Shown one piece after another: positions 1 through 64,000 of a DNA stretch of 64,000 nucleotides (the stretch's first letter is position 1; each line of letters starts with the position of its first letter). The stretch spans positions 5,189,644 to 5,253,643 of the forward strand of contig OZ244821.1 in NCBI GenBank assembly GCA_965220325.1. Direction: 5' to 3'. The translations under genes and the position numbers were made by a program. The notes under the pieces are model-generated. The model saw only the letters and a program-made list of their open reading frames with translations, had not been told where the DNA came from and searched no databases. Source of the stretch: Candidatus Poribacteria bacterium (GTDB taxonomy: Bacteria > Poribacteria > WGA-4E > WGA-3G).

Positions 1-347
1 GCGACAGATGGTGGCTGAACAATTCAGCGGCGCAGCAGGTCGCTATAAATTATTGGTTCTTCGAGTCGCACGATGAAGCCTGCACAGCGGCTGACGAAGG
101 TAGATTACGCCTTTCAGCATTGACCATGCCAGCATTCGGTGGCCGTGCCTCTATCTATCAACCGCCACCGACAGATAACCATCCGTTAGGTGACGTGGTA
201 TGGCAGGCTGGTGCGAATTTTCTCTTCGTTCACGAGAGTGTCGTCGTCTTGGTTGCGGAAATCGGCAAGAAAGTGTCCGCAGAAACGACCCTCCGCATCG
301 CTCGAAAAGTCCGTGAAAAAATTGACAGCGCGTTACTATCAAAATAG
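1..347 (+). CDS. hypothetical protein, 5'-truncated by window edge
   Basis: Frame 3 is open from position 3 (DRWWLNNSAAQQ...) through the listed ORF 120..347 to TAG; convergent with the aldolase gene. Confidence 0.6.
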   Translation, partial: DRWWLNNSAAQQVAINYWFFESHDEACTAADEGRLRLSALTMPAFGGRASIYQPPPTDNHPLGDVVWQAGANFLFVHESVVVLVAEIGKKVSAETTLRIARKVREKIDSALLSK

Positions 348-368
348 TACCTGCGCTGTCAGATAGGT

Positions 369-1433
369 TTAATAGTCTTGATACCACGTTGCGGACTGTT
401 TAGCGACCTTAACGTTTCCAGCACCGCCGAATTGACGGTGTTTGAACCAGGGTAGTGCGTTTTCGGCTGCTGCGTTGGCGTTCTTGAAGTTGGTCGTTGC
501 CTCATTTTCAAGGAATTTTTTGACCGCGTCCGTATCAGGATAGTAGTTGACGGCTTCTTTCCAGATAGCGCGTCCGCAGAGGAAACCGCTTGCGCCAGCA
601 TCGGTTGCGAGATTAACGTTCTCAATAAACTCCTCAATATCCACCCCAGCACTGAGAATAACCCACGGTAGCGTTGACGTTTCATCTAATTTCTGACAGG
701 CATCCTTCACTTCGGCGAGTTCATACACCGATTCTCCCGCATAAAAACTGGCGTTTTGATACGCTGCAGTGTACTTCAGGTCGGCGGGGAATTCCAATTT
801 GAGGATGTCAACCTTGTAGCTTGGATCTATGAATTCGGCGACACTCCTGATAACGAGGTCCGGTTTCTGTTTTGCAAAGGCAGCACTCTTCGTAGTGCCT
901 TCAAGTGCATAACTGACCAATTCCAACAAGAACGGCAGATCGTGCTTTTCGCATGCGTCCCCGACGTGGCGAACAAAGGCTTGCTGATGTTCGAGCGTTT
1001 CAGCGGAGGCATCCGGATGGTAGTAGGCGAGAAGTTTAATAGCATCCGCGCCGGCGCGTTGTGCCTTCCCAATAGTCCAGTTTTCGATCGGGTTAGAGAG
1101 ACGCTCGTTCTCGGCGACCCCTTCACTGACATAGCCAGATTCTTCGTACGCCAAAAGTAAGGCGACATCGCGGGGGACCTCGGTAATGGAATAGGGGTGT
1201 CCGTAAATTGGATCGGTGAGAACAGCGGTGGCATTCGGTGTCAGGATGCGAGTAATGAGCGTTTTGATCGCTGCGACATCTTCATATTGGACATCAGTTT
1301 TGTCTGTGTTGAGTGCATCTGCGAGTGCCTGTACCATGGAGCCGCGTTGATCAATTGCCATCATTTTAAAGCGCCCATTCGCATCTGCGAGTTTCATGAT
1401 ACCCCGCAATTTACCAGAGGAAATATCGTTCAT
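369..1433 (-). CDS. lacD: tagatose-1,6-bisphosphate aldolase-like class I aldolase (LacD family)
   Basis: Motifs MAIDQRGS, AIKLLAYYHPD, VDILKLEFP, WVILSAGV, GFLCGRAIWK; substrate uncertain (family also includes sulfo-sugar aldolases). Confidence 0.8.
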   Translation of the reverse strand: MNDISSGKLRGIMKLADANGRFKMMAIDQRGSMVQALADALNTDKTDVQYEDVAAIKTLITRILTPNATAVLTDPIYGHPYSITEVPRDVALLLAYEESGYVSEGVAENERLSNPIENWTIGKAQRAGADAIKLLAYYHPDASAETLEHQQAFVRHVGDACEKHDLPFLLELVSYALEGTTKSAAFAKQKPDLVIRSVAEFIDPSYKVDILKLEFPADLKYTAAYQNASFYAGESVYELAEVKDACQKLDETSTLPWVILSAGVDIEEFIENVNLATDAGASGFLCGRAIWKEAVNYYPDTDAVKKFLENEATTNFKNANAAAENALPWFKHRQFGGAGNVKVAKQSATWYQDY

Positions 1434-1452
1434 TGAATTCTCCTGTTTTAGT

Positions 1453-1603
1453 GGTTATAAGTTATAGGTTATAAGTCCGTTTTCTGATGCTTGATCATCT
1501 CTTTATTAACCGTCGTTTCCGAATCGAAGCACCGACGGTTACCAAAATATATTGAACAATTAGCCTCTCTTAACTAAAAACTTATAACTTATAACTAATG
1601 ACT
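1453..1603. repeat. heptamer (GTTATAA/TTATAAC) inverted-arm intergenic element
   Basis: GTTATAA-type x3 at 1454-1474, inverted TTATAAC-type arm at 1571-1603; same arms recur inverted at 51984-52137. Confidence 0.75.
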
Positions 1604-1609
1604 CCCGTT

Positions 1610-2674
1610 TCAATATTCACGTTCGACGAAAAAATTGATTAGCGATAAAAAGAGCTGCTTTGCCCGCCCGTCTGGGAGGTGGGCATAATCATTTTTAAAT
1701 TTTCCAGCGGCTTCGTGTAACAGTGCTTGAGAACGCCGCTGCGCGTAAGTGATGGATTTATATTTACGCATCAACTGGAGTACGCGCTCGACCTCTGTCT
1801 CAGTTTTTGCGTCCCGGGGGCGTGCCATAATGTCAATTACTTGTTGTGCTTCTCCCTCGGTGCAAGCATTGATAAGGTGAATGAGGACAAGCGTGCGTTT
1901 GCCTTCACTAATATCGCCAGCGATCTCTTTTCCGTATCTACCGACATCACCGATGAGGTTAAGGACATCGTCCTGAATTTGGAATGCGATGCCGAGTTCT
2001 TTACCGAGTTCGACGAGTCCGTCTATTTCAGTTTCATTTGCGCCGCCGATGATTGCGCCGACACGACACGGCGTGATGCAGGTGTACCAAGCGGTTTTCT
2101 GGACACACATTGTCAAGTAGTCGTCTTCGTCGAGATTCCACCGATTATCGCTGACCCAACTCAGTTCGATGTGTTGTCCTTCAACGACTTGGTTGCTGAG
2201 TTGTATAAATTCAGATAAGATACGGAATGCGAGTTCGTGTCCGAGAATCTCGGTGTTTCGGTGTAGCATCTCCCACATTTTGCAGTGGAGTGCGTCTCCG
2301 ACGTTAATCGCCATCGGAATTCCGTGTTTTTGATGAAGGCAGGGTTCCCCGCGTCGGAGTTCGGACCCGTCTTCAATATCATCGTGGATGAGGAGCCAAT
2401 TCTGTAGGAGTTCGAGCGAGGCGGCGGTATTGACGGCGCGTTCCGGGTTTCCACCGAACGCCTCACACATCAGCATACAGAGAGCGGGACGCAACCCTTT
2501 GGCGGCGCGGCGGGGATAGTCTAATATCATCTGGTACAACTGATGTACATCCGGGTGCTCATGAGCAGTCGGGAGAAAATCGAAGATACAGGCATCAACT
2601 TTACTTTTAATTTCGCTGAGATATGTGGTGACAAGGTGCTTTGTTGGTGAGATATCCTGTCCGGTTTTCTGCAT
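1610..2674 (-). CDS. polyprenyl diphosphate synthase (GGPP synthase-like)
   Basis: FARM LIHDDIEDGSELRRG, SARM FQIQDDVL, GDISEGKRT. Confidence 0.9.
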   Translation of the reverse strand: MQKTGQDISPTKHLVTTYLSEIKSKVDACIFDFLPTAHEHPDVHQLYQMILDYPRRAAKGLRPALCMLMCEAFGGNPERAVNTAASLELLQNWLLIHDDIEDGSELRRGEPCLHQKHGIPMAINVGDALHCKMWEMLHRNTEILGHELAFRILSEFIQLSNQVVEGQHIELSWVSDNRWNLDEDDYLTMCVQKTAWYTCITPCRVGAIIGGANETEIDGLVELGKELGIAFQIQDDVLNLIGDVGRYGKEIAGDISEGKRTLVLIHLINACTEGEAQQVIDIMARPRDAKTETEVERVLQLMRKYKSITYAQRRSQALLHEAAGKFKNDYAHLPDGRAKQLFLSLINFFVEREY

Positions 2675-2776
2675 TGTTTTCCTTACGTTTCGCGCCGTTT
2701 TTCTGTTTTAACCCAGCCCTCCCATGTCTCCTCGGGTATTGAGCAGGAGCGTCAAGTTTTATGAAGCATTGATTTA

Positions 2777-2880
2777 ATGAAGATTAACTAAATATTTCGG
2801 TAATCCTTACGGATCGCGAGCCCAGCTCGCTCCTACAATAAGAAGTTGCTGTATTACCGAATTAAATTCTTAAATTTCAT
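2777..2880. mobile_element. MITE-like element: ATGAAG...CGGTAAT terminal inverted repeats around a GTAGGAGCGAG REP core
   Basis: atgaagattaactaaatatttcggtaat ... attaccgaattaaattcttaaatttcat; related copies at 39952-40021 (half) and 44818-44976. Confidence 0.6.
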
Positions 2881-2984
2881 CAAATCCTGCTTTAAAATTA
2901 TACCACACAGTATGATGAAAATCAAATTTTTCGCTGTGCCGTATTTTGGTTTTCAGTTCTATCGTTAGGTGTTACGTGTTGTTC

Positions 2985-3221
2985 CTACAATTCGTCCAAA
3001 TCAATGGCGATGAATCGGTATCCGAAGGGTTTTATGCGTTCAACCAAAGTCTCTCGCAATTGGAGTGCCAGTGCAAATTGTGCATCCGAGACCTGTATCC
3101 GCAAAACCGGATCGTGGTCAAAGAGTGAGACATCTTCGAGTTGGAATTCGTGGAGGAGCTGCTCGATTTGTGTCAATACTGTCGGCTTCTCGTCCTGCTC
3201 TGGACTGTTCTCTTTTTCCAT
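2985..3221 (-). CDS. small protein resembling the C-terminal domain of LarE
   Basis: HDPVLRIQV...RETLVERIKPFGYRFIAIDL resembles the LarE C-terminal pattern; ATG directly abuts the stop codon of the upstream SDR. Confidence 0.55.
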   Translation of the reverse strand: MEKENSPEQDEKPTVLTQIEQLLHEFQLEDVSLFDHDPVLRIQVSDAQFALALQLRETLVERIKPFGYRFIAIDLDEL

Positions 3222-4028
3222 TTAAGAACGTCGCCTCCAATCGCTGCCTGCCATGAACCCACCATCAACGAAGACCATCTGCCCGGTGACGAAATCAGAA
3301 GCGTTAGATGCGAAGAAGATCGTCAAACCTGCTAAATCCTCAGGTTCACCCCAGCGATAGGCGGGTGTCCGATTGAGGATCCATTCGTTGCGACTGTCTT
3401 CACGTGCGGGAGCCGTCATCTCTGTCCTGATGAAGCCGGGTGCGATACCGTTTACCTGAATGTTGTATTCTGCCCACTCTACGGCGAGGAGTTTTGTGAG
3501 TTGGAGGAGTCCGCCCTTTGCTGCTGTGTAGGCGACGCTCGTCGGTAGTCCGATGGCTGAGGTAAGCGATAAGGTGTTGATGACCTTGCCGGACTTCTGC
3601 TCTTTCATGACATTGCCGCAGGCTTTCGCGAGGAAGAACGCACCTTTGAGATTGACATCTGTGACGAAATCCCAGTCCGCTTCAGTGAATTCCATTGCAG
3701 GGTTACGGATATTGACACCGGCATTGTTAACGAGTATGTCGATTCTACCGAAGGTTTCTACGGTTTGTGCGACGAGTGTGTCGATTTCTGAGAGGTTCCC
3801 GACATCCGCCTGAATCGGCAAGATTTTTCTACCGGTTTCGTCGGCAATTCGTTCTGCGATGGGTGTCAACGTTTCAATTTTCCTGCCGACGATAACGAGG
3901 TCAGACCCTGCCCCGGCAAGACCTTCTGCCATTGCAAGCCCAATCCCCCGACTCGCGCCAGTGACGAGGCTTACTTTATTCTCCAATTGAAATTGCTGGA
4001 CCATGTTTATGGCAGATTTCTGGTGCAT
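3222..4028 (-). CDS. short-chain dehydrogenase/reductase (gluconate 5-dehydrogenase/KduD-like)
   Basis: TGASRGIG, NNAG, YTAAKGG, NGIAPG, VDGG motifs. Confidence 0.9.
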   Translation of the reverse strand: MHQKSAINMVQQFQLENKVSLVTGASRGIGLAMAEGLAGAGSDLVIVGRKIETLTPIAERIADETGRKILPIQADVGNLSEIDTLVAQTVETFGRIDILVNNAGVNIRNPAMEFTEADWDFVTDVNLKGAFFLAKACGNVMKEQKSGKVINTLSLTSAIGLPTSVAYTAAKGGLLQLTKLLAVEWAEYNIQVNGIAPGFIRTEMTAPAREDSRNEWILNRTPAYRWGEPEDLAGLTIFFASNASDFVTGQMVFVDGGFMAGSDWRRRS

Positions 4029-4053
4029 ATTTTGCCTCCGATCTCAGGCCTGA

Positions 4054-5253
4054 TTACTCAGCTGGACCATCCTGTTTTATATATTGGTGCAATAGGTCCG
4101 TACCAATTACCTTTACTTTCCCGTTGTGCTCCTCTGCAAGAGAAACAAGTAGTTTCGCACCAGGTGAACGTTTTATGTCAATCTCAAGGGCAACCACATA
4201 AATAATAGCGTTATTGACATTCTTCTCCCGCACTTTCTCAAGAATTACGTCTTTATTGACCTCAATAGGATAGTCAAGACTCGCTGTAGGAAGCCCATCA
4301 GTTATCAAAACAATAACAGATGGATCCAATGTTAGCGCAACCTCAAGTGCGGTGAGAATATTCGTGTTCTTATTTTCCAAAATGCTCTCAGGCGTGAATT
4401 TATCAAGGTACTTCAAGGTGCGTTCTATATTTACACCATTCGCGGGTAGCATCTTCTGGCTCATCGCTCTCGCCGTTTTAGAAAACGTTACCAAATTCAA
4501 GGTGTCTTCATTTCCAAGCATTAACACAGAATTTTTGAGAGAACGGACAGCAAGAAACAGTTTTCTCAATCCGGCTGCCTGCATGCTTGCTGACACATCA
4601 AGGCAGTAGACAATATCCTTGGGACCGCCGAATTCATTGAGGAAGTCGATAATACCGAGTCGGTCAGAGATACCGTCTTTTCCACCGCCGCCGAGGAGTC
4701 CATCGCCGCCGCCTTGACCATCGCCGCGGAATCGACCGCTTCCATCACCGCGTGCTCGGACTCTGCCTGTAACGAGACCGCGTCCGTCGGTGCGTCCGGG
4801 TTGTGAGATTAACCTGCTGAGGTTCGACGCTTCCGCATCGCGCAACTGGGCATCCGTCATGACTTCTGGGATAATCTCACTTATGGGGGCGCTGTTAACT
4901 TCGACATCTTCAAGGACAACGCGCGGACTGAGTTTGACGACTTCATCCATCTTGTTCCGAGCGGTTTCAATTTTCCTATCTATCGCATCTCTGGCGAGTT
5001 CTTCGTTCGGATCATACATCTTTTTCGTGAGCGGCGGTTTCGGTCTCTGTTTCCGTTTCTTAGGTGCTTCTGCGTCGTTAAGCAGATCAATCGCAAAAAC
5101 ATCCATATTTTCTTCGGCGATTCGACTGACTGGGAGGAATAGGTAGACGATAATAATGATCATGTGTAAGATAAGCGATAGCAAGAGAACAGATCGCAAC
5201 CGATTCCTACGTCGTTGTGCGTCAATTCGCCAATTGGTGAGTCGATTTAACAC
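4054..5253 (-). CDS. membrane-anchored VWA-domain protein
   Basis: N-terminal TM (SLILHMIII), Gly-rich linker, MIDAS DVSASM, LITDGLP. Confidence 0.8.
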   Translation of the reverse strand: MLNRLTNWRIDAQRRRNRLRSVLLLSLILHMIIIIVYLFLPVSRIAEENMDVFAIDLLNDAEAPKKRKQRPKPPLTKKMYDPNEELARDAIDRKIETARNKMDEVVKLSPRVVLEDVEVNSAPISEIIPEVMTDAQLRDAEASNLSRLISQPGRTDGRGLVTGRVRARGDGSGRFRGDGQGGGDGLLGGGGKDGISDRLGIIDFLNEFGGPKDIVYCLDVSASMQAAGLRKLFLAVRSLKNSVLMLGNEDTLNLVTFSKTARAMSQKMLPANGVNIERTLKYLDKFTPESILENKNTNILTALEVALTLDPSVIVLITDGLPTASLDYPIEVNKDVILEKVREKNVNNAIIYVVALEIDIKRSPGAKLLVSLAEEHNGKVKVIGTDLLHQYIKQDGPAE

Positions 5254-5328
5254 GGGGTAAGCCCTCCACGTTTTTCTCCGATGGCTATGCCTAAGCAGTA
5301 TGGACCTCGGAACAATAGATTTTGAGAT

Positions 5329-5856
5329 TTATGATACCTGTGTTCTTTGTGAGGTTTGTTGGTTTTCAAAAGCCTGAATCCACGTTTCGCCTTCCGGTGT
5401 CAGCTCGTAATAGGTATGATTACGGTGCTTGATCCATTTGCCTTTAACGATATTCTTACGATAATGGATTACACGTCCTTGCACCCTTTGGAGCCCACCG
5501 AGTTCCCTTAATTTCCGGTGTCGCTGATGCATCTCCTCAAGCGGAAGCCTTAAAGCCTCAGCGACCACAATAGAGTAGTCCATTCCGAATTCCTGATGGT
5601 GCTTGAGGATAAAATAGTCGGTTTCATCAAGTTCAGCGAATTCAGGTGCAAGGGTAGCAGGTGCCGCCGCCATCTCGGTTGTCCGAACCTCGTCCCATGC
5701 GACCGCCAGTAACCGCTCCGGTCGTAAACCTTGCACTGTGTTGCATGTGGCGTGATGGACAGTTATAGTGTTGTCCTCCTTGAAATAGCCGGTAATCGGA
5801 TCCTCTTCTTTCGGGGAACAACACTTGGCGATTTTATAAGTGAGTTCAGGAGTCAT
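5329..5856 (-). CDS. RelA/SpoT zinc-finger (CC/RIS)-like domain fused to DUF2250-like winged helix
   Basis: AKCCSP..DPITGY...TVHHATC...ERLLAVAW followed by ILKH..GMDYS...KHRNHTYYELTPEGE. Confidence 0.65.
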   Translation of the reverse strand: MTPELTYKIAKCCSPKEEDPITGYFKEDNTITVHHATCNTVQGLRPERLLAVAWDEVRTTEMAAAPATLAPEFAELDETDYFILKHHQEFGMDYSIVVAEALRLPLEEMHQRHRKLRELGGLQRVQGRVIHYRKNIVKGKWIKHRNHTYYELTPEGETWIQAFENQQTSQRTQVS

Positions 5857-5882
5857 ATTTTTGTCTATTTAAAAAATCACTG

Positions 5883-7157
5883 TTATGATTTCTCCAATGC
5901 TCTGTGACCGATGTCATTCCGAAAATGCGCTTTGTTAAAGTGGATCGCCGAGACCCCTTTATATGCCTGTTGGATTGCGTTGTGTAATCCGTCGGCGACA
6001 GCCGTGACACCTAATACTCTACCACCAGCCGTGACGATGTTTTCGCCGTCCTGTGCTGTACCTGCATGAAAGACGTTAACGCCTTCAACGGCATCGGCAT
6101 CCTCAAGACCGGTGATAATCTCACCAGTTTGATATGGATCGGGGTAGCCGCCTGAAGCCATGACGACACACGCTGCGGCTTCATCGGACCATTGGACATC
6201 ATCATGCTGTGCGAGCGTTCCATCAATACATGCCATGAGCAATGGCACGAGATCACTTTTAAGGCGCGGCAAAAGTACCTGTGCCTCTGGGTCTCCGAAT
6301 CGGCAGTTGAATTCGAGTACTTTTGGTCCGGTATCTGTAATCATCAATCCGACGTATAGTACACCTTTAAAGGGACTGTCGATGTCTGCCATGCCGTTGA
6401 TCGTTGGGTAAACGACGCGCTTCATGACATAGTCGTGCAATTCTGGCGTGATAACCGGTGCGGGAGAGTATGCCCCCATACCGCCGGTGTTCTTCCCAGT
6501 GTCCGCATCGTGTGACATCTTGTGGTCCTGGGAACTGACAAATGGGAGGCAGTGTGTCCCATCGGTAAGGACCGTAAAAGAGGCTTCTTCGCCGATCAAT
6601 TCTTCCTCAATCACCACGCTATCGCCTGCGTCCCCAAACGCTCTATCCACTAAAATAGTTGTGACGGCTTGCAATGCCTCTCTGAAGGTCCGTCCGGGGA
6701 TAACGCCTTTACCAGCGGCGAGTCCATTTGCTTTAACGAAAACAGGTTTATTTTGATCTTCGATATAAGCCATCGCTGCTTCAGCGTCCGTAAACGTCTG
6801 GTGTTCCGCTGTCGGGATACCGTTTTCGAGCATCAGTCGTTTGGCGAAGTCTTTGCTCGCTTCCAAACGTGCTGCGCGTTTATTGGGTCCAAATGCTTTC
6901 AGCCCGCGCTCACGGAAGACATCAACGATGCCTTCCGCTAACGGTGCTTCGGGACCGACAACGGTGAGTGCGATATTTTCGGATTCTGCCCAGTCTGCCA
7001 ACTCGGTAAACCGATCCGGCATAGGAATAGTTTCTGCGATTTGTGCGATGCCGGCATTGCCCGGTGCGCAATAGATTTTTTCAACAAGTTGGCTCTGGGC
7101 GAGTTTCCAGACGAGTGTGTGTTCACGTCCGCCCTGCCCGACGACCAGAATTTTCAT
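5883..7157 (-). CDS. purD: phosphoribosylamine-glycine ligase
   Basis: [47 protein letters not shown]; start set at MKIL (7157). Confidence 0.97.
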
Positions 7158-7217
7158 TCTACACATCCTTTCTGATTGTATTGTATCATAAAAAGTTCGG
7201 AAAATCAAACATTTTAT

Positions 7218-7246
7218 TTGACAAAGTGTATCGTATAGGTTATGCT
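7218..7246 (+). promoter_or_regulatory. sigma-70 promoter of the TA array
   Basis: TTGACA (7218-7223), 17-bp spacer, TATGCT (7241-7246); GGAGG RBS at 7261 before ATG 7273. Confidence 0.65.
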
Positions 7247-7272
7247 AATCTATAGAAAAAGGAGGCATAACG

Positions 7273-7677
7273 ATGAGAAAGTATCGAACATGGCGCGAAT
7301 ATCTAATCAAGCAACTTGCTGAGGACTGGAATGCGGCACTTGACTATATTCAATTCGCAATGGAAGAATACCAAGTTGATGGGGACACTGAAGTATTTCT
7401 GTTAGCACTCTACACCTTTGTAGAATCACAAGGTGGCGCTGCCGAGGTTGCTAAGCGAGCCGCCATAGCACCAGATACCCTGTCGAAAATCCTTTCAAGT
7501 GAAGAAGCTCCGCACCTTGACACCTTCGCGACTATTCTCAAGGCACTTGGATGTCGGCTTTCTATTGAACAGGTAAAAGCCGAGGGCTGTGATGCAGATC
7601 GCGCGGGTGTTGATACTTCGGTTGCTCCAATAGAGAGCATCACATCTGAAATGATATTGTCCGGGGATAAAAAATAA
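7273..7677 (+). CDS. HigA-like addiction-module antidote (HTH), no upstream toxin
   Basis: QGGAAEVAKRAAIAPDTLSKILSSEEAPHLDTFATILKALGCRL HTH; paralog of 8069 and 8835 ORFs. Confidence 0.8.
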   Translation: MRKYRTWREYLIKQLAEDWNAALDYIQFAMEEYQVDGDTEVFLLALYTFVESQGGAAEVAKRAAIAPDTLSKILSSEEAPHLDTFATILKALGCRLSIEQVKAEGCDADRAGVDTSVAPIESITSEMILSGDKK

Positions 7678-7733
7678 AGAGACTTGGTCATCGTACGTCA
7701 TCGTACAAAGCCGCGGCCCGAAAGAAGGCATTC

Positions 7734-8072
7734 ATGCGCGATATACAGCCCCGAAAAATAGAAGCCTATCGGATGCAAAATGGACATGTGCCTTTCACGG
7801 AATGGTTTGATTCAATTCGCGATAAAAGAGCACAGACTCGTATTGAGGCACGGCTTATTTTACTTGAGCAGGGCAATTTTGGCGATTACCGCTCTGTCGG
7901 TGGTGGCGTTTTTGAACTCCGTATCCATGTCGGAGCAGGTTATCGTGTTTATTTTGGTGAAGTAGATAGAACAATCGTGCTTTTGCTCTGTGGTGGTGAC
8001 AAGGCATCGCAGCCTCGCGATATTGCACGCGCAAAAACCTACTGGCGCGAATACAAGGAGACACAGCAATGA
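7734..8072 (+). CDS. RelE/HigB-family addiction-module killer toxin
   Basis: PFTEWFDSIRD, GNFGDYRSVGGGVFELRIHVGAGYRVYF, LLLCGGDKASQ. Confidence 0.88.
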   Translation: MRDIQPRKIEAYRMQNGHVPFTEWFDSIRDKRAQTRIEARLILLEQGNFGDYRSVGGGVFELRIHVGAGYRVYFGEVDRTIVLLLCGGDKASQPRDIARAKTYWREYKETQQ

Positions 8073-8473
8073 GAAAAATGAGAAATTGGCGAGAGTACTT
8101 AATCGAACGGCTTGCGGCTGACCGAGAGGAGGCGATTGGCTTTCTCCAAGCAGTTATGGAAGATTATCAAGTTTTCGGGAATCCTGCTGCAGTGATGAGT
8201 GCGGTTCAGGCAGTTGTTGAAGCACAAGGTGGGGTTGCAGAAGTTGCCAAACGAACCAGCATGGACCCGCAAACCCTTACGAAAGCACTATCCAGCGAAG
8301 ACACACCACGAGTTGATACACTCAGAACAATTCTCACCGGAATCGGATGTCGCCTTTCTATTGAACCGTTAAAAGCCGAGGACTGTAGTCCAGATCGCGC
8401 GGACGTGGATACTTCGGTTACACCGATAAAGGATACCAAACCTGAGATAAGACTCACTACGGATAATAAATAG
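8069..8473 (+). CDS. HigA-like addiction-module antidote
   Basis: ATGA overlap with the upstream toxin; QGGVAEVAKRTSM HTH. Confidence 0.82.
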   Translation: MRKMRNWREYLIERLAADREEAIGFLQAVMEDYQVFGNPAAVMSAVQAVVEAQGGVAEVAKRTSMDPQTLTKALSSEDTPRVDTLRTILTGIGCRLSIEPLKAEDCSPDRADVDTSVTPIKDTKPEIRLTTDNK

Positions 8474-8502
8474 AAACTCTTTCGCTACTACACGAATCAA
8501 TA

Positions 8503-8838
8503 ATGCACAACATACATCCTCAAGAATTGCAATTTTATCAGACTTCGAGCGGAAGTGTCCCGTTTATTCAATGGTTTAATGGGTTTCAAGATCAGAGAAC
8601 ACAGACAAGAATCCAGAAACGACTGCAGCATCTTGAACACGGCAATTTTGGGGATTGTCAATCTGTGGGAGACGGTGTCTTTGAGCTGCGTCTCCATTTT
8701 GGACCGGGTTACCGTATCTATTTTGGTAAAATTGATAACACAATCGTTCTTCTGCTCTGCGGTGGCGATAAATCATCACAGACCCGAGATATTGCACGAG
8801 CAAAAACCTATTGGTTGGAACATAAGGAGACAACATGA
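8503..8838 (+). CDS. RelE/HigB-family addiction-module killer toxin
   Basis: GNFGDCQSVGDGVFELRLHFGPGYRIYF, LLLCGGDKSSQ; paralog of 7734. Confidence 0.88.
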   Translation: MHNIHPQELQFYQTSSGSVPFIQWFNGFQDQRTQTRIQKRLQHLEHGNFGDCQSVGDGVFELRLHFGPGYRIYFGKIDNTIVLLLCGGDKSSQTRDIARAKTYWLEHKETT

Positions 8839-9239
8839 TAAAAGAATATCCGAAATGGCGTAATTTTTTACTGGGGAAACTTGCCAGACGTGAGGCGGCG
8901 ATTGATTATCTCCACATCACATTAGAAGAATACCAAGCTGATAGCGATACATCTTTCTTTTTAAAAGAAATCCAAACAGTTGTAGAAGCACAAGGTGGAA
9001 CTGCGGCGATCGCCAAACGAGCTGCGATGTCGCCAGAAACACTGTCGAAAATCCTTTCAAGCGAAGAAGCTCCACACCTTGACACCTTTGCGACTATTCT
9101 CAAGGCACTTGGATGCAGGCTTTCAATCGAACCGCTAAAAGCCGAGGACTGTGGTCCAGATCGCGCGGATATGGATACTTCGGTTACACCAATAAAGGAT
9201 ACCAAACCTGAGATAGCACTCACTACAGATAATAAATAG
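8835..9239 (+). CDS. HigA-like addiction-module antidote
   Basis: ATGA overlap with the toxin; HTH nearly identical to the 7273 ORF. Confidence 0.82.
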   Translation: MIKEYPKWRNFLLGKLARREAAIDYLHITLEEYQADSDTSFFLKEIQTVVEAQGGTAAIAKRAAMSPETLSKILSSEEAPHLDTFATILKALGCRLSIEPLKAEDCGPDRADMDTSVTPIKDTKPEIALTTDNK

Positions 9240-9300
9240 GAGCAGCACATAAGAACAGTCCAAAATTTGGCTTAGGACACATTGACAGAGGTTTTGAATT

Positions 9301-9969
9301 ATGCACACATACACATTTTCACAACTCTCGGAAGAGACGCTTAAGACACTCGTAACGTTGGATGGAAAGGACATCCCCCCAGAAGCATGGGAGAAAATGC
9401 AAATAGTTCTCACTGCAGAAGAGGGCAGACAGCTGGAAGAACTTAAATCAAAATTGCGTCACCGTCACCTACTTGTCATGAACGAAGCTACCCTCTGGGC
9501 GCGCGCGATTTATCCGATGTTGATGCTTGCAGAACAAGGAAATGTTCAAGCATGGAGCAGTGTCCCATTAAAAGCCACATACCCGACGTTTGAATTGGAA
9601 GGTGAGGCAGATGGGGTGCTCGCCCCTTCTCTCGGTGGGAGAATTCAACCGCCTTATTTGATTGTGCATGAAGCGAAGCGCGGTCTGCATGCGCCGGATC
9701 CGCTGTACCATCTCTCCGGTGAGATGCTTGCTGCAGCATGGCTCAATTGGGAACGAGCCCCAAATCCCGAACAAGAAATCTTCGGATGCTACACGGTCAA
9801 TGACAGTTGGGTATTCGTACGCGGTGTCGTCAGCAATATTGAAACCGACAAGCCAAGACTCACACTTGAATTTTCACCGGATTACAACGGGATTTTGGAT
9901 GCAGAACAGATCGTCCAACTTCTGAAGTTTATCGTTGCCAAGCACTTAGAGGAGAAAAAAAATGGCTGA
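9301..9969 (+). CDS. hypothetical protein, possible PD-(D/E)XK nuclease fold
   Basis: NEATL...LEGEADGVLA...IVHEAKRG pattern. Confidence 0.5.
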   Translation: MHTYTFSQLSEETLKTLVTLDGKDIPPEAWEKMQIVLTAEEGRQLEELKSKLRHRHLLVMNEATLWARAIYPMLMLAEQGNVQAWSSVPLKATYPTFELEGEADGVLAPSLGGRIQPPYLIVHEAKRGLHAPDPLYHLSGEMLAAAWLNWERAPNPEQEIFGCYTVNDSWVFVRGVVSNIETDKPRLTLEFSPDYNGILDAEQIVQLLKFIVAKHLEEKKNG

Positions 9970-11971
9970 ACAACATCACGAACTTGCTCACGTTTTTAGT
10001 GAACCGTCTGGGAGGGTGAACGACGCGCGTGCTGGTGGACTCCGCGATGTCAACACACCTTACACTTTTCCAGGTTATACTAAGGCAGAATGGCTCGAAA
10101 AAGCCGATGCCTTACGCCAACAGATTCGTGTCGCTAACGGCTTGATACCGGCACATGAACCGACCCCACTGAAGGCTGAGATCTTCGGAAAGATTGAACG
10201 CGAAGATTACAGCGTGGAAAAGGTCTATTTTGAACCGTTTCCGGGGTTCTTCACAACCGGAAACCTCTACCGTCCACTTGGAAAGCCGGGGCCGTTTCCG
10301 GGGATCGTGAGTCCGCACGGACACTGGAGCCGCGGCAGACTTGAGAATATTGAGCGCGGTTCAATCCCCGGACGTTGTATCAATTTCGCGAAACAAGGGT
10401 ATGTTATTTTTTCCTACGATATGATCGGCTACAATGACAGCGGCAAACAGATTGAGCACCGTTATGGGGGTGCAAGCGAAGGTCTTTGGGGGCTGAGTGC
10501 GATGGGGCTTCAACTCCAGAACGGTATCCGCGCCATCGACTTTTTGCAAAATTTGCCAGACGTAGATGCGGAACGCATCGGCTGTACGGGTGCGTCCGGT
10601 GGCGGGACGCAAACCTTTATCTTGACAGCAGTAGATGAACGCGTTAAGGTTTCCGCGCCGGTCAATATGATCTCTGCGACGATGCAAGGTGGGTGTCTCT
10701 GTGAAAACGCGCCGAACCTCCGTTTGGATGTCAGCAACCTCGAAATCGGTGCGTTGATGGCACCGCGTCCGCTTCTGCTCGTGTCGGCGACTGGAGACTG
10801 GACGGTGAAAACACCGACGGTTGAATATCCGGCTATCCGAAGTATCTATGAACACTTCAACGCAGCGGATAAGGTCCATCAGGTTCAGGTAGATGCCGAG
10901 CATAACTATAACCGGGAGAGTCGTGAAGCGGTATATGCGTGGTTCGCCAAATGGTTTTTAGGGGCAGAGGACGTTTCGGCATTCACGGAGGTTGATTTTC
11001 AGGTTGAGCCGGATGATGCGCTATTGGTATTTTCAGAACGTGAGCTGCCAGCGCATGCCCTGAAGCAGGAAGATTTTCTGCCAGCTTGGATAGCGCGTTC
11101 CGAACAAGCGATCAAAAATCGGAAACCGGCGAACGAAACGGAACTTCAGACGTTCCGTGAAGAGATGAAAAGCGGATTGCAATACGCGCTCGGGTTGCAG
11201 GTTCCAAAGATCACGGATGTAACGCTTGTTGAACCGGAGGGTGCGTTTCCGACGACCTACCAAGCGAACCTGTCTGCAAGACATCTCGTTATCGGCAGAA
11301 AAGGTGTTGGTGATACGATCCCTGCCATCTTGTTTAGTCCAGAGCCACAGGTCGGACACGATCCGGTCGTATTGATCGTTCATCCGGAAGGTAAGGAGAA
11401 GTTGATTGATGCGGAGACGGGTGAACCTTTGAATCTTATTACTGACTTACTCAGTGCTGACCGGAAGGTGTTACTCATCGATGTCTTTGGTGTGGGTGAA
11501 CATCAGGATTACGAGAGACCGGAAGATACGTCCTTTTTCACCACCTACAACCGTACCGCTGCAGCACTCCGGGTGCAAGACCTTGTAACGGCACTACATT
11601 GCTTCACAGGCAGAGGCGATGTCTCGGAAGTGAATCTGGTTGGGATCGGTGAGGCGGGGTTGTGGGGTCTACTTGCGGCTGGATTTACCGATGTCAAGAA
11701 TGTTGTTATAGATACGGATGGATTTGATACCAGCAGCGACGATGCATTTTTAAAGACTTTGCCGATACCGAGTATCCGTCGAGTTGGCGATTTTCGGACC
11801 GCTGGAACACTCGTTGCCCCAAGCAACTTAATTCTCCACAATACGGGTAACGCCTTTGAGACGGCATGGATTCGCGAGGTGTATAGAAACATCGGTGCAA
11901 GCGACAAGCTGCTGGTAGCGGAAGATCGGTTGTCTGATGAAGAGATCGTTGCGGGGGTAACGGCGGTGTAA
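9962..11971 (+). CDS. acetylxylan esterase-like double alpha/beta hydrolase
   Basis: SPHGH, YDMIGY, nucleophile motif GCTGASGGGTQT, HNYN; second degenerate hydrolase half. Confidence 0.8.
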   Translation: MAEQHHELAHVFSEPSGRVNDARAGGLRDVNTPYTFPGYTKAEWLEKADALRQQIRVANGLIPAHEPTPLKAEIFGKIEREDYSVEKVYFEPFPGFFTTGNLYRPLGKPGPFPGIVSPHGHWSRGRLENIERGSIPGRCINFAKQGYVIFSYDMIGYNDSGKQIEHRYGGASEGLWGLSAMGLQLQNGIRAIDFLQNLPDVDAERIGCTGASGGGTQTFILTAVDERVKVSAPVNMISATMQGGCLCENAPNLRLDVSNLEIGALMAPRPLLLVSATGDWTVKTPTVEYPAIRSIYEHFNAADKVHQVQVDAEHNYNRESREAVYAWFAKWFLGAEDVSAFTEVDFQVEPDDALLVFSERELPAHALKQEDFLPAWIARSEQAIKNRKPANETELQTFREEMKSGLQYALGLQVPKITDVTLVEPEGAFPTTYQANLSARHLVIGRKGVGDTIPAILFSPEPQVGHDPVVLIVHPEGKEKLIDAETGEPLNLITDLLSADRKVLLIDVFGVGEHQDYERPEDTSFFTTYNRTAAALRVQDLVTALHCFTGRGDVSEVNLVGIGEAGLWGLLAAGFTDVKNVVIDTDGFDTSSDDAFLKTLPIPSIRRVGDFRTAGTLVAPSNLILHNTGNAFETAWIREVYRNIGASDKLLVAEDRLSDEEIVAGVTAV

Positions 11972-11977
11972 GCAAAG

Positions 11978-12053
11978 GGTAGAAGAATGGAAGAATGGAA
12001 GGGTGGAAGGATGGAAGGATGGAAGGATGGAGCCAGCTCCGCTTCCAACCTTC
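11978..12053. repeat. octamer (GGAAGRAT-like) tandem repeat with short inverted arm
   Basis: ggaagaatggaagggtggaaggatggaaggatggaaggatgg ... cttccaaccttcc. Confidence 0.7.
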
Positions 12054-12112
12054 CTATGGGAAACATCCAAGCAAAAACACCAATATCTGTTAGTAGCAAC
12101 TTGGGTTATAAA

Positions 12113-12150
12113 ATATAGGGCGGATCCGATTGAGGGTCCGCCCTATATTT
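12113..12150. terminator. probable bidirectional terminator between convergent genes
   Basis: atatagggcggatc-cgattgag-ggtccgccctatat hairpin followed by a T run. Confidence 0.6.
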
Positions 12151-12199
12151 TTCCATACACGATTGTTGTACCATCGTGCTGAATCGGAAAATGGATTGC

Positions 12200-13573
12200 C
12201 TATGAAAGGTTGTATCCACGTTCGTTGTGTTGTGAGAGGTCGAGTCCCATCCGTTCCTCATCCTCTTCGACGCGTAAGCCGACTGTGGCATCAACGATTT
12301 TGAGAATGATAAACGAGAGTACGCCACTCCAAAGAAGTGTAATGACGATGCTAAGGAACTGAGCCCAGACCTGCGTGCCGATTGTCATACCTTCAGCTAA
12401 CCCGCTACCGCCTAACCCTTCAGCGACAAAAACGCCAGTCAATAGGGCGCCAACGATTCCACCAATGCCGTGAACGCCGAATGCGTCAAGTGAATCGTCA
12501 TAACCGAGTTTTGACTTCAGACTGGTTGCGCCCCAGTAGCAGACGACCCCAGAAACAGCACCGATAACGAGTGCGCCGATAGGACCGACGGAACCGGAAG
12601 CAGGTGTGATAGCGACCAATCCAGCGACGGCACCTGTCACAATCCCTAAAGCGCTCGGTTTACGGTGTACTGCCCATTCAACAAACATCCATGTAATCGC
12701 GGCGGTGGCAGTTGAAATCTGCGTAACGAGCATTGCCATCCCGGCGGTTCCATCGGCGGCAACGGCACTACCGGCGTTGAAACCGAACCAGCCTACCCAG
12801 AGCATTGAAGCACCGACGACGGTGAGGGTCAAACTATGGGGTGGCATAGCCGAAGTTCCGTATCCGATCCGTTTTCCGACCAAGATAGCAGCGACGAGTG
12901 CCGCGATTCCTGCGTTGATATGCACAACGTTTCCGCCTGCGAAGTCGAGTGCGCCGATAATATCACCAAATAGGGAACCGTCGCCCGACCATGCCATGTG
13001 GCAGAGCGGTGCGTATACAATTACCGACCATAGGACAGAAAAGATTAACATCGCCGAGAATTTCATCCGTTCAGCGAATGCCCCGGCGATCAATGCCGGT
13101 GTGATAATCGCGAACGTCATCTGGAAGGTAATAAAAACGGTTTCGGGGATATCTCCAGTTAGCGAGTCTACACCGACACCGCGTAGGAACATGGTCCCCA
13201 GTCCACCGACAAAGGAGCCGAGTGTGATTTTCCCCGCCTCCATACCGGCGGTATTAAAAGCGAGGCTATAACCACAGATGACCCACAAGATCGTCATCAA
13301 CCCTGTCAATGCGAAACATTGCATGAGGACAGAGAGTACATTTTGGACGCGTACGAGTCCACCGTAAAAGAGTGCAAGCCCGGGGATCGTCATAAAGAGC
13401 ACGAGAGCCGTTGAGGTGAGCATCCAGGCGGTATTACCGGAATCAGGGGCTGCTGCATCTTGAGCCATTGCCAAACTCGGGACACCGCAGATCAATAGAA
13501 CCACAATTAGCGTTCCAATTCGTGTGTAAGCAGTTCGCTTTCCTGCTAATAGTGATGCACATCGTTGTTGCAT
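12200..13573 (-). CDS. amtB: ammonium transporter
   Basis: DFAGGNVVHINAG, WFGFNAGS, GLVAITP, YDDSLDAFGVHG; start at MQQR after GGAGG. Confidence 0.95.
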   Translation of the reverse strand: MQQRCASLLAGKRTAYTRIGTLIVVLLICGVPSLAMAQDAAAPDSGNTAWMLTSTALVLFMTIPGLALFYGGLVRVQNVLSVLMQCFALTGLMTILWVICGYSLAFNTAGMEAGKITLGSFVGGLGTMFLRGVGVDSLTGDIPETVFITFQMTFAIITPALIAGAFAERMKFSAMLIFSVLWSVIVYAPLCHMAWSGDGSLFGDIIGALDFAGGNVVHINAGIAALVAAILVGKRIGYGTSAMPPHSLTLTVVGASMLWVGWFGFNAGSAVAADGTAGMAMLVTQISTATAAITWMFVEWAVHRKPSALGIVTGAVAGLVAITPASGSVGPIGALVIGAVSGVVCYWGATSLKSKLGYDDSLDAFGVHGIGGIVGALLTGVFVAEGLGGSGLAEGMTIGTQVWAQFLSIVITLLWSGVLSFIILKIVDATVGLRVEEDEERMGLDLSQHNERGYNLS

Positions 13574-13809
13574 CGGAATCCTCCATAATATTGACAAGCA
13601 GATATTGCTTGCTTTGTTGTTTCTGTAAGGACAGACAACTTTGTCTGCCTCTCAATTTAACAGGACATCAGTATTGTATCAAACGTTAATTTCATGTAGC
13701 AAAAAGGGGAACACCCACAAGACCGGAAGTAAAACCCAGGGATATAAGTGAAACTTCCTGTGGGTGGTCCCTATTAGATGTGTAGCGCAAAGGCTACTGG
13801 ACAAATACG

Positions 13810-15207
13810 TTACCGCATCGCGGAGACGTTAAAGTCGGGATAAGCATTCGCCCCGTGTTCCTCATAATCGAGTCCTGCCTGTTCTTCTTCTTCTGTGACC
13901 CGTAAACCTGTAGCTGCTTTGATGGCGTAGAAGAGGATGAACCCGGTAACGAGACACCACGCGAGAACAGCAAGGACACCGACGATCTGTGCTCCGAGAA
14001 GTTTGAACCCTCCACCGTAGAAAAGACCGCTTGAACTATCAAAGAATCCGAGGAGGATTGTCCCTAATGCGCCACACGTACCGTGAACGGAGATGGCACC
14101 GACTGGATCATCAATACGCAGTCTCTCAAAGAGTAGCACACTGAGAACGACGACAATACCGCCGAGTGCGCCGATAATTGCGGCATTTCTTGGGTCCACG
14201 GATGCACAACCGGCAGTAATTGCGACCAGCCCGGCGAGTGCACCGTTGAGAGCCATACCTGCATCGGGTTTACCGAGCATTATCCATGCGGTAATCATTG
14301 CGGTGATAGCACCGGCAGCGGCGGCGAGATTCGTGGTGACAGCGATACTGGAAATTATTGCGGCATCTGCTCCCATCTGGCTACCGGGGTTGAATCCGAA
14401 CCAACCGAGCCACAAAATAAAGACACCGAGCGCAGCAAGCGGAAGATTGTGTCCAGCAATCGGTCTCGGTTTCCCTTCACTATCATATTTGCCGAGACGT
14501 GGACCTAAGACGACAGCACCTGTTAATGCAAGCCAGCCGCCGGTTGAGTGGACGACAGTTGAACCTGCAAAATCGGACATCCCCAGGCTATACAACCAAC
14601 CGCCACCCCAAATCCAGTGCCCAACCACCGGATAGATGATACCGGTGATGAAGACGCTATAGATGAGATAACTTTTAAACTGTGTGCGTTCTGCCATTGC
14701 TCCGGAGACGATAGTTGCAGCGGTGGCAGCGAATACGAGTTGGAAGAGCCACGCGGCGTGTGTCGGCACGGAACTCCATTCTAATGAACTAAATACGCCA
14801 GAATCAGTGGGTACGAACCATCCGCTTGTTCCCATAAACGCGTTACCGGCACCGAACATAATACCGAAACCGATCGCCCAGTATGCGATAGAACCCATTG
14901 AAAAATCCATCAGGTTTTTCATGAGAATGTTCACAGCGTTCTTGGCGCGGGTAAATCCGGACTCGACCATAGCGAACCCTGCCTGCATAAAGAATACGAG
15001 AAATGCTGCGACAAGTACCCACAGTGTGTCCGCCATATATTTCTCATTGGAAACCTTAACCATCTCTGCCTCGTAAGCCGTACCCTCGTAAACTTTTACC
15101 TTTTCACCTTCAGCGTCCAGGTCGTCAACATTCTGGTTTAAGGCGAAAACGTTCAGACTCAGGAAACATGTGAGGATAAAAGCAAATATGATAACCTTTT
15201 TCTTCAT
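13810..15207 (-). CDS. amt: ammonium transporter (second, divergent Amt)
   Basis: FFMQAGFAMVESG, IVSGAMAER, DFAGSTVVH, WFGFNPGS, IDDPVGAISVHG. Confidence 0.95.
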   Translation of the reverse strand: MKKKVIIFAFILTCFLSLNVFALNQNVDDLDAEGEKVKVYEGTAYEAEMVKVSNEKYMADTLWVLVAAFLVFFMQAGFAMVESGFTRAKNAVNILMKNLMDFSMGSIAYWAIGFGIMFGAGNAFMGTSGWFVPTDSGVFSSLEWSSVPTHAAWLFQLVFAATAATIVSGAMAERTQFKSYLIYSVFITGIIYPVVGHWIWGGGWLYSLGMSDFAGSTVVHSTGGWLALTGAVVLGPRLGKYDSEGKPRPIAGHNLPLAALGVFILWLGWFGFNPGSQMGADAAIISSIAVTTNLAAAAGAITAMITAWIMLGKPDAGMALNGALAGLVAITAGCASVDPRNAAIIGALGGIVVVLSVLLFERLRIDDPVGAISVHGTCGALGTILLGFFDSSSGLFYGGGFKLLGAQIVGVLAVLAWCLVTGFILFYAIKAATGLRVTEEEEQAGLDYEEHGANAYPDFNVSAMR

Positions 15208-15323
15208 TTTTCAGAATCTCTCCTTGCGTCAATTCATCCTAAAAACTCGGGGTGTTCATCGCGAACCGCAAAATTGTTGTGTTGCCTGCGATTCGCGATA
15301 ATAGCGATCTATTCCGTATTTTC

Positions 15324-16049
15324 CTACCACGTGCGGACGAACGTCATTCTGCCGGTAATTCCGGTTTCCTCATCACCTTTTTGGGTTTCAAACCCAACAA
15401 AGACCCCGAGTGTATTATTTTCCCCATAACCGACATTCGCTCGACCACCAACAACCATACTTCCAAGACCACCATCATCTCCCAAGTCAAGCGTCACTTC
15501 CACTTGGGGACCAACAGCGAGCGTATCGTTGAGCGACAGGAGTACAAAATTACGAGTGTAGAACGAATCACCGGCTTCTTCATCAAACATAGAATTGAAG
15601 AACCCTTGTATCCACGATTCAAAATAGATGGAACCCGCGGTGAGATAGGTAAACAGTTGCGGTGCGATCAAGGAAGAGGGGCCGTTCGCCGCAGCATAAT
15701 CAAAACCGATACCTACCATCGGGAGGAAACTGAGAGACAGTGAATCGCTATCAACGACCGGAATGCCCAGCCCAATATCCAATTCACCAAATGTATCAAC
15801 AACGTAAATATCGGTATCTAATGAGAGACTACCAAGGAAACTTGGAGAGTGGCTGGCACCAACCCAGATCTGTGTTCCTAAACTATCGGTATCGGTACGG
15901 AACCACCCAGAAACACCTGATGCTTCTTCTTCCGCCATCTCTTCTTCACCCATTTCATGGGCATCTGCGTAAACCATCGGAACACTACCGACTGCGAAAA
16001 TACACGCGACGACTAACAGACGAACTAACCAAGCAGTATACGTTTTCAT
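15324..16049 (-). CDS. putative outer-membrane beta-barrel protein
   Basis: Signal peptide, alternating hydrophobic strands, C-terminal aromatic (RMTFVRTW); paralog at 27483-28211. Confidence 0.6.
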   Translation of the reverse strand: MKTYTAWLVRLLVVACIFAVGSVPMVYADAHEMGEEEMAEEEASGVSGWFRTDTDSLGTQIWVGASHSPSFLGSLSLDTDIYVVDTFGELDIGLGIPVVDSDSLSLSFLPMVGIGFDYAAANGPSSLIAPQLFTYLTAGSIYFESWIQGFFNSMFDEEAGDSFYTRNFVLLSLNDTLAVGPQVEVTLDLGDDGGLGSMVVGGRANVGYGENNTLGVFVGFETQKGDEETGITGRMTFVRTW

Positions 16050-16258
16050 TTAAATAAATTCTCCTTTATGTGCATCCAAAATGCACGGACAGACTGTGTA
16101 AATTTGAGCGACATACATTTACGGTATAACGATGCGACTCCAAAATTTCAATCGAGAAATAGGTCGCTTGACTCTTGTGTCAACTTGTGATATAGTGGTT
16201 CTCACCTGCAAAAACGGCAGGTTTCACGAGTACCCACTATGCATCTATTTCGGTTTAA

Positions 16259-16275
16259 AGCAAGACGCGTGCCAA
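16259..16275 (-). promoter_or_regulatory. sigma-54 (-24/-12) promoter of the barrel-amt-amtB operon
   Basis: Minus strand TTGGCACGCGTCTTGCT = TGGCACG-N4-TTGCW with correct 10-nt GG-GC spacing. Confidence 0.8.
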
Positions 16276-16426
16276 TTAACAGTTTGCCTCACAGTAAGAG
16301 CTGTTAGACCCTTCGCTTTACTTATTTTCAGTTGTCAGTAATGTAAGCATTACAAGGGTTTAACCGATAATAGATGACAGATAACGCTCGTCGTGAGGTA
16401 AACTCTTAAAATGGATAACTCTCACT

Positions 16427-17854
16427 GTGAGGCAACCTCAAAAAAAGATGCTGAAATTTTCAACAGAAGATTGCCCAAAAAAGATGCATATCGTGCTTCT
16501 GAGCGTTATTGTGACGTTTGGTGCTGTCCTCCGTTTTTGGAACTTAGGAGATTGGAGTTTTTGGATTGACGAGGCGTTCACAGTCCGAGATGCCCAAAAC
16601 TTGTCGTTCAACAGCTTGCAATCTATTCCGAATCCGATTCCGTACCTTGTAGTGAAGTTATCAATCCTCATCGGTGGTAATAGCGAATGGGGGAGCCGTC
16701 TGATTCCGTGTATCGTGGGGATTATCTCAATTCCGGCTGTTTTCGGATTAGGACGGACACTGTATAATTGGCGTGTTGGACTTTTTAGCAGTGCGTTTGT
16801 GGCGTGCGCCAGCTGGCATCTGTTTTGGGCACAGAACGCTCGTTATCCGGTCTTTACCTTTCTGTTTGCGGTCTTGACGGCGTGGTGCTTCTATCTGTCT
16901 CTGGAGCGCGATTCGACGCTTCTGATGATAGGTGCTCTCGCTTGCTGCCTGTGTCTAATTCTCTCGCATACGCTCTCGGTTGTCATCGTTCCGGCGTTAG
17001 CGGTTTATGCTGTCATCTGCCTCATAGAAAAATCGGATCGGAAGCGATGGCTAAATCTGCTTATCTTTTTTATTCCGTTTGCGATACCGGTGTTCGCCTT
17101 GGCGTTTTCAGAGGTTCGCGGTTATCTTTTCGCTGGCTGGGGACGCAACGAATGGCAGCGGAGTCCGCTCTATATTGTCTTAACACTTGTGCAAGGCGTG
17201 AGTGTTCCAGTAGCCGTAACCGCTTTTTTCGGTGCCGCTTCGACCGCATTTAATAGGTCAACGCGTTTTTTAGTCTGTTATGCGGGTGTGCCGTTAGTCC
17301 TCTTTCTTATCGCCTCGCAGCTTCAAAATGTCGCTGGCTATTATCTGTTCTGGACGACGGCAGCCTATTTCGTTCTCGCGGGTGTTACGTGTGAACAGGT
17401 ATGGAAGATGGTAGAGGGTAAGACCGCCAGAATGCTCGGTATACTTGTACCTTGTGTGTTAGTGGGGACGCTGCTCTCACAGGATTACCTCTACTTCAAG
17501 ATAGAAAACGGTGGGCGACCGAAGTGGCGGGAGGCGTTTGGAGCCATCCGGACAGAGATGCGTCCCACTGATAAAGTGGTGCTTTCGGAACCTGAGATGG
17601 GTAAATATTATCTTCCAGAATTGACCTCTGTTTACATCGGTGGGCTATTAGACAATCCGGAAGCGTTTGAAAAAGCGTGGGAAGATTCAGGGAGAGATCG
17701 TTTATGGTTCGTCGTTGATGTTGCGAGTTTTAATGTCTTCGATGCAAATGAAAACGTCCGCAGTTGGATTCGCCAACGCGGACATATTGCTAAAACGTTC
17801 CCTGCGTTCTCGCGAGCGAAAGACAGAACAATTCATATTTATCTGTTGGAATAG
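16427..17854 (+). CDS. GT-C fold membrane glycosyltransferase (GT39/PMT-like)
   Basis: SFWIDEAFT, EWGSRL, WAQNARY, multiple TM helices. Confidence 0.75.
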   Translation: MRQPQKKMLKFSTEDCPKKMHIVLLSVIVTFGAVLRFWNLGDWSFWIDEAFTVRDAQNLSFNSLQSIPNPIPYLVVKLSILIGGNSEWGSRLIPCIVGIISIPAVFGLGRTLYNWRVGLFSSAFVACASWHLFWAQNARYPVFTFLFAVLTAWCFYLSLERDSTLLMIGALACCLCLILSHTLSVVIVPALAVYAVICLIEKSDRKRWLNLLIFFIPFAIPVFALAFSEVRGYLFAGWGRNEWQRSPLYIVLTLVQGVSVPVAVTAFFGAASTAFNRSTRFLVCYAGVPLVLFLIASQLQNVAGYYLFWTTAAYFVLAGVTCEQVWKMVEGKTARMLGILVPCVLVGTLLSQDYLYFKIENGGRPKWREAFGAIRTEMRPTDKVVLSEPEMGKYYLPELTSVYIGGLLDNPEAFEKAWEDSGRDRLWFVVDVASFNVFDANENVRSWIRQRGHIAKTFPAFSRAKDRTIHIYLLE

Positions 17855-17990
17855 ATCAACATTGTAACAATACTAATGGAAGATGGCATACGAATCTTAT
17901 ACCTGCTTTTATGGAGAAAAGTCAAGGTTTTTTGTCACTTTTCATTTACCCCCATTTTCCTTTTAACGGTTGCGTTGAAAGAACTAAGAG

Positions 17991-18182
17991 TCACTTGCCA
18001 TAGACAACGACAGTATACGTCACAAATATACCCAAAAGGCCCTTGATCTCAGAATCCACAAAATAAATCTCCGATATACCACCGTCAACAACCGCAGCCC
18101 TAATGCTCGCATCGCCAGCGGCAATCAAACCAAAAATAGAAGTAGAGCTGCTGCTACCAATCTTTAGGCGATAGATATCAAA
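17991..18182 (-). pseudogene. 5'-truncated TRL-like family gene fragment
   Basis: Startless open frame ...STSIFGLIAAGDASIRAAVVDGGISEIYFVDSEIKGLLGIFVTYTVVVYGK*; in-frame stop just upstream. Confidence 0.6.
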
Positions 18183-18196
18183 TCAGAGTAGAGTTT

Positions 18197-18613
18197 TCAC
18201 CTGAGTAAATTCCTCGTTGCAACAAGTTTCCAACCTGTATCTGTTTTGCGATAAGCAACACGGAGCAATACGTCTGTACCGCCCATAAACCTTATCTCAA
18301 TCCGATACTCTACAATATACCGATATGTTTTCGTCTCTCGTATCGTAAACATATTGAAATATTCCATACTGGAAATATCAATCCACTTAGTCATACCACG
18401 TGTTGTATACACACGTCTTCCAATCAAATCCGACTGAATTTCTTCAGCATTGGGTATCTTCTCATGGATAACTCCATCAATCACCCGTTTTTCGGTGTCT
18501 TGTGCGGATGCATTTTGTGGATTGAAACCAGTGAAGTACGGAAGTAGGAAGCAGCTTGCTAATGTGAATAGACATCCGATTGTTATATATGCCAATTTCT
18601 GTTTGAAATTCAT
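18197..18613 (-). CDS. hypothetical exported protein
   Basis: 138-aa ORF, MNFKQKLAYITIGCLFTL signal-like N-terminus; GGAG RBS. Confidence 0.65.
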   Translation of the reverse strand: MNFKQKLAYITIGCLFTLASCFLLPYFTGFNPQNASAQDTEKRVIDGVIHEKIPNAEEIQSDLIGRRVYTTRGMTKWIDISSMEYFNMFTIRETKTYRYIVEYRIEIRFMGGTDVLLRVAYRKTDTGWKLVATRNLLR

Positions 18614-18664
18614 TTTATATCTCCTCTATAAAGCGTTCGTTGGTTGAACTTATATGAATCGTCG

Positions 18665-19264
18665 TTAATATAACCAAAGACTGATACTGAGCGTGATTAT
18701 AACGTCGGTTCGTTCTCCGATACGATAATCCAGCGTGTAAGGGTACCATGGTATGCCTGTAGGAGCCTCCACGTAGTATCCAATATCCCTTCTAAATAAA
18801 GACAGGGATGCGTCAAGGGAGAACCAACGATGGATGGGTATTCCACCGCCGATACCGACCCCATTTCCATCTACACCAGCCTCCGCGAAATATCCGATAA
18901 AAGTTTTAAATTCGGCATAGAGGTATGGGGTCAAATCTCTATCTCCAGAGAATAATACGACACCTACATTCCCGATACTATCCTCCCAAGATTCCACAGA
19001 ACCCCAAGTCCCTAAATAGACACCAATGGAGTTGCTCAAGAAGTATCCGAGTTTTCCACTGACGCCTCCGGTTATATCAGTAATCGCATCTATGTCCGGA
19101 TGTGGGTTCTCTACTGTGTGGAATCCGGTAATACCGCCGTTGCTTTCGAGAAAAAAGCCGCTGCGTTCACGATCAGTAAAAGATTCTAAAGTTAAGGCTT
19201 CGCCCCTAATGGAAAGTGCAAAAATAGCGAGTAGTGTTATGACACAATATAATTTTGTTTTCAT
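18665..19264 (-). CDS. putative small outer-membrane beta-barrel protein
   Basis: Signal peptide, amphipathic strands, ends SISLWLY. Confidence 0.55.
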   Translation of the reverse strand: MKTKLYCVITLLAIFALSIRGEALTLESFTDRERSGFFLESNGGITGFHTVENPHPDIDAITDITGGVSGKLGYFLSNSIGVYLGTWGSVESWEDSIGNVGVVLFSGDRDLTPYLYAEFKTFIGYFAEAGVDGNGVGIGGGIPIHRWFSLDASLSLFRRDIGYYVEAPTGIPWYPYTLDYRIGERTDVIITLSISLWLY

Positions 19265-19396
19265 AAAATCTCTCTTTTGTAAGCAGTGTTACGTTATATT
19301 TGTTTTCTCCTAACAAAAAAGTGAAGTTAGATCGGTTTACCCCTTCAATAAACAGTAAAGATTTAAGGAGACACATCCCGAATGCAACAAAAACGG

Positions 19397-22105
19397 TTAC
19401 TCTATTATCAACATCTTCCGCGTGGCTGTAAAATCGCCGGCTGTAAGTGTATAAAAATAGACACCACTCGCAACCGATTCACCCAATGCATTTCTACCAT
19501 CCCAATACGCCGCACGGCTCCGTGATTCATAGATACCGACAGGTTGGTGCCCTAAGTCAAGAGTCCGAATGCGTTTACCATCTGCGGCATAGATAGATAT
19601 GCTAATATTCGCGGGTTCTGCCAACTGATACGGTATCCATGTCTCGGGATTGAACGGATTCGGGTAGTTTGGTAGGAGTGCTGTTTCTTTCGGAGTCAAT
19701 GCTGCCAAGAGTTGTTCCAACACCAGAATGCCACGTTGGAAAACGCGATCGGTAAGATTAAGTTGGTACGCTTCACGTAGCCATTGTTGCACCTGTTGTC
19801 TGGTAGGAGCGATCTCCGAATCGCGATCCCATGCAATCGGGGCAGCGGCAGTATTCCGAAATGCAGCGGCAACCAGCGTCAAATCAACGATATTCACAAC
19901 ACCATCATCGTTGACATCCGCAACATTCTCTCCCCGCTTGCCGAAGTTAGACGCGACTAACGACAAATCAAGAACATTGACAACCCCGTCCCTATTGATA
20001 TCTCTTGGGATTTCTGGGGGTTCAGTAATCTTTGCGGTTTCTATTTGTGGTTGTGAACTATTACCGTCTTTGTCCGTTAATAGCACGTCAAATAGATTCA
20101 CAGTGGAAACTTTAGCAGCAACTACTTCAAATGTGATAGTGGCAAGTGTGCCGTCCCCGTTGCTTTCACCAGCGAGAGATGATGCTGCAAGTTGGACGGT
20201 ATTGTCTTTAGCAATTGGTGTAATAAAGAACGCATCAGCAGGTAAATAATCTCCATTAGAACTCTCTACATACTGCAAAGCGGTGGAATCAAATTGCACA
20301 GTTGCTTGGTATCCTGCAATATTTTGGGCACCAACGATGCCAAGGTTTAGGGATAACTGCGTACCAATAGGCGGTGATTCCAAAGTGGCAGGGGTCAGAC
20401 GCACAACATCTATTGTTTGTTGAGCGGGTTCAACCATGATTTCACTATCAAGATTATGGACTTCAGGGTATAAATGGGTTTGAAGAACCAACGAACCATC
20501 TGTAATAAAATTTTCATGAGGACTCCATGCTACACCGTAGACACTCCAGTCCCGACCCCAAGTCGATAAATGCGTAATATTTGTTGTAGGTGTAATTTCT
20601 TCTGTTCCGATTCGGTAGATAGACAGATAGTTTGGTTCCTCGCTTCCGAATGCGAGATATTCTCCACTGGGACTGAAGGCTATGGCCTGGACTTCATAAG
20701 CCCCTGCTTGCATTTGCAAAATCTTTTCACCGCTACTCACATCCCAAAATGTAATATAGGTTTTACCGTCATAGTATCCATCGGCTGCGAGATACTTGCC
20801 ATTAGGACTAAAGGCGATCGATTTGACCTGACCGCCAAGTTCAAGGACTTGATGAATTTTCCCGCCAGTCCACCAAGCGTTAACGTCGTAAATAATAATT
20901 TTGCCATCGCCTGTCCCTACGGCGAGGAACTCACCATTTGGACTGAAGGTGACGAAACTCGTTTTATCTTCATGACTATATCGACCGTGCATTCTATTAT
21001 TATTTACATCCCAGAGCCAGAGGAACACTCTATAATAAAATCCGACTGCATACTCGGCTGCTATGGCAATGTATTGTCCGTTGGAGCTGAACGCCACGTT
21101 GTGGGTTGTATAGGCAGAGTAAATTCCCGTTTTTATAGTGGCTGGCGGAATGTGCTGTCGCGTAACCTCATGACCGCTGAGTGCTTTAAAGAGGATAACA
21201 CAAGGTCCCTTGTTATCTGCACTATTAGCCACGAGATATTCACCGTTCGGACTGAAAGCAATGTTACGTCCTCTGACCCACCCCAGTTTTTTTTCCCAAA
21301 GTTGCTCAAAAGTACTGACATCCCAGAGAGACAAATCACCATCGTTAGAACGTGCGATATATTTCCCGTTTGGACTGACAGCAGCAATAGAACTACTACG
21401 GATTCCATAGTCGCGAACATAATAACTAACATACGGCTTACTTGCTAAATCGGAGGTTCGTTCAGAAAAAGTAAACGATCCACGGCTATCTTCAAAATAA
21501 TATTCTTTTGACAGATTTGGAATTTCTAACTTCAAACGCACTAACTTCCGTCGATATCCTGGAGTAATTGAAAGATAGCCTGTTTTGATCACTTTCTCCC
21601 AATTGTTGAAAAGCTCACGAGCATCATCCTTACCAATATACAACCTCCCTTCACGTTGTTGATTTTCATCGTTGAGCGGCACCTCAACAGTAATTGGGAA
21701 ATATTCCGAGTTGGCATCATAAGTTCCGATCGTCACGGTTAAAGGTGTCTGAAATATGCGGTTATACAATTGCATAACTTGGACTTTTCGGGTTTTATTG
21801 TTTGCAAGGTAACGTCCCCAAACATCTGTATGAATCTTCGAGAGGACCCCTTCAAGTTCGTTTAAACGGGCTTGATACTCTGCGTTGGACTCAAATTGAT
21901 CTTTTGGGGCATTCAATGGATTGGTTTCCCGTTCCGCTGCAACCTTTGTTTCAATTTCCTGTAAGGCTGTATCTCGGTTCTGTTTAAGTTCAGCTTCAAG
22001 GGTTTTAATCTGCTCAACGGTCTGATCAAAAGCATCTCCCATCGCAGCAGGGACAACGGTAGCCAAGAGTAGAAAAATGAAACTATATTGGATTACTTTA
22101 TGCAT
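19397..22105 (-). CDS. secreted WD40 repeat protein with cohesin, dockerin and FlgD-Ig/T9SS-like C-terminal domain
   Basis: Repeated VAFSPNGEYLA units; NIAGYQATVQFD cohesin; DINRDGVVNVLDL dockerin; LLPNYPNPFNPETWIPYQL...TATRKMLI tail. Confidence 0.85.
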   Translation of the reverse strand: MHKVIQYSFIFLLLATVVPAAMGDAFDQTVEQIKTLEAELKQNRDTALQEIETKVAAERETNPLNAPKDQFESNAEYQARLNELEGVLSKIHTDVWGRYLANNKTRKVQVMQLYNRIFQTPLTVTIGTYDANSEYFPITVEVPLNDENQQREGRLYIGKDDARELFNNWEKVIKTGYLSITPGYRRKLVRLKLEIPNLSKEYYFEDSRGSFTFSERTSDLASKPYVSYYVRDYGIRSSSIAAVSPNGKYIARSNDGDLSLWDVSTFEQLWEKKLGWVRGRNIAFSPNGEYLVANSADNKGPCVILFKALSGHEVTRQHIPPATIKTGIYSAYTTHNVAFSSNGQYIAIAAEYAVGFYYRVFLWLWDVNNNRMHGRYSHEDKTSFVTFSPNGEFLAVGTGDGKIIIYDVNAWWTGGKIHQVLELGGQVKSIAFSPNGKYLAADGYYDGKTYITFWDVSSGEKILQMQAGAYEVQAIAFSPSGEYLAFGSEEPNYLSIYRIGTEEITPTTNITHLSTWGRDWSVYGVAWSPHENFITDGSLVLQTHLYPEVHNLDSEIMVEPAQQTIDVVRLTPATLESPPIGTQLSLNLGIVGAQNIAGYQATVQFDSTALQYVESSNGDYLPADAFFITPIAKDNTVQLAASSLAGESNGDGTLATITFEVVAAKVSTVNLFDVLLTDKDGNSSQPQIETAKITEPPEIPRDINRDGVVNVLDLSLVASNFGKRGENVADVNDDGVVNIVDLTLVAAAFRNTAAAPIAWDRDSEIAPTRQQVQQWLREAYQLNLTDRVFQRGILVLEQLLAALTPKETALLPNYPNPFNPETWIPYQLAEPANISISIYAADGKRIRTLDLGHQPVGIYESRSRAAYWDGRNALGESVASGVYFYTLTAGDFTATRKMLIIE

Positions 22106-22195
22106 AGTAGACCTCCCATGTGTAAAATGTATGAGCATTACTCAATATAATGGATCATGCAAAAAATACGGGCATCAATAGATTAGGTAAATTAA

Positions 22196-22296
22196 GTTTG
22201 TAGTAGGGCAATTCATTGCCCGTTGTTGACTTATGGACGTGCGATAAATCGCACTACTACGAACCTGCCCCAATTTCAAAGTTGGCAAAGCACTAA
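22196..22296. repeat. GTAGTAG REP doublet with one TIR-like arm
   Basis: gtagtagggcaattcattgccc...gtgcgataaatcgcactactac plus atttcaaagttggcaaagcactaa; inverted homolog at 61023-61152. Confidence 0.75.
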
Positions 22297-23348
22297 GGGG
22301 TTGTAGACTTCGCACAACGAAAACCGCGGTCGGGGAACGTATCATCGGCAGAGCTCTTTAACCAGCAAGCTTTGGGTTTTCCTATCTCTATATCATGACT
22401 AATTTTAAACCACGAGTCTCCGCGGGCTGAGCTAAGTCGTGAACCACCAACTCCCTCGCTATCCCGACACCACTCCTCCACATTACCAAACATGTTATAT
22501 AAACCATATCTGTTCGGCGCGTAACTACCGACGGGCATGGTCCCGCCAAATGGGTTGCCGTAGTTCCCCTCACCTTTTCGAATGGGGTTAGATGAGCCGC
22601 CGCGAACGGCATACACCCACTCCACCTCTCTCGGCAGTCGCTTCCGTGCCCACTGCGCGTAAGCCCTCGCCGCATACCAACTCACGTATACAACCGGATG
22701 ATCTGCTTTCCCATCAGGGTAGTCGTTTCCATTCCAATGTTTTAAGTAATTCCTATCGGCGAGGTCGCGGGCAACGAGCCCTTTCCGCCATTGCGGGTTA
22801 GCAAGCAAGAACTCCTGATATTGGGCATTGGTAACCTCGTATTTGTCCATATAGAACGCATCAACCTGGACATCGCGGGGGACCCAAGAACCGCGGAAGC
22901 ACTGTCCTGTAATCCAATCCCGCACCTCGCCCGCAGGAATAAATACCATCCCCTCTGGCGGCGGACCGGGTTCAGGTAAGGGATCGGGTTCAGGTAAAGG
23001 ATCGGGTTCAGGCGGAGGGGTGATGATGCTGACTTGTTTTTGTGCCGAGACCCTATTAGTTCCGTCACTCACACGAATCACGACCTTAGCACTTGTCACA
23101 TCCGTAGGAACTATCCATGTCCCCGTTTCATCAACTGTCCCCTCCGATACTTCCCAACTATAAGTTAATGTGTCTTGCTCCCTGTCGTACACGACAACCT
23201 CCAATTTCACCTTGTCACCGACTGTTACTGCGTCTGGAACCAGGAATTGCTGAATGTCCGGTGGCGTGTTGACTACAAGCTCTTCCCTATCGCAGCCCCA
23301 CGCGAAAAGTACAATAGTTATTAGTAAAATGAAATACGTCTGCTTCAT
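22293..23348 (-). CDS. lipoprotein with Ig-like domain and FGE/SUMF1 domain
   Basis: Lipobox FAWGC, PEPDPL repeats, FYMDKYEVTN, RLPREVEW, GNVEEW, GFRC. Confidence 0.82.
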   Translation of the reverse strand: MKQTYFILLITIVLFAWGCDREELVVNTPPDIQQFLVPDAVTVGDKVKLEVVVYDREQDTLTYSWEVSEGTVDETGTWIVPTDVTSAKVVIRVSDGTNRVSAQKQVSIITPPPEPDPLPEPDPLPEPGPPPEGMVFIPAGEVRDWITGQCFRGSWVPRDVQVDAFYMDKYEVTNAQYQEFLLANPQWRKGLVARDLADRNYLKHWNGNDYPDGKADHPVVYVSWYAARAYAQWARKRLPREVEWVYAVRGGSSNPIRKGEGNYGNPFGGTMPVGSYAPNRYGLYNMFGNVEEWCRDSEGVGGSRLSSARGDSWFKISHDIEIGKPKACWLKSSADDTFPDRGFRCAKSTTP

Positions 23349-23611
23349 CTAAAATTCTCCTATCACATAAACCAAAGTTTGAAAACCTGCGTTGATACGG
23401 AGCAAAAAGTTATGCCTATTATCGGTGCTCAAGTAATTACGAAAAAATGTTGGGTTTCACTCGGTTTTTGTTTAGCGTAACACTATAGAACGGGTCGATT
23501 CTCCTATTGTTTTTTCAGGGTCTTGGTGGCATCCGTTCAACCCAACCTACAATTACTGAGGCGGTTTGCCTTATCCCCCAGAGGAGAAACGCAAAACCAC
23601 AACGCTCAACC

Positions 23612-24595
23612 TCATGGCACGTCTGGAAGGTATGGAAGCTCATCCCATACCCACCAGTCCGGTTGCCCATCTTCCCTCCAGGCTGCCCATCCGCCATCGC
23701 GTCTACCGTCTGTGTATGTGCCTTCTGCTGACTTCTGCCCATTTTCATGCCAGAAGGTCCAGGCACCATCGCGTCTACCGTCTGTGTATGCGCCTTCTGC
23801 CCATTTCTGTCCATTTTCATGCCAGAAGGTCCACTTACCATCTGCCCACACATTTTCACCATCTTCTTTGTATGGGCCCTCTGCTACCTGTTGTCCATTT
23901 TCATACCAGAAGGTCCAGGCATCATCGCGTCTACCATTTTTGTATGTGCCTTCTACTTTTTTCTCCCCGTTTCCATACCAGAATGTCCATGCGCCATTTC
24001 TCTCACCGTCTTTGTATGTCCCTTCTTCCGATTTCTGCCCGTTGTGATACCAGAATGTCCAGGCACCATTTCTTTCACCATCTTTGTATGTCCCTTCTTC
24101 CGATTTCTGCCCGTTGTCATACCAAGATGTCCATTTACCATCTCTCTCACCATCTTTGTATGTCCCTTCTTCCGATTTCTGCCCGTTGTCATACCAGAAT
24201 GTCCAGGCACCATCTCGTTTACCTTCAGTAAATGTCCCTTCTTCCGATTTCTGCCCGTTGTCATACCAAGTGGTCGCCGGACCATGAAGTTTACCGTTGC
24301 GCACTTGGACGAGTGATCTGAGATCTTCATCCTCATCGTCATAGTACGCTTTAACCCAGCCTGTATAAGGCGTTTCTTGATTCGGTTGGTAAAAAAGTTC
24401 TTCACCGGATGGACCGCGAGTCTGCAATTTATCCGCGTCTAATGCTTGGGCAATCAATTGCTCCAGATCTGCTCCGGTAGGCAGCAACGGGTCCGATGGG
24501 CTGGTTTCTTCATCAGCAGAGCATCCGAGGAAACAAAAGCACAATACACAGATCAGCGTAAGGGAAAATATAAAGTTTTGTAACATCAATCTCAT
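23612..24595 (-). CDS. lipoprotein with MORN-variant (YwqK-like) repeats
   Basis: Lipobox FLGC; tandem 24-aa units GAWTFWYDNGQKSEEGTYKDGERD with 72-bp DNA periodicity. Confidence 0.85.
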   Translation of the reverse strand: MRLMLQNFIFSLTLICVLCFCFLGCSADEETSPSDPLLPTGADLEQLIAQALDADKLQTRGPSGEELFYQPNQETPYTGWVKAYYDDEDEDLRSLVQVRNGKLHGPATTWYDNGQKSEEGTFTEGKRDGAWTFWYDNGQKSEEGTYKDGERDGKWTSWYDNGQKSEEGTYKDGERNGAWTFWYHNGQKSEEGTYKDGERNGAWTFWYGNGEKKVEGTYKNGRRDDAWTFWYENGQQVAEGPYKEDGENVWADGKWTFWHENGQKWAEGAYTDGRRDGAWTFWHENGQKSAEGTYTDGRRDGGWAAWREDGQPDWWVWDELPYLPDVP

Positions 24596-24632
24596 TTGTT
24601 TCTATACCTCCGTATGTGTAAATCAAATGTTT

Positions 24633-25283
24633 TTAGTAAAGCCAATAATTAAACGAAGCAAAGAGGGATAGTTCGTTTAGATGTACATTGCGAAAACTGG
24701 AATCCCAATATGCCTTAGGAATCGTTATTCGACTGAACCCGGCTGTGAGTTCCAAAGCGTAGTGTCGCCGAAATTCGTTCCCGATTCCTAAGTTAAAGGT
24801 CCAAGCGTCAGCCGGCGTGTTCCCTGCTGCGAGAATATACTGGTCGAAATTTGCGGCTGTAATTCTTGAAGAAGCAACCATTCTTGTGTATCCGAGCTGC
24901 AGCGTGTAATAAATGTCCGGATATTGTTGGCTAGAGAATAACACACCGAATGCCGGTTGTATTGATAGAAACGGTGATGTGATATAAAATCCCATATCCT
25001 CTGAAACAGCGTATCCGAGCCTCCACTGTATACTTCCGGACATATTCCGGCTGTTTGAATTGTCAAACTTATCGTCTTCATTAAACCGATCTGTCAAAAT
25101 AGACAATCCTGCTTGCGTTATTCCGTATCTGACCGTTCCGCCTAAGAACAAACCGCGCCACCGGCTATCGAATAGATCGTCCAATGGGTTTGTGTTCTGC
25201 TGTGCGGGACTCTGTGTTATGGAAAAAAGGCAGACGCTTGTTGAAACTAAAAGTAGAAAGAACAATTTTTTCATATTATTCAC
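24633..25283 (-). CDS. putative small outer-membrane beta-barrel protein
   Basis: Signal peptide; ends SFNYWLY; distant resemblance to the 18665 ORF. Confidence 0.55.
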   Translation of the reverse strand: MNNMKKLFFLLLVSTSVCLFSITQSPAQQNTNPLDDLFDSRWRGLFLGGTVRYGITQAGLSILTDRFNEDDKFDNSNSRNMSGSIQWRLGYAVSEDMGFYITSPFLSIQPAFGVLFSSQQYPDIYYTLQLGYTRMVASSRITAANFDQYILAAGNTPADAWTFNLGIGNEFRRHYALELTAGFSRITIPKAYWDSSFRNVHLNELSLFASFNYWLY

Positions 25284-25316
25284 CTGAAATTGTTGGCTAT
25301 AAGGGGTGTGTCCTAT

Positions 25317-26693
25317 TTATTTGGGAATAACGAATGCAAAACGACCTCCGTGCTCAACCCCCTCAGGAGCGGAGGCGTTAAACAGTCTGTCAGGGAGTTC
25401 TATATCTCTGGTTTCAATGGTACCATTTGCAATCAGCCATAGCCCGATACCGGTTTCGGGGTGCGGGAATTTATCATCCCGCGTGATACTGAAAATCTTC
25501 GGGAACCCCTCACGCGTAAGAACAAACGGTTCACTCGCGACGAAAAAAGCCCCCAACCGCGCCTCGACTGTATAGTCGGGTTGGTCGAGAAATTGCAGAC
25601 GCAGCTGCGGGGCAGTCTCAACCGGACAAGTTTCCAGTCCCAACTGTTTTGCGCGATTATAAATGGTATCAAGACTAGCGCGCTCACCCTGAGCAAACCC
25701 CATCTCCAGCATAGAAACAACAACGATATCAACCGTTATTTCCTCTGTCACCACCGGAAAATCCGGATTTGCAAGAGCCTGAATCGACCATAGACTGACC
25801 GAGCATTTTTCTTCGATCAGTGTCTCTAAAAGATCAGCACCAGTCGTATGGGTTCCGAGTGTTATGGTAAAATCAGGAGTGAAATCTTTTTTGTTTATTG
25901 TGTCTTCAGCATTGCTCGCAAAGTAGATACCGTAAAATTTCTGTAAATGTGAAAAGTATTTGACACTGAGAATCAATAGGGTTGCGACAACCAAAGCAAC
26001 TCCAGTAGTCACCCACGGTAAGGACGGTTTCATTTTCGGAGAAGGTGTCGGTTTCATGTCAACAACTCTTCGCATGATGTTCTGCTTTATACTCGATGGT
26101 ATCTGCACGCCACCAAGAACTTCTTGGACCAAGACTTCCTCTTCTTCTTGTAATCGTTTCCGGGCGCGAGAGAGTCGAAGCCTTACTGCCTCTACCGACA
26201 CCCCCAAGAATTTTCCGACCTCTGCCGCTGTCATTTCGCCGAGATAATAGAGCACCATCGCTTTACGCTCACCCTCCGGCAATTTATCCAAAAGTTTTTT
26301 GACAATCTCCAAACGATGTTCAGTTGCTTCTGCTTCGCGCTGTTCCGATACATAACGGTCATAATTAGATCGAGCTACTTCTGCCATAGGTGTGACCTCT
26401 AATGATTGCGATTGATTCTTACGTTTTTGTTCGCGCAGCCAATTCCGACAACAATTCGTCGCAATTTTATACAACCAATTAGAAAACCGGCTCGGATCTT
26501 TCAACGTTGAAAGTTTTTGATATGCGCGGAGGAAGGTATCTTGTGTAATTTCTTCTGCATAGTGGAAATCACCGATTTGCTGCCACGCGAGGGCGTGAAC
26601 GATTTTTTCGTATTTTTCAACTAAAATGTTGAATGCTGAGTCGTCGCCTGATAAAACGGCATGAATCAATTGAACATCGTCTTCTCTCTCCAC
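25317..26693 (-). CDS. ECF sigma-70 factor with TM helix and C-terminal extracytoplasmic domain
   Basis: AEEITQDTFLRAY, FSNWLYKIATN (region 2), LPEGERKAMVLYY...RLSRARKRL (region 4), TM WVTTGVALVVATLLIL. Confidence 0.85.
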   Translation of the reverse strand: MEREDDVQLIHAVLSGDDSAFNILVEKYEKIVHALAWQQIGDFHYAEEITQDTFLRAYQKLSTLKDPSRFSNWLYKIATNCCRNWLREQKRKNQSQSLEVTPMAEVARSNYDRYVSEQREAEATEHRLEIVKKLLDKLPEGERKAMVLYYLGEMTAAEVGKFLGVSVEAVRLRLSRARKRLQEEEEVLVQEVLGGVQIPSSIKQNIMRRVVDMKPTPSPKMKPSLPWVTTGVALVVATLLILSVKYFSHLQKFYGIYFASNAEDTINKKDFTPDFTITLGTHTTGADLLETLIEEKCSVSLWSIQALANPDFPVVTEEITVDIVVVSMLEMGFAQGERASLDTIYNRAKQLGLETCPVETAPQLRLQFLDQPDYTVEARLGAFFVASEPFVLTREGFPKIFSITRDDKFPHPETGIGLWLIANGTIETRDIELPDRLFNASAPEGVEHGGRFAFVIPK

Positions 26694-26840
26694 GGAGTTC
26701 CCTCCTCATGAACAGATTCGGCTGCATTGACATCCACTGAAACATCCAATTAAGCACTGCGTCTCGGACTTTGTGCAATGCAATACAACCTACACAATTA
26801 TGTTATGACAATATGAAGTCATTATGAGTGCTACTATTAA

Positions 26841-26868
26841 AGACACATTTTTTTCGCAAAACGTTACA
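26841..26868 (-). promoter_or_regulatory. possible autoregulatory ECF promoter
   Basis: Minus strand TGTAAC-N18-GTCT ~150 bp upstream of the ECF gene; spacing slightly long. Confidence 0.3.
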
Positions 26869-27146
26869 TCACGTGAAAAATATTTTCAGCAATTTAGGGG
26901 TTATAATCAGCCAATTTTTAATTTTTTATAAATTTTTAATTTACTAAGCCTATATATGACTAAAATTATATAGTATTTTTAGGGAAAAGCAACATTATTT
27001 AAAAAAAATTACTAATTTTGATTGAAAAGCACCTAATATTTTTCCCAACCGCACCTACCGGGCCTCGGGATTACCAAATTTTCCATATTTTTAATCCCTT
27101 AATCCTCGATATCTCCCTTATCATGAGACAGCAAGGCTTTACTTTA

Positions 27147-27363
27147 TCGTGAGTTGGATAATAAAACGTGAGTTTGAAAAAAAGTATTAGAAGTCGGAAT
27201 AGGTGTAAATTGATGAAAAAAGGCACAATTTTAGTGATTTAACCCCCTAAATCCCCCTTATCAGGGGGACTTTAAGAGAAAATGTGTCCATCCCAAGTAT
27301 TATCAAACTCACGTTAATAAAAATATTTACGCGATCTCCAATTTTTATTTTCAAATTCACGTT
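27147..27363. mobile_element. MITE-like element with nested (A)ACGTGAGTTTGA inverted repeats around a CCCCCT..AGGGGG hairpin
   Basis: aacgtgagtttga 27165-27177 / tcaaactcacgtt 27303-27315; weaker outer pair at 27147 and 27351-27363; core aaccccctaaatcccccttatcagggggac. Confidence 0.55.
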
Positions 27364-27379
27364 CCATTAAATAAAAATA

Positions 27380-27403
27380 AGGCGAGGTTAGAAAACCTCG
27401 CCT
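27380..27403 (-). terminator. hairpin/terminator downstream of the barrel paralog
   Basis: aggcgaggtt-agaa-aacctcgcct, followed on the minus strand by TATTTTATTT. Confidence 0.55.
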
Positions 27404-27482
27404 CACGGATAATTCAGGGATAAACTTTACTTAGGAAGTATCACGGACTAACGTGTTCACATTTTTCGGATTTTCCTGTAAC

Positions 27483-28211
27483 CTACCACCTACGGGTAAA
27501 ATTCATTCTACCGGTAAGTCCAGTGTCATCTTCGCCTTTTTCTGTCTCATACCCGACATATAGACCGAGGGTATTCCCCTTACCATAGCCGATATTCAAA
27601 CGTGCACCGAAATTGAGTGCCCACAGTCCACCCTTATCACCGAGACCGAGGACAGATTCAAACTGTGGACCGATAGCGACGGTATCGTTTAAGGCATAAG
27701 TAATGTAAGTCCGGTTGTAGACTTCATTAATACTTTCGTCATCAAATATGGAAGAAATTGTACTGATCGTCCAATGGAAACCGAAGATTTTACCAGCCGG
27801 TAGGATCGCAAAGATTTGCGGGTATAAGGCATAGGGTCCGTCTGGGCTGGTATAATTGAACCCAACGCCGAGCATCGGTGTTAGCAGCAGTGCCATGCTG
27901 TCATTCGCGATAACCGGGAATGAAACGCCCATATCAAATTCGCCCAAATGACCATTAACATAGATATTAGAATCAAATGAAATTCCACCGCTGAGAGGAT
28001 GGCTCGCACCCACTAAAAAATAGGTGCCGAGACTATCAACATCGATTTGAAACCATCCAGTAATATTCGGTTTTTCTTCCATCGGCATTTCTTCCGCTGC
28101 TTCGCCTTCCATCTCGTGGCCATCAGCGTAGACGATAGAGAAACCGCCAATAGACATCACACAGATGAGAAAGACAACAACTATTCGTTTAAAAAAGGGA
28201 TAAGTATTCAT
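27483..28211 (-). CDS. putative outer-membrane beta-barrel protein (paralog of 15324-16049)
   Basis: Shared GWF.DxDSLGT, VGASH, GPQ.E, GYG.NTLG, TGRM.F.R.W. Confidence 0.6.
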   Translation of the reverse strand: MNTYPFFKRIVVVFLICVMSIGGFSIVYADGHEMEGEAAEEMPMEEKPNITGWFQIDVDSLGTYFLVGASHPLSGGISFDSNIYVNGHLGEFDMGVSFPVIANDSMALLLTPMLGVGFNYTSPDGPYALYPQIFAILPAGKIFGFHWTISTISSIFDDESINEVYNRTYITYALNDTVAIGPQFESVLGLGDKGGLWALNFGARLNIGYGKGNTLGLYVGYETEKGEDDTGLTGRMNFTRRW

Positions 28212-28250
28212 AAGAGATGAATCTCCTTTATATTATTTAGGTAGAAGTGA

Positions 28251-28934
28251 TTACCTGGCTTGCTCGACCTGTTCCATCAGTTGTACCAATTTTTGCGGGT
28301 CTTTGATGCCTTTAGAGGCTTCGACACCGGAACAGAGGTCAATACCGTGTGGACGGATTGTCTCAATCGCGGCTTTGACGTTCTCCGGACGAATGCCGCC
28401 GGCAAAAAATACGGGTAGCGGACTTTCCGAAATAAGTTCAGCGGCGATATTCCAGTCGCAGGTTTTACCAGTGCCGCCGTATCTGGGTTTTTCAAGACTC
28501 ATATCGACGCTATCGAACAGTAGGAAATCGGCACCGGCATCCCGATAGGCTTTCATCTCTGCTCGGACAGCAGGCATATCGACATTCTCCGGTCTACCTG
28601 CTGGTAGATAGACCGACTTCCAGAGTTGACAGGTTACGGTGCGTTTAAGTGCTTCAACCTGTTGCGGCGGTTCCTGTCCGAGGAGCTGCACTGCAAAGGG
28701 TTGAACCTGTGATACGATTTCTTGGATATCGGATGTTGTTCGGTTGTAGAGTAGGATAACTGGAGGGATTGGACTCGATTTTGCGATTTCGGAGGCTTCG
28801 GCAGCAGAGCGTGTTCGTTCGGACACAGCGACATCGACCAACACACCGATATAGTCTGCGCCTGCGTCAGCTGCAAGTTGAGCGTCATGGTTAGAGGTAA
28901 TGCCGCAGATTTTGACACTGCATTCTTTGGACAT
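28251..28934 (-). CDS. trpF: phosphoribosylanthranilate isomerase
   Basis: VKICGIT, YGGTGKTCDW, AGGIRPENV, DLCSGVE..KGIKD. Confidence 0.9.
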   Translation of the reverse strand: MSKECSVKICGITSNHDAQLAADAGADYIGVLVDVAVSERTRSAAEASEIAKSSPIPPVILLYNRTTSDIQEIVSQVQPFAVQLLGQEPPQQVEALKRTVTCQLWKSVYLPAGRPENVDMPAVRAEMKAYRDAGADFLLFDSVDMSLEKPRYGGTGKTCDWNIAAELISESPLPVFFAGGIRPENVKAAIETIRPHGIDLCSGVEASKGIKDPQKLVQLMEQVEQAR

Positions 28935-29063
28935 TTTTTAATTATTCCTTGCGGTTAAAAGGAGTGGATCGGAACTTTGACGTTCTTTTCCCAAACCCGC
29001 TCTCCATTTCATTACGAGCTACGCGCTTTGGGCATCTTTCAATTTTACCTTGCGTAGAATAGG

Positions 29064-29087
29064 GTCGGGATTACAAATCCCTCCTAC
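29064..29087 (-). repeat. GTAG REP hairpin overlapping the cupin stop codon
   Basis: Minus strand GTAGGAGGGATTTGTAATCCCGAC; the TAG of GTAG is the stop codon. Confidence 0.6.
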
Positions 29088-29443
29088 TCTTCAAAGACAG
29101 TTTGTCGGTCGGCATCCGAATAACAGATAATCATCGTCACGGGTTGCCAACCGGTGTTGACGGCGTTGTGTCTGACGTTCCGCGGAATACGCAACATCAT
29201 TCCGGGTCTCAGTGGGATGACTTCATCACCGAGTTTGTGGTCGCACTCACCTGAGAGTACATAGATGAGTTCCTCACAGTTGGGATGGTAGTGGGTCGGA
29301 TTGCCTTCGCCAGCGTTGATATAGACGACTCCGAAAGTCATCTCGGCATCTGGGTCAATCTGATCATTGCAGAGCCATTTAATCGCGCCCCACGGAAAAT
29401 CGAGGGCACCGGCATCGTTACTATTGGTTAAAGTTATTTCCAT
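29084..29443 (-). CDS. cupin domain protein
   Basis: PTHYHPNCEELIYVLSG, IPRNVRH. Confidence 0.88.
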   Translation of the reverse strand: MEITLTNSNDAGALDFPWGAIKWLCNDQIDPDAEMTFGVVYINAGEGNPTHYHPNCEELIYVLSGECDHKLGDEVIPLRPGMMLRIPRNVRHNAVNTGWQPVTMIICYSDADRQTVFEE

Positions 29444-29461
29444 AATGGTTTCCTTTATCTG

Positions 29462-30304
29462 TCAAAGGATTTCAAAACAGGTTAAACATTGTCTTGCATA
29501 AGCTGGCAACCCGTCCTTCGGCGCCTCACGTAAATAGCCGACAGGTGCGCAGATCGCTCGGATGTTGCCGATTTGCATATCAACCGCTCGGTGCGTATGT
29601 CCAAAGAGGACGTGTGTAACGAGCGGTTCCTCTAAACAGCACTCACCGAGGCGTTTACTGCCCATGAACGCCCGAAAGAAGTCCCACGGCAATTCACCAC
29701 GGTATTGGATACACGCTCGGAACGGAACGTGGTGCGTAACAACAATAATACGGGACACATCGTTTCGGACAGTGGCGATTTGTGTTTCCAGGTCCACCTG
29801 AAACCGTTGGGCAATAGCACAATCGGTATCCGACCATTTGGCGTACCGTTTATCATTCCAGACGGCTCCCATCAACGTCTTTTCGGCATATTCGGCATCA
29901 GAGAAATCGTAGCCATCTGGTGCGAAACTATAATCGTACCAACCGATAGTCCCACAGAAACCGATCCGTTCCTTGATAAACGGTGCCTCCATCAACGGGT
30001 GAAATCCACATTCATGACAGAGTTTCGAGATAATTTCACACTTCAGTTCGCTTGTGACGTCTGTCGTTTCCGTTGCCCAGATGTCGTGGTTGCCCGGGAC
30101 GAACAATTTTTGACAGGCTAAATCAGCGAGATGAAAAGCGTTTAGCGTTTCAGAAAGTTGCACGAGATGTCGGGCAAGATCGCCAGCAAGTACAAAAACG
30201 TCAAATTCTGCCGTCTTCACTGCCTCAATAAGATGTGGGACGAGTGCTTTATTGAACGGTGTAACGTCTGTGTGCAAGTCTGAAATAAGTCCAATCTTCA
30301 TCAA
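29462..30304 (-). CDS. metallophosphoesterase
   Basis: SDLH, AGD, PGNHD, THHVP, GHTH. Confidence 0.9.
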   Translation of the reverse strand: MMKIGLISDLHTDVTPFNKALVPHLIEAVKTAEFDVFVLAGDLARHLVQLSETLNAFHLADLACQKLFVPGNHDIWATETTDVTSELKCEIISKLCHECGFHPLMEAPFIKERIGFCGTIGWYDYSFAPDGYDFSDAEYAEKTLMGAVWNDKRYAKWSDTDCAIAQRFQVDLETQIATVRNDVSRIIVVTHHVPFRACIQYRGELPWDFFRAFMGSKRLGECCLEEPLVTHVLFGHTHRAVDMQIGNIRAICAPVGYLREAPKDGLPAYARQCLTCFEIL

Positions 30305-30340
30305 CAGCCCACAATCTGTTGCGCGAGTTTTTCGGGTTAC

Positions 30341-31789
30341 TTACATTGATTTCTGTTCTAAATTTTTGAAGACCTCGTCCAAGAAAATGCGGATACCGCT
30401 GTCCTCATCTGCTTGGTACTGTGCCCGTTGGCGTTCGAGAGCTTGCAGCGAAGGTGCGTCCCCGATCTTAGCGATAGCATCAACAAGTGTGAGTTGGATC
30501 GCGGGTTCGGAGGTATTTTCGAGTGCCTGAATTAGCCGATCCCGTGCTTTAGTTCCGCCGATTCCACCGAGTGCAGAAGCGGCAATGTCCTTCGTGCTGG
30601 TATCGCCGTTTTCAAAAGCGGCGATGAGTGCCTCAACAGCGGGTTCGCCAATCTGACTCAGTGTTAATCCTGCTTGGAAGCGGATTCCCGGAATTTCTGC
30701 GGAATTATCAAGGACAGTGACGAGTGCGTCGATTGCCGAGACAGGTTTAAGGATTCCGAGTATTGCGAGGCACGCGCGTCGAATCTCTTGCTCCGGTTCC
30801 ACTGTAATTTGGATATATGCCTGTACGAGTTCTGCGAGCTGCCCCTCGTTAATTTTCTCGTAGAGTGCCTCGGACCTGTGCCTGAATTGCGTTCCGAAAG
30901 GTGCCTCAAGTGTTGCTGTGTTCTCGGTTCGGTCTACAGTAAGCAGTTCGAGGATCGCAGCGGCTTCGAGGTGCTGCGGTTCGATGCTATCGGCAGGGAG
31001 TTGGTTCACATTTGCCCGCTGAAATTGTTGGAAGAGGTCGTTTAAAACGCTTAATTCCACGAGGCGTTGCAGGCTGCTGATTGACGCTTTTCGGAGCGAG
31101 AGTTCTGTGCTATTCTTGAAGATATCGATTAACGGTTCAATCGCGCGGACATCCCCCAAATTGCCGAGTGCGCTCACAGCGGCAATTTTCACACCTATGA
31201 GTTCAGTGGTTCGGAAAGTCACCTGCTGTTTCGAGAGTTTTGCGAGGACCTTTTTATAGTCATCAAGGCTATAGATTTTCCGTTCATCGACAATCTTCTC
31301 AACAATGTCGCCGACCTGAATATCCGAGTTTGCGGCAGGTGTGCCGGGTTGGACCTCTTTGACTCGCACCGTGCCACTGCCTTCAACGCTTAATCCGACA
31401 TTATCGCCTCGTCTACGGAGTGCTACTCGGAGCGGTAGTTTGTCTTTCAGATAAAGCACGAAGTTATTATCTTCTTCCAAGCCGTTTTTCATGGCGTCAT
31501 TAAAGTCGCTGACAGTTTTGATAGGATATTCGGCGATAACATAAGAGATGAGTTCACCGCTCTCAAGTTGTGCCCGATCGGCAGGTCCGTTCGGCGTGAC
31601 TTCCGTAACAACGACGCCACTGGTAGACCAGCGGTTCATGAGATCGCTGTCTAATTTCTGTACCCGCATTTGCAAGCGTTCATCGTAGTGCTGGTTGTCG
31701 CAACCGCTGGCTACGATAATCAGTCCCAAAATGGGTAAGATAAACACCAAGCATTGGCGTTTGTCGAACCTTTTTATTTTCTGTATCAT
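30341..31789 (-). CDS. lipoprotein with tandem PDZ domains and HEAT repeats
   Basis: ASGC lipobox; VTEVTPNGPADRAQL and VKEVQPGTPAANSDIQVGD PDZ motifs; ALGNLGDVRAIEPL HEAT units. Confidence 0.78.
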   Translation of the reverse strand: MIQKIKRFDKRQCLVFILPILGLIIVASGCDNQHYDERLQMRVQKLDSDLMNRWSTSGVVVTEVTPNGPADRAQLESGELISYVIAEYPIKTVSDFNDAMKNGLEEDNNFVLYLKDKLPLRVALRRRGDNVGLSVEGSGTVRVKEVQPGTPAANSDIQVGDIVEKIVDERKIYSLDDYKKVLAKLSKQQVTFRTTELIGVKIAAVSALGNLGDVRAIEPLIDIFKNSTELSLRKASISSLQRLVELSVLNDLFQQFQRANVNQLPADSIEPQHLEAAAILELLTVDRTENTATLEAPFGTQFRHRSEALYEKINEGQLAELVQAYIQITVEPEQEIRRACLAILGILKPVSAIDALVTVLDNSAEIPGIRFQAGLTLSQIGEPAVEALIAAFENGDTSTKDIAASALGGIGGTKARDRLIQALENTSEPAIQLTLVDAIAKIGDAPSLQALERQRAQYQADEDSGIRIFLDEVFKNLEQKSM

Positions 31790-31868
31790 GGAGGTTCCTT
31801 TTGGTTTATATAGTCTTTAGGATGACCGATTGCGAGGTGTGGCGAAAAGTATGCGTATGCCTCACGGC

Positions 31869-32753
31869 TCAATTAAGTGGAACGACGACATCTCGGTTGC
31901 TCTGTTCTTTCAAAGCATCTAAAAGAGGCTCTACAACCTTCGCGTCGCCGAGTACTGCCAATGTCCGGATAGCGTCAACGCGGAGTGAGGACCCTTTATT
32001 TTCGACGATTTTGACCAACTCTGGTACAGCGGTGCCGCCGATTTTTCCGAGAGCCTCTACAGCGAGTTGTCGAACTTCGGGTTCTTCTCGGTCGCGTTCG
32101 GACCTTGCAGCGCCGGATTCGATGAGTGCAGCGAGTGCCGGTATCGCCTCTTCACTGCCAGCTTCGCCAAGTGCTTTGACGACATTCAATCGGGTTTCCG
32201 TCCGTCCATGCTCCAATAGTTTTACCAAAAGAGGTACAATCGTGTTGGGGTCGTCCTGACCGAGGTGTCCGAGGACCCAATGTGCATTGTGTCTATCTCG
32301 GTTATCACTCGACTTAATTGCCTTTTGAAGTTGATTCAGGAGTTGTTTTCGGTCACCTTGGTTATAGACCCGTTTTAGTGCGTCAAGAGCTGCATTCTGT
32401 ATATCTAAGTCATCATCGCGAAGCGTCTCAAAAACGAGTCTTTCGAGATACTTCCGTTTTTCTGCTTGATATGCGAGGAACATGTGTTTTCCGCGTTCGG
32501 TAACGGATGCCTCTTCCCAGTCCGTGGTATTCGGTTCATAAAATTCTTGGGAATTGTAAAGTCCGAGCAGATAATGTGCTTCAGCGTTATCAATCTGTTG
32601 CTGAATTGCGAGTTTAAATTCTCGAACCGCGCGCTCCTCTTTACGTCGTTTATCCGATTTGATTAATTCTTTGCCCTTAGCAAGATTTTCATTCTGTGTG
32701 CCGCATCCGAGAATAAAAAGGACGAGTGCAAGGGCAAACCAGATTTTCTTCAT
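31869..32753 (-). CDS. lipoprotein with TPR-like and HEAT repeats
   Basis: ILGC lipobox; NAEAHYLLG; VRQLAVEALGKIG HEAT units. Confidence 0.75.
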   Translation of the reverse strand: MKKIWFALALVLFILGCGTQNENLAKGKELIKSDKRRKEERAVREFKLAIQQQIDNAEAHYLLGLYNSQEFYEPNTTDWEEASVTERGKHMFLAYQAEKRKYLERLVFETLRDDDLDIQNAALDALKRVYNQGDRKQLLNQLQKAIKSSDNRDRHNAHWVLGHLGQDDPNTIVPLLVKLLEHGRTETRLNVVKALGEAGSEEAIPALAALIESGAARSERDREEPEVRQLAVEALGKIGGTAVPELVKIVENKGSSLRVDAIRTLAVLGDAKVVEPLLDALKEQSNRDVVVPLN

Positions 32754-32816
32754 AATCTATTCTCCTGCGTGATCAGCAATACTCGAGAAGCCTGTCAGAT
32801 ATATTGGCGTTCCGCG

Positions 32817-33356
32817 CTAATCCTCAAGAAGTGTCTGCTGTTCAGTCCCGTTCTCGGAAGACTGTTCCTCCTGTTCTTCCTCCGCGTCCGTTTCTTCATC
32901 TGCTTCATTTGCTTCAAGCGCTTTCTGGAGGACAACGAGCGGTTTTTCAGAGAAACCCCAATCCTTATATCTCTGTATGACGCTCTTTTCTGAAGTCGGG
33001 AGTTCTATTTCGAGCGTTTTTGCCCCTTCACCGGCTGCAGTCGTCTCGGCAGCGGCCATGAGGTGGTCAGCCACGCCTAATTGACGGAAAGGACCCGACA
33101 CGACAAGATCACCGACTGTCGCTATTTCAGGGTCATTGGCATCCTCTTTCACGGAAATTTGTCCGATCGGGTAGCCGCTGACCTCGGCGACGAGTCGATG
33201 CGTTTGGCTTCCCTTTGCCAAATCTGCTTTTAATGCGTCCGTAATTTCTTTCTCGTCTTTTTCGGGGAAACAAAATTGATGTAAAGGTGCTGCATCTTTC
33301 TGTTGAGCCGGGCGCACTTTCACGGCACCGGACAAGCTGAAATCTTGATTTGCCAT
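32817..33356 (-). CDS. GNAT family N-acetyltransferase
   Basis: LVVSGPFRQLGVA acetyl-CoA motif, YKDWGF; acidic tail. Confidence 0.8.
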   Translation of the reverse strand: MANQDFSLSGAVKVRPAQQKDAAPLHQFCFPEKDEKEITDALKADLAKGSQTHRLVAEVSGYPIGQISVKEDANDPEIATVGDLVVSGPFRQLGVADHLMAAAETTAAGEGAKTLEIELPTSEKSVIQRYKDWGFSEKPLVVLQKALEANEADEETDAEEEQEEQSSENGTEQQTLLED

Positions 33357-33544
33357 AACTTTCTCCTTATAGTTGTTCTCAGACTGTCGGTCTCATTAGG
33401 GACCGAATGTCAGTTTGCCTGTATATCCGGCATCAATATTTACTTAATTCATCATTGTAATATATATCGTTTTGTATTACAAGCACTTTTTTGTTTTGAA
33501 ATGTGAATTTATATAGGGAGCGATGTAGTCCGTCCACTTCGGTA

Positions 33545-36007
33545 TCACTCAGGCTCTGGACCAGACTCTGGGCCAGACTCTGGGCGGATTTTGAACCCTT
33601 CGATTTCAAATCCGTCGATTTCGCTAACATTTTCTGCTGGCGTTGCAGGAAGGTTCTCCTGTCCGATTCGCAGCTGCCGTTCGGCATCAATAACGTCTCT
33701 GTTAATTTTTTCGATGCAGCGGTTGAGTTTATCAACAAGGGCAGTATGTCCAGTCATTGCGCGACGGATTTGACGGAGTTGATCGATGACGAGTCGAAAG
33801 GTTCGGACGAAGTCACCCGCATCTAAATGTGCGTATTTTTCGAGTTCGTTAAATTCGCAACCTCGGCTCCACGCCAGCATTGCGGTACAAAGACGGAGTT
33901 CCAACACAGGCGTAATTTCTGTTATTTCATGCTCGACTTCTAAACGCTGGATGTCTGAAATTTTAGTGCTGACAGTGTACAATATATCCAATAAACGCTC
34001 GTCTTTGAGCCGTTTATAGTAGGCGTTCTTACGCGGTTCTGAAATAATTGCGACCATGAGACAGTTAATTTCATCTTCGGTCAACTTTTCAAAGAAACCG
34101 CTAAATAGCAGTTGGGTCAACTCGATTTCATACCCGTAGATATGGGACGCTGTCTTTCCACGTGGTAGCAGCGATTGCTCTTCGATATAACCTAATTCCT
34201 CGAGGACTCTAAGGCGCGCGGCTATCTGTTCTCTTGGATCGTTGGCGATAACCGTCGTCCGTTTTTTGAGTTTCTGAATCTGAGTTTCCGATTGGCGAAT
34301 CGCGCCGTATCTCGTTGCGCATATTTGGTACTGTTCACATCCGTTACAGAGGCTTTGCGTTTCCCTTTTTTGAAGGTTGTTGATCTTTCGGAACACAATT
34401 TTTAACCTCTTCGCACGCTCCTTTTTCCGTTTCTTGCCCCGTGTCTGTGATAAAATTTGTCTCTTCTCTATATGTAGACGTTGGAGGTATTTTTCACGGT
34501 CCCGCTTGTGGCGATAGTGCTCCTGAATCTGCTCACTTCCATCAATACCGTCATGGATGCATTCCGGTTTTGGTAGTGTCTGGAGCGTCTGCGTTTTATT
34601 TTCAATCTGCTCGTTGAGTTCGGTCAGGCGTACACGGTTTTGGTGGTTGCTGAGACTCATGCTGTAGACATCGTAAATATCATCTCCGTATTTCTCATAA
34701 AGATTAAGTATACTGGAATAGGAGAGATTAAACTGGCTCTCTATGGGTTCCACTTTATCTGTCACAACGGATTTAATTTCGCGTTCATCGGCATACGCCG
34801 GTATAATTTGGGAATGGACGTAACCGATACTGTCAATACCACGTCTACCGGCACGTCCTGCCATTTGGTGATACTCGCGTGCTTTGAGGTGGCGGAACCC
34901 GATCCCGTCGTATTTTTCGAGACTATCAAAAACGACGGAACAGGCGGGCATATTAATACCGACTGCAAAGGTCTCAGTCGTAAAGAGGAGTTGAATCAAC
35001 CCGGAGGTGAACAATCTCTCTACGACCTCTTTGAGTGTCGGTAGCATACCAGCGTGATGATAGGCGATCCCGCGGCTGAGGAGTTTACGAAATTTTGCGA
35101 TATGCTTTTCCTCAGTAATGTCAAATAACCGGCAGAGTTCATCGAACTGTTCCAAAATCTCTGCTTGCTGGCTTTTACTGAGGAATTGTAGCTGTGCGCC
35201 GAGCGCCAATGCGGAAGCGTTCTCCTCACACCCTTTTCGACTAAAACAGAAATAGAGGCACGGGAGCTGTTTCTCACGCTGGAGATGTGGAATAAGTCTT
35301 GTCTGAATAAAATCGGACGGAAGTGCTCTTACAGATTTATTATTTTCGATCTCATATTCTCGTTTACGTTCATCTCGGCGTGCCCTGTTGCGAAGGGGTC
35401 GAATATGTTTTACAGTGCCAATACCGTAATCTTTAAAATAGAGGTGATGTTTTAAAGGGACAGGACGTTCTAGCTCCTCAACAACTTTAATCTCAACATC
35501 TCGGACGCTTTGTATCCATTCCGCGAAGGAGTTGATGTTCGGGATTGTGGCACTCAAGCAGATGAATTTGATATGTTGGGGGGCAAAGATGAGGCTCTCT
35601 TCCCAGACAGTGCCGCGCTCAATATCGTTGATATAGTGGATTTCGTCGAAGATGACATAAGAGACATCCTGTAGCCGTTCGATGTCGTCAAAGATGGTAT
35701 TGCGAAAAATTTCGGTCGTCATCAATAGGACTTGCGCGTATGGATTTAGCACAACATCGCCTGTGACAATACCGATTTTATCGCCGTATTGAGCATAAAA
35801 GTCTCGATACTTCTGATTGCTGAGGGCTTTGATCGGTGCAGTATAGATAACACGGTGGTTTTCCGCAAGACACTTTTCGACTGCATATTCCGCGATAACT
35901 GTTTTACCGGCACCCGTCGGCGCGGTGACAATAACCGAAGTATCCTGATTAATTGCCGCAATGGCCTCCTCCTGAAACCGATCTAATTGTAACCCTTTAT
36001 AAAGCAT
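33545..36007 (-). CDS. Ski2/HelY-like DEIH-box RNA helicase
   Basis: APTGAGKT, PIKALSNQKY, DEIH, LSAT, HHAGML, QMAGRAGRRG, DSHCT-like C-terminus; terminal PESG repeats. Confidence 0.9.
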   Translation of the reverse strand: MLYKGLQLDRFQEEAIAAINQDTSVIVTAPTGAGKTVIAEYAVEKCLAENHRVIYTAPIKALSNQKYRDFYAQYGDKIGIVTGDVVLNPYAQVLLMTTEIFRNTIFDDIERLQDVSYVIFDEIHYINDIERGTVWEESLIFAPQHIKFICLSATIPNINSFAEWIQSVRDVEIKVVEELERPVPLKHHLYFKDYGIGTVKHIRPLRNRARRDERKREYEIENNKSVRALPSDFIQTRLIPHLQREKQLPCLYFCFSRKGCEENASALALGAQLQFLSKSQQAEILEQFDELCRLFDITEEKHIAKFRKLLSRGIAYHHAGMLPTLKEVVERLFTSGLIQLLFTTETFAVGINMPACSVVFDSLEKYDGIGFRHLKAREYHQMAGRAGRRGIDSIGYVHSQIIPAYADEREIKSVVTDKVEPIESQFNLSYSSILNLYEKYGDDIYDVYSMSLSNHQNRVRLTELNEQIENKTQTLQTLPKPECIHDGIDGSEQIQEHYRHKRDREKYLQRLHIEKRQILSQTRGKKRKKERAKRLKIVFRKINNLQKRETQSLCNGCEQYQICATRYGAIRQSETQIQKLKKRTTVIANDPREQIAARLRVLEELGYIEEQSLLPRGKTASHIYGYEIELTQLLFSGFFEKLTEDEINCLMVAIISEPRKNAYYKRLKDERLLDILYTVSTKISDIQRLEVEHEITEITPVLELRLCTAMLAWSRGCEFNELEKYAHLDAGDFVRTFRLVIDQLRQIRRAMTGHTALVDKLNRCIEKINRDVIDAERQLRIGQENLPATPAENVSEIDGFEIEGFKIRPESGPESGPEPE

Positions 36008-36216
36008 TCAGTCCCCTTTGTCCCTTGGTATTTTTCTCCGCCATAAACAAACAACTTAAAGTATGGCGTTGACATTAATTCTAATTGATACGGTATACCT
36101 TTGTCAAGGAAATTGTGTTTAGCGTTCTATCTGCAGGGTTGTAATACAGTTTGGAGGTATGTTATACTACATCGAAGTTTCACGCTATTTTCGTTTAGAG
36201 GACCTAAACACCTACC

Positions 36217-36951
36217 ATGCACATTAAAGTATTCGATTACCCTTTAATCCATATCTCGGCTGGCACGTTCACCATGGGGACGATCCCGACTGGGCTCCGG
36301 AAGACGGACCCAGAAGAACCGCAACGCAGTGTGACGCTTGATGCTTACGCCATCGGCGCGTATCAGGTCACGAATACACAGTACGCTCGGTTTCTGGAGG
36401 ATGTGGATCATTTATCGCCGCCATTCTGGAGCGATGACCGTTTCAATGCCCCCGATTATCCGGTTGTCGGTGTGAGTTGGGACGATGCGATAGATTTTGT
36501 GGAGTGGCTCAACGCGATTGAAAACCGTGGCGCTGAATCAATAGCGTACCGTTTGCCGACGGAGGCGGAGTGGGAGAAGGCGGCTCGTGGCACAGATGCT
36601 CGCGAGTACCCTTGGGGAGATACATGGGATGCAAGTCGTGCGAACACCTCGGAATCGCGAAAGGGTCGATTGATGCCGGTGGGGAGTTATCCATCCGGTG
36701 TGAGTCCTTACAAGTGCTACGATATGGCAGGCAACGCCTACGATTGGTGCAGCGATTGGTTCCACATGGAGACGTATAAACACTCACCTGCGGAAAACCC
36801 GTTGGGTGCAAGTATAGGTCGGCGGCGGGTGATTCGTGGTGGTTCATGGATCGCGAGAGGTGAGTTCGCTGGACGTTGTGCGAACCGTGCAGCTTACGAA
36901 CCGATCCAAAGGGTGCACAGCGTCGGTTTTCGGATTGCTGCGGATCTATAG
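36217..36951 (+). CDS. FGE/SUMF1 family protein
   Basis: RLPTEAEWEKAARG, YPWG, DMAGN, RGGSW, GFR. Confidence 0.88.
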   Translation: MHIKVFDYPLIHISAGTFTMGTIPTGLRKTDPEEPQRSVTLDAYAIGAYQVTNTQYARFLEDVDHLSPPFWSDDRFNAPDYPVVGVSWDDAIDFVEWLNAIENRGAESIAYRLPTEAEWEKAARGTDAREYPWGDTWDASRANTSESRKGRLMPVGSYPSGVSPYKCYDMAGNAYDWCSDWFHMETYKHSPAENPLGASIGRRRVIRGGSWIARGEFAGRCANRAAYEPIQRVHSVGFRIAADL

Positions 36952-36984
36952 TGTTTGCAAGTCTACGCTCAGAAACGGGAGACC

Positions 36985-38124
36985 ATGAATGGTTTCCCTA
37001 CTACGAACAGGATAAATATGCAGAAAAAACAATTAATCGAACACTATCAAGATTTTCGTGAGGCGTTGTTGGATTGGTTCGGACGTTACCGACGCGATCT
37101 GCCGTGGCGAAACACGGACAATCCGTATTACATCTGGGTCTCCGAGGTGATGCTCCAACAGACGCAGGTCAAGAAGGTTGTGGACTACTATGAGAAGTTT
37201 ATCAACCGGTTTCCGCGTGTCCGAGATTTGGCGGATGCCCCGCTCCAAGATGTGCTGAAGGTCTGGGAAGGATTGGGGTATTATGCGAGGGCAAGGAACC
37301 TTCACAAAGCGTCAGAAGTGATCGTGAACGAATTAGACGGAGAGGTTCCAACCGACTATGCGACTTTTCGGAAATTGCCGGGTGTCGGGGATTACAGTGC
37401 GGCGGCGGTGCTGAGCATCGCCTTTAACGCGCCTTATGCTGCAGTGGATGGTAACATCAAGCGTGTATTGGCGCGCCTATTCCTGATGGAGGCACCCATC
37501 AACGATGCGAAGTCGGCGAAACTGTTTCAACAGAAAGCGGACGCGCTTTTGGATCCAAACGAACCCGGATTTTTCAATCAGGCGATGATGGAATTAGGGG
37601 CTGTGATCTGTCGTCCACAATCACCGGCGTGTCTTGTCTGTCCGGTGAACCTGTTTTGTGAAGCGTTCCACGCGACGCAGCAAGCCGAGTTTCCGAAGCG
37701 ACGTGAGACGAAACCTACGCCAGAGCATCATCTCGTCGTCGGGGTCATCTATAACAAGGCAGGCGAGGTGCTGCTGACGCAGCGGCAATTGGACGGGTTG
37801 CTCGGTGGACTCTGGGAATTTCCGGGTGGTCAGATCGAGGAAGGCGAAACGGCAGAAAATGCGTGTGTCCGTAACCTCGGTGAGGTGGTTAACCTGAGTG
37901 TCAGGAATGTGCGGTATCTGACGCGCGTCCGGCACGCTTACACCCATTTCAAGATTGTGGTAGATGTATTTCGGTGTGATTATGAGGCCGGTGAGGTTGT
38001 GTTGAACGGACCGAGAGACGCGAAATGGGTTACGGTTGCGGCACTACAAGACTATCCGCTCCCGCGTGCGACGCATAAGTTTTTAGACGAGCTGATGAAT
38101 AGTTGTCAGCCGTCAGACTGCTGA
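36985..38124 (+). CDS. mutY: A/G-specific adenine glycosylase
   Basis: RDLPWR, WVSEVMLQQTQV, GLGYYARARNL, LPGVGDYS, VDGN, 4Fe-4S Cys cluster, NUDIX-like C-terminus; start could be 37018. Confidence 0.95.
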   Translation: MNGFPTTNRINMQKKQLIEHYQDFREALLDWFGRYRRDLPWRNTDNPYYIWVSEVMLQQTQVKKVVDYYEKFINRFPRVRDLADAPLQDVLKVWEGLGYYARARNLHKASEVIVNELDGEVPTDYATFRKLPGVGDYSAAAVLSIAFNAPYAAVDGNIKRVLARLFLMEAPINDAKSAKLFQQKADALLDPNEPGFFNQAMMELGAVICRPQSPACLVCPVNLFCEAFHATQQAEFPKRRETKPTPEHHLVVGVIYNKAGEVLLTQRQLDGLLGGLWEFPGGQIEEGETAENACVRNLGEVVNLSVRNVRYLTRVRHAYTHFKIVVDVFRCDYEAGEVVLNGPRDAKWVTVAALQDYPLPRATHKFLDELMNSCQPSDC

Positions 38125-38151
38125 CGGCTGACAGTTTCCGACAGCCGATTG

Positions 38152-39105
38152 CTAATTATCCGATCCAAACCGTGCTTCGTATTTTTCCCAGACTTCATCG
38201 GGTAACGGGGTGCTGGCGGCGCGGACGTTTGCTTCGAGTTGCTCAACGTTGAGATTCCCTATATTATTACCTTGAATCCGATCTTCTTTCAGACAGAACT
38301 GGAGTGCAAGTTGAAGCAAACTTATTCCTTCTTCAACGCACCATTCCCAAATTGGGTATGATGCTGCGACATCACCCTCTTTTTTCCAGCGTCCACGTTC
38401 AATTTCTGCATCGATATCGACACCTGTGAGGATACCGCGTAAGATCGACCAGCCGTTCATGACACCGATATCGGCTTCAGCGGCAGCGGGCAGAACCTCG
38501 TCAGCGGCGGTCTGACGGATGAGGTTGTAGTCGTTGAAGCACAAAATGAGATCAACATCGCCTGTCGCCATCGCTTTGAGATGGAAATCGTGCTGACGCA
38601 TCCCGTATCCGACGTAGTTCACGAGTCCGCGGGCTTTACACTGGAGCAAACCGTCAAGTGTGCCACCCTTTTCGAGGGTCGGATCAATTTCGATGGGGTC
38701 GTGGATGAGCATCCCATCAAAGTAGTCTACGTTGAGAAGTTCGAGTTGGTCTTCGAGGTCAGCGATGGCGCGTTCGGCGGAATAGTCGGGTCTGCCCTGT
38801 CCGTAGCCGCCCCACTTTGCGGCGGAGTGGCAGCAGAGTCTGCCGGTGATGATGACATCTTCTCGCGGGATCTCCTTCATCGCCAATCCGAGTTTCCGCA
38901 GGGAATCCCCGTAGCAGCGGGCGCAATCGAAATGGTTCACCCCGATGGATATCGAGTGTTTGATGAGTGCGATAGCGTCCTCATCAGAAACGAAGCCGAA
39001 GTTATTGCCGAACCCCTGCGTACCGAACGGGATGACAGGGATACTCAGTTCCGTTCTTCCTAACCGTCGTCTCGGAATTGCAGGTAGGTCTTGGTTGGTT
39101 TCCAT
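38152..39105 (-). CDS. aldo/keto reductase
   Basis: RRLGRTEL, HFDCARCYG, LELLNVDYFDGMLIHDP. Confidence 0.85.
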   Translation of the reverse strand: METNQDLPAIPRRRLGRTELSIPVIPFGTQGFGNNFGFVSDEDAIALIKHSISIGVNHFDCARCYGDSLRKLGLAMKEIPREDVIITGRLCCHSAAKWGGYGQGRPDYSAERAIADLEDQLELLNVDYFDGMLIHDPIEIDPTLEKGGTLDGLLQCKARGLVNYVGYGMRQHDFHLKAMATGDVDLILCFNDYNLIRQTAADEVLPAAAEADIGVMNGWSILRGILTGVDIDAEIERGRWKKEGDVAASYPIWEWCVEEGISLLQLALQFCLKEDRIQGNNIGNLNVEQLEANVRAASTPLPDEVWEKYEARFGSDN

Positions 39106-39120
39106 AAAATTCCTCGCTGT

Positions 39121-39215
39121 TGGTTATCAGCCATCAGCCATCAGCCACCAGCCAGAGTGTGTAACTTCATCAGAAACCTCTTGCTGAAAGCCGAAAGCCG
39201 ATAGCCGAAAGCCAT
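39121..39215. repeat. heptamer inverted-arm element (CAGCCAT / AGCCGAA)
   Basis: tcagccatcagccatcagccaccagcc ... ctgaaagccgaaagccgatagccgaaagcc; related short form at 38101-38133. Confidence 0.65.
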
Positions 39216-39839
39216 TTAATATTGATCTGAGCCTTCAAGTGGAAGTGGCACTACCCAGACGTTCCGATACCTAACATCATTGCCGTGGTCTTGTAGGCGG
39301 AGGGGTCCCGGCTCGGCAGCTGCCCCTATGCTCCCGCCTGTTCCGCCTGCCAACTGTGCGTTGTTGATGATGACCAAGCCGTTCTGGATAACGGTTATAC
39401 GGGGCCCTTCCGTCCCTTCGCCGTTGTCGTTGAACCGCGGGGCGCGGAAGATGACATCGTAGGTCTGCCATTCAAGCGGTGGCTTGCAAGCGTTAACGAG
39501 CGGTGCGAATTGGTTGTAAATTGCGCCGCAGTCGCCTTTTCCGGGGGCTTCAATGCCATAGGAATCCAGGACCTGAACTTCGTATCTACCTTGGAGGAAG
39601 ACACCACTGTTGCCTTTCGCCTGACCAGAGGCTTCGGGCATATCGGGGCATCTGAATTCAATGTGAAGGAAATGATCTGTGAAGGTTTCCTTGGAGATGA
39701 TGTCTCCGGTGCGTGGAATGACGAGCATTGCGCCGTCTTCGACTTTCCAACCCGGTTCATCACCGTTTAGGTTCGTCCAATTGCTGAGGTCTGTGCCGTC
39801 AAAGAGTATAACAGCAGATTCTGGTGGTGTTTGTGTCAT
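39216..39839 (-). CDS. DUF1080 (3-keto-disaccharide hydrolase-like) protein
   Basis: LFDGTDLSNW, GNSGVFLQGRYEVQVLDS, LQDHGNDVRYRNVW. Confidence 0.88.
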   Translation of the reverse strand: MTQTPPESAVILFDGTDLSNWTNLNGDEPGWKVEDGAMLVIPRTGDIISKETFTDHFLHIEFRCPDMPEASGQAKGNSGVFLQGRYEVQVLDSYGIEAPGKGDCGAIYNQFAPLVNACKPPLEWQTYDVIFRAPRFNDNGEGTEGPRITVIQNGLVIINNAQLAGGTGGSIGAAAEPGPLRLQDHGNDVRYRNVWVVPLPLEGSDQY

Positions 39840-40077
39840 GAGTTTTCCTTTCGTATGGACTGCATTTAGAATAACAATTTTGTATGCTTTCAAATTTTAA
39901 TGAATTCTGTTTTTTTGTCAAGGGTTATTGGTTGTCAGTACAATTTTTTTGATGAAGTTTAAGAATTTAATTCGGTAATGCATCAACAACCTCTTGGTAG
40001 GAGTGAGCTGCGCTCGCGATCTTGCAAAAAAAAAACGTTAGCACCTATAAACGAAAACCAAAATCAAAACCGAAAAC

Positions 40078-40180
40078 TATAGTAAAGCTTAGAATTAATA
40101 GGACATTTTATGTAGGTTCGGTTAGGAAACCGAACCTACCGGGGGATGAAAGTGTCTCTTTATTTTTAGGTTTCACTATA
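40078..40180. mobile_element. MITE-like element: TATAGT... inverted repeats around a GTAGGTTCGGTT REP hairpin
   Basis: tatagtaaagcttagaattaataggacattt / aagtgtctctttatttttaggtttcactata; core gtaggttcggttaggaaaccgaacctac. Confidence 0.6.
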
Positions 40181-40209
40181 AATACCCCTATTTGCTAAAC
40201 CGATTACCG

Positions 40210-40237
40210 TTGACAAAAACATCTGCGTAGATATAAT
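40210..40237 (+). promoter_or_regulatory. sigma-70 promoter of the sulfatase gene
   Basis: TTGACA-N16-TATAAT. Confidence 0.65.
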
Positions 40238-40280
40238 TGTGTGGAAACTTATGAAGTCTCATGAAGGAGTTTCCATCTCC

Positions 40281-41732
40281 ATGCCAGGTGCTAACCTTTT
40301 GTATATCCACTCCGACCAGCACAATCCTTATGTGACGGGTTGTTACGGGGATCGGTTGGTGCAGACCCCGAATCTTGACAGCCTTGCTGCTGAAGGTGTG
40401 GTGTTTGAAAACGTCTACTGCCCATCTCCGATCTGTGTGCCGTCCCGGATGTCTATGTTGAGCGGGCGCTATCCTCATGAAAATCGCGTATGGACGAACA
40501 GCCATATCCTCGATTCTGGGATACCGACGTTCGCACACGCTATGGGGGCAGCGGGGTATCAACCTGTACTTATCGGACGGATGCACGCGCTGGGACCGGA
40601 TCAGTTGCACGGATATACCGAACGTCTCGTCGGTGACCACGGTCCGAACTATCATGGTGGACGTGGCGTTGACCACGGCGAACTCTCTGGAACTGCAGGA
40701 CCGGCGCGTGTGAGTCTCGAAAAGTCGGGAGCGGGGCAGAGCGCGTATCAGGTTCACGACGAGGATGTGACGGCGGCAACCGTCGATTATCTCAACCGGC
40801 TCGGTGTTCAGAAACGGGCAGGACTCTTAAATACGCCGTTCTCGATCTCCGTCGGGTTTATGTTACCCCACCAGCCCTTTGTTGCGCGTCAGGAAGATTA
40901 CGAACTTTATGAAGGGCAGATGACGATGCCTGAGAACCCCGAACCTTTTTCAGAGGCGTTACACCCGCACTTCCGGTGGTGGCGCGAAAAGTGTGGCATT
41001 GTTGAAGTTTCTGATGCCGAGATTCTACGTGCACGCACGGCTTATTGGGCACTCGTCACACGGATGGATGTGATGATTGGGCAGATATTAACGGCACTCC
41101 GAGAGAACGGATTAGACGAGAACACGTTGATCCTCTATAGCTCGGATCACGGTGAACAGGTGGGTGAACATGGACTCTGGTGGAAACAGACCTTCTATGA
41201 GCATTCGGTGAAGGTTCCAGCGATTATGTCGTGGCGTGGCACGCTACCGGAAGGTGTCCGATGCGATCGCGTCGTCAGTGCGTTGGACTTAAATGCCACG
41301 ATGCTCGATGCACTCGATGCACCGGCACTGCCACATTCTCGCGGTCGGAGTACGCTGCCGCTGCTCCGTGGCGAGGACACGGCGTGGGCGGATATTGCTT
41401 TCTCGGAGTATTGTACCGATGAACCTTGCTACCACCGGATGGTTCGCGATGGCGATTGGAAATTGAACTATTATCACGGGCAGCCGCCGCAACTTTTTAA
41501 CTTGAAGGATGATCCAGACGAATCAAATGACAGGGCAGACGATCCAACGTGCAGAAACATTCTGAAACAGTTGACACAGAAAGTATTAGATGGCTGGGAT
41601 CCAGAACGGATCGCAGTGCAGATGGCGGCGAAGCGCGCGGATACACAACTCCTCGGTAGATGGGGACGAAATACACAACCAACGGATCAGTACCGTTGGA
41701 ATTTACTACCAGAGATGGACTATTTGGAGTGA
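40281..41732 (+). CDS. sulfatase (choline-sulfatase-like)
   Basis: SDQH, CVPSR (CxPxR), GRMH, SDHG, KQTFYE; start at MPGANL after AAGGAG. Confidence 0.9.
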   Translation: MPGANLLYIHSDQHNPYVTGCYGDRLVQTPNLDSLAAEGVVFENVYCPSPICVPSRMSMLSGRYPHENRVWTNSHILDSGIPTFAHAMGAAGYQPVLIGRMHALGPDQLHGYTERLVGDHGPNYHGGRGVDHGELSGTAGPARVSLEKSGAGQSAYQVHDEDVTAATVDYLNRLGVQKRAGLLNTPFSISVGFMLPHQPFVARQEDYELYEGQMTMPENPEPFSEALHPHFRWWREKCGIVEVSDAEILRARTAYWALVTRMDVMIGQILTALRENGLDENTLILYSSDHGEQVGEHGLWWKQTFYEHSVKVPAIMSWRGTLPEGVRCDRVVSALDLNATMLDALDAPALPHSRGRSTLPLLRGEDTAWADIAFSEYCTDEPCYHRMVRDGDWKLNYYHGQPPQLFNLKDDPDESNDRADDPTCRNILKQLTQKVLDGWDPERIAVQMAAKRADTQLLGRWGRNTQPTDQYRWNLLPEMDYLE

Positions 41733-41802
41733 GGACAGGTAAAATTGACAATCGTGGTGATATTTATTGACCATCAACCTTTCACACAATAGGAGAGACA
41801 AC

Positions 41803-42666
41803 ATGGCGAACAGTCCAATACTTAAGGGTGAACGTTTTAGTCCAGAGAGAACAGCAGAGATTGCTGAGCAATTTTTTCGTGACGGGTTTGTCTATCTTCC
41901 GGGTGTGCTGACAGAATCAGAGGTTACCGCGCTACGAGAGAAATCAGACGAACTGTTTGCGGACCCGGAACTTATGGAAAGAACGAACTCAGAGCTTGCG
42001 GATGTCCGATATATCCAGATGGGTGCGCATGCCGAATCGGGTGAAGCGTTACCGTTTATTCTGCGGAATACCATCGAACTTGACCCGATCTTTCGAGATA
42101 TGCTCCTCCGTGAACCGATCCTGAGTTTAGCGGAAGCGATCGTGGGTGAGAACTGCAAGTTCTGTGGGCAAAATGTGTTACGGAATCTTCCCGGTCTTTC
42201 GATCAACACGTGGCACGTGGACGGTTCAGTGCATTTCCCCGTCACCGAGGAGATGCCGCGCCACGATCCGCGTTTGCGGATGCCTGTGATGTGGTTTACC
42301 GTCCAGATGGCGTTGAGTGATATCGATACCATAGAAGAGGGACCGACGCAATACGTACCCGGTAGCCACTACTCTGGCAGGCATCCCAACGATCAAGAAA
42401 ATCCTGAGTTTGAAGGCAATAAACCGGTCTCTATTTTCTGTAAGGCAGGCGATATCTACTTACAGGATCCGCAGTGTTGGCACCGCGGTGCACCGAACCT
42501 GTCTAACAAAACGCGTTATATTATACAATCGCAGTACGCAGCGTATTGGGCATATTGGCGGTTTAGTCTCTGCAACGGCGTACCTGTGCCTGAAGAGGTC
42601 CTACAAGATGCGGATGATCGGTTGATGCGTCTCTTAGGACGTCCGCGGGTGAGTGACCTGAATTAG
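41803..42666 (+). CDS. phytanoyl-CoA dioxygenase (PhyH) family Fe/2OG oxygenase
   Basis: WHVD, YVPGSH, WHRG..N. Confidence 0.88.
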   Translation: MANSPILKGERFSPERTAEIAEQFFRDGFVYLPGVLTESEVTALREKSDELFADPELMERTNSELADVRYIQMGAHAESGEALPFILRNTIELDPIFRDMLLREPILSLAEAIVGENCKFCGQNVLRNLPGLSINTWHVDGSVHFPVTEEMPRHDPRLRMPVMWFTVQMALSDIDTIEEGPTQYVPGSHYSGRHPNDQENPEFEGNKPVSIFCKAGDIYLQDPQCWHRGAPNLSNKTRYIIQSQYAAYWAYWRFSLCNGVPVPEEVLQDADDRLMRLLGRPRVSDLN

Positions 42667-42776
42667 TCGCCTGAACCTTTCTTATTCGGCTTTTTGTAAA
42701 CTTTCTTGTGGCATACCTGTTTAAATTGGCAAATAAGTCCTTAGAAAATTAGTTGCCAAAGAGGAGGTACGGACAG

Positions 42777-44759
42777 ATGGGACAACGGATAAGAAACAGG
42801 TTTCAGCGGAGATTGGCTGTCATTTGGATTGCCACAACGGTGTTGTTTGTCGGTTTAGTGACACAACTCGGCGCAGATGAACACACCGAACCTAACGAGA
42901 GCGATTGGGTGCAAACCAACGGTCCCTACGGTGGAGAGATTCTCGCCATCCATGAGGCACCTAAAGGCGTGCTATTTGCTGGCACAAGCGGTGGCGGTAT
43001 CTTCCGTTCGACGGATCGCGGCGATACTTGGGCCCCGGTCAATACAGGATTACGTTTTGAACCCGGAGAGGGTTTGTCTATTAGAGCATTTGCACATAAA
43101 GGAGGATTGATCTACGCCGGCGCGCCTGATGCTTTATATGCGTCAACCGATGGCGGAGATACGTGGCACCAAGTTCCAATTTTTGGAGAACGGTTTGTAT
43201 CGGTCAGTGATATTATGTTCATAGGTGCTCGCGTATACATTGGTACCTTAAATAAGGGGGTTTGGTATTCAGATGATAACGGTGAATCGTGGCAGCCGGT
43301 GATCGTCACTATTGGTGATCGCATGTACACCGCCTCCGTGGATGGGTGGGTTTTGTATTCAGATGACGGTGATTTATGGCGCCCGGTGCCGCCGAACGAT
43401 CGGTTGGGGGCTATGTTAATTCGTGAACTTTCGAGTATAGGAACAACTCTTGTCGCCGGAACCCAAAACACTGTTTTCCGCCAGAGGACGAATGAGGACG
43501 CATTGACTGCTATTAATGATGGTTCTGTCGTACAGCGGATTAACGCGTTTGCTGTTATGGACAACCTATTCTACGCAAGTGGGTCCATGGGGAAAAATAG
43601 TGGGCTTTTCCGGTCCGATGACGAGGGAGATTCATGGATAGACATCGCTACAGAAGAGATAACACGGACCGTTGAGACGATAGCGGTCCACGGTACAAGG
43701 TTGTACGTAGGCACCTCTGGCAGTGGTGTTTTCCGTTCGGATGATAAGGGTGATTCTTGGACAGCTGTCAACAATGGATTAACGCATCGAACAGTTTCGG
43801 CATTGTTAGCAGTCAATGAAGACACTGTCTTCGCCGGCACCCGTGGCGGTGGTGTTTTTCGGACGACAGATGGCGGTGATTCTTGGGTAGAAATCAATGC
43901 CGGAATAATAAATACAACAGTCCGTGAATTGGAAGTTGTTGGAAATAAGCTATACACTAACGGTGGCGGGAAGATTGTCTATTTAACTGACGGTGGCGAA
44001 TCGTGGCAACCCCTAGAGATCCCGTCAACGGCGATGAAATACGGATTTCCCGCGCTATCCGTTTCGGATGGTGAACTTTACCTGGGTGCTGTTAGATACG
44101 CACCGCGCGACCAAGGTGGGGAAACTGGTGGTATTTTCAGGTTGGATGCAGAGAACAACACCTTGGTCGAACTCATTGTCGATAGAAATTTGGCGGGTCT
44201 CGAATGTATAGAGGTCGTCGGTACGACTTTCTATATGGGGACCTTGGATAACGGGGTTATCCAGTGGAAAAAGGACTCGGGTCCATCAACCACTGTTCTC
44301 GGCTTGGAACATCACTACATCACGGCATTATCAGGAAATAGCGAGAGCGTCTATGCCGGTGCTGAGGGCGACGAAATTTATCGTTTGAAGAAGGGAACGT
44401 GGGAGCCTATCCACTCAACAGATATGACGGATGGTGGTATGTCGGATCTCAGGTGGATTGGATCAACACTCTACGCGACCTTTTGGAATGGCGGCGTTTT
44501 CCGCTCCACTAACAGTGGCGATTCGTGGACAGCCATCAACGATGGTTTGGATGAGACAACTGCAACATCAATAGGGACAGACGGGACCGAGTTGTATATA
44601 GGTACATTTACTGGCGTTTTCCGATGGATAGCGGCTAAAGAGCAGTGGGAGCCGGTCGGTTCATTACCCTACCAGATTTTGTCGTTAGCAGTGCTTGACG
44701 GTTTTCTTTACGCTGGCACTGCCTATAGCGGCGTGTTTAAGATTCCGATTGAGGAGTAG
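42777..44759 (+). CDS. secreted BNR/Asp-box beta-propeller protein (YCF48/sortilin-like)
   Basis: Signal peptide; many S/TxDxGxS/TW Asp-boxes. Confidence 0.82.
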   Translation: MGQRIRNRFQRRLAVIWIATTVLFVGLVTQLGADEHTEPNESDWVQTNGPYGGEILAIHEAPKGVLFAGTSGGGIFRSTDRGDTWAPVNTGLRFEPGEGLSIRAFAHKGGLIYAGAPDALYASTDGGDTWHQVPIFGERFVSVSDIMFIGARVYIGTLNKGVWYSDDNGESWQPVIVTIGDRMYTASVDGWVLYSDDGDLWRPVPPNDRLGAMLIRELSSIGTTLVAGTQNTVFRQRTNEDALTAINDGSVVQRINAFAVMDNLFYASGSMGKNSGLFRSDDEGDSWIDIATEEITRTVETIAVHGTRLYVGTSGSGVFRSDDKGDSWTAVNNGLTHRTVSALLAVNEDTVFAGTRGGGVFRTTDGGDSWVEINAGIINTTVRELEVVGNKLYTNGGGKIVYLTDGGESWQPLEIPSTAMKYGFPALSVSDGELYLGAVRYAPRDQGGETGGIFRLDAENNTLVELIVDRNLAGLECIEVVGTTFYMGTLDNGVIQWKKDSGPSTTVLGLEHHYITALSGNSESVYAGAEGDEIYRLKKGTWEPIHSTDMTDGGMSDLRWIGSTLYATFWNGGVFRSTNSGDSWTAINDGLDETTATSIGTDGTELYIGTFTGVFRWIAAKEQWEPVGSLPYQILSLAVLDGFLYAGTAYSGVFKIPIEE

Positions 44760-44817
44760 GTTGACTAATTGCACAGCATAGAAACTGGGGCTGCTACGCT
44801 CTGCTAAACGGGGTCCG

Positions 44818-44976
44818 ATGAAGATTAGAATAAATCGGATAATTCCATATTTTTCCCGCGTGTAGGAATCGCGAGCACGGGAAACACCGTTTTTGCGGAT
44901 TTCTTGTAAGCAAAAACACTCGCTCCTACAAGAAAACGTTACCGCTGAATTACCTGATTAAATTGTTAAACCTCAT
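44818..44976. mobile_element. MITE-like element, same TIR family as 2777-2880
   Basis: atgaagattagaataaatcggataat ... attacctgattaaattgttaaacctcat around gtaggaatcgcgag...ctcgctcctac. Confidence 0.55.
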
Positions 44977-45010
44977 GTGACCCCGTCCCTCTTCTAAGGA
45001 GAACGGACTG

Positions 45011-46960
45011 ATGAAACAACAGACAAGACCTGTTCTTTGGATTGCTGTAGCCGTACTCTGCACCGTTTTCGCACCGCAAGTTAGGGCAGATGTGAACGGC
45101 GGCTGGATACAAACCAACGGTCCCTACGGTGGAGAGATTCTCGCCATTCATGAGGCACCTAAAGGCGTGCTATTTGCTGGAACAGAGGGTGCGGGCATCT
45201 TCCGTTCAACGGATCGCGGCGATACCTGGACCCCGGTCAATACTGGATTGCATTTTGACCCGGAACGGACTTTGTTTATTAGGGCATTTGCACATAACAA
45301 AGGAATGATCTATGCTGGTGCGTCTGATGCTTTGTATGCGTCAACCGATGGCGGAGATACGTGGCACCAAGTTCCAATTTTTGGAGAACGGTTTGTATTC
45401 GTCAGTGATATTATGTTCATAGGTGCCCGCGTATACGTTGGCACCTTAAATAAAGGTGTTTGGTATTCAGATGATAACGGTGATTCATGGCTGCCGGTGA
45501 CTGTCACTATGGGTGATCGCATGTACACGGCCTCTTTGGAATTGAATGGGTGGGTTTTATATTCAGATGATGGCGGTAATTCATGGCTGCCGGTGCCGCC
45601 GCACGAGCGGTTAGGGGCTATGTTAATTCGTGAACTTTCGAGTATAGGAACAACCCTCGTCGTTAGAACCCAGAATACCGTTTTCCGCCAAAGGACGAAT
45701 GAGGACGCATTGACCGCTATCAACGATGATGTTGTTGAGCAACGAATTACCGCGTTTGCTGCTATGGACAACCTACTCTACGCAAGTGGGTCCATAGGCG
45801 AAGAAGGGCGTGGACTTTTCAGGTCCGATAACGAGGGAGATTCATGGACACGCATCGCTACAGAAGAGATAACACGGACCGTTGAGACGATAGCCGTCTA
45901 CGGGACAACGTTATACGTGGGCACCTTTGACGATGGTGTTTTCCGTTCGGATGACAAAGGTGATTCTTGGACAGCTATCAACGAGGGCTTGACAGATCGG
46001 ACGGTCTCTACGCTGTTAGCAGTCGATGAAGATACTGTCTTCGCTGGTACCCCTGGCGGTGGTGTTTTTCGCACGACAGATGGCGGTGATTCTTGGGTAG
46101 AAACCAACACCGGAATGACGAATACAACAGTTAGTGAATTGGAAGTTGTTGGAAATAGGCTATACACCAACGTTAGTGGAAAAATTGTTTATACGGTTGA
46201 CGGTGGCGAATCGTGGCAACCTGTGATCCCGTTAGCACCGATTAAATCCGTATTTCCCCCACTATCCGTTTCGGGTGGCAAACTTTATATTTCTGCTGTT
46301 AGATATGCCCCGCGCGAACGGGGTGAGGAGATCGCTGGTATTTTCAGGGTGGATGTAGAGAACAACACTTTGATCGAGATTGTTGTTGATACAAATTGGG
46401 CTGGTATTAATTGTATGGAAGTCGTCGGTTCGACTTTCTATATGGGGACTTTGAATGACGGAGTCATCCGGTGGGAAAGCGGATCGGATCCATCGACGAC
46501 CAATCTCGGCTTGGAAGACCACTATATTTGGATGTTGGCAGGGAATGGAGAGAGTGTCTGTACCGCGTCTGGGGACGAAATTTACCGTTTACAAGGGGAA
46601 CAGTGGGAGCCTATCCACCCAACAGATATGACGGATCCTCCGTCTGATCTAAGGTGGGTTGGATCAACGCTCTACGCGACCTTTTGGAGTGAAGGTGTTT
46701 TTCGCTCCACTAACGGTGGCGATTCGTGGACAGCCATCAACGATGGTTTGGATGAAGCATCTGCGGTATCAATAGGGACAGACGGCACCGAGTTGTATGT
46801 AGGCACGTCTGCCGGCGTTTTCCAGTGGATAGAAGCTAAAAAGCGGTGGAAACCGATCGGTTCGCTGCCTCACCAGATTTTGTCCTTAGCAGTGCTTGAC
46901 GGTTTTCTCTACGCTGGAACTGCCTATGGTGGTGTGTTCAAAATCCCGATTGCGAAGTAG
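45011..46960 (+). CDS. secreted BNR/Asp-box beta-propeller protein, tandem paralog
   Basis: Collinear and highly similar to 42777-44759 from QTNGPYGG onward; different signal peptide. Confidence 0.82.
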   Translation: MKQQTRPVLWIAVAVLCTVFAPQVRADVNGGWIQTNGPYGGEILAIHEAPKGVLFAGTEGAGIFRSTDRGDTWTPVNTGLHFDPERTLFIRAFAHNKGMIYAGASDALYASTDGGDTWHQVPIFGERFVFVSDIMFIGARVYVGTLNKGVWYSDDNGDSWLPVTVTMGDRMYTASLELNGWVLYSDDGGNSWLPVPPHERLGAMLIRELSSIGTTLVVRTQNTVFRQRTNEDALTAINDDVVEQRITAFAAMDNLLYASGSIGEEGRGLFRSDNEGDSWTRIATEEITRTVETIAVYGTTLYVGTFDDGVFRSDDKGDSWTAINEGLTDRTVSTLLAVDEDTVFAGTPGGGVFRTTDGGDSWVETNTGMTNTTVSELEVVGNRLYTNVSGKIVYTVDGGESWQPVIPLAPIKSVFPPLSVSGGKLYISAVRYAPRERGEEIAGIFRVDVENNTLIEIVVDTNWAGINCMEVVGSTFYMGTLNDGVIRWESGSDPSTTNLGLEDHYIWMLAGNGESVCTASGDEIYRLQGEQWEPIHPTDMTDPPSDLRWVGSTLYATFWSEGVFRSTNGGDSWTAINDGLDEASAVSIGTDGTELYVGTSAGVFQWIEAKKRWKPIGSLPHQILSLAVLDGFLYAGTAYGGVFKIPIAK

Positions 46961-47064
46961 ACACTTTCTCGTTGGATTCTCACTGCGAAGCACTCCCCGT
47001 CGTGACATTCACTCTCACTGCAAGGCAAACTGAAAACTGAAAACTGAAAACAAGGAGACTGGAC

Positions 47065-48465
47065 GTGTGTGAAACACCACTTCACTTCAAGACTATTACT
47101 GAGATCGCAGCGGAGATTGCTGCCAAGCAGTTATCGCCTGTGGATGTTACGGCTGCGATGCTGGAACGTATTGAGCAGCTTGACGGTCAATTGAAGAGTT
47201 ACGCAACTGTGACAGCAGAACAGGCGATGGCTGCCGCACAAGCGGCGGAACGAGAGATTGCCGCTGGAAAGTATCGCGGTCCGCTTCACGGGATCCCTAT
47301 CGCAGTGAAAGACCTCTGCTTTACCAAAGGTGTCCGGACGATGGGCGGGGTGGAGGTGCTTGCAGAACATGTGCCTGCGTTTGATGGTACAGTTATCACA
47401 AAACTCGCTGCTGCGGGTGCGATCCTGCTCGGTAAACTCAATCTAACTGAAGGAGCAATGGGCGGCTACAACCGTAATTTTGCTATTCCCCAAAACCCGT
47501 GGAATCCTGACCGGTGGACAGGTTCCTCATCAAGCGGTTCTGGAGTTGCAACAGCAGCGGGGTTGTGTTTCGGTTCACTCGGTAGCGATACGGGTGGCTC
47601 CATCCGATTTCCCGCTGCATCGTGTGGCATTGTCGGAATAAAACCGACATGGGGTCGAGTGAGTCGTTACGGTGTACTCGCGCTTGCTGAATCCATGGAT
47701 CACGTCGGCCCGATGACGCGAAGTGTCGCTGATGCGGGGATTATGCTGGAAGCGATCGCTGGCTTTGACCCAAATGATCCAACCTCCCTGCCGGATCCTG
47801 TGCCAAACATGCTTGAGCGGAGAGGACAGGACCTTCAAGGTATCCGCATCGGGTTTGACGATAACTATGCGACAAACGGTATTGACGTTGAACTCGCCGA
47901 TGCGGTGCGCGCCGGTGTGAAAATTCTTGCGGATGAAGGTGCTGAAATTGTTGAAGTGGCATTGCCTGACGTGGATGCATACGTCTCCGCATGGCCTACA
48001 TTGTGTGCGACCGAGGCGGTGGTGGCACACGCAGCCTATTATCCGTTCCGACGAGATGCTTACGGTCCTTGGTTCCAAGGATGGCTTGATATGGGGGCGA
48101 AAGTGACAGGCGCGGAATACGCGAAAGCGAACAACCTGAGAGCAGCTTGCACAGGACATCTCAGAAAGGTGTTTGCGGAGATTGACGTACTGGTGTGTCC
48201 GTCAATGTCTGCCCCGCCTCACGCCATCACGCCAGAGGTATTATACGGACCGTATGAACCCCGGGATCCGAAGTTCCAGCGGTTCACCGTGCCGTTTGAC
48301 TACAACGGCGCGCCGACGCTATCTGTGCCGTGTGGCATGAATAACGAAGGGTTACCGTTGAGTCTTCAGTTTGTTGGGAAACATTTGACAGAACCGTTGT
48401 TGTGTCAAGTCGGACACGCTTATGAAAGCGCGACACCGTGGCAGGATATCCATCCGGATGTTTAA
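47065..48465 (+). CDS. amidase signature family protein
   Basis: IAVKD, GSSSSGS, GSDTGGSIRFPA, GIKPT. Confidence 0.92.
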   Translation: MCETPLHFKTITEIAAEIAAKQLSPVDVTAAMLERIEQLDGQLKSYATVTAEQAMAAAQAAEREIAAGKYRGPLHGIPIAVKDLCFTKGVRTMGGVEVLAEHVPAFDGTVITKLAAAGAILLGKLNLTEGAMGGYNRNFAIPQNPWNPDRWTGSSSSGSGVATAAGLCFGSLGSDTGGSIRFPAASCGIVGIKPTWGRVSRYGVLALAESMDHVGPMTRSVADAGIMLEAIAGFDPNDPTSLPDPVPNMLERRGQDLQGIRIGFDDNYATNGIDVELADAVRAGVKILADEGAEIVEVALPDVDAYVSAWPTLCATEAVVAHAAYYPFRRDAYGPWFQGWLDMGAKVTGAEYAKANNLRAACTGHLRKVFAEIDVLVCPSMSAPPHAITPEVLYGPYEPRDPKFQRFTVPFDYNGAPTLSVPCGMNNEGLPLSLQFVGKHLTEPLLCQVGHAYESATPWQDIHPDV

Positions 48466-48472
48466 AACAGTG

Positions 48473-49489
48473 CTATTTCTGTGGTAGCCGATACCCCTCT
48501 TTCATCGTCTGGATGCTGTAGAGGCAATGTTCTGCTGTAATATAAAGCACCTTGCTCGTTTTACCGTGCCCAAATGCGACATTGGTGGGCTTATCCGGTG
48601 TCTCGACGTACGCCAGTTCTTCACCTTCCGGTGTGTAAACGCGGACACCGGGGCGAGTTTCATCGCGCACCGCCACCCAAAGATTCCCTTCAGCATCAAC
48701 GACCATCCCGTCTGGACCGTCCTCTGGTGCGTAGTCAACGAGTACTTTTCGGAAGGTCGCGGTGCCATCCGGTGAGAGATCGTAAGCGAGGAGTGCCATC
48801 CGTCCCTTATGCGGTGTCATTTCGTCGGGTAGGGTTCCCATCGCGCCGTTGTCATGGCTGATGACGTAGAGCGTCTTCTGATCGGGTGAGACTGCCACGC
48901 CGTTGGGTTTACCGGCATCCGTAACGGCGAGGTGGACAGAACGGTCTGGATCAATGCGATAGACACCAAAAATCGGTTGTTCGACAGGTTCGTGTCCAGC
49001 ATACCTCGGATCCGTAAAATAGATGCGTCCTTGTTCGTCAATCGAGAGATCGTTGGGTGAGTTAAAGGGTTTGCCGTTATAGAGACCGGCGATGATTTCA
49101 CTTTTACCGGTCTTCATATCTGTTCGGGTAATCCTACGTCCCCCGAAATCCGCCCCTTCCGCAACGACCAAGCGACCTTGCGCGTCGAATTTCGTACCGT
49201 TTGACATCCCGCTTGGCGAACGGAAAACGGTTGTTTCTCCGGTTTCTGGGTTATGTTTCCAGATGTGTCCCGCCTGCATATCCGCTTCATAAGTAAAGGT
49301 AATATCGCTGAAGTAGACCATCCCGTCTGGTGCGACGGAGACCCCTTCTGTAAAATGCGCGCCGTTGAAGAGTTCTTTAAGTTCTGCTCCCGGGGCAATA
49401 ATAGAGTCCCTGTTTGCAGCGTGCCCGATTAAAGTAGGTGTGAGTGTTATACCCGCAGCAAGGGCTTGAAACATTTGTAGATTCGGCAT
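48473..49489 (-). CDS. SMP-30/gluconolactonase family protein
   Basis: FTEG, FNSPND, FTDP, PNGVAVSPD, GPDGMVVD. Confidence 0.9.
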   Translation of the reverse strand: MPNLQMFQALAAGITLTPTLIGHAANRDSIIAPGAELKELFNGAHFTEGVSVAPDGMVYFSDITFTYEADMQAGHIWKHNPETGETTVFRSPSGMSNGTKFDAQGRLVVAEGADFGGRRITRTDMKTGKSEIIAGLYNGKPFNSPNDLSIDEQGRIYFTDPRYAGHEPVEQPIFGVYRIDPDRSVHLAVTDAGKPNGVAVSPDQKTLYVISHDNGAMGTLPDEMTPHKGRMALLAYDLSPDGTATFRKVLVDYAPEDGPDGMVVDAEGNLWVAVRDETRPGVRVYTPEGEELAYVETPDKPTNVAFGHGKTSKVLYITAEHCLYSIQTMKEGYRLPQK

Positions 49490-49624
49490 ATTTACTCTCC
49501 TTTGTTCTTAACTGCCAACAACTATCTCCGCGTGTGTGCCAAAAAGTATACGTTGATTATGCCGCCTTGTCAACAGAAATTGCAAAAAAAATTGAATTTT
49601 AATCTAAGTCTCAAGTATAATATC

Positions 49625-49760
49625 ATCAAGGGTATTTAGTTTTAAGGAATTATTGGGTTTCCGGTCTTTTTTTAAAGATCCGGTTCGGTTAGGAAACCGA
49701 AACTACCGGGCCCGGGGTCCAAAAATTTGGTAAGAAAATGGAAAACTAAATCGTCCTGAT
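49625..49760. repeat. GGTTCGGTTAGGAAACCG REP core wrapped by ATTTAGTTTT inverted repeats
   Basis: atcaagggtatttagtttt / aaaactaaatcgtcctgat; core matches the one at ~40112-40139. Confidence 0.5.
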
Positions 49761-49886
49761 AATATCATAGTGTATTATTTACTAAAGTTTGGACAATTTC
49801 TAAAATTTTTGTTTCATTGTTTACGGATAGAAAGCAAAGCACGTTGAGACTATCAAGCAGATCAGCTTATTCAAAGCAACCTCTTT

Positions 49887-50452
49887 AGCCCCGTAGGGGC
49901 GGTATGTTTATAGAAAAAGCATACCCCGCGAGGCTAAGCCCCGTAGGGGCGACATGTGTCCACGTTTCTGTGAGGAAACTATGGCAAATACCTACACCCA
50001 ACTCTATATTCATATCGTGTTCGCTGTCAAAGGTAGACAATCTCTCATTCCAAAATACCATAAAGCCGAACTTCACAAATATATTACCGGTATTATTACC
50101 AACAAAAAGCAGACGGTCATTCAAATCAATTCGATGCCGGATCACGTCCATATCCTTGTCGGCATGGCTCCAGACATTGCGGTCTCCAAACTCGTAGGGA
50201 TCATTAAGGCAAATTCGTCAAAATTTATTAACAACAAGCGATGGGTTGCTGGAAAATTTGAATGGCAGTCGGGATTTGGGGCGTTCTCGTATTCAGAGTC
50301 TCATGTTAATGAGGTGGCTGCGTATATTAGAAATCAGGAAAAGCATCATGAACGCAAAACATTCCGAGAGGAGTTCTATAAACATATCGCCCCTATGGGG
50401 CTTAGTTTCGCTGCGGATGGCGTTTCTATAAACATCCCGCCCCTACGGGGCT
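49887..50452 (+). mobile_element. IS200/IS605-type element or REPtron: tnpA flanked by inverted GTAG REP doublets
   Basis: agccccgtaggggc units at 49887 and 49937, inverted units at 50374-50402 and 50423-50452 (about 70-bp imperfect inverted repeat). Confidence 0.75.
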
Positions 50453-50460
50453 GCGTATAG
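49981..50460 (+). CDS. tnpA: IS200/IS605 family Y1 (HUH) transposase, C-terminus read into the REP arm
   Basis: HIVFAVKGR, MPDHVHIL (HUH), WQSGFGAFS, YIRNQ. Confidence 0.88.
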   Translation: MANTYTQLYIHIVFAVKGRQSLIPKYHKAELHKYITGIITNKKQTVIQINSMPDHVHILVGMAPDIAVSKLVGIIKANSSKFINNKRWVAGKFEWQSGFGAFSYSESHVNEVAAYIRNQEKHHERKTFREEFYKHIAPMGLSFAADGVSINIPPLRGCV

Positions 50461-50724
50461 GTGCATCCACGATTATTTTTTTACGAGTTGTATTTGTGTG
50501 AGAAACTATCAGAAAAATCAGAAATGCATCGTATCTTATACTCAAGATAAATATAATATAGCGAGGCGAGCCATTCGCTTTTTTGATACGCAAGATTTTC
50601 GTTTAAAATCACCTCTCTATCTTCTTTTTTAGCATCACTTAAACACACCCTTTCCTACAGTTCTGAATTTCATATTCTCTAAAAACTTGTCATGATATAG
50701 TGATACAAAAGGAAACTTCAGAAG

Positions 50725-50943
50725 ATGAAATTTAACGCAGTTTTCAAAAAAGTCCCCGAGGGTTACATCGGATTTGTCGAAGAATTGCCCGGTGCGAATA
50801 CACAAGGTAAAACGCTTGAAGAAACGAGGGCAAATCTCCGAGAGGCAATTGAACTGACACTTGCGGCGAACCGCGCACTTGCTGAAGAAGACATAGCAGA
50901 ATTACAAGATGTCATTCGTGAACCTATTTCTGTCCACCCATGA
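50725..50943 (+). CDS. hicB: HicB-family antitoxin
   Basis: GYIGFVEELPGANTQGKTLEETRANLREAI. Confidence 0.85.
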   Translation: MKFNAVFKKVPEGYIGFVEELPGANTQGKTLEETRANLREAIELTLAANRALAEEDIAELQDVIREPISVHP

Positions 50944-50950
50944 AACGGTG

Positions 50951-51967
50951 TTAACCCATTGGATGCGGTCCATGTGTTGTCACTCCCCGTCGGGCGTGTA
51001 CATAAACGGTATCTTGAATCTCAAGAATCCTGACAGCATCAGCAACTGTGGGTTCAAAGGTATCTCCGTCCCGGATTGCGTCAAATGCGCTGCCCATTAT
51101 CCGTTGTATCCGCGCACCGTGTGAAATATCCTCGCTGAACTGCACACCCTCCGTTGTATGGACTTCAATCAACGGTTCACCGTTGCGACCATACTGTTCA
51201 AATACAGATGCCTTCGTTCCGATGAATCGGAAAAAGTGATCCCCGCCACGTTTGCCAGATGGATAGTTATAACCGGATTCAATGATGCCGGTGATCCCGC
51301 TTTCCGTTCGCAACACACCGATACCGCTATCCTCTACGCCACGACCATACATGGCGTTGGACATGACTGCCCCGACGACCGTGATCTGTTCATCACCGAC
51401 GAACTGGAGGAACGTGTCGATGCCGTGAGCTGCCTCGACTGCCCAGCATCCACCCCCAGATACGCTCGGATCGTTGTGCCAGTAAGACGGCGTTGGGTCG
51501 TAACGGGATGGCGGACCGTTGTTCAGTCTACTGTTATACAACGTCAACTCTCCCAAGCTGCCATCAGCGACCATTTCTTTGACAACACTTACGATTCGGC
51601 TCGCGCGATTCGGGAGTACAAGTCCGCTAAATACACCGTGTTTTTCGGATGCCTCCGCAGCGGGACGGAGTCTATCTGCACAATCAGCGAAGGGTTTGTC
51701 TAAGAGATACGGGATGCGCCGATCTACACATGCTTGCACATGATCTCCCATTTCAATATGTTTACCAGCGACGAGTACAGCGTCCGGTTTGCTGGTGTCG
51801 AGACATTCCGCTGCGGTCTCGAATCCGGGACATTGAAAATCGTCCATCAACTGTCGTCGGGGTGCCGGTTCACTGTCCATAACGCCGACAATCTCGTGTC
51901 CGAGTCCATGCGCTGTGCGCGCCATACTCCGCCCGTGATGACTATAAGAAAGAACAGCTATTTTCAT
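50951..51967 (-). CDS. Gfo/Idh/MocA family oxidoreductase
   Basis: N-terminal Rossmann-like, LLDKP, SGGGCWAVEAAHGID. Confidence 0.85.
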   Translation of the reverse strand: MKIAVLSYSHHGRSMARTAHGLGHEIVGVMDSEPAPRRQLMDDFQCPGFETAAECLDTSKPDAVLVAGKHIEMGDHVQACVDRRIPYLLDKPFADCADRLRPAAEASEKHGVFSGLVLPNRASRIVSVVKEMVADGSLGELTLYNSRLNNGPPSRYDPTPSYWHNDPSVSGGGCWAVEAAHGIDTFLQFVGDEQITVVGAVMSNAMYGRGVEDSGIGVLRTESGITGIIESGYNYPSGKRGGDHFFRFIGTKASVFEQYGRNGEPLIEVHTTEGVQFSEDISHGARIQRIMGSAFDAIRDGDTFEPTVADAVRILEIQDTVYVHARRGVTTHGPHPMG

Positions 51968-51983
51968 ATTTTATCTCCTTAGT

Positions 51984-52137
51984 AGTTGTTAGTTATAAGT
52001 TATAAGTTTTTAGTTAACTTCGGATGTTCCCACACCTCCTTATCACGTTGCAACCCAATAGCAGTTGTGGCATCCACAAGAAAGCGTTGATAAATCACAA
52101 CCCAGACTTATAACTTATAACTTATAACTTATAACCA
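51984..52137. repeat. heptamer (GTTATAA/TTATAAC) inverted-arm element
   Basis: agttgttagttataagttataagtttttagtta ... acttataacttataacttataacttataacc. Confidence 0.75.
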
Positions 52138-54048
52138 TTATCTATAAAATGAATACATCTGCACTCCTGTGAAGAGCCGGATGAGCACCCATATACCGCC
52201 TATCATGAATTCGCCGAGGATGAGTCCCAGAAACAGCGGGTATGCTTTACGGTACAGACGAATCCCACCGACTTTCAGCAGTATTGTTTTGATGCTCCAA
52301 CTCAGAAATATCGAAAACCAAAGCCTACCGATCGTCGATTTTTCGCCAGCGACGAGATAACCTGCAGGATGGAAGGGCCAGAACGGGAAGACAGTTCGGA
52401 GCCACCAGAGGAAACCGGTGAAAAACGCGCCAATTCCAATAAAAGTCACGGCAGCAACGTCGGTTTCAGTCGGATGTGAGATCCAATTTTGCAGGAGATT
52501 GTAGCCACCTGTCCCAAGGTCACTGACGACACCGATATTGTACCCGACAAGGAGGTATGCCCAAAACGATGCAAGAATCCCGACCACCGCAGCGAACAGC
52601 ATCGCTATAATCAGTCTGCCGGAACGCATGCCTGATTCCTCTGCAAGCTTGAAGCCTTCAAGGGTATGCGGCATCGGGTTTGCACGAGAACCGCGATTGA
52701 AAGTGAGGTAAAGACGCATCATGGTTAAGCTCCCGTGCGAAAGGATGCGGGTGCCGAAGATGTCGGTAAGAATGCCGTGCGGTGTTGCGTAGGTACGGAT
52801 CGTCGGCGGACCGACTTCAGCGCGGATACGCGTGAGACTCATGGACAACAGATAATAGATGAGGAAATAGAGAGCGATCGTCCAGAGCGCCATCCCGCCT
52901 CGGTGTGAAAAGAGACATAGAAAACCTAAACCGCCGACCAATCCGAGGGCTGCCCATCGGTAGCGCATCGGTTCTCCGCTGTCGTTGATGTCGCCCGGCG
53001 AGCGGTAGCCCCTGAAAATGTGCCTGAAAACTGCAAAAAAGTAGCGTCGTCCACCCCAGATTGCGAGGCAGGAGAGTACGAGGTAGCCACCCATTATCTG
53101 CTGCCAGTCGTAAGGGAACCCCGGCAGAATATCGAGTCCGAGTGCGCTGCCCAGTATCCGTTCCGCTTTCCAGAACCAGTAGAAAAACCAGACGGAGAAC
53201 GACATCTCTAACGGCATTAGATAAGCGAGTCCGACAGCGAATGATCGGATGTAGATGGGTGTCCAACCGATGGAACTCCACGGTTTTTGGGTGAAGTATT
53301 GACCGATCTCTGCGTGCCGGACCGGGATTTCAGGGAATTCTGGGAAAAGGACATGTATACCGTTGATGAGGTTGATACCGCCAGCGATAGCGAAGCCGAG
53401 CCACATCATCTTCGACTTAAAGAGTCTTCCATCAAGCCGCGTCATCTCCAGTGGCAATTGTACGATCGGATAGGACAACCGTTCGTGTTCAATCCACTGC
53501 CTTCGGATGAACACATCCAAACAGATCATCACCCAGATAAGAACAGTGAGAAACACCGTCCACCAGAGGATAGGACGGAGCCATCCGAGCAGATGTACTT
53601 TCGTGTAGAGTGTGCTTTCGCCGTCATAAAACAATTTCAGGCTTGCTTCGTCGTTAGAGGTAAGCCACGGTGGAAGGTATCGCCAAAAGAGTTGTTTCCA
53701 TTCGTTTTCGGGGGTTGCGAACCAGAACCCGTCCGAGATCGTCGGGATGACCGTTTGCATCATGTCGTGTCCAGCGATAGCGGAGGAGAGCGAGAGCATC
53801 ACGAAGACCGTCAAGAGTTCGCCTTGTCTGAACGCGAATTTTGGCAGAAACCGTTTTAGCAGTAGATTGAAGGGAATAAGCACCATCAACGTGATAATCA
53901 CGTTGTAGATGAGCGACATCGTCGTCGGGAGGGTGCTCCAGAATTTGAGGTGGTTTGCCATGATGAAGTAGGTATTCACCGGAATCAGTAGCAAACCGAG
54001 TGCGATGGCACGAAAGGTTACGCCGGGATGGAAGTTTTGCTTTTTCAA
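52138..54048 (-). CDS. polytopic membrane protein, DUF6785/DUF6784 (OPT-like transporter) type
   Basis: RQWIEHERLSYPIVQLP, RIRAEVGPP, WPFHPAGY, FLGLILGE; many TM helices. Confidence 0.7.
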   Translation of the reverse strand: MKKQNFHPGVTFRAIALGLLLIPVNTYFIMANHLKFWSTLPTTMSLIYNVIITLMVLIPFNLLLKRFLPKFAFRQGELLTVFVMLSLSSAIAGHDMMQTVIPTISDGFWFATPENEWKQLFWRYLPPWLTSNDEASLKLFYDGESTLYTKVHLLGWLRPILWWTVFLTVLIWVMICLDVFIRRQWIEHERLSYPIVQLPLEMTRLDGRLFKSKMMWLGFAIAGGINLINGIHVLFPEFPEIPVRHAEIGQYFTQKPWSSIGWTPIYIRSFAVGLAYLMPLEMSFSVWFFYWFWKAERILGSALGLDILPGFPYDWQQIMGGYLVLSCLAIWGGRRYFFAVFRHIFRGYRSPGDINDSGEPMRYRWAALGLVGGLGFLCLFSHRGGMALWTIALYFLIYYLLSMSLTRIRAEVGPPTIRTYATPHGILTDIFGTRILSHGSLTMMRLYLTFNRGSRANPMPHTLEGFKLAEESGMRSGRLIIAMLFAAVVGILASFWAYLLVGYNIGVVSDLGTGGYNLLQNWISHPTETDVAAVTFIGIGAFFTGFLWWLRTVFPFWPFHPAGYLVAGEKSTIGRLWFSIFLSWSIKTILLKVGGIRLYRKAYPLFLGLILGEFMIGGIWVLIRLFTGVQMYSFYR

Positions 54049-54166
54049 AATAGCGTCTGCTATAAAAAAATGGCTGCAAGTGTAATATTGCGGTTTGTGT
54101 TAGTTAAACTGTAGTCTATTCATGCTTCAGATGTTTAACTTGTTTTATGACGAGGCGTTTGGGTGT

Positions 54167-54457
54167 TTATTTGAAAATAGCGACGATAATGGAGATGATA
54201 ATCGCGCCAATGGCACACGCGGTCGTTATCCAGTTTCGCATTCCCGAAATTGCTTGTTGCTTACCCGTGAGTTCCGATATACCGTTCTCAACAGTGCGGA
54301 GCCGCGTATCTATCCCATCTAATCGAGTATCTACCCTATCTAGACGCTGATTGATTTCAGTAAAGCGTTGATTGACTTCTGAAAAGTTTGTTCTGGCTTC
54401 TGTTCTGAGTTGGTCAAAGCCATCTTTCATGAGTTGATAAAGTTCTTCGTTTGTCAT
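54167..54457 (-). CDS. small coiled-coil protein with C-terminal TM helix
   Basis: Heptad repeats VNQRFTEINQRLDRVDTRLDGIDTRL; AAGGA RBS. Confidence 0.65.
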   Translation of the reverse strand: MTNEELYQLMKDGFDQLRTEARTNFSEVNQRFTEINQRLDRVDTRLDGIDTRLRTVENGISELTGKQQAISGMRNWITTACAIGAIIISIIVAIFK

Positions 54458-54489
54458 TTTGCTTCCTTTGGCTTAAGGGCGGCAGTGGT

Positions 54490-54512
54490 ACAACCTAACA
54501 GGTTATGCTACA
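54490..54512 (-). repeat. GTAG REP (TGTAGCATAACCTGTTAGGTTGT), copy 1
   Basis: 23-bp exact match to 60990-61012. Confidence 0.75.
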
Positions 54513-54628
54513 GGTTCAATTAGAAATGGTATTGTTATGCCGGATTCGCAGCGTACCACAAAAATCGTGTTCCCTTGTAATTGACAAACATATTTTATCT
54601 TTTTTTAGAGGTTTTGTCAAGTGCTGTG

Positions 54629-56608
54629 CTAAAGTGTTTTTTCTTTTTTCAATCTCCTTCTTGCACACCAATAAGCAAACCGGCGAAGATAGTAACCGAG
54701 ATTTTTGTGGATTTTCTTGAACTCCGGCACAAATGGACACCTTCCGCCGAGGACAACCAGTTCCATCTTGGCACGCGTCATCGCGACATAGAAGACACGC
54801 CGTTCCTCTGTCAGTGTGCTGTCGCGACGCGGAAAACGACGCTCCAGTGTGTTATGGATGAGGATAACCTTCTCCCACTCCCGACCTTTCGATTTATGGA
54901 TTGTCGTTACTTCCGGTGCCCCGGGATGGTTGGCGAGCATCGCTTGAATCTGATCGGTTTCATAGTTGGTGCGCGCCAAAACGGCTATCTCTTGGGACGA
55001 TTCCAATTCGTGTAATAACGTGGCTGCGACGGTTTCAGGGGTCGTCTCAACGATTTTGATGTGCTGTTGCATCGGGTTGTGAGCGCGGAGATTTTTGCGG
55101 ATACGTGGTGCGTTGCGCTCAATCAACGCTCTGGCGTGTTCAACGATTGTCGATGTAGAACGGTAGTTACGTGTAATTTCATATTTTGTTACGTCTTTCC
55201 GATCCGTGAATGTGAGCATAATCTCTGAGTTGCCACCACGGAACCCGTAGATCGCCTGATCGTCGTCACCGACAGCGAAGAGGTTTTCGGATAGGCATTC
55301 AATCAATCGGAAGTCGGCGGGTGCAATATCTTGGAACTCGTCAACGAGGACGTACGGGTATTTGTCGCGGTAGATTTGACGGAGGTCAGGGTTCGTCTCA
55401 AGTAGGTTTGCGGCGTGGATGATCATATCCTCGAAATCGACTGCATTCGCTTCGGCTTTCCGGTTTTCGTATGTGATAGCAAATGCTCGCGCGACGGGAT
55501 CGTCAAGTGTGTTTGGGTCGAACAGCCCTGTGGTGACCTGTCGTTTCGCTCGCATAACAATCTCTTTTATGTCGTTGAAACGGTCGCGGAGATTCTCGAA
55601 ATCGGGATGTGTGTCGAAATTATCTTCATAAGGGATGTTGAAATGCTGGCAGAACATCTCAAGGAACAGTTGGTTGCTGTATCTTACCCTTTCTGGATTC
55701 CCTCGGTTGAATACCGCCCAATTTTTGTGTTTTTTTATCTCTTTTTCTATCCAAGTAGAGGCTTCTGTCAAAGACACTTTGTGAAGAACCTCAAACGAGA
55801 AGCGTTTAGTCACATTGTTTTCGATTATCTTATGGATGCTCTCTGGATCTGTGGTATACCCGATGTGAGCTGTAATATCTGTCAGGGATTTAATTTTATA
55901 GATGACTCCATGAGTATTGTTACTCTTTTCTGATACTTTTTCTATTCCTTGAACCAAATCCAAATTAATCACGCTACGGTCTTTGTAGAAATTGATCCAG
56001 TGTGCTTCGCGACGGTTTGCGTTTCGTCCCGGCACGCGTTCAATTACCTCAAAACTGAATTGTGTTGCATCTTCGGATCGGATCGCCTGTCGGAGTCTAT
56101 CGTTTGATGAATGGTCGAAGTGTTCTTTTTCACGCCGTTCTAGGTTCGTGGTCTGCCCGATATAGCATCTGCCGGTCTTTCGACTCTCAATTTTATAGAT
56201 AGCCACGTCGATTGTATCAGCTTCACGTTCAATCTGTCTCCGTTCTTCTCCGACGATTTGATCAATCTGTCCCGACCAGATTTCCGGAATTCGGTTGAAT
56301 CCTGCGCGTTGATGGTTTTCAGTGATAATGTCTTTACCGAAGGCGTGGAGTGTGCGGATGATAGGTTTGCTGGATGCGGCGTGGTTTGATACTGCGAGTG
56401 CGCGCCCGATGCGGGTCTCCATTTCTTCAACGGCTTTTCTGTTGAAAGCGATGGCGAGGATATGTGCCGGTAGGATATTGTGTGTTTGGATGAGATTTAG
56501 AATCCGTGCCGTAACGACTGTAGTTTTACCGCTGCCGGGTCCTGCGATGACGATTGCGGGTCCTGTGACGTGGTTGATGGCGTTTTCTTGGTTTCTGTCG
56601 AGATTCAT
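54629..56608 (-). CDS. UvrD/Rep-like SF1 helicase with inserted GIY-YIG nuclease domains
   Basis: AGPGSGKT, TLH, LVDEFQD, VGDDDQAIYGFRG, NYRS, TIHKSKGREW, EERRVFYVAMTRAK; AIYKI..CYIGQT..RREKEH and VIYKI..HIGYT insertions. Confidence 0.85.
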   Translation of the reverse strand: MNLDRNQENAINHVTGPAIVIAGPGSGKTTVVTARILNLIQTHNILPAHILAIAFNRKAVEEMETRIGRALAVSNHAASSKPIIRTLHAFGKDIITENHQRAGFNRIPEIWSGQIDQIVGEERRQIEREADTIDVAIYKIESRKTGRCYIGQTTNLERREKEHFDHSSNDRLRQAIRSEDATQFSFEVIERVPGRNANRREAHWINFYKDRSVINLDLVQGIEKVSEKSNNTHGVIYKIKSLTDITAHIGYTTDPESIHKIIENNVTKRFSFEVLHKVSLTEASTWIEKEIKKHKNWAVFNRGNPERVRYSNQLFLEMFCQHFNIPYEDNFDTHPDFENLRDRFNDIKEIVMRAKRQVTTGLFDPNTLDDPVARAFAITYENRKAEANAVDFEDMIIHAANLLETNPDLRQIYRDKYPYVLVDEFQDIAPADFRLIECLSENLFAVGDDDQAIYGFRGGNSEIMLTFTDRKDVTKYEITRNYRSTSTIVEHARALIERNAPRIRKNLRAHNPMQQHIKIVETTPETVAATLLHELESSQEIAVLARTNYETDQIQAMLANHPGAPEVTTIHKSKGREWEKVILIHNTLERRFPRRDSTLTEERRVFYVAMTRAKMELVVLGGRCPFVPEFKKIHKNLGYYLRRFAYWCARRRLKKEKTL

Positions 56609-56641
56609 ATTTTTATCGGATACGATAAAGCCGTGTTGAAT

Positions 56642-57031
56642 CTACCATACTTCATTGCCCACTGATGGTCCCGTGTCTACCTCACCTTGCCCACCATCTT
56701 CTGGCATTTGGGCTAAAAGTTCCTCAAGCGTAAATTTGGGTTTCCGGCGGCGGGGCGGTGGTGGCGTGCGATGCGGCTTGAGTTTTCCAGATTTGACAGC
56801 TTCACAGAACAAATCATAATCTGGCATTTGGGCTAAAAGTTCCTCAAGCGTAAATTTGGGTTTCCGGCGGCGGGGCGGTGGTGGCGTGCGATGCGGCTTA
56901 ATACTCACATCTGTGGCACCGGATGGAACCGCTGAAGCGGCTCCTTGCTCATCTTCTGCGCTGCGTGGCACGCTTGAAGTCCTGAGATATTTGACATACG
57001 CTATAAAAATTAAGCATTCTTTATGGGACAT
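56642..57031 (-). CDS. MazE/ChpS-like antitoxin derivative with internal duplication
   Basis: KFTLEELLAQMP twice; ends EVDTGPSVGNEVW like the MazE C-terminus; AAGGAGG RBS. Confidence 0.55.
   Translation of the reverse strand: MSHKECLIFIAYVKYLRTSSVPRSAEDEQGAASAVPSGATDVSIKPHRTPPPPRRRKPKFTLEELLAQMPDYDLFCEAVKSGKLKPHRTPPPPRRRKPKFTLEELLAQMPEDGGQGEVDTGPSVGNEVW
56700..56899. repeat. 80-bp exact direct repeat, 120-bp period
   Basis: 56700-56779 identical to 56820-56899. Confidence 0.9.
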
Positions 57032-57084
57032 AATTGCCTCCTTGTATAAGGATACCACAATTTGATTAATGCGTCAAATTTAAC

Positions 57085-57519
57085 TCACTTCGGGATGCGC
57101 CGGACCCATAGCATCAATGCGACATTCATCGCACCGATAAAACCGAAGACGTAAGATTGGATGCCTGCTAATGTGTCAAGCGAGCGGACGAGGAAAGGAC
57201 AGAAGATCGGTAAACCGAGTGCCACACAGGTGTAAAAAGTCAAAAGTTTTGAACCTTTTGCTTCCCAGAAGGTTATCTCCCGTTTTAGAACTTTTAAATA
57301 TGATTGCTGCCACAACCGAGAGGTCCACTTCCCTTGCATAAACCCTAAAGCGATCCCGAAACCAAAACCGAAACTTGACCAGCGGAGATCAATACGGACG
57401 TCGTAAGAGAGAGCTACAACCCACAGCAGTTGTCCAAGCACCGAAAGCACTATAAATGCCCAAAAGATAGGCATCTTCATATAGAAAGGAAGGAGGCGAC
57501 GTGTTAACTTATCCTGCAT
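57085..57519 (-). CDS. hypothetical membrane protein
   Basis: 144 aa with about four hydrophobic segments. Confidence 0.65.
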   Translation of the reverse strand: MQDKLTRRLLPFYMKMPIFWAFIVLSVLGQLLWVVALSYDVRIDLRWSSFGFGFGIALGFMQGKWTSRLWQQSYLKVLKREITFWEAKGSKLLTFYTCVALGLPIFCPFLVRSLDTLAGIQSYVFGFIGAMNVALMLWVRRIPK

Positions 57520-57571
57520 TTTTTATGGGCGCTTCGGAATACACTGCTTTTGAATAACAGCGTCTATTGTG

Positions 57572-58372
57572 CTAAAGATTCGCTTTGACGTAATTAACAG
57601 CGTTCTTGAAGATTGCGAGTCCGTCACCTTCTTCAGTTGCAGTGTCTTGTGCCTGCGAAAATCGAGTCCAGCGCGGGTGATTCCATTTCGTTAGAAACCG
57701 TTCGGGGTGTGGCATCAGACCAAATATCCTACCAGTCGTGTCACAGATACCGGCGATGTCGGCATCCGAACCGTTCGGGTTTTTCGGATATTCACTCTCG
57801 GCATACCGAAATACGACTTGATTGTTTGCCTCTAATTCAGCCAACACATCTGCGGGTGCGGTGAACCGTCCCTCAGCATGTGCAACAGGGAGATAGACGC
57901 TCGGTTTGATGTTTTTCGTAAAGACACACGGACTCTCTTGTGTCTCTAAATCTACCCACCGACACTCAAACTTTGCGGAGGTATTCATGGCGAGTGTCGC
58001 GCGCTGCGTCATCTGTGATGTGCCGTTAGCAGATGTGGATACGCCCGGTAACAAGCCAGTCCGAACAAGGACTTGGAACCCGTTGCATATACCGATGACG
58101 AGTTTACCGTCCCCAACGAACCGGTTGAGTGCATCTGTCAGTTTATGTTTCATCTCGACTGCCAACAGTATGCCCGCTGAAATGTCATCACCGTAGGAGA
58201 AACCACCCGGAATGGCGAGGATCTGATAGTCGGATAGGTTAACTTTACCAGAGATGAGGTTTTGGATATGGACTAACGCTGTCTCCGCACCGGCGAATTG
58301 GAAAGCGGTATCCGTTTCTGCGTCGCAGTTAGTCCCTGCGGTTCGTAAGATGAGTACTTTAGGTTGCGTCAT
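57572..58372 (-). CDS. purQ: FGAM synthase glutaminase subunit
   Basis: GTNCD, PGGFSYGD, GICNGFQ, AHAEG, NPNGS, MPHPER. Confidence 0.97.
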   Translation of the reverse strand: MTQPKVLILRTAGTNCDAETDTAFQFAGAETALVHIQNLISGKVNLSDYQILAIPGGFSYGDDISAGILLAVEMKHKLTDALNRFVGDGKLVIGICNGFQVLVRTGLLPGVSTSANGTSQMTQRATLAMNTSAKFECRWVDLETQESPCVFTKNIKPSVYLPVAHAEGRFTAPADVLAELEANNQVVFRYAESEYPKNPNGSDADIAGICDTTGRIFGLMPHPERFLTKWNHPRWTRFSQAQDTATEEGDGLAIFKNAVNYVKANL

Positions 58373-58413
58373 TATTGCCCCTTACTATGTTTAACACACG
58401 TTTCGCTTAAAGG

Positions 58414-60822
58414 TTACGAATGCAAAGGTGTTTGCCATGCGGATTTAAGGACATCAATTGCAGTCTCAATGATCGGATGCCCTGATTTCCCTGTGATGAC
58501 GAATTCCGGTGCCGCTGTGACGGTGCCGAGGTAGCCTATCGGTACGCCTGACATGTGGTTTTCGTAAGCGTCTCGGTGTTCTGGTTCAACCTCGACAATA
58601 AAACGGCTGTTCGATTCAGAAAATAGGAGATAGTCGTCAGCATCGGTCTCATCGCCTGTCGGGATGTTATCAAGATTCAACCTCATTCCGTATCCACCAG
58701 CGAACGCCATCTCTGCCGCTGCTACACCGATCCCGCCTTCAGAGCAGTCGTGACAAGAACGCGCCAACCCACTGTTAATAGCACTGCTGAGCCGTTCCAT
58801 CGTCAACTTGGCTTCATCGGGCCGGACGACAGGTGCGCTGTTGCCGATAAACCCGTGGATACCGAAGTAGTGTGAACCGCCCAATTCAGTGTATGTGTTA
58901 CCAATGACATAGATGAGATTATCCGGTGCTTTTACATCCATTGTAACGGCGTTACGGATGTCTGGAATGACACAAATCGCGGATATAAGGAGCGTTGACG
59001 GAATCGCCCGTTGCTCGCCGGTTGTTGTATCTCGGTATTCGTTATAGAGGCTATCCTTCCCGGAGATGAAGGGGGTGCCGTAGGCGGTTGCGATGTCATA
59101 ACACGCTTTCGCTGCTCGGACTAACTCGCCGAGGCGGTCCGGTTTGTCCGGGTTGCCCCAGCAGAAATTGTCTAACAACGCTGTCTTTTCGAGGGTTCCA
59201 CCGACAGCAACGATGTTGCGTAAAGCCTCGTCAATTGCGGATGCCGCGCTGAGATACGGGTCTACGTCGCTATATTTTGGGTTAATACCGTTGGCGATGA
59301 TGACCCCTTTACGGCTCCCTAAGACCGGCGTAATAACGCACGCATCGCTGGGTCCATCGTTTGCTACACCGACGAGCGGGTTGATAACCACACCGCCTTG
59401 CACACCGTGGTCGTATTGGCGAATGACAGATTCTTTACTGGCGATGTTCGGACTTGCGAGCAGTCGTTTGAGATCATCCGTGTAGGGGGGGGTTCCAACC
59501 CCGATGCCTTTGTCTCGGGACGGCATTTCTGGATGCTTCGGTGGCTGCCAAACCGCCGCTTTCACAGGCTTCGGGAGTCCGTTATGTAGGAATTCCATCT
59601 CTAAGTCAGCGACGATCGCGCCTTCATAGAAAACCTGCAACCTGTGTGTATCCGTGAAAGTTCCGAGGACGGTGGCTTCAACGAATTCTGCTTCACAGAT
59701 AGTTATCAATTCCGATAGGTTTTCGGGTGGCACGGCGATAACCATGCGTTCCTGTGCTTCGGAGAGCCAGATTTCCCACGGGGCGAGTCCTTCATATTTC
59801 AAGGAGACGCGTTCGAGGTGTACCTCTGCGCCTATATGTGCGCCCATCTCACCGACAGCGGACGAGAACCCTCCCGCGCCGCAATCAGTTATGGAGCGAT
59901 ATAGGTTGCGGTCGCGCGCTTGTAACAACGCATCAACGATCTTTTTCTCCATAATCGGGTTGCCGATCTGTACGACGCTGCCGAGTCCCTCGGAGGTATC
60001 ATCGAGTTCAGCGGAGGAGAAGGTTGCCCCGTGGATTCCGTCGCGTCCGGTTTGTCCGCCGATTGCGACGACGAGATCCCCAGGTTCAACGGATTTTTCA
60101 CATCGGTTTCTCGGTATGAGTCCGACGTTTCCACAAAAGACGAGTGGGTTTGCGGTGTAGCGGGTGTCAAAGAGGATAGCACCGTTCGCTGTCGGAATGC
60201 CCATCCGGTTGCCATAGTCGCGCACGCCAGCAACGACCCCTTTAAAGACGCGTTTCGGATGAAGTGTGCCTTTCGGTAGCTGTGCGTAAGCTGTATCCGG
60301 CATCCCGAAACAGAAGACATCCGTATTCAGGATCGGTTTTGCACCAAGTCCCGTGCCGAGTGAATCGCGAATCACACCGCCGATGCCGGTACCCGCACCA
60401 CCGTAAGGTTCAATCGCTGACGGGTGGTTATGCGTTTCGACTTTGAAGACGAGGTTGAATGTATCATCGAATTCGATGATGCCAGCGTTGTCTGAAAAGA
60501 CTGAAACACACCACGGCTTCGCTATTTCTTCGGTTGCACGTTGAATGTAGCTCGGGAACAAACCGTCAATCTGTTCAGGTTCTTTTCCTTTTTCGGAATA
60601 GCGGATGATGCTTTTAAACGTTTTGTGAACGCAATGCTCAGACCAAGTTTGGGCGATGGTCTCTATTTCTACATCGGTTGGGTTGCGTCCCAACGTTCCG
60701 AAATGTGTCTGGATCGCCTTCATCTCGTTTAGGTTTAGGGACAGCGTTCCCTCTCGACTGATACGCATCAGTTCAGCATCATCTGCGTTTAGGATCTCTA
60801 TTTCGTTAACCGTATTGGGCAT
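58414..60822 (-). CDS. purL: FGAM synthase subunit PurL
   Basis: WSEHCVHK, VETHNHPSAIEP, TGRDGIHGA, DCGAGG, SEAQERM, SGKDSLYN, FSESNSR. Confidence 0.97.
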   Translation of the reverse strand: MPNTVNEIEILNADDAELMRISREGTLSLNLNEMKAIQTHFGTLGRNPTDVEIETIAQTWSEHCVHKTFKSIIRYSEKGKEPEQIDGLFPSYIQRATEEIAKPWCVSVFSDNAGIIEFDDTFNLVFKVETHNHPSAIEPYGGAGTGIGGVIRDSLGTGLGAKPILNTDVFCFGMPDTAYAQLPKGTLHPKRVFKGVVAGVRDYGNRMGIPTANGAILFDTRYTANPLVFCGNVGLIPRNRCEKSVEPGDLVVAIGGQTGRDGIHGATFSSAELDDTSEGLGSVVQIGNPIMEKKIVDALLQARDRNLYRSITDCGAGGFSSAVGEMGAHIGAEVHLERVSLKYEGLAPWEIWLSEAQERMVIAVPPENLSELITICEAEFVEATVLGTFTDTHRLQVFYEGAIVADLEMEFLHNGLPKPVKAAVWQPPKHPEMPSRDKGIGVGTPPYTDDLKRLLASPNIASKESVIRQYDHGVQGGVVINPLVGVANDGPSDACVITPVLGSRKGVIIANGINPKYSDVDPYLSAASAIDEALRNIVAVGGTLEKTALLDNFCWGNPDKPDRLGELVRAAKACYDIATAYGTPFISGKDSLYNEYRDTTTGEQRAIPSTLLISAICVIPDIRNAVTMDVKAPDNLIYVIGNTYTELGGSHYFGIHGFIGNSAPVVRPDEAKLTMERLSSAINSGLARSCHDCSEGGIGVAAAEMAFAGGYGMRLNLDNIPTGDETDADDYLLFSESNSRFIVEVEPEHRDAYENHMSGVPIGYLGTVTAAPEFVITGKSGHPIIETAIDVLKSAWQTPLHS

Positions 60823-60989
60823 TTTTTCTCCGGTGTTTGTTAACTAAAGTTTGGACAGTTTCTGTCTGTTTGATGTTAAGTTTTCAAGGGACTATCTATT
60901 TTGGGGCAAATTTCGCATACAAACGGAACCCCGCACTACAGTTTGCGAAAAATTAGGAGTGTTCAGCGTTATTTTCGGCGCGAAGAGGC

Positions 60990-61012
60990 ACAACCTAACA
61001 GGTTATGCTACA
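60990..61012 (-). repeat. GTAG REP, copy 2
   Basis: Identical to 54490-54512. Confidence 0.75.
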
Positions 61013-61022
61013 AGGTGGCAAC

Positions 61023-61152
61023 TTAGTGTTCTGCCAACGTTGAAATGAAAGGTAAACCCGGCTCGTAGTAGTGCGATTTATCGCACGTCCTAAGGTGCAA
61101 TGAATTGCGCCACTATGAACCACCTATCAGGTTAGATGTGACAAACTATTAG
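61023..61152. repeat. GTAGTAG REP doublet with TAGTG...CAAC TIR-like arms
   Basis: Inverted homolog of 22196-22296. Confidence 0.7.
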
Positions 61153-61207
61153 GTTATTATATCACAATTTTGGTTAGACAGTGGCCCGAATTTCTGATGG
61201 CAGTACA
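61153..61207 (-). repeat. uninterrupted copy of the group II intron target (contains TGnTATAAT)
   Basis: Matches 63008-63016 joined to 63741-63787. Confidence 0.85.
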
Positions 61208-61572
61208 CCTTTGAAACCACTGAAAATATCACGGAGTTTTATCGCTATATCGCTAATTGTTCCTTTATCACCAAGATTAAGCATCTCCATGTTTTCAGTC
61301 GCCGTATCAGCGGTTTTGTAGTAAATACAATATGTGAAACGATAAGAACGGAACCAACTGTCTATATCCATGGCTGAAATTTCCCCTTTAAATCCTAAAA
61401 CTACCATTTTAACCATTTTTTCATCCAAAGGGGGTTTTAAGTGCGTTAATAGCAATTCCTCGTAAAGAACCCATTTAATTTCTACTAATGACCAATCTAT
61501 AGAAAATTCTTCCGCTTCTTCTTTGAGAATTTGTTCAAATTTTTTGTCAGCAACAACATTGATAGTTTCCAT
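61174..61572 (-). CDS. hypothetical protein
   Basis: AT-rich 132-aa ORF coupled to the upstream gene (TAATG, GGAGG RBS); last ~10 codons lie in the direct repeat. Confidence 0.6.
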   Translation of the reverse strand: METINVVADKKFEQILKEEAEEFSIDWSLVEIKWVLYEELLLTHLKPPLDEKMVKMVVLGFKGEISAMDIDSWFRSYRFTYCIYYKTADTATENMEMLNLGDKGTISDIAIKLRDIFSGFKGVLPSEIRATV

Positions 61573-62438
61573 TATAAACCTCCATCCTTGATAAGTTCGT
61601 CTGAAGTAGGGGCATCTAAAAGTGTTGATGCCCTAACATCAAAATTAAATCCGAATTTCTGAACGACTGATCTGAGAGTTACTGTAATCCAATCCTTCGC
61701 GTAAGGCGAAACAATGACTTCATCAATCAACATACTTACATCAATATTGAAAAGCATACCGATGTCACATATATCTGGTAAACCAGTCTCAAAAAAAGAA
61801 TCTACATTTTCTACAGTCTGATTATTAAGAGCATCCGTAACGAATGGATCAATATCAACGATTAACCGAACTTCCTGTTCATGTTCGTATTCTTTTCTTT
61901 TTTGAAGATAAGGAAAATATGTCAATTTTTTAGCCAAAGGGATATCGTTTTGTTGAAAGTTTTGCATATATGGATCGTCATCCGTGTTACCGTAGATATA
62001 CTCTATTTTACCGATATAAATAGAATATTCGCTTAACAAACTATTTTTCATTTTTTCCCCGGTTGTTTTGATAGCAACACCACTATTGCGCATGTGATAT
62101 TTTTCCCACATCGCCATTGACTCTACTACATTCTGATGCCAACAGTTACACATAACATATTTACGTGAAGCTTCATGTCTCTTCATAATTTCTTCGACAA
62201 ATACTTCTGATTCTGATGAGGTAACACTCATGAGTGATTGTTTGTAGGCATCCACAATACTTTGGGGTATAAATCCTTCGTATGGATCCTCGAATTTATC
62301 AGCTCTTGTAAAATACAAAGCTTCTGTATCTAACAGATTAACGAATACCTCAAAGTTCGTGTATCGCCACAAAATATCTTCATCGTTTGGAGGGTTAATT
62401 CCGTCTAATTCTTCATACATTAAAAGCACCTTATACAA
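61572..62438 (-). CDS. DUF2971-like protein
   Basis: LWRY..F...LYF.....FEDPYEG, CWH....ESMAMW..Y, KRKEYEHEQEVRL. Confidence 0.7.
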   Translation of the reverse strand: MYKVLLMYEELDGINPPNDEDILWRYTNFEVFVNLLDTEALYFTRADKFEDPYEGFIPQSIVDAYKQSLMSVTSSESEVFVEEIMKRHEASRKYVMCNCWHQNVVESMAMWEKYHMRNSGVAIKTTGEKMKNSLLSEYSIYIGKIEYIYGNTDDDPYMQNFQQNDIPLAKKLTYFPYLQKRKEYEHEQEVRLIVDIDPFVTDALNNQTVENVDSFFETGLPDICDIGMLFNIDVSMLIDEVIVSPYAKDWITVTLRSVVQKFGFNFDVRASTLLDAPTSDELIKDGGL

Positions 62439-62495
62439 TCAATATCTCTGTCAGGACTTATGCATTTTTCTATGATAACGGACATATTACACACT

Positions 62496-62990
62496 TCATG
62501 TGTTAATTACGGGAGCGTCGGTTTTATGGGCGGCGAACTGAAGGCATGCCAGAATATCTTCGGCTTCCAGGTCCGGCATTTCTTCAAGAATCTCTTTAAC
62601 AGAAAGCCCGCTTGCCAGTAATCCTAAAACATCGGTGACCCGAATCCGCATGCCCCGAACACACGGACGGCCACCACACTGCCTCGGATTGGAAGTAATT
62701 CGACTTAACCGAAGTTTCTGATCAACGGTGATTTTGAGACTTGTGTCGCCTACTTGTTCTGCAAGTTCGCCTGCAATTTGGAAATCTGACCTTGCTTCCG
62801 ACAACCGCCTCAGTTTGCCTTTGGTCTCGCCTCGATTATAGTAAGCGCGGGCAAAATCTGGTTTTAGACGAATTGCTGCGTTATAGTCCGCTATAGCGCC
62901 TTTATAGTCGCCTGCCTCGTTTTTCTCATTACCCAAGGTGAAGTGAGTCTCGGCAGATAACGGTTTGTGGTCAGGTGTCATTTGAATCAT
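62496..62990 (-). CDS. TPR-DUF433 fusion protein
   Basis: GDYKGAIADYNAAIRLKPDFARAYYNRG TPRs + ITSNPRQCGGRPCVRGMRIRV...PDLEAEDILACLQFAA (DUF433). Confidence 0.8.
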   Translation of the reverse strand: MIQMTPDHKPLSAETHFTLGNEKNEAGDYKGAIADYNAAIRLKPDFARAYYNRGETKGKLRRLSEARSDFQIAGELAEQVGDTSLKITVDQKLRLSRITSNPRQCGGRPCVRGMRIRVTDVLGLLASGLSVKEILEEMPDLEAEDILACLQFAAHKTDAPVINT

Positions 62991-63016
62991 CTCCTTCCAT
63001 TTAGACTGTTATTATA

Positions 63017-63740
63017 GTAGGGTAGCGCAGGACGTTCACACGTCCCTTGCCCCCTCCAAACCGTGCGTGCGACTTTCACCGCACACGGAGACCTTCCAGT
63101 TGAATATGGCGGTAAACACTTTAGGATAATATATCCACATTTACTTTGTCTCTGTCTCATACCCAGAAGGTTCTATAGTTTGATATGCCTTACTGGGTAT
63201 GATTGCTCTCCCTATAGATAAAATGTTTCAGAGATATTTCAATGTATTCAACCTGATTATGCTTCTCTCTTGTGAGAGTTCCTAATCTCCTCAACCCTGC
63301 GGACTTCAAGAGTCCGTTTAGGTTCTTTTCAACTCTCTAATAGTAGACTTCACAGATGGATTTAGGAGTATCCTTTACCCCGATACATTGGGCATCCCAA
63401 TGCTGTATTCTCTCAACCTAATATAATTGCCAAAAGAAGCAATTTCAGATACCTATTGTGAAGAGGTATCTTTAGAATACCATAGTTTTTCAAGGCGTTA
63501 TCTATGTCACCAATAACGAGGCTTACGGATATTCAACTTTCGTTTCTCCATGTCAATCCATTATCGGACGTGCCAATTTTGGACGCTCTTATGAGTTTCG
63601 CCTATGTCCGCAGACATGCGCCATTTCCTCTTGCTTCCCACGTTGCTGTTTCCAACAACGCAGTTGGAGTGAGATATGCGGTGTTAGGTTCACCGAGTAG
63701 GAATTAAACCTACATTCTACTATTTTCTGTTGAAACGCAC
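63017..63740 (-). mobile_element. ORF-less group II intron (724 nt), domain V apparently disrupted
   Basis: 5' GTGCG; D1 closing TTTCAAC/GTTGAAA; EBS1 loop UCACAAU complementary to 5' exon ATTGTGA; DV CCGTGTGCGGTGAAAGTCGCACGCACGGTTT; DVI ending ACCCTAC; both boundaries fixed by the intronless site at 61153-61207. Confidence 0.88.
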
Positions 63741-63825
63741 TCACAATCTTGGTTTAGACAGTGGCCCGAATTTCCGATGGCAGTACAAAACATCAGCACT
63801 CCAGCTATCCTATGGTCATTTGATA

Positions 63826-64000
63826 CTATTTCCGTATTAACATCTTTCGCGTGGCTGTGAAATTACCTGCTTTGAGCGTATAGAAATAGACACCGCTTGC
63901 TACAGGTTCACCCTGCGCGTTTCTACCATCCCAATACGCTGCCCGGCTCTTGCCTTGATAGATACCGACAGGTTGGTGTCCCAATGCCAACGTGCGTACC
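63826..64000 (-). CDS. C-terminus of a FlgD-Ig/T9SS-like sorting-domain protein (truncated by window edge)
   Basis: ...LGHQPVGIYQGKSRAAYWDGRNAQGEPVASGVYFYTLKAGNFTATRKMLIRK*, homologous to the tail of 19397-22105. Confidence 0.85.
   Translation of the reverse strand, partial: VRTLALGHQPVGIYQGKSRAAYWDGRNAQGEPVASGVYFYTLKAGNFTATRKMLIRK

Follow-up and report, generated by a model that had tools for sequence, protein, structure and literature searches.

The minus strand of the window (the whole 64-kb stretch of DNA analysed here) carries an ORF-less group II intron of 724 nt at 63017..63740, inserted into the left end of an IS3-family insertion sequence. The explanation that we favour, at a probability of about 0.8, is that a non-autonomous IIB-type intron reached this left end by retrohoming with help in trans and is now stranded there. 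An ORF-deleted intron from a Poribacteria lineage would have used a helper protein supplied in trans and would have read its target by RNA-DNA pairing (EBS2 with ACCAA, EBS1 with ATTGTGA, EBS3 with T), the target happening to overlap TGTGA-TATAAT just inside the terminal repeat. The insertion sequence would have decayed to a solo left end, its leader and ribosome-binding site becoming fused to a TPR-DUF433 gene, and with the helper absent the copy would be immobile and spliced either poorly or by self-splicing only.

Identity and boundaries of the intron

Read on the minus strand, the sequence is ...AAGATTGTGA|GTGCG......CTACCCTAC|TATAATAAC, with the intron running from 63740 to 63017. The Rfam model RF00029 (D5-D6) matched 63017-63097(-) with 49.9 bits (E 1.2e-7; gathering score 40 bits) over its full length, with the last base exactly at 63017, and was the sole gathering-level Rfam match across the 64-kb window. 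The termini are canonical, with GUGCG at 63736-63740 and UAC at 63017-63019, the intron ending in ...CUACCCUAC. Independent support for the boundaries was provided by two public runs (X17 and X5), in which contigs fuse 63016 to 63741 and omit exactly 724 nt, and a second copy of the intron is present in the genome. The identity of the group II intron and its boundaries are confirmed as real and exceed what would be expected by chance.

The first-pass annotation, which was made from the sequence alone, had named an ORF-less group II intron at 63017..63740 and had set both splice sites by comparison with an empty copy of the target at 61153-61207. The RF00029 score, the canonical termini and a domain 6 with a bulged A bear out the identification, and the splice sites and all other coordinates given there are correct. 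It had also reported that the intron lacks an RT ORF. The longest ORFs within the 724 nt are 51-67 aa, and six-frame searches with GIIM and RVT_1, both in the window and around the second copy, found no RT/maturase ORF in the intron. The Infernal search with Rfam models that it had proposed was successful in part: the D5-D6 model matched, but none of the D1-D4 models did so at E up to 1 within 55000-64000.

Ribozyme domains

The probable positions of domains D1-D4 follow only homology to RT-bearing relatives, co-variation and local folds. A probable D4 stub lies at 63141..63221(-), as judged by the BLAST matches of ORF-bearing and IS-interrupted relatives, which break at intron positions ~453-653 and 529-595. 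Domain 5 is at 63058..63095(-) and has its GAAA loop and AC bulge; however, a UCU/GUCU bulge, seen in cmscan as a 4-nt insertion and also in the consensus fold, is located inside the position of the catalytic triad. Since this bulge of 3-4 nt breaks the triad position, the catalytic competence of the window intron is uncertain. The consensus fold shows a bulge at D5 columns 22-24 for 8 of 19 relatives, and a bulge of the same kind is found in L029, an RT-bearing relative with an intact ORF. Several members of the family, one of them RT-bearing, thus appear to tolerate a bulge in the most conserved part of the ribozyme.

J5/6 and domain 6 occupy 63017..63057(-) and form a GNRA-capped stem in the consensus fold, with the branch-point A (63023) bulged out 7 nt before the intron ends. 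Across the 19 relatives, compensatory changes were observed in 14 of the 30 predicted D5/D6 pairs. The two copies in this genome differ at the base of D6 by a compensatory exchange of G-C and A-U; their distal D6 stems are unrelated, yet each is GNRA-capped.

The target is the left end of an IS3-family element

The left end that serves as target comprises a terminal inverted repeat of ~37 nt, a putative transposase promoter and a ribosome-binding site, arranged in the order of repeat (tip TGTACTG, 63787), ACCAAGATTGTGnTAYAAT, and leader with GAAAGGAG. At the filled site, the 5' exon is the left terminal inverted repeat (63741..63787, minus strand), as judged by the nhmmer family and by intact IS copies; it contains IBS2 (63749-63753) and IBS1 (63741-63747), the latter including the TG of the presumed extended -10. 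The 3' exon (62991..63016, minus strand) is the remainder of the left end, with TATAAT at 63011-63016 and the leader/RBS AAGGAG at 62991-62996, and intact IS copies have a homologous leader up to GGAG. Many contigs diverge at 63787/63788, which is the boundary of the repeat.

With an nhmmer profile built from five empty copies, the flanking element was detected 13 times in the 6.1-Mb genome (E <= 3e-5). About 10 left ends in the genome keep the TATAAT region and 8 of these 10 conserve the motif; 4 of the ~10 belong to elements with transposase genes, the others being solo or truncated. Intact elements are ~1.32 kb long. Their first ORF (OrfA, 98 aa, HTH_Tnp_1 at 6.8e-14) starts ~25-30 nt past TATAAT and overlaps the second (OrfB, 282 aa, rve at 2.6e-18), and the overlap spans an A8 run that is a candidate slippery site. 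At G000:C1:146562-147884 the left and right ends align over ~37 nt in inverted orientation. Across the phylum, AGATTGTGnTAYAAT occurs >800 times, in 139 of 176 genomes, against 15 occurrences of the reversed control.

The 55-nt repeat was also considered as a free promoter cassette or a MITE, and both were ruled out by the transposase genes and the right-end repeat. The repeated promoter element that the first-pass annotation had proposed as the target is therefore only partly right: it is indeed repeated and contains TGTGATATAAT, but it is an IS3-family left end and not a free-standing module. As the repeated element is such a left end, the intron homes into the end of a transposon. At the filled site the insertion sequence is reduced to a solo left end fused to the TPR-DUF433 gene.

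The unoccupied target and the neighbouring genes

An unoccupied solo IS left end is located at 61153..61207(-), with the insertion point at 61162/61161 and with IBS2, IBS1 and IBS3 intact. The empty target copy that had been reported 1.85 kb away is thereby verified, the two insertion points being 1855 nt apart. Between the empty and the filled copy the 47-nt 5' flank is 93.6% identical, and the 9 nt past the junction (TATAATAAC) are identical. Several other near-perfect targets are found elsewhere in the genome. A 132-aa ORF without Pfam match (61174..61572, minus strand) has its final 10 codons and stop inside the empty left-end repeat. The same arrangement of ORF and repeat is found in another genome (G167, locus L019); there, a 163-nt fragment from the 5' part of the intron is lodged in the repeat.

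The gene fused to the IS-derived leader (62496..62990, minus strand) encodes TPR families and DUF433 (Pfam, 2.1e-24). TATAAT is 20 nt ahead of the first ATG of this ORF (62990), as the first-pass annotation had noted, and the distance given there holds for this ATG; a second ATG at 62981 is 29 nt from TATAAT and has the better spacing to AAGGAG. Solo left ends are fused just past the RBS to unrelated genes at at least three loci, i.e., at TPR-DUF433, at an ADP-ribosylglycohydrolase gene (G000:C1:2924471) and, in another genome, at L006.

The adjoining PurL is 92-94% identical to proteins of Candidatus Poribacteria MAGs, and most of the runs that contain the 64-kb stretch come from sponge metagenomes. 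In two other Poribacteria MAGs (L052, L054), purL carries a 1.19-kb insert that was considered as a further intron and rejected; it gave no Rfam hit, and it is not an in-frame intein either.

Exon-binding sites and retargeting

Pairings were examined in an alignment of 11 full-length ORF-less relatives, made up of the window copy, the second copy and nine from other genomes. Hairpin A (63448..63470, minus strand) folds and carries EBS1, UCACAAU (63455-63461), in its 9-nt loop CUUCACAAU. This is a 7/7 complement of the final seven exon bases, ATTGTGA, and a perfect 7-mer would be expected in a 9-nt loop by chance in ~2 cases per 10,000. In a tally read by eye, EBS1 complements the last 6-7 exon bases of its own copy in all 11 aligned relatives, with one mismatch, at -1, in the second copy. 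In L008, for example, EBS1 is GCACAAU and the exon ends in ..TTGTGC. The EBS1/IBS1 pairing that had been proposed for 63448-63470 is thus supported by the fold, by the perfect 7-nt complement and by co-variation across relatives.

Hairpin B (63425..63444, minus strand) is what is left of the ancestral EBS1 hairpin. In the window intron the match between its loop and the exon has been lost; the homologous loop, on the other hand, complements the 5' exon of its own copy in L009, L010, L011, L014, L015 and L018 (6/6), and hairpin B is deleted in L007 and L008. The EBS1 hairpin is duplicated in tandem, and the relatives show how target specificity can change by such a duplication.

EBS2, UUGGU (63509..63513, minus strand), pairs with IBS2, ACCAA, at exon positions -13..-9. 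The same alignment position pairs with exon -13..-9 in 7 of the 11 members, with a different sequence each time. EBS3 is the A in GGGGUA-A-AGG (63375, minus strand) and pairs with the first base of the 3' exon, the T at 63016. It is the best of the columns co-varying with +1, with nine Watson-Crick pairs and one wobble among the 11 members, the single miss being the second copy. The base 5' of EBS1 (U) is unable to pair with +1 (U), which argues for EBS3 rather than delta. An EBS3 of this kind, together with EBS2 and a ribozyme of ~700 nt, indicates the IIB type rather than class C.

According to the first-pass annotation, copies at unrelated sites would speak against homing into this element. 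Copies outside the IS end do exist, but EBS1, EBS2 and EBS3 have changed to match them. Since each change of site is accompanied by matching EBS changes, such copies are explained by ordinary retargeting.

The second copy and relatives across the phylum

The second copy, at G000:C1:2920099-2920826, is 97% identical to the window intron, so that 2 of the ~10 left ends in this genome are filled. Both copies have near-identical 47-nt IS 5' flanks, whereas the outer sequence is unrelated and the 3' flanks differ. The 3' flank of the second copy is non-canonical, with mismatches at -1 and +1, which implies that at least one of the copies was rearranged after insertion or came by another route.

Intron DNA was matched in 75 of the 176 genomes of the phylum and in 40 of the 64 other genomes of the genus, and the intron lineage is common in Candidatus Poribacteria. 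Among 17 inspected 5' junctions of relatives, nine are in the IS left end and eight elsewhere. The window-type IS site is used by L005, L006, L008, L017, L019 and L022, and also by the second copy and L036. Another IS site, ~20 nt further on between leader and RBS, is used by L009, L010 and L016. L007 is at a non-IS site that shares with the IS only GATTGTGA, and L013 is inserted inside D6 of another intron. A pattern count of filled junctions (AGATTGTGnGTGCG) gave 34 matches in 30 of 176 genomes; it was discarded as uninformative because the reversed control gave 28. Counting only junctions that coincide with BLAST-detected intron starts, 10 are filled in the phylum versus >800 empty motifs.

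The RT-encoding sisters for which a BLAST search had been suggested exist, though only in other genomes. These RT-bearing relatives are 2.3-3.3 kb long and encode proteins of 560-620 aa with RVT_N, RVT_1, GIIM and HNH (e.g., L025). The best solved relative of the sister protein is the TeI4h protein (6ME0_C, 1.1e-97), compared with 2.3e-47 for LtrA and 1e-37 to 1e-41 for IIC RTs. An HNH-type protein of what we take to be the RT clade of the TeI4h class can be assigned on the sisters only. None of the RT-bearing copies fetched is in an IS end, and five interrupt tRNA-Arg genes.

The helper protein

Mobilisation in trans, as proposed in the first-pass annotation, agrees with an ORF-less intron that has RT-bearing sisters elsewhere; as regards this genome, however, there is no candidate for the helper, since no intron RT/maturase was found in it. 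GIIM had no match in the genome (29/29 candidates scored). RVT_1 matched one ORF only, of 482 aa, and the same Cas1-adjacent RT locus was all that was found by tblastn with five sister proteins. This single RT was rejected as the intron protein, as it has no GIIM domain and lies beside Cas1. RF00029 gave two matches in the genome, each ORF-less, among the 150 of 536 candidates that were scored. The tRNA-Arg(CCT) gene, in which four sibling species have an RT-bearing intron, is not interrupted in this genome.

In the genus, GIIM is present in 19 of 65 genomes, and no GIIM match was obtained in 8 of the 11 genomes that contain a full-length ORF-less copy; six of these eight are 1- or 2-contig assemblies. 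The window genome is a single contig scored as 94.6% complete and the genus assemblies reach 90-96%, values at which absence is not proof. A helper gene could reside on a plasmid or an unbinned contig, and such a gene is indeed present in other symbiont genomes of the same sponge. As the genome encodes no intron RT/maturase, the window copy most likely retrohomed with a helper protein in the past and is now stranded. The filling of 2 of the ~10 left ends despite an unfilled perfect target 1.85 kb off and the 3% difference between the two copies are consistent with its immobility.

Empty allele, RNA data and the promoter

In DNA run X5, from another study, a 180-nt contig passes from the TPR gene through TATAAT directly into the IS repeat. 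Over 157 nt it has a single mismatch, and it represents an intron-less allele of the same locus; the repeat side of its joint measures 23 nt, where the contig ends, and this is below the 30-nt comfort limit of the tool. In RNA library X17 one contig has the exact 724-nt skip, with 47 nt on the far side and ~93% identity, and hence derives from a relative. The first-pass annotation had suggested that a spliced TGTGA-TATAAT junction be looked for in RNA. The junction was found in this RNA-library contig, but the same joint is present in DNA run X5; because the joined form exists as DNA, the X17 joint was rejected as evidence of splicing and is read as an empty allele. A 715-nt contig from RNA library X15 covers the intron together with 30 nt of 5' exon sequence, and could be either unspliced RNA or DNA. 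All four runs were kept as contigs, a form in which transcription starts are not visible.

A sigma-70 consensus scan flagged neither TATAAT and returned 6 sites in total, against a shuffle mean of 8.7. The copies were not flagged because they have no -35, and hence an extended -10 promoter is neither supported nor excluded by the scan. Such a promoter is plausible from TGTGnTATAAT, from the spacing of RBS and start codon, and from conservation across IS copies. No terminator-like site was found on the minus strand from 63741 to 63826. If TATAAT is the promoter, the intron would be transcribed only through read-through from the upstream gene, and its position ahead of the likely transcription start would make splicing unnecessary. 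The sole plausible effect would be at the DNA level, where the 3' end of the intron replaces the TG motif and the IS repeat upstream of TATAAT.

Alternative explanations

The position of the insertion between TGTGA and TATAAT could suggest that the intron targets a promoter module and acts as a regulator, switching TPR-DUF433 or the transposase by splitting TG-n from TATAAT. The motif in 8 of 10 left ends and its abundance in the phylum, the occupation of the same site in L006, L008, L017, L019, L022 and L036, and the fusion of left ends to non-transposase genes at three or more loci are all in line with this. We nevertheless consider a regulatory role very unlikely, as the element bears all the marks of an IS3 end and as sisters use the second leader site 20 nt on and many non-IS sites with matching EBS. 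Matching EBS changes at varied sites are what would be expected of sequence-guided selfish homing, not of promoter recognition. Moreover, splicing cannot reverse an insertion at the DNA level, and occupancy is low (2 of ~10 here; 10 verified junctions versus >800 empty motifs in the phylum). Another reading dispenses with homing: the intron would already have been part of an IS left end, and transposition or duplication of that end would have produced the two copies. Their near-identical 47-nt IS flanks would fit, as would the fact that neither copy is followed by a transposase gene; but beyond the repeat the two loci are unrelated in sequence, their 3' flanks differ, and an IS3 element can move only with both ends, no right end being nearby. 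The empty allele in X5 and the ectopic site of L007 indicate insertion independent of the IS end, the intron coming and going alone. An origin by IS duplication is accordingly regarded as highly doubtful.

Continued mobility of the intron is unlikely as well, whether with a helper from a plasmid, an unbinned contig or a co-resident strain, or by protein-free movement of the RNA. It could account for the diversified EBS sets and the several copies per genome that exist although 8 of the 11 genomes with full-length ORF-less copies gave no GIIM match, and for the polymorphism of empty and filled alleles at the window locus. That polymorphism, however, may equally be old; a perfect target only 1.85 kb off has stayed empty, and the two copies have diverged by 3%. 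Two copies with identical match statistics are found in G171, a genome that does bear GIIM, as would be expected with a helper at hand. To our knowledge, protein-free mobility of group II introns in vivo is not established either. A wider proposal, improbable when its parts are taken jointly, combines persistence of the intron with silencing of the IS3 family. The ORF-less IIB lineage would persist, retarget and perhaps move in protein-free genomes; retargeting would proceed by the addition of a second EBS1 hairpin, either of the two taking over; master copies would reside in tRNA-Arg genes of other strains or species of the same sponge; and ORF-less copies would be supplied with the protein from one genome to another or through another RT. 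If this were true, introns between TG and TATAAT would be permanent silencers of an abundant IS3 family and of promoter-capturing host genes. Retrohoming with help in trans, followed by loss of the helper, is preferred here over each of these explanations.

Comparison with known systems

Trans-mobilised ORF-less introns and introns that home into IS ends are both already described; less usual here are a genome in which no helper gene is found, the tandem EBS1 hairpin and the D5 bulge. A full-text literature search found no study of group II introns of Poribacteria. In Thermosynechococcus elongatus, ORF-less TeI3 introns are mobilised by TeI4 proteins (Mohr, Ghanem and Lambowitz 2010, PMC2882425). 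That paper describes IIB-type ribozymes without a D4 ORF, with diverged EBS1/2/3 families that fit different sites, mostly extragenic insertions, twintrons and IS-interrupted copies, all of which resemble the present family, and the Poribacteria sister protein is closest to the solved TeI4h protein. T. elongatus encodes the helpers in the same genome, whereas none was found here; furthermore, in the present family the IS3 left end is favoured, the EBS1 hairpin is tandemly duplicated and D5 is often bulged.

The RmInt introns, which we take to be of class D, provide a parallel for the target. In Sinorhizobium meliloti, RmInt2 is found in the inverted repeats of ISRm17 (PMC4615759) and RmInt1 in ISRm2011-2 (PMC5894124), and poor splicing of RmInt1 is described there as blocking the spread of its IS (PMC4615759, PMC5894124). 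The likeness is in a natural homing site within an abundant insertion sequence. On the other hand, RmInt1 and RmInt2 carry their own En-less protein, whereas the window intron is ORF-less. RmInt2 can use both repeats; the window site is in the promoter/leader just inside the left repeat only, and there is hence one site per IS.

The closest precedent for the missing helper is C.te.I1 of Clostridium tetani, given in a 2015 review as the sole known bacterial ORF-less intron without a related protein gene in its genome (PMC4424553). The window intron shares this situation, but robust self-splicing is reported there for C.te.I1 whereas the window intron is known from sequence alone, and it differs also in having RT-bearing sisters in sibling species. 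Since such sisters exist, the helper appears to have been lost recently and throughout the lineage (8 of 11 genomes). Helper-free ORF-less copies in 8 of 11 genomes can be set against the single exception of that review. In a 2022 survey, 888 of 13,041 introns were without protein (PMC8919778).

Class C (IIC) and attC introns insert after terminators or hairpins (PMC1702495), and they are similar to the window intron in being bacterial introns in non-coding DNA beside transcription signals. They recognise stem-loops, however, with a short EBS1 and no EBS2, while the window intron has EBS1, EBS2 and EBS3 and 724 nt, and its sisters have En proteins that are far nearer to TeI4h than to IIC RTs. 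Class C or attC identity was thus rejected, given the presence of EBS2, the nearer relationship of the sister RT to TeI4h and the finding of no terminator-like site at 63741-63826(-). The tandem EBS1 hairpin, the D5 bulge and the absence of the helper leave the general picture of group II intron function unchanged. What the locus adds to the known systems is a natural case, in an uncultured phylum of sponge symbionts, of a retro-intron that uses the end of an IS3 transposon as a safe landing site.

Exon recognition and domain 5

Hairpins of the EBS1 (exon-binding site 1) type were found twice in tandem in the window intron (63425-63470, minus strand), in its second copy in the same genome (copy 2, L040) and in the related introns at L006, L009 and L010, and singly in the more distant relatives L014, L015 and L018. 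Within the subfamily of the window intron, the exon is paired by the upstream hairpin and the downstream hairpin is decaying; at L007 and L008 the downstream hairpin has been deleted. In the introns at L009 and L010, exon pairing is made by the downstream hairpin. The tandem arrangement looks like retargeting of the intron through duplication of the hairpin.

Variation was also observed in domain 5 (D5). Eight of the 19 relatives carried a U-rich bulge of 1-4 nt (U, UU or UCU/GUCU) exactly where the catalytic triad would be expected to continue with its third base, and the first triad position in these introns was G, not A. The bulged forms are the window intron (D5 at 63058-63095, minus strand), copy 2 and the introns at L009, L010, L011, L014, L015 and L029, the last of which bears a reverse transcriptase (RT) with an intact ORF. 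The remaining 11 had the canonical AGC triad.

Insertion sites and nested elements

A further site of the family lies just past the upstream gene's stop codon, between 63816 and 63817 (minus strand; TATCAAATG before and ACCATAGG after the junction). It is empty in the window, and the homologous site in another Poribacteria genome (G130, L018) is occupied by an ORF-less family member, 688 nt long, whose EBS1 matches CAAATG. In the lineage of the window intron, RT-bearing members also interrupted tRNA-Arg genes, namely tRNA-Arg(CCT) after tRNA position 23 in G148 (L026), G175 (L027), G172 (L030) and G129 (L035), and tRNA-Arg(TCG) at about position 44 in G109 (L032). These genes were recognised by ARAGORN only once the intron had been removed in silico. 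The tRNA-Arg(CCT) gene of the window's genome (G000, C1:1440190-1440265) is uninterrupted.

Nested elements were seen in several relatives: an intron lodged in domain 6 of another intron (G173, L013); an intron that is itself located in an IS left end and contains an IS3-like element in opposite orientation (G089, L036); and, within the domain 4 region (G114, L028), an oppositely oriented ORF of 423 aa, which by eye looked like a TnpB-type protein.

Other loci

The only RT of G000 (482 aa, with RVT_1 only; L003, C1:4580173-4583451) looks like a CRISPR-associated RT because a Cas1 gene directly follows it. Around copy 2 (C1:2918000-2929000) there are a restriction gene of the GmrSD type, a Hypoth_Ymh gene, a gene for a 713-aa PspA/IM30-domain protein and an ADP-ribosylglycohydrolase gene for which a further solo IS left end presumably serves as promoter; the region resembles an island of the variable or defence type. 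In two other Poribacteria MAGs (L052 and L054), purL contained an additional ~1.19 kb after about codon 53; this sequence had no Rfam match, and an in-frame intein was ruled out.

IS left ends and neighbouring genes

The empty IS left-end repeat contains the end of a 132-aa ORF (61174-61572, minus strand; final 10 codons VLPSEIRATV) without a Pfam match. This arrangement is retained in G167 (L019), where the repeat contains a 5' piece of the intron, 163 nt long. At three loci, unrelated genes have their start codon joined to the IS left end with its putative promoter and ribosome-binding site: the TPR-DUF433 gene (left end at window 62991-63016), an ADP-ribosylglycohydrolase gene (left end at G000, C1:2924409-2924471) and a signal-peptide protein gene (L006). 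This suggests that the putative IS promoter has repeatedly been captured by host genes.
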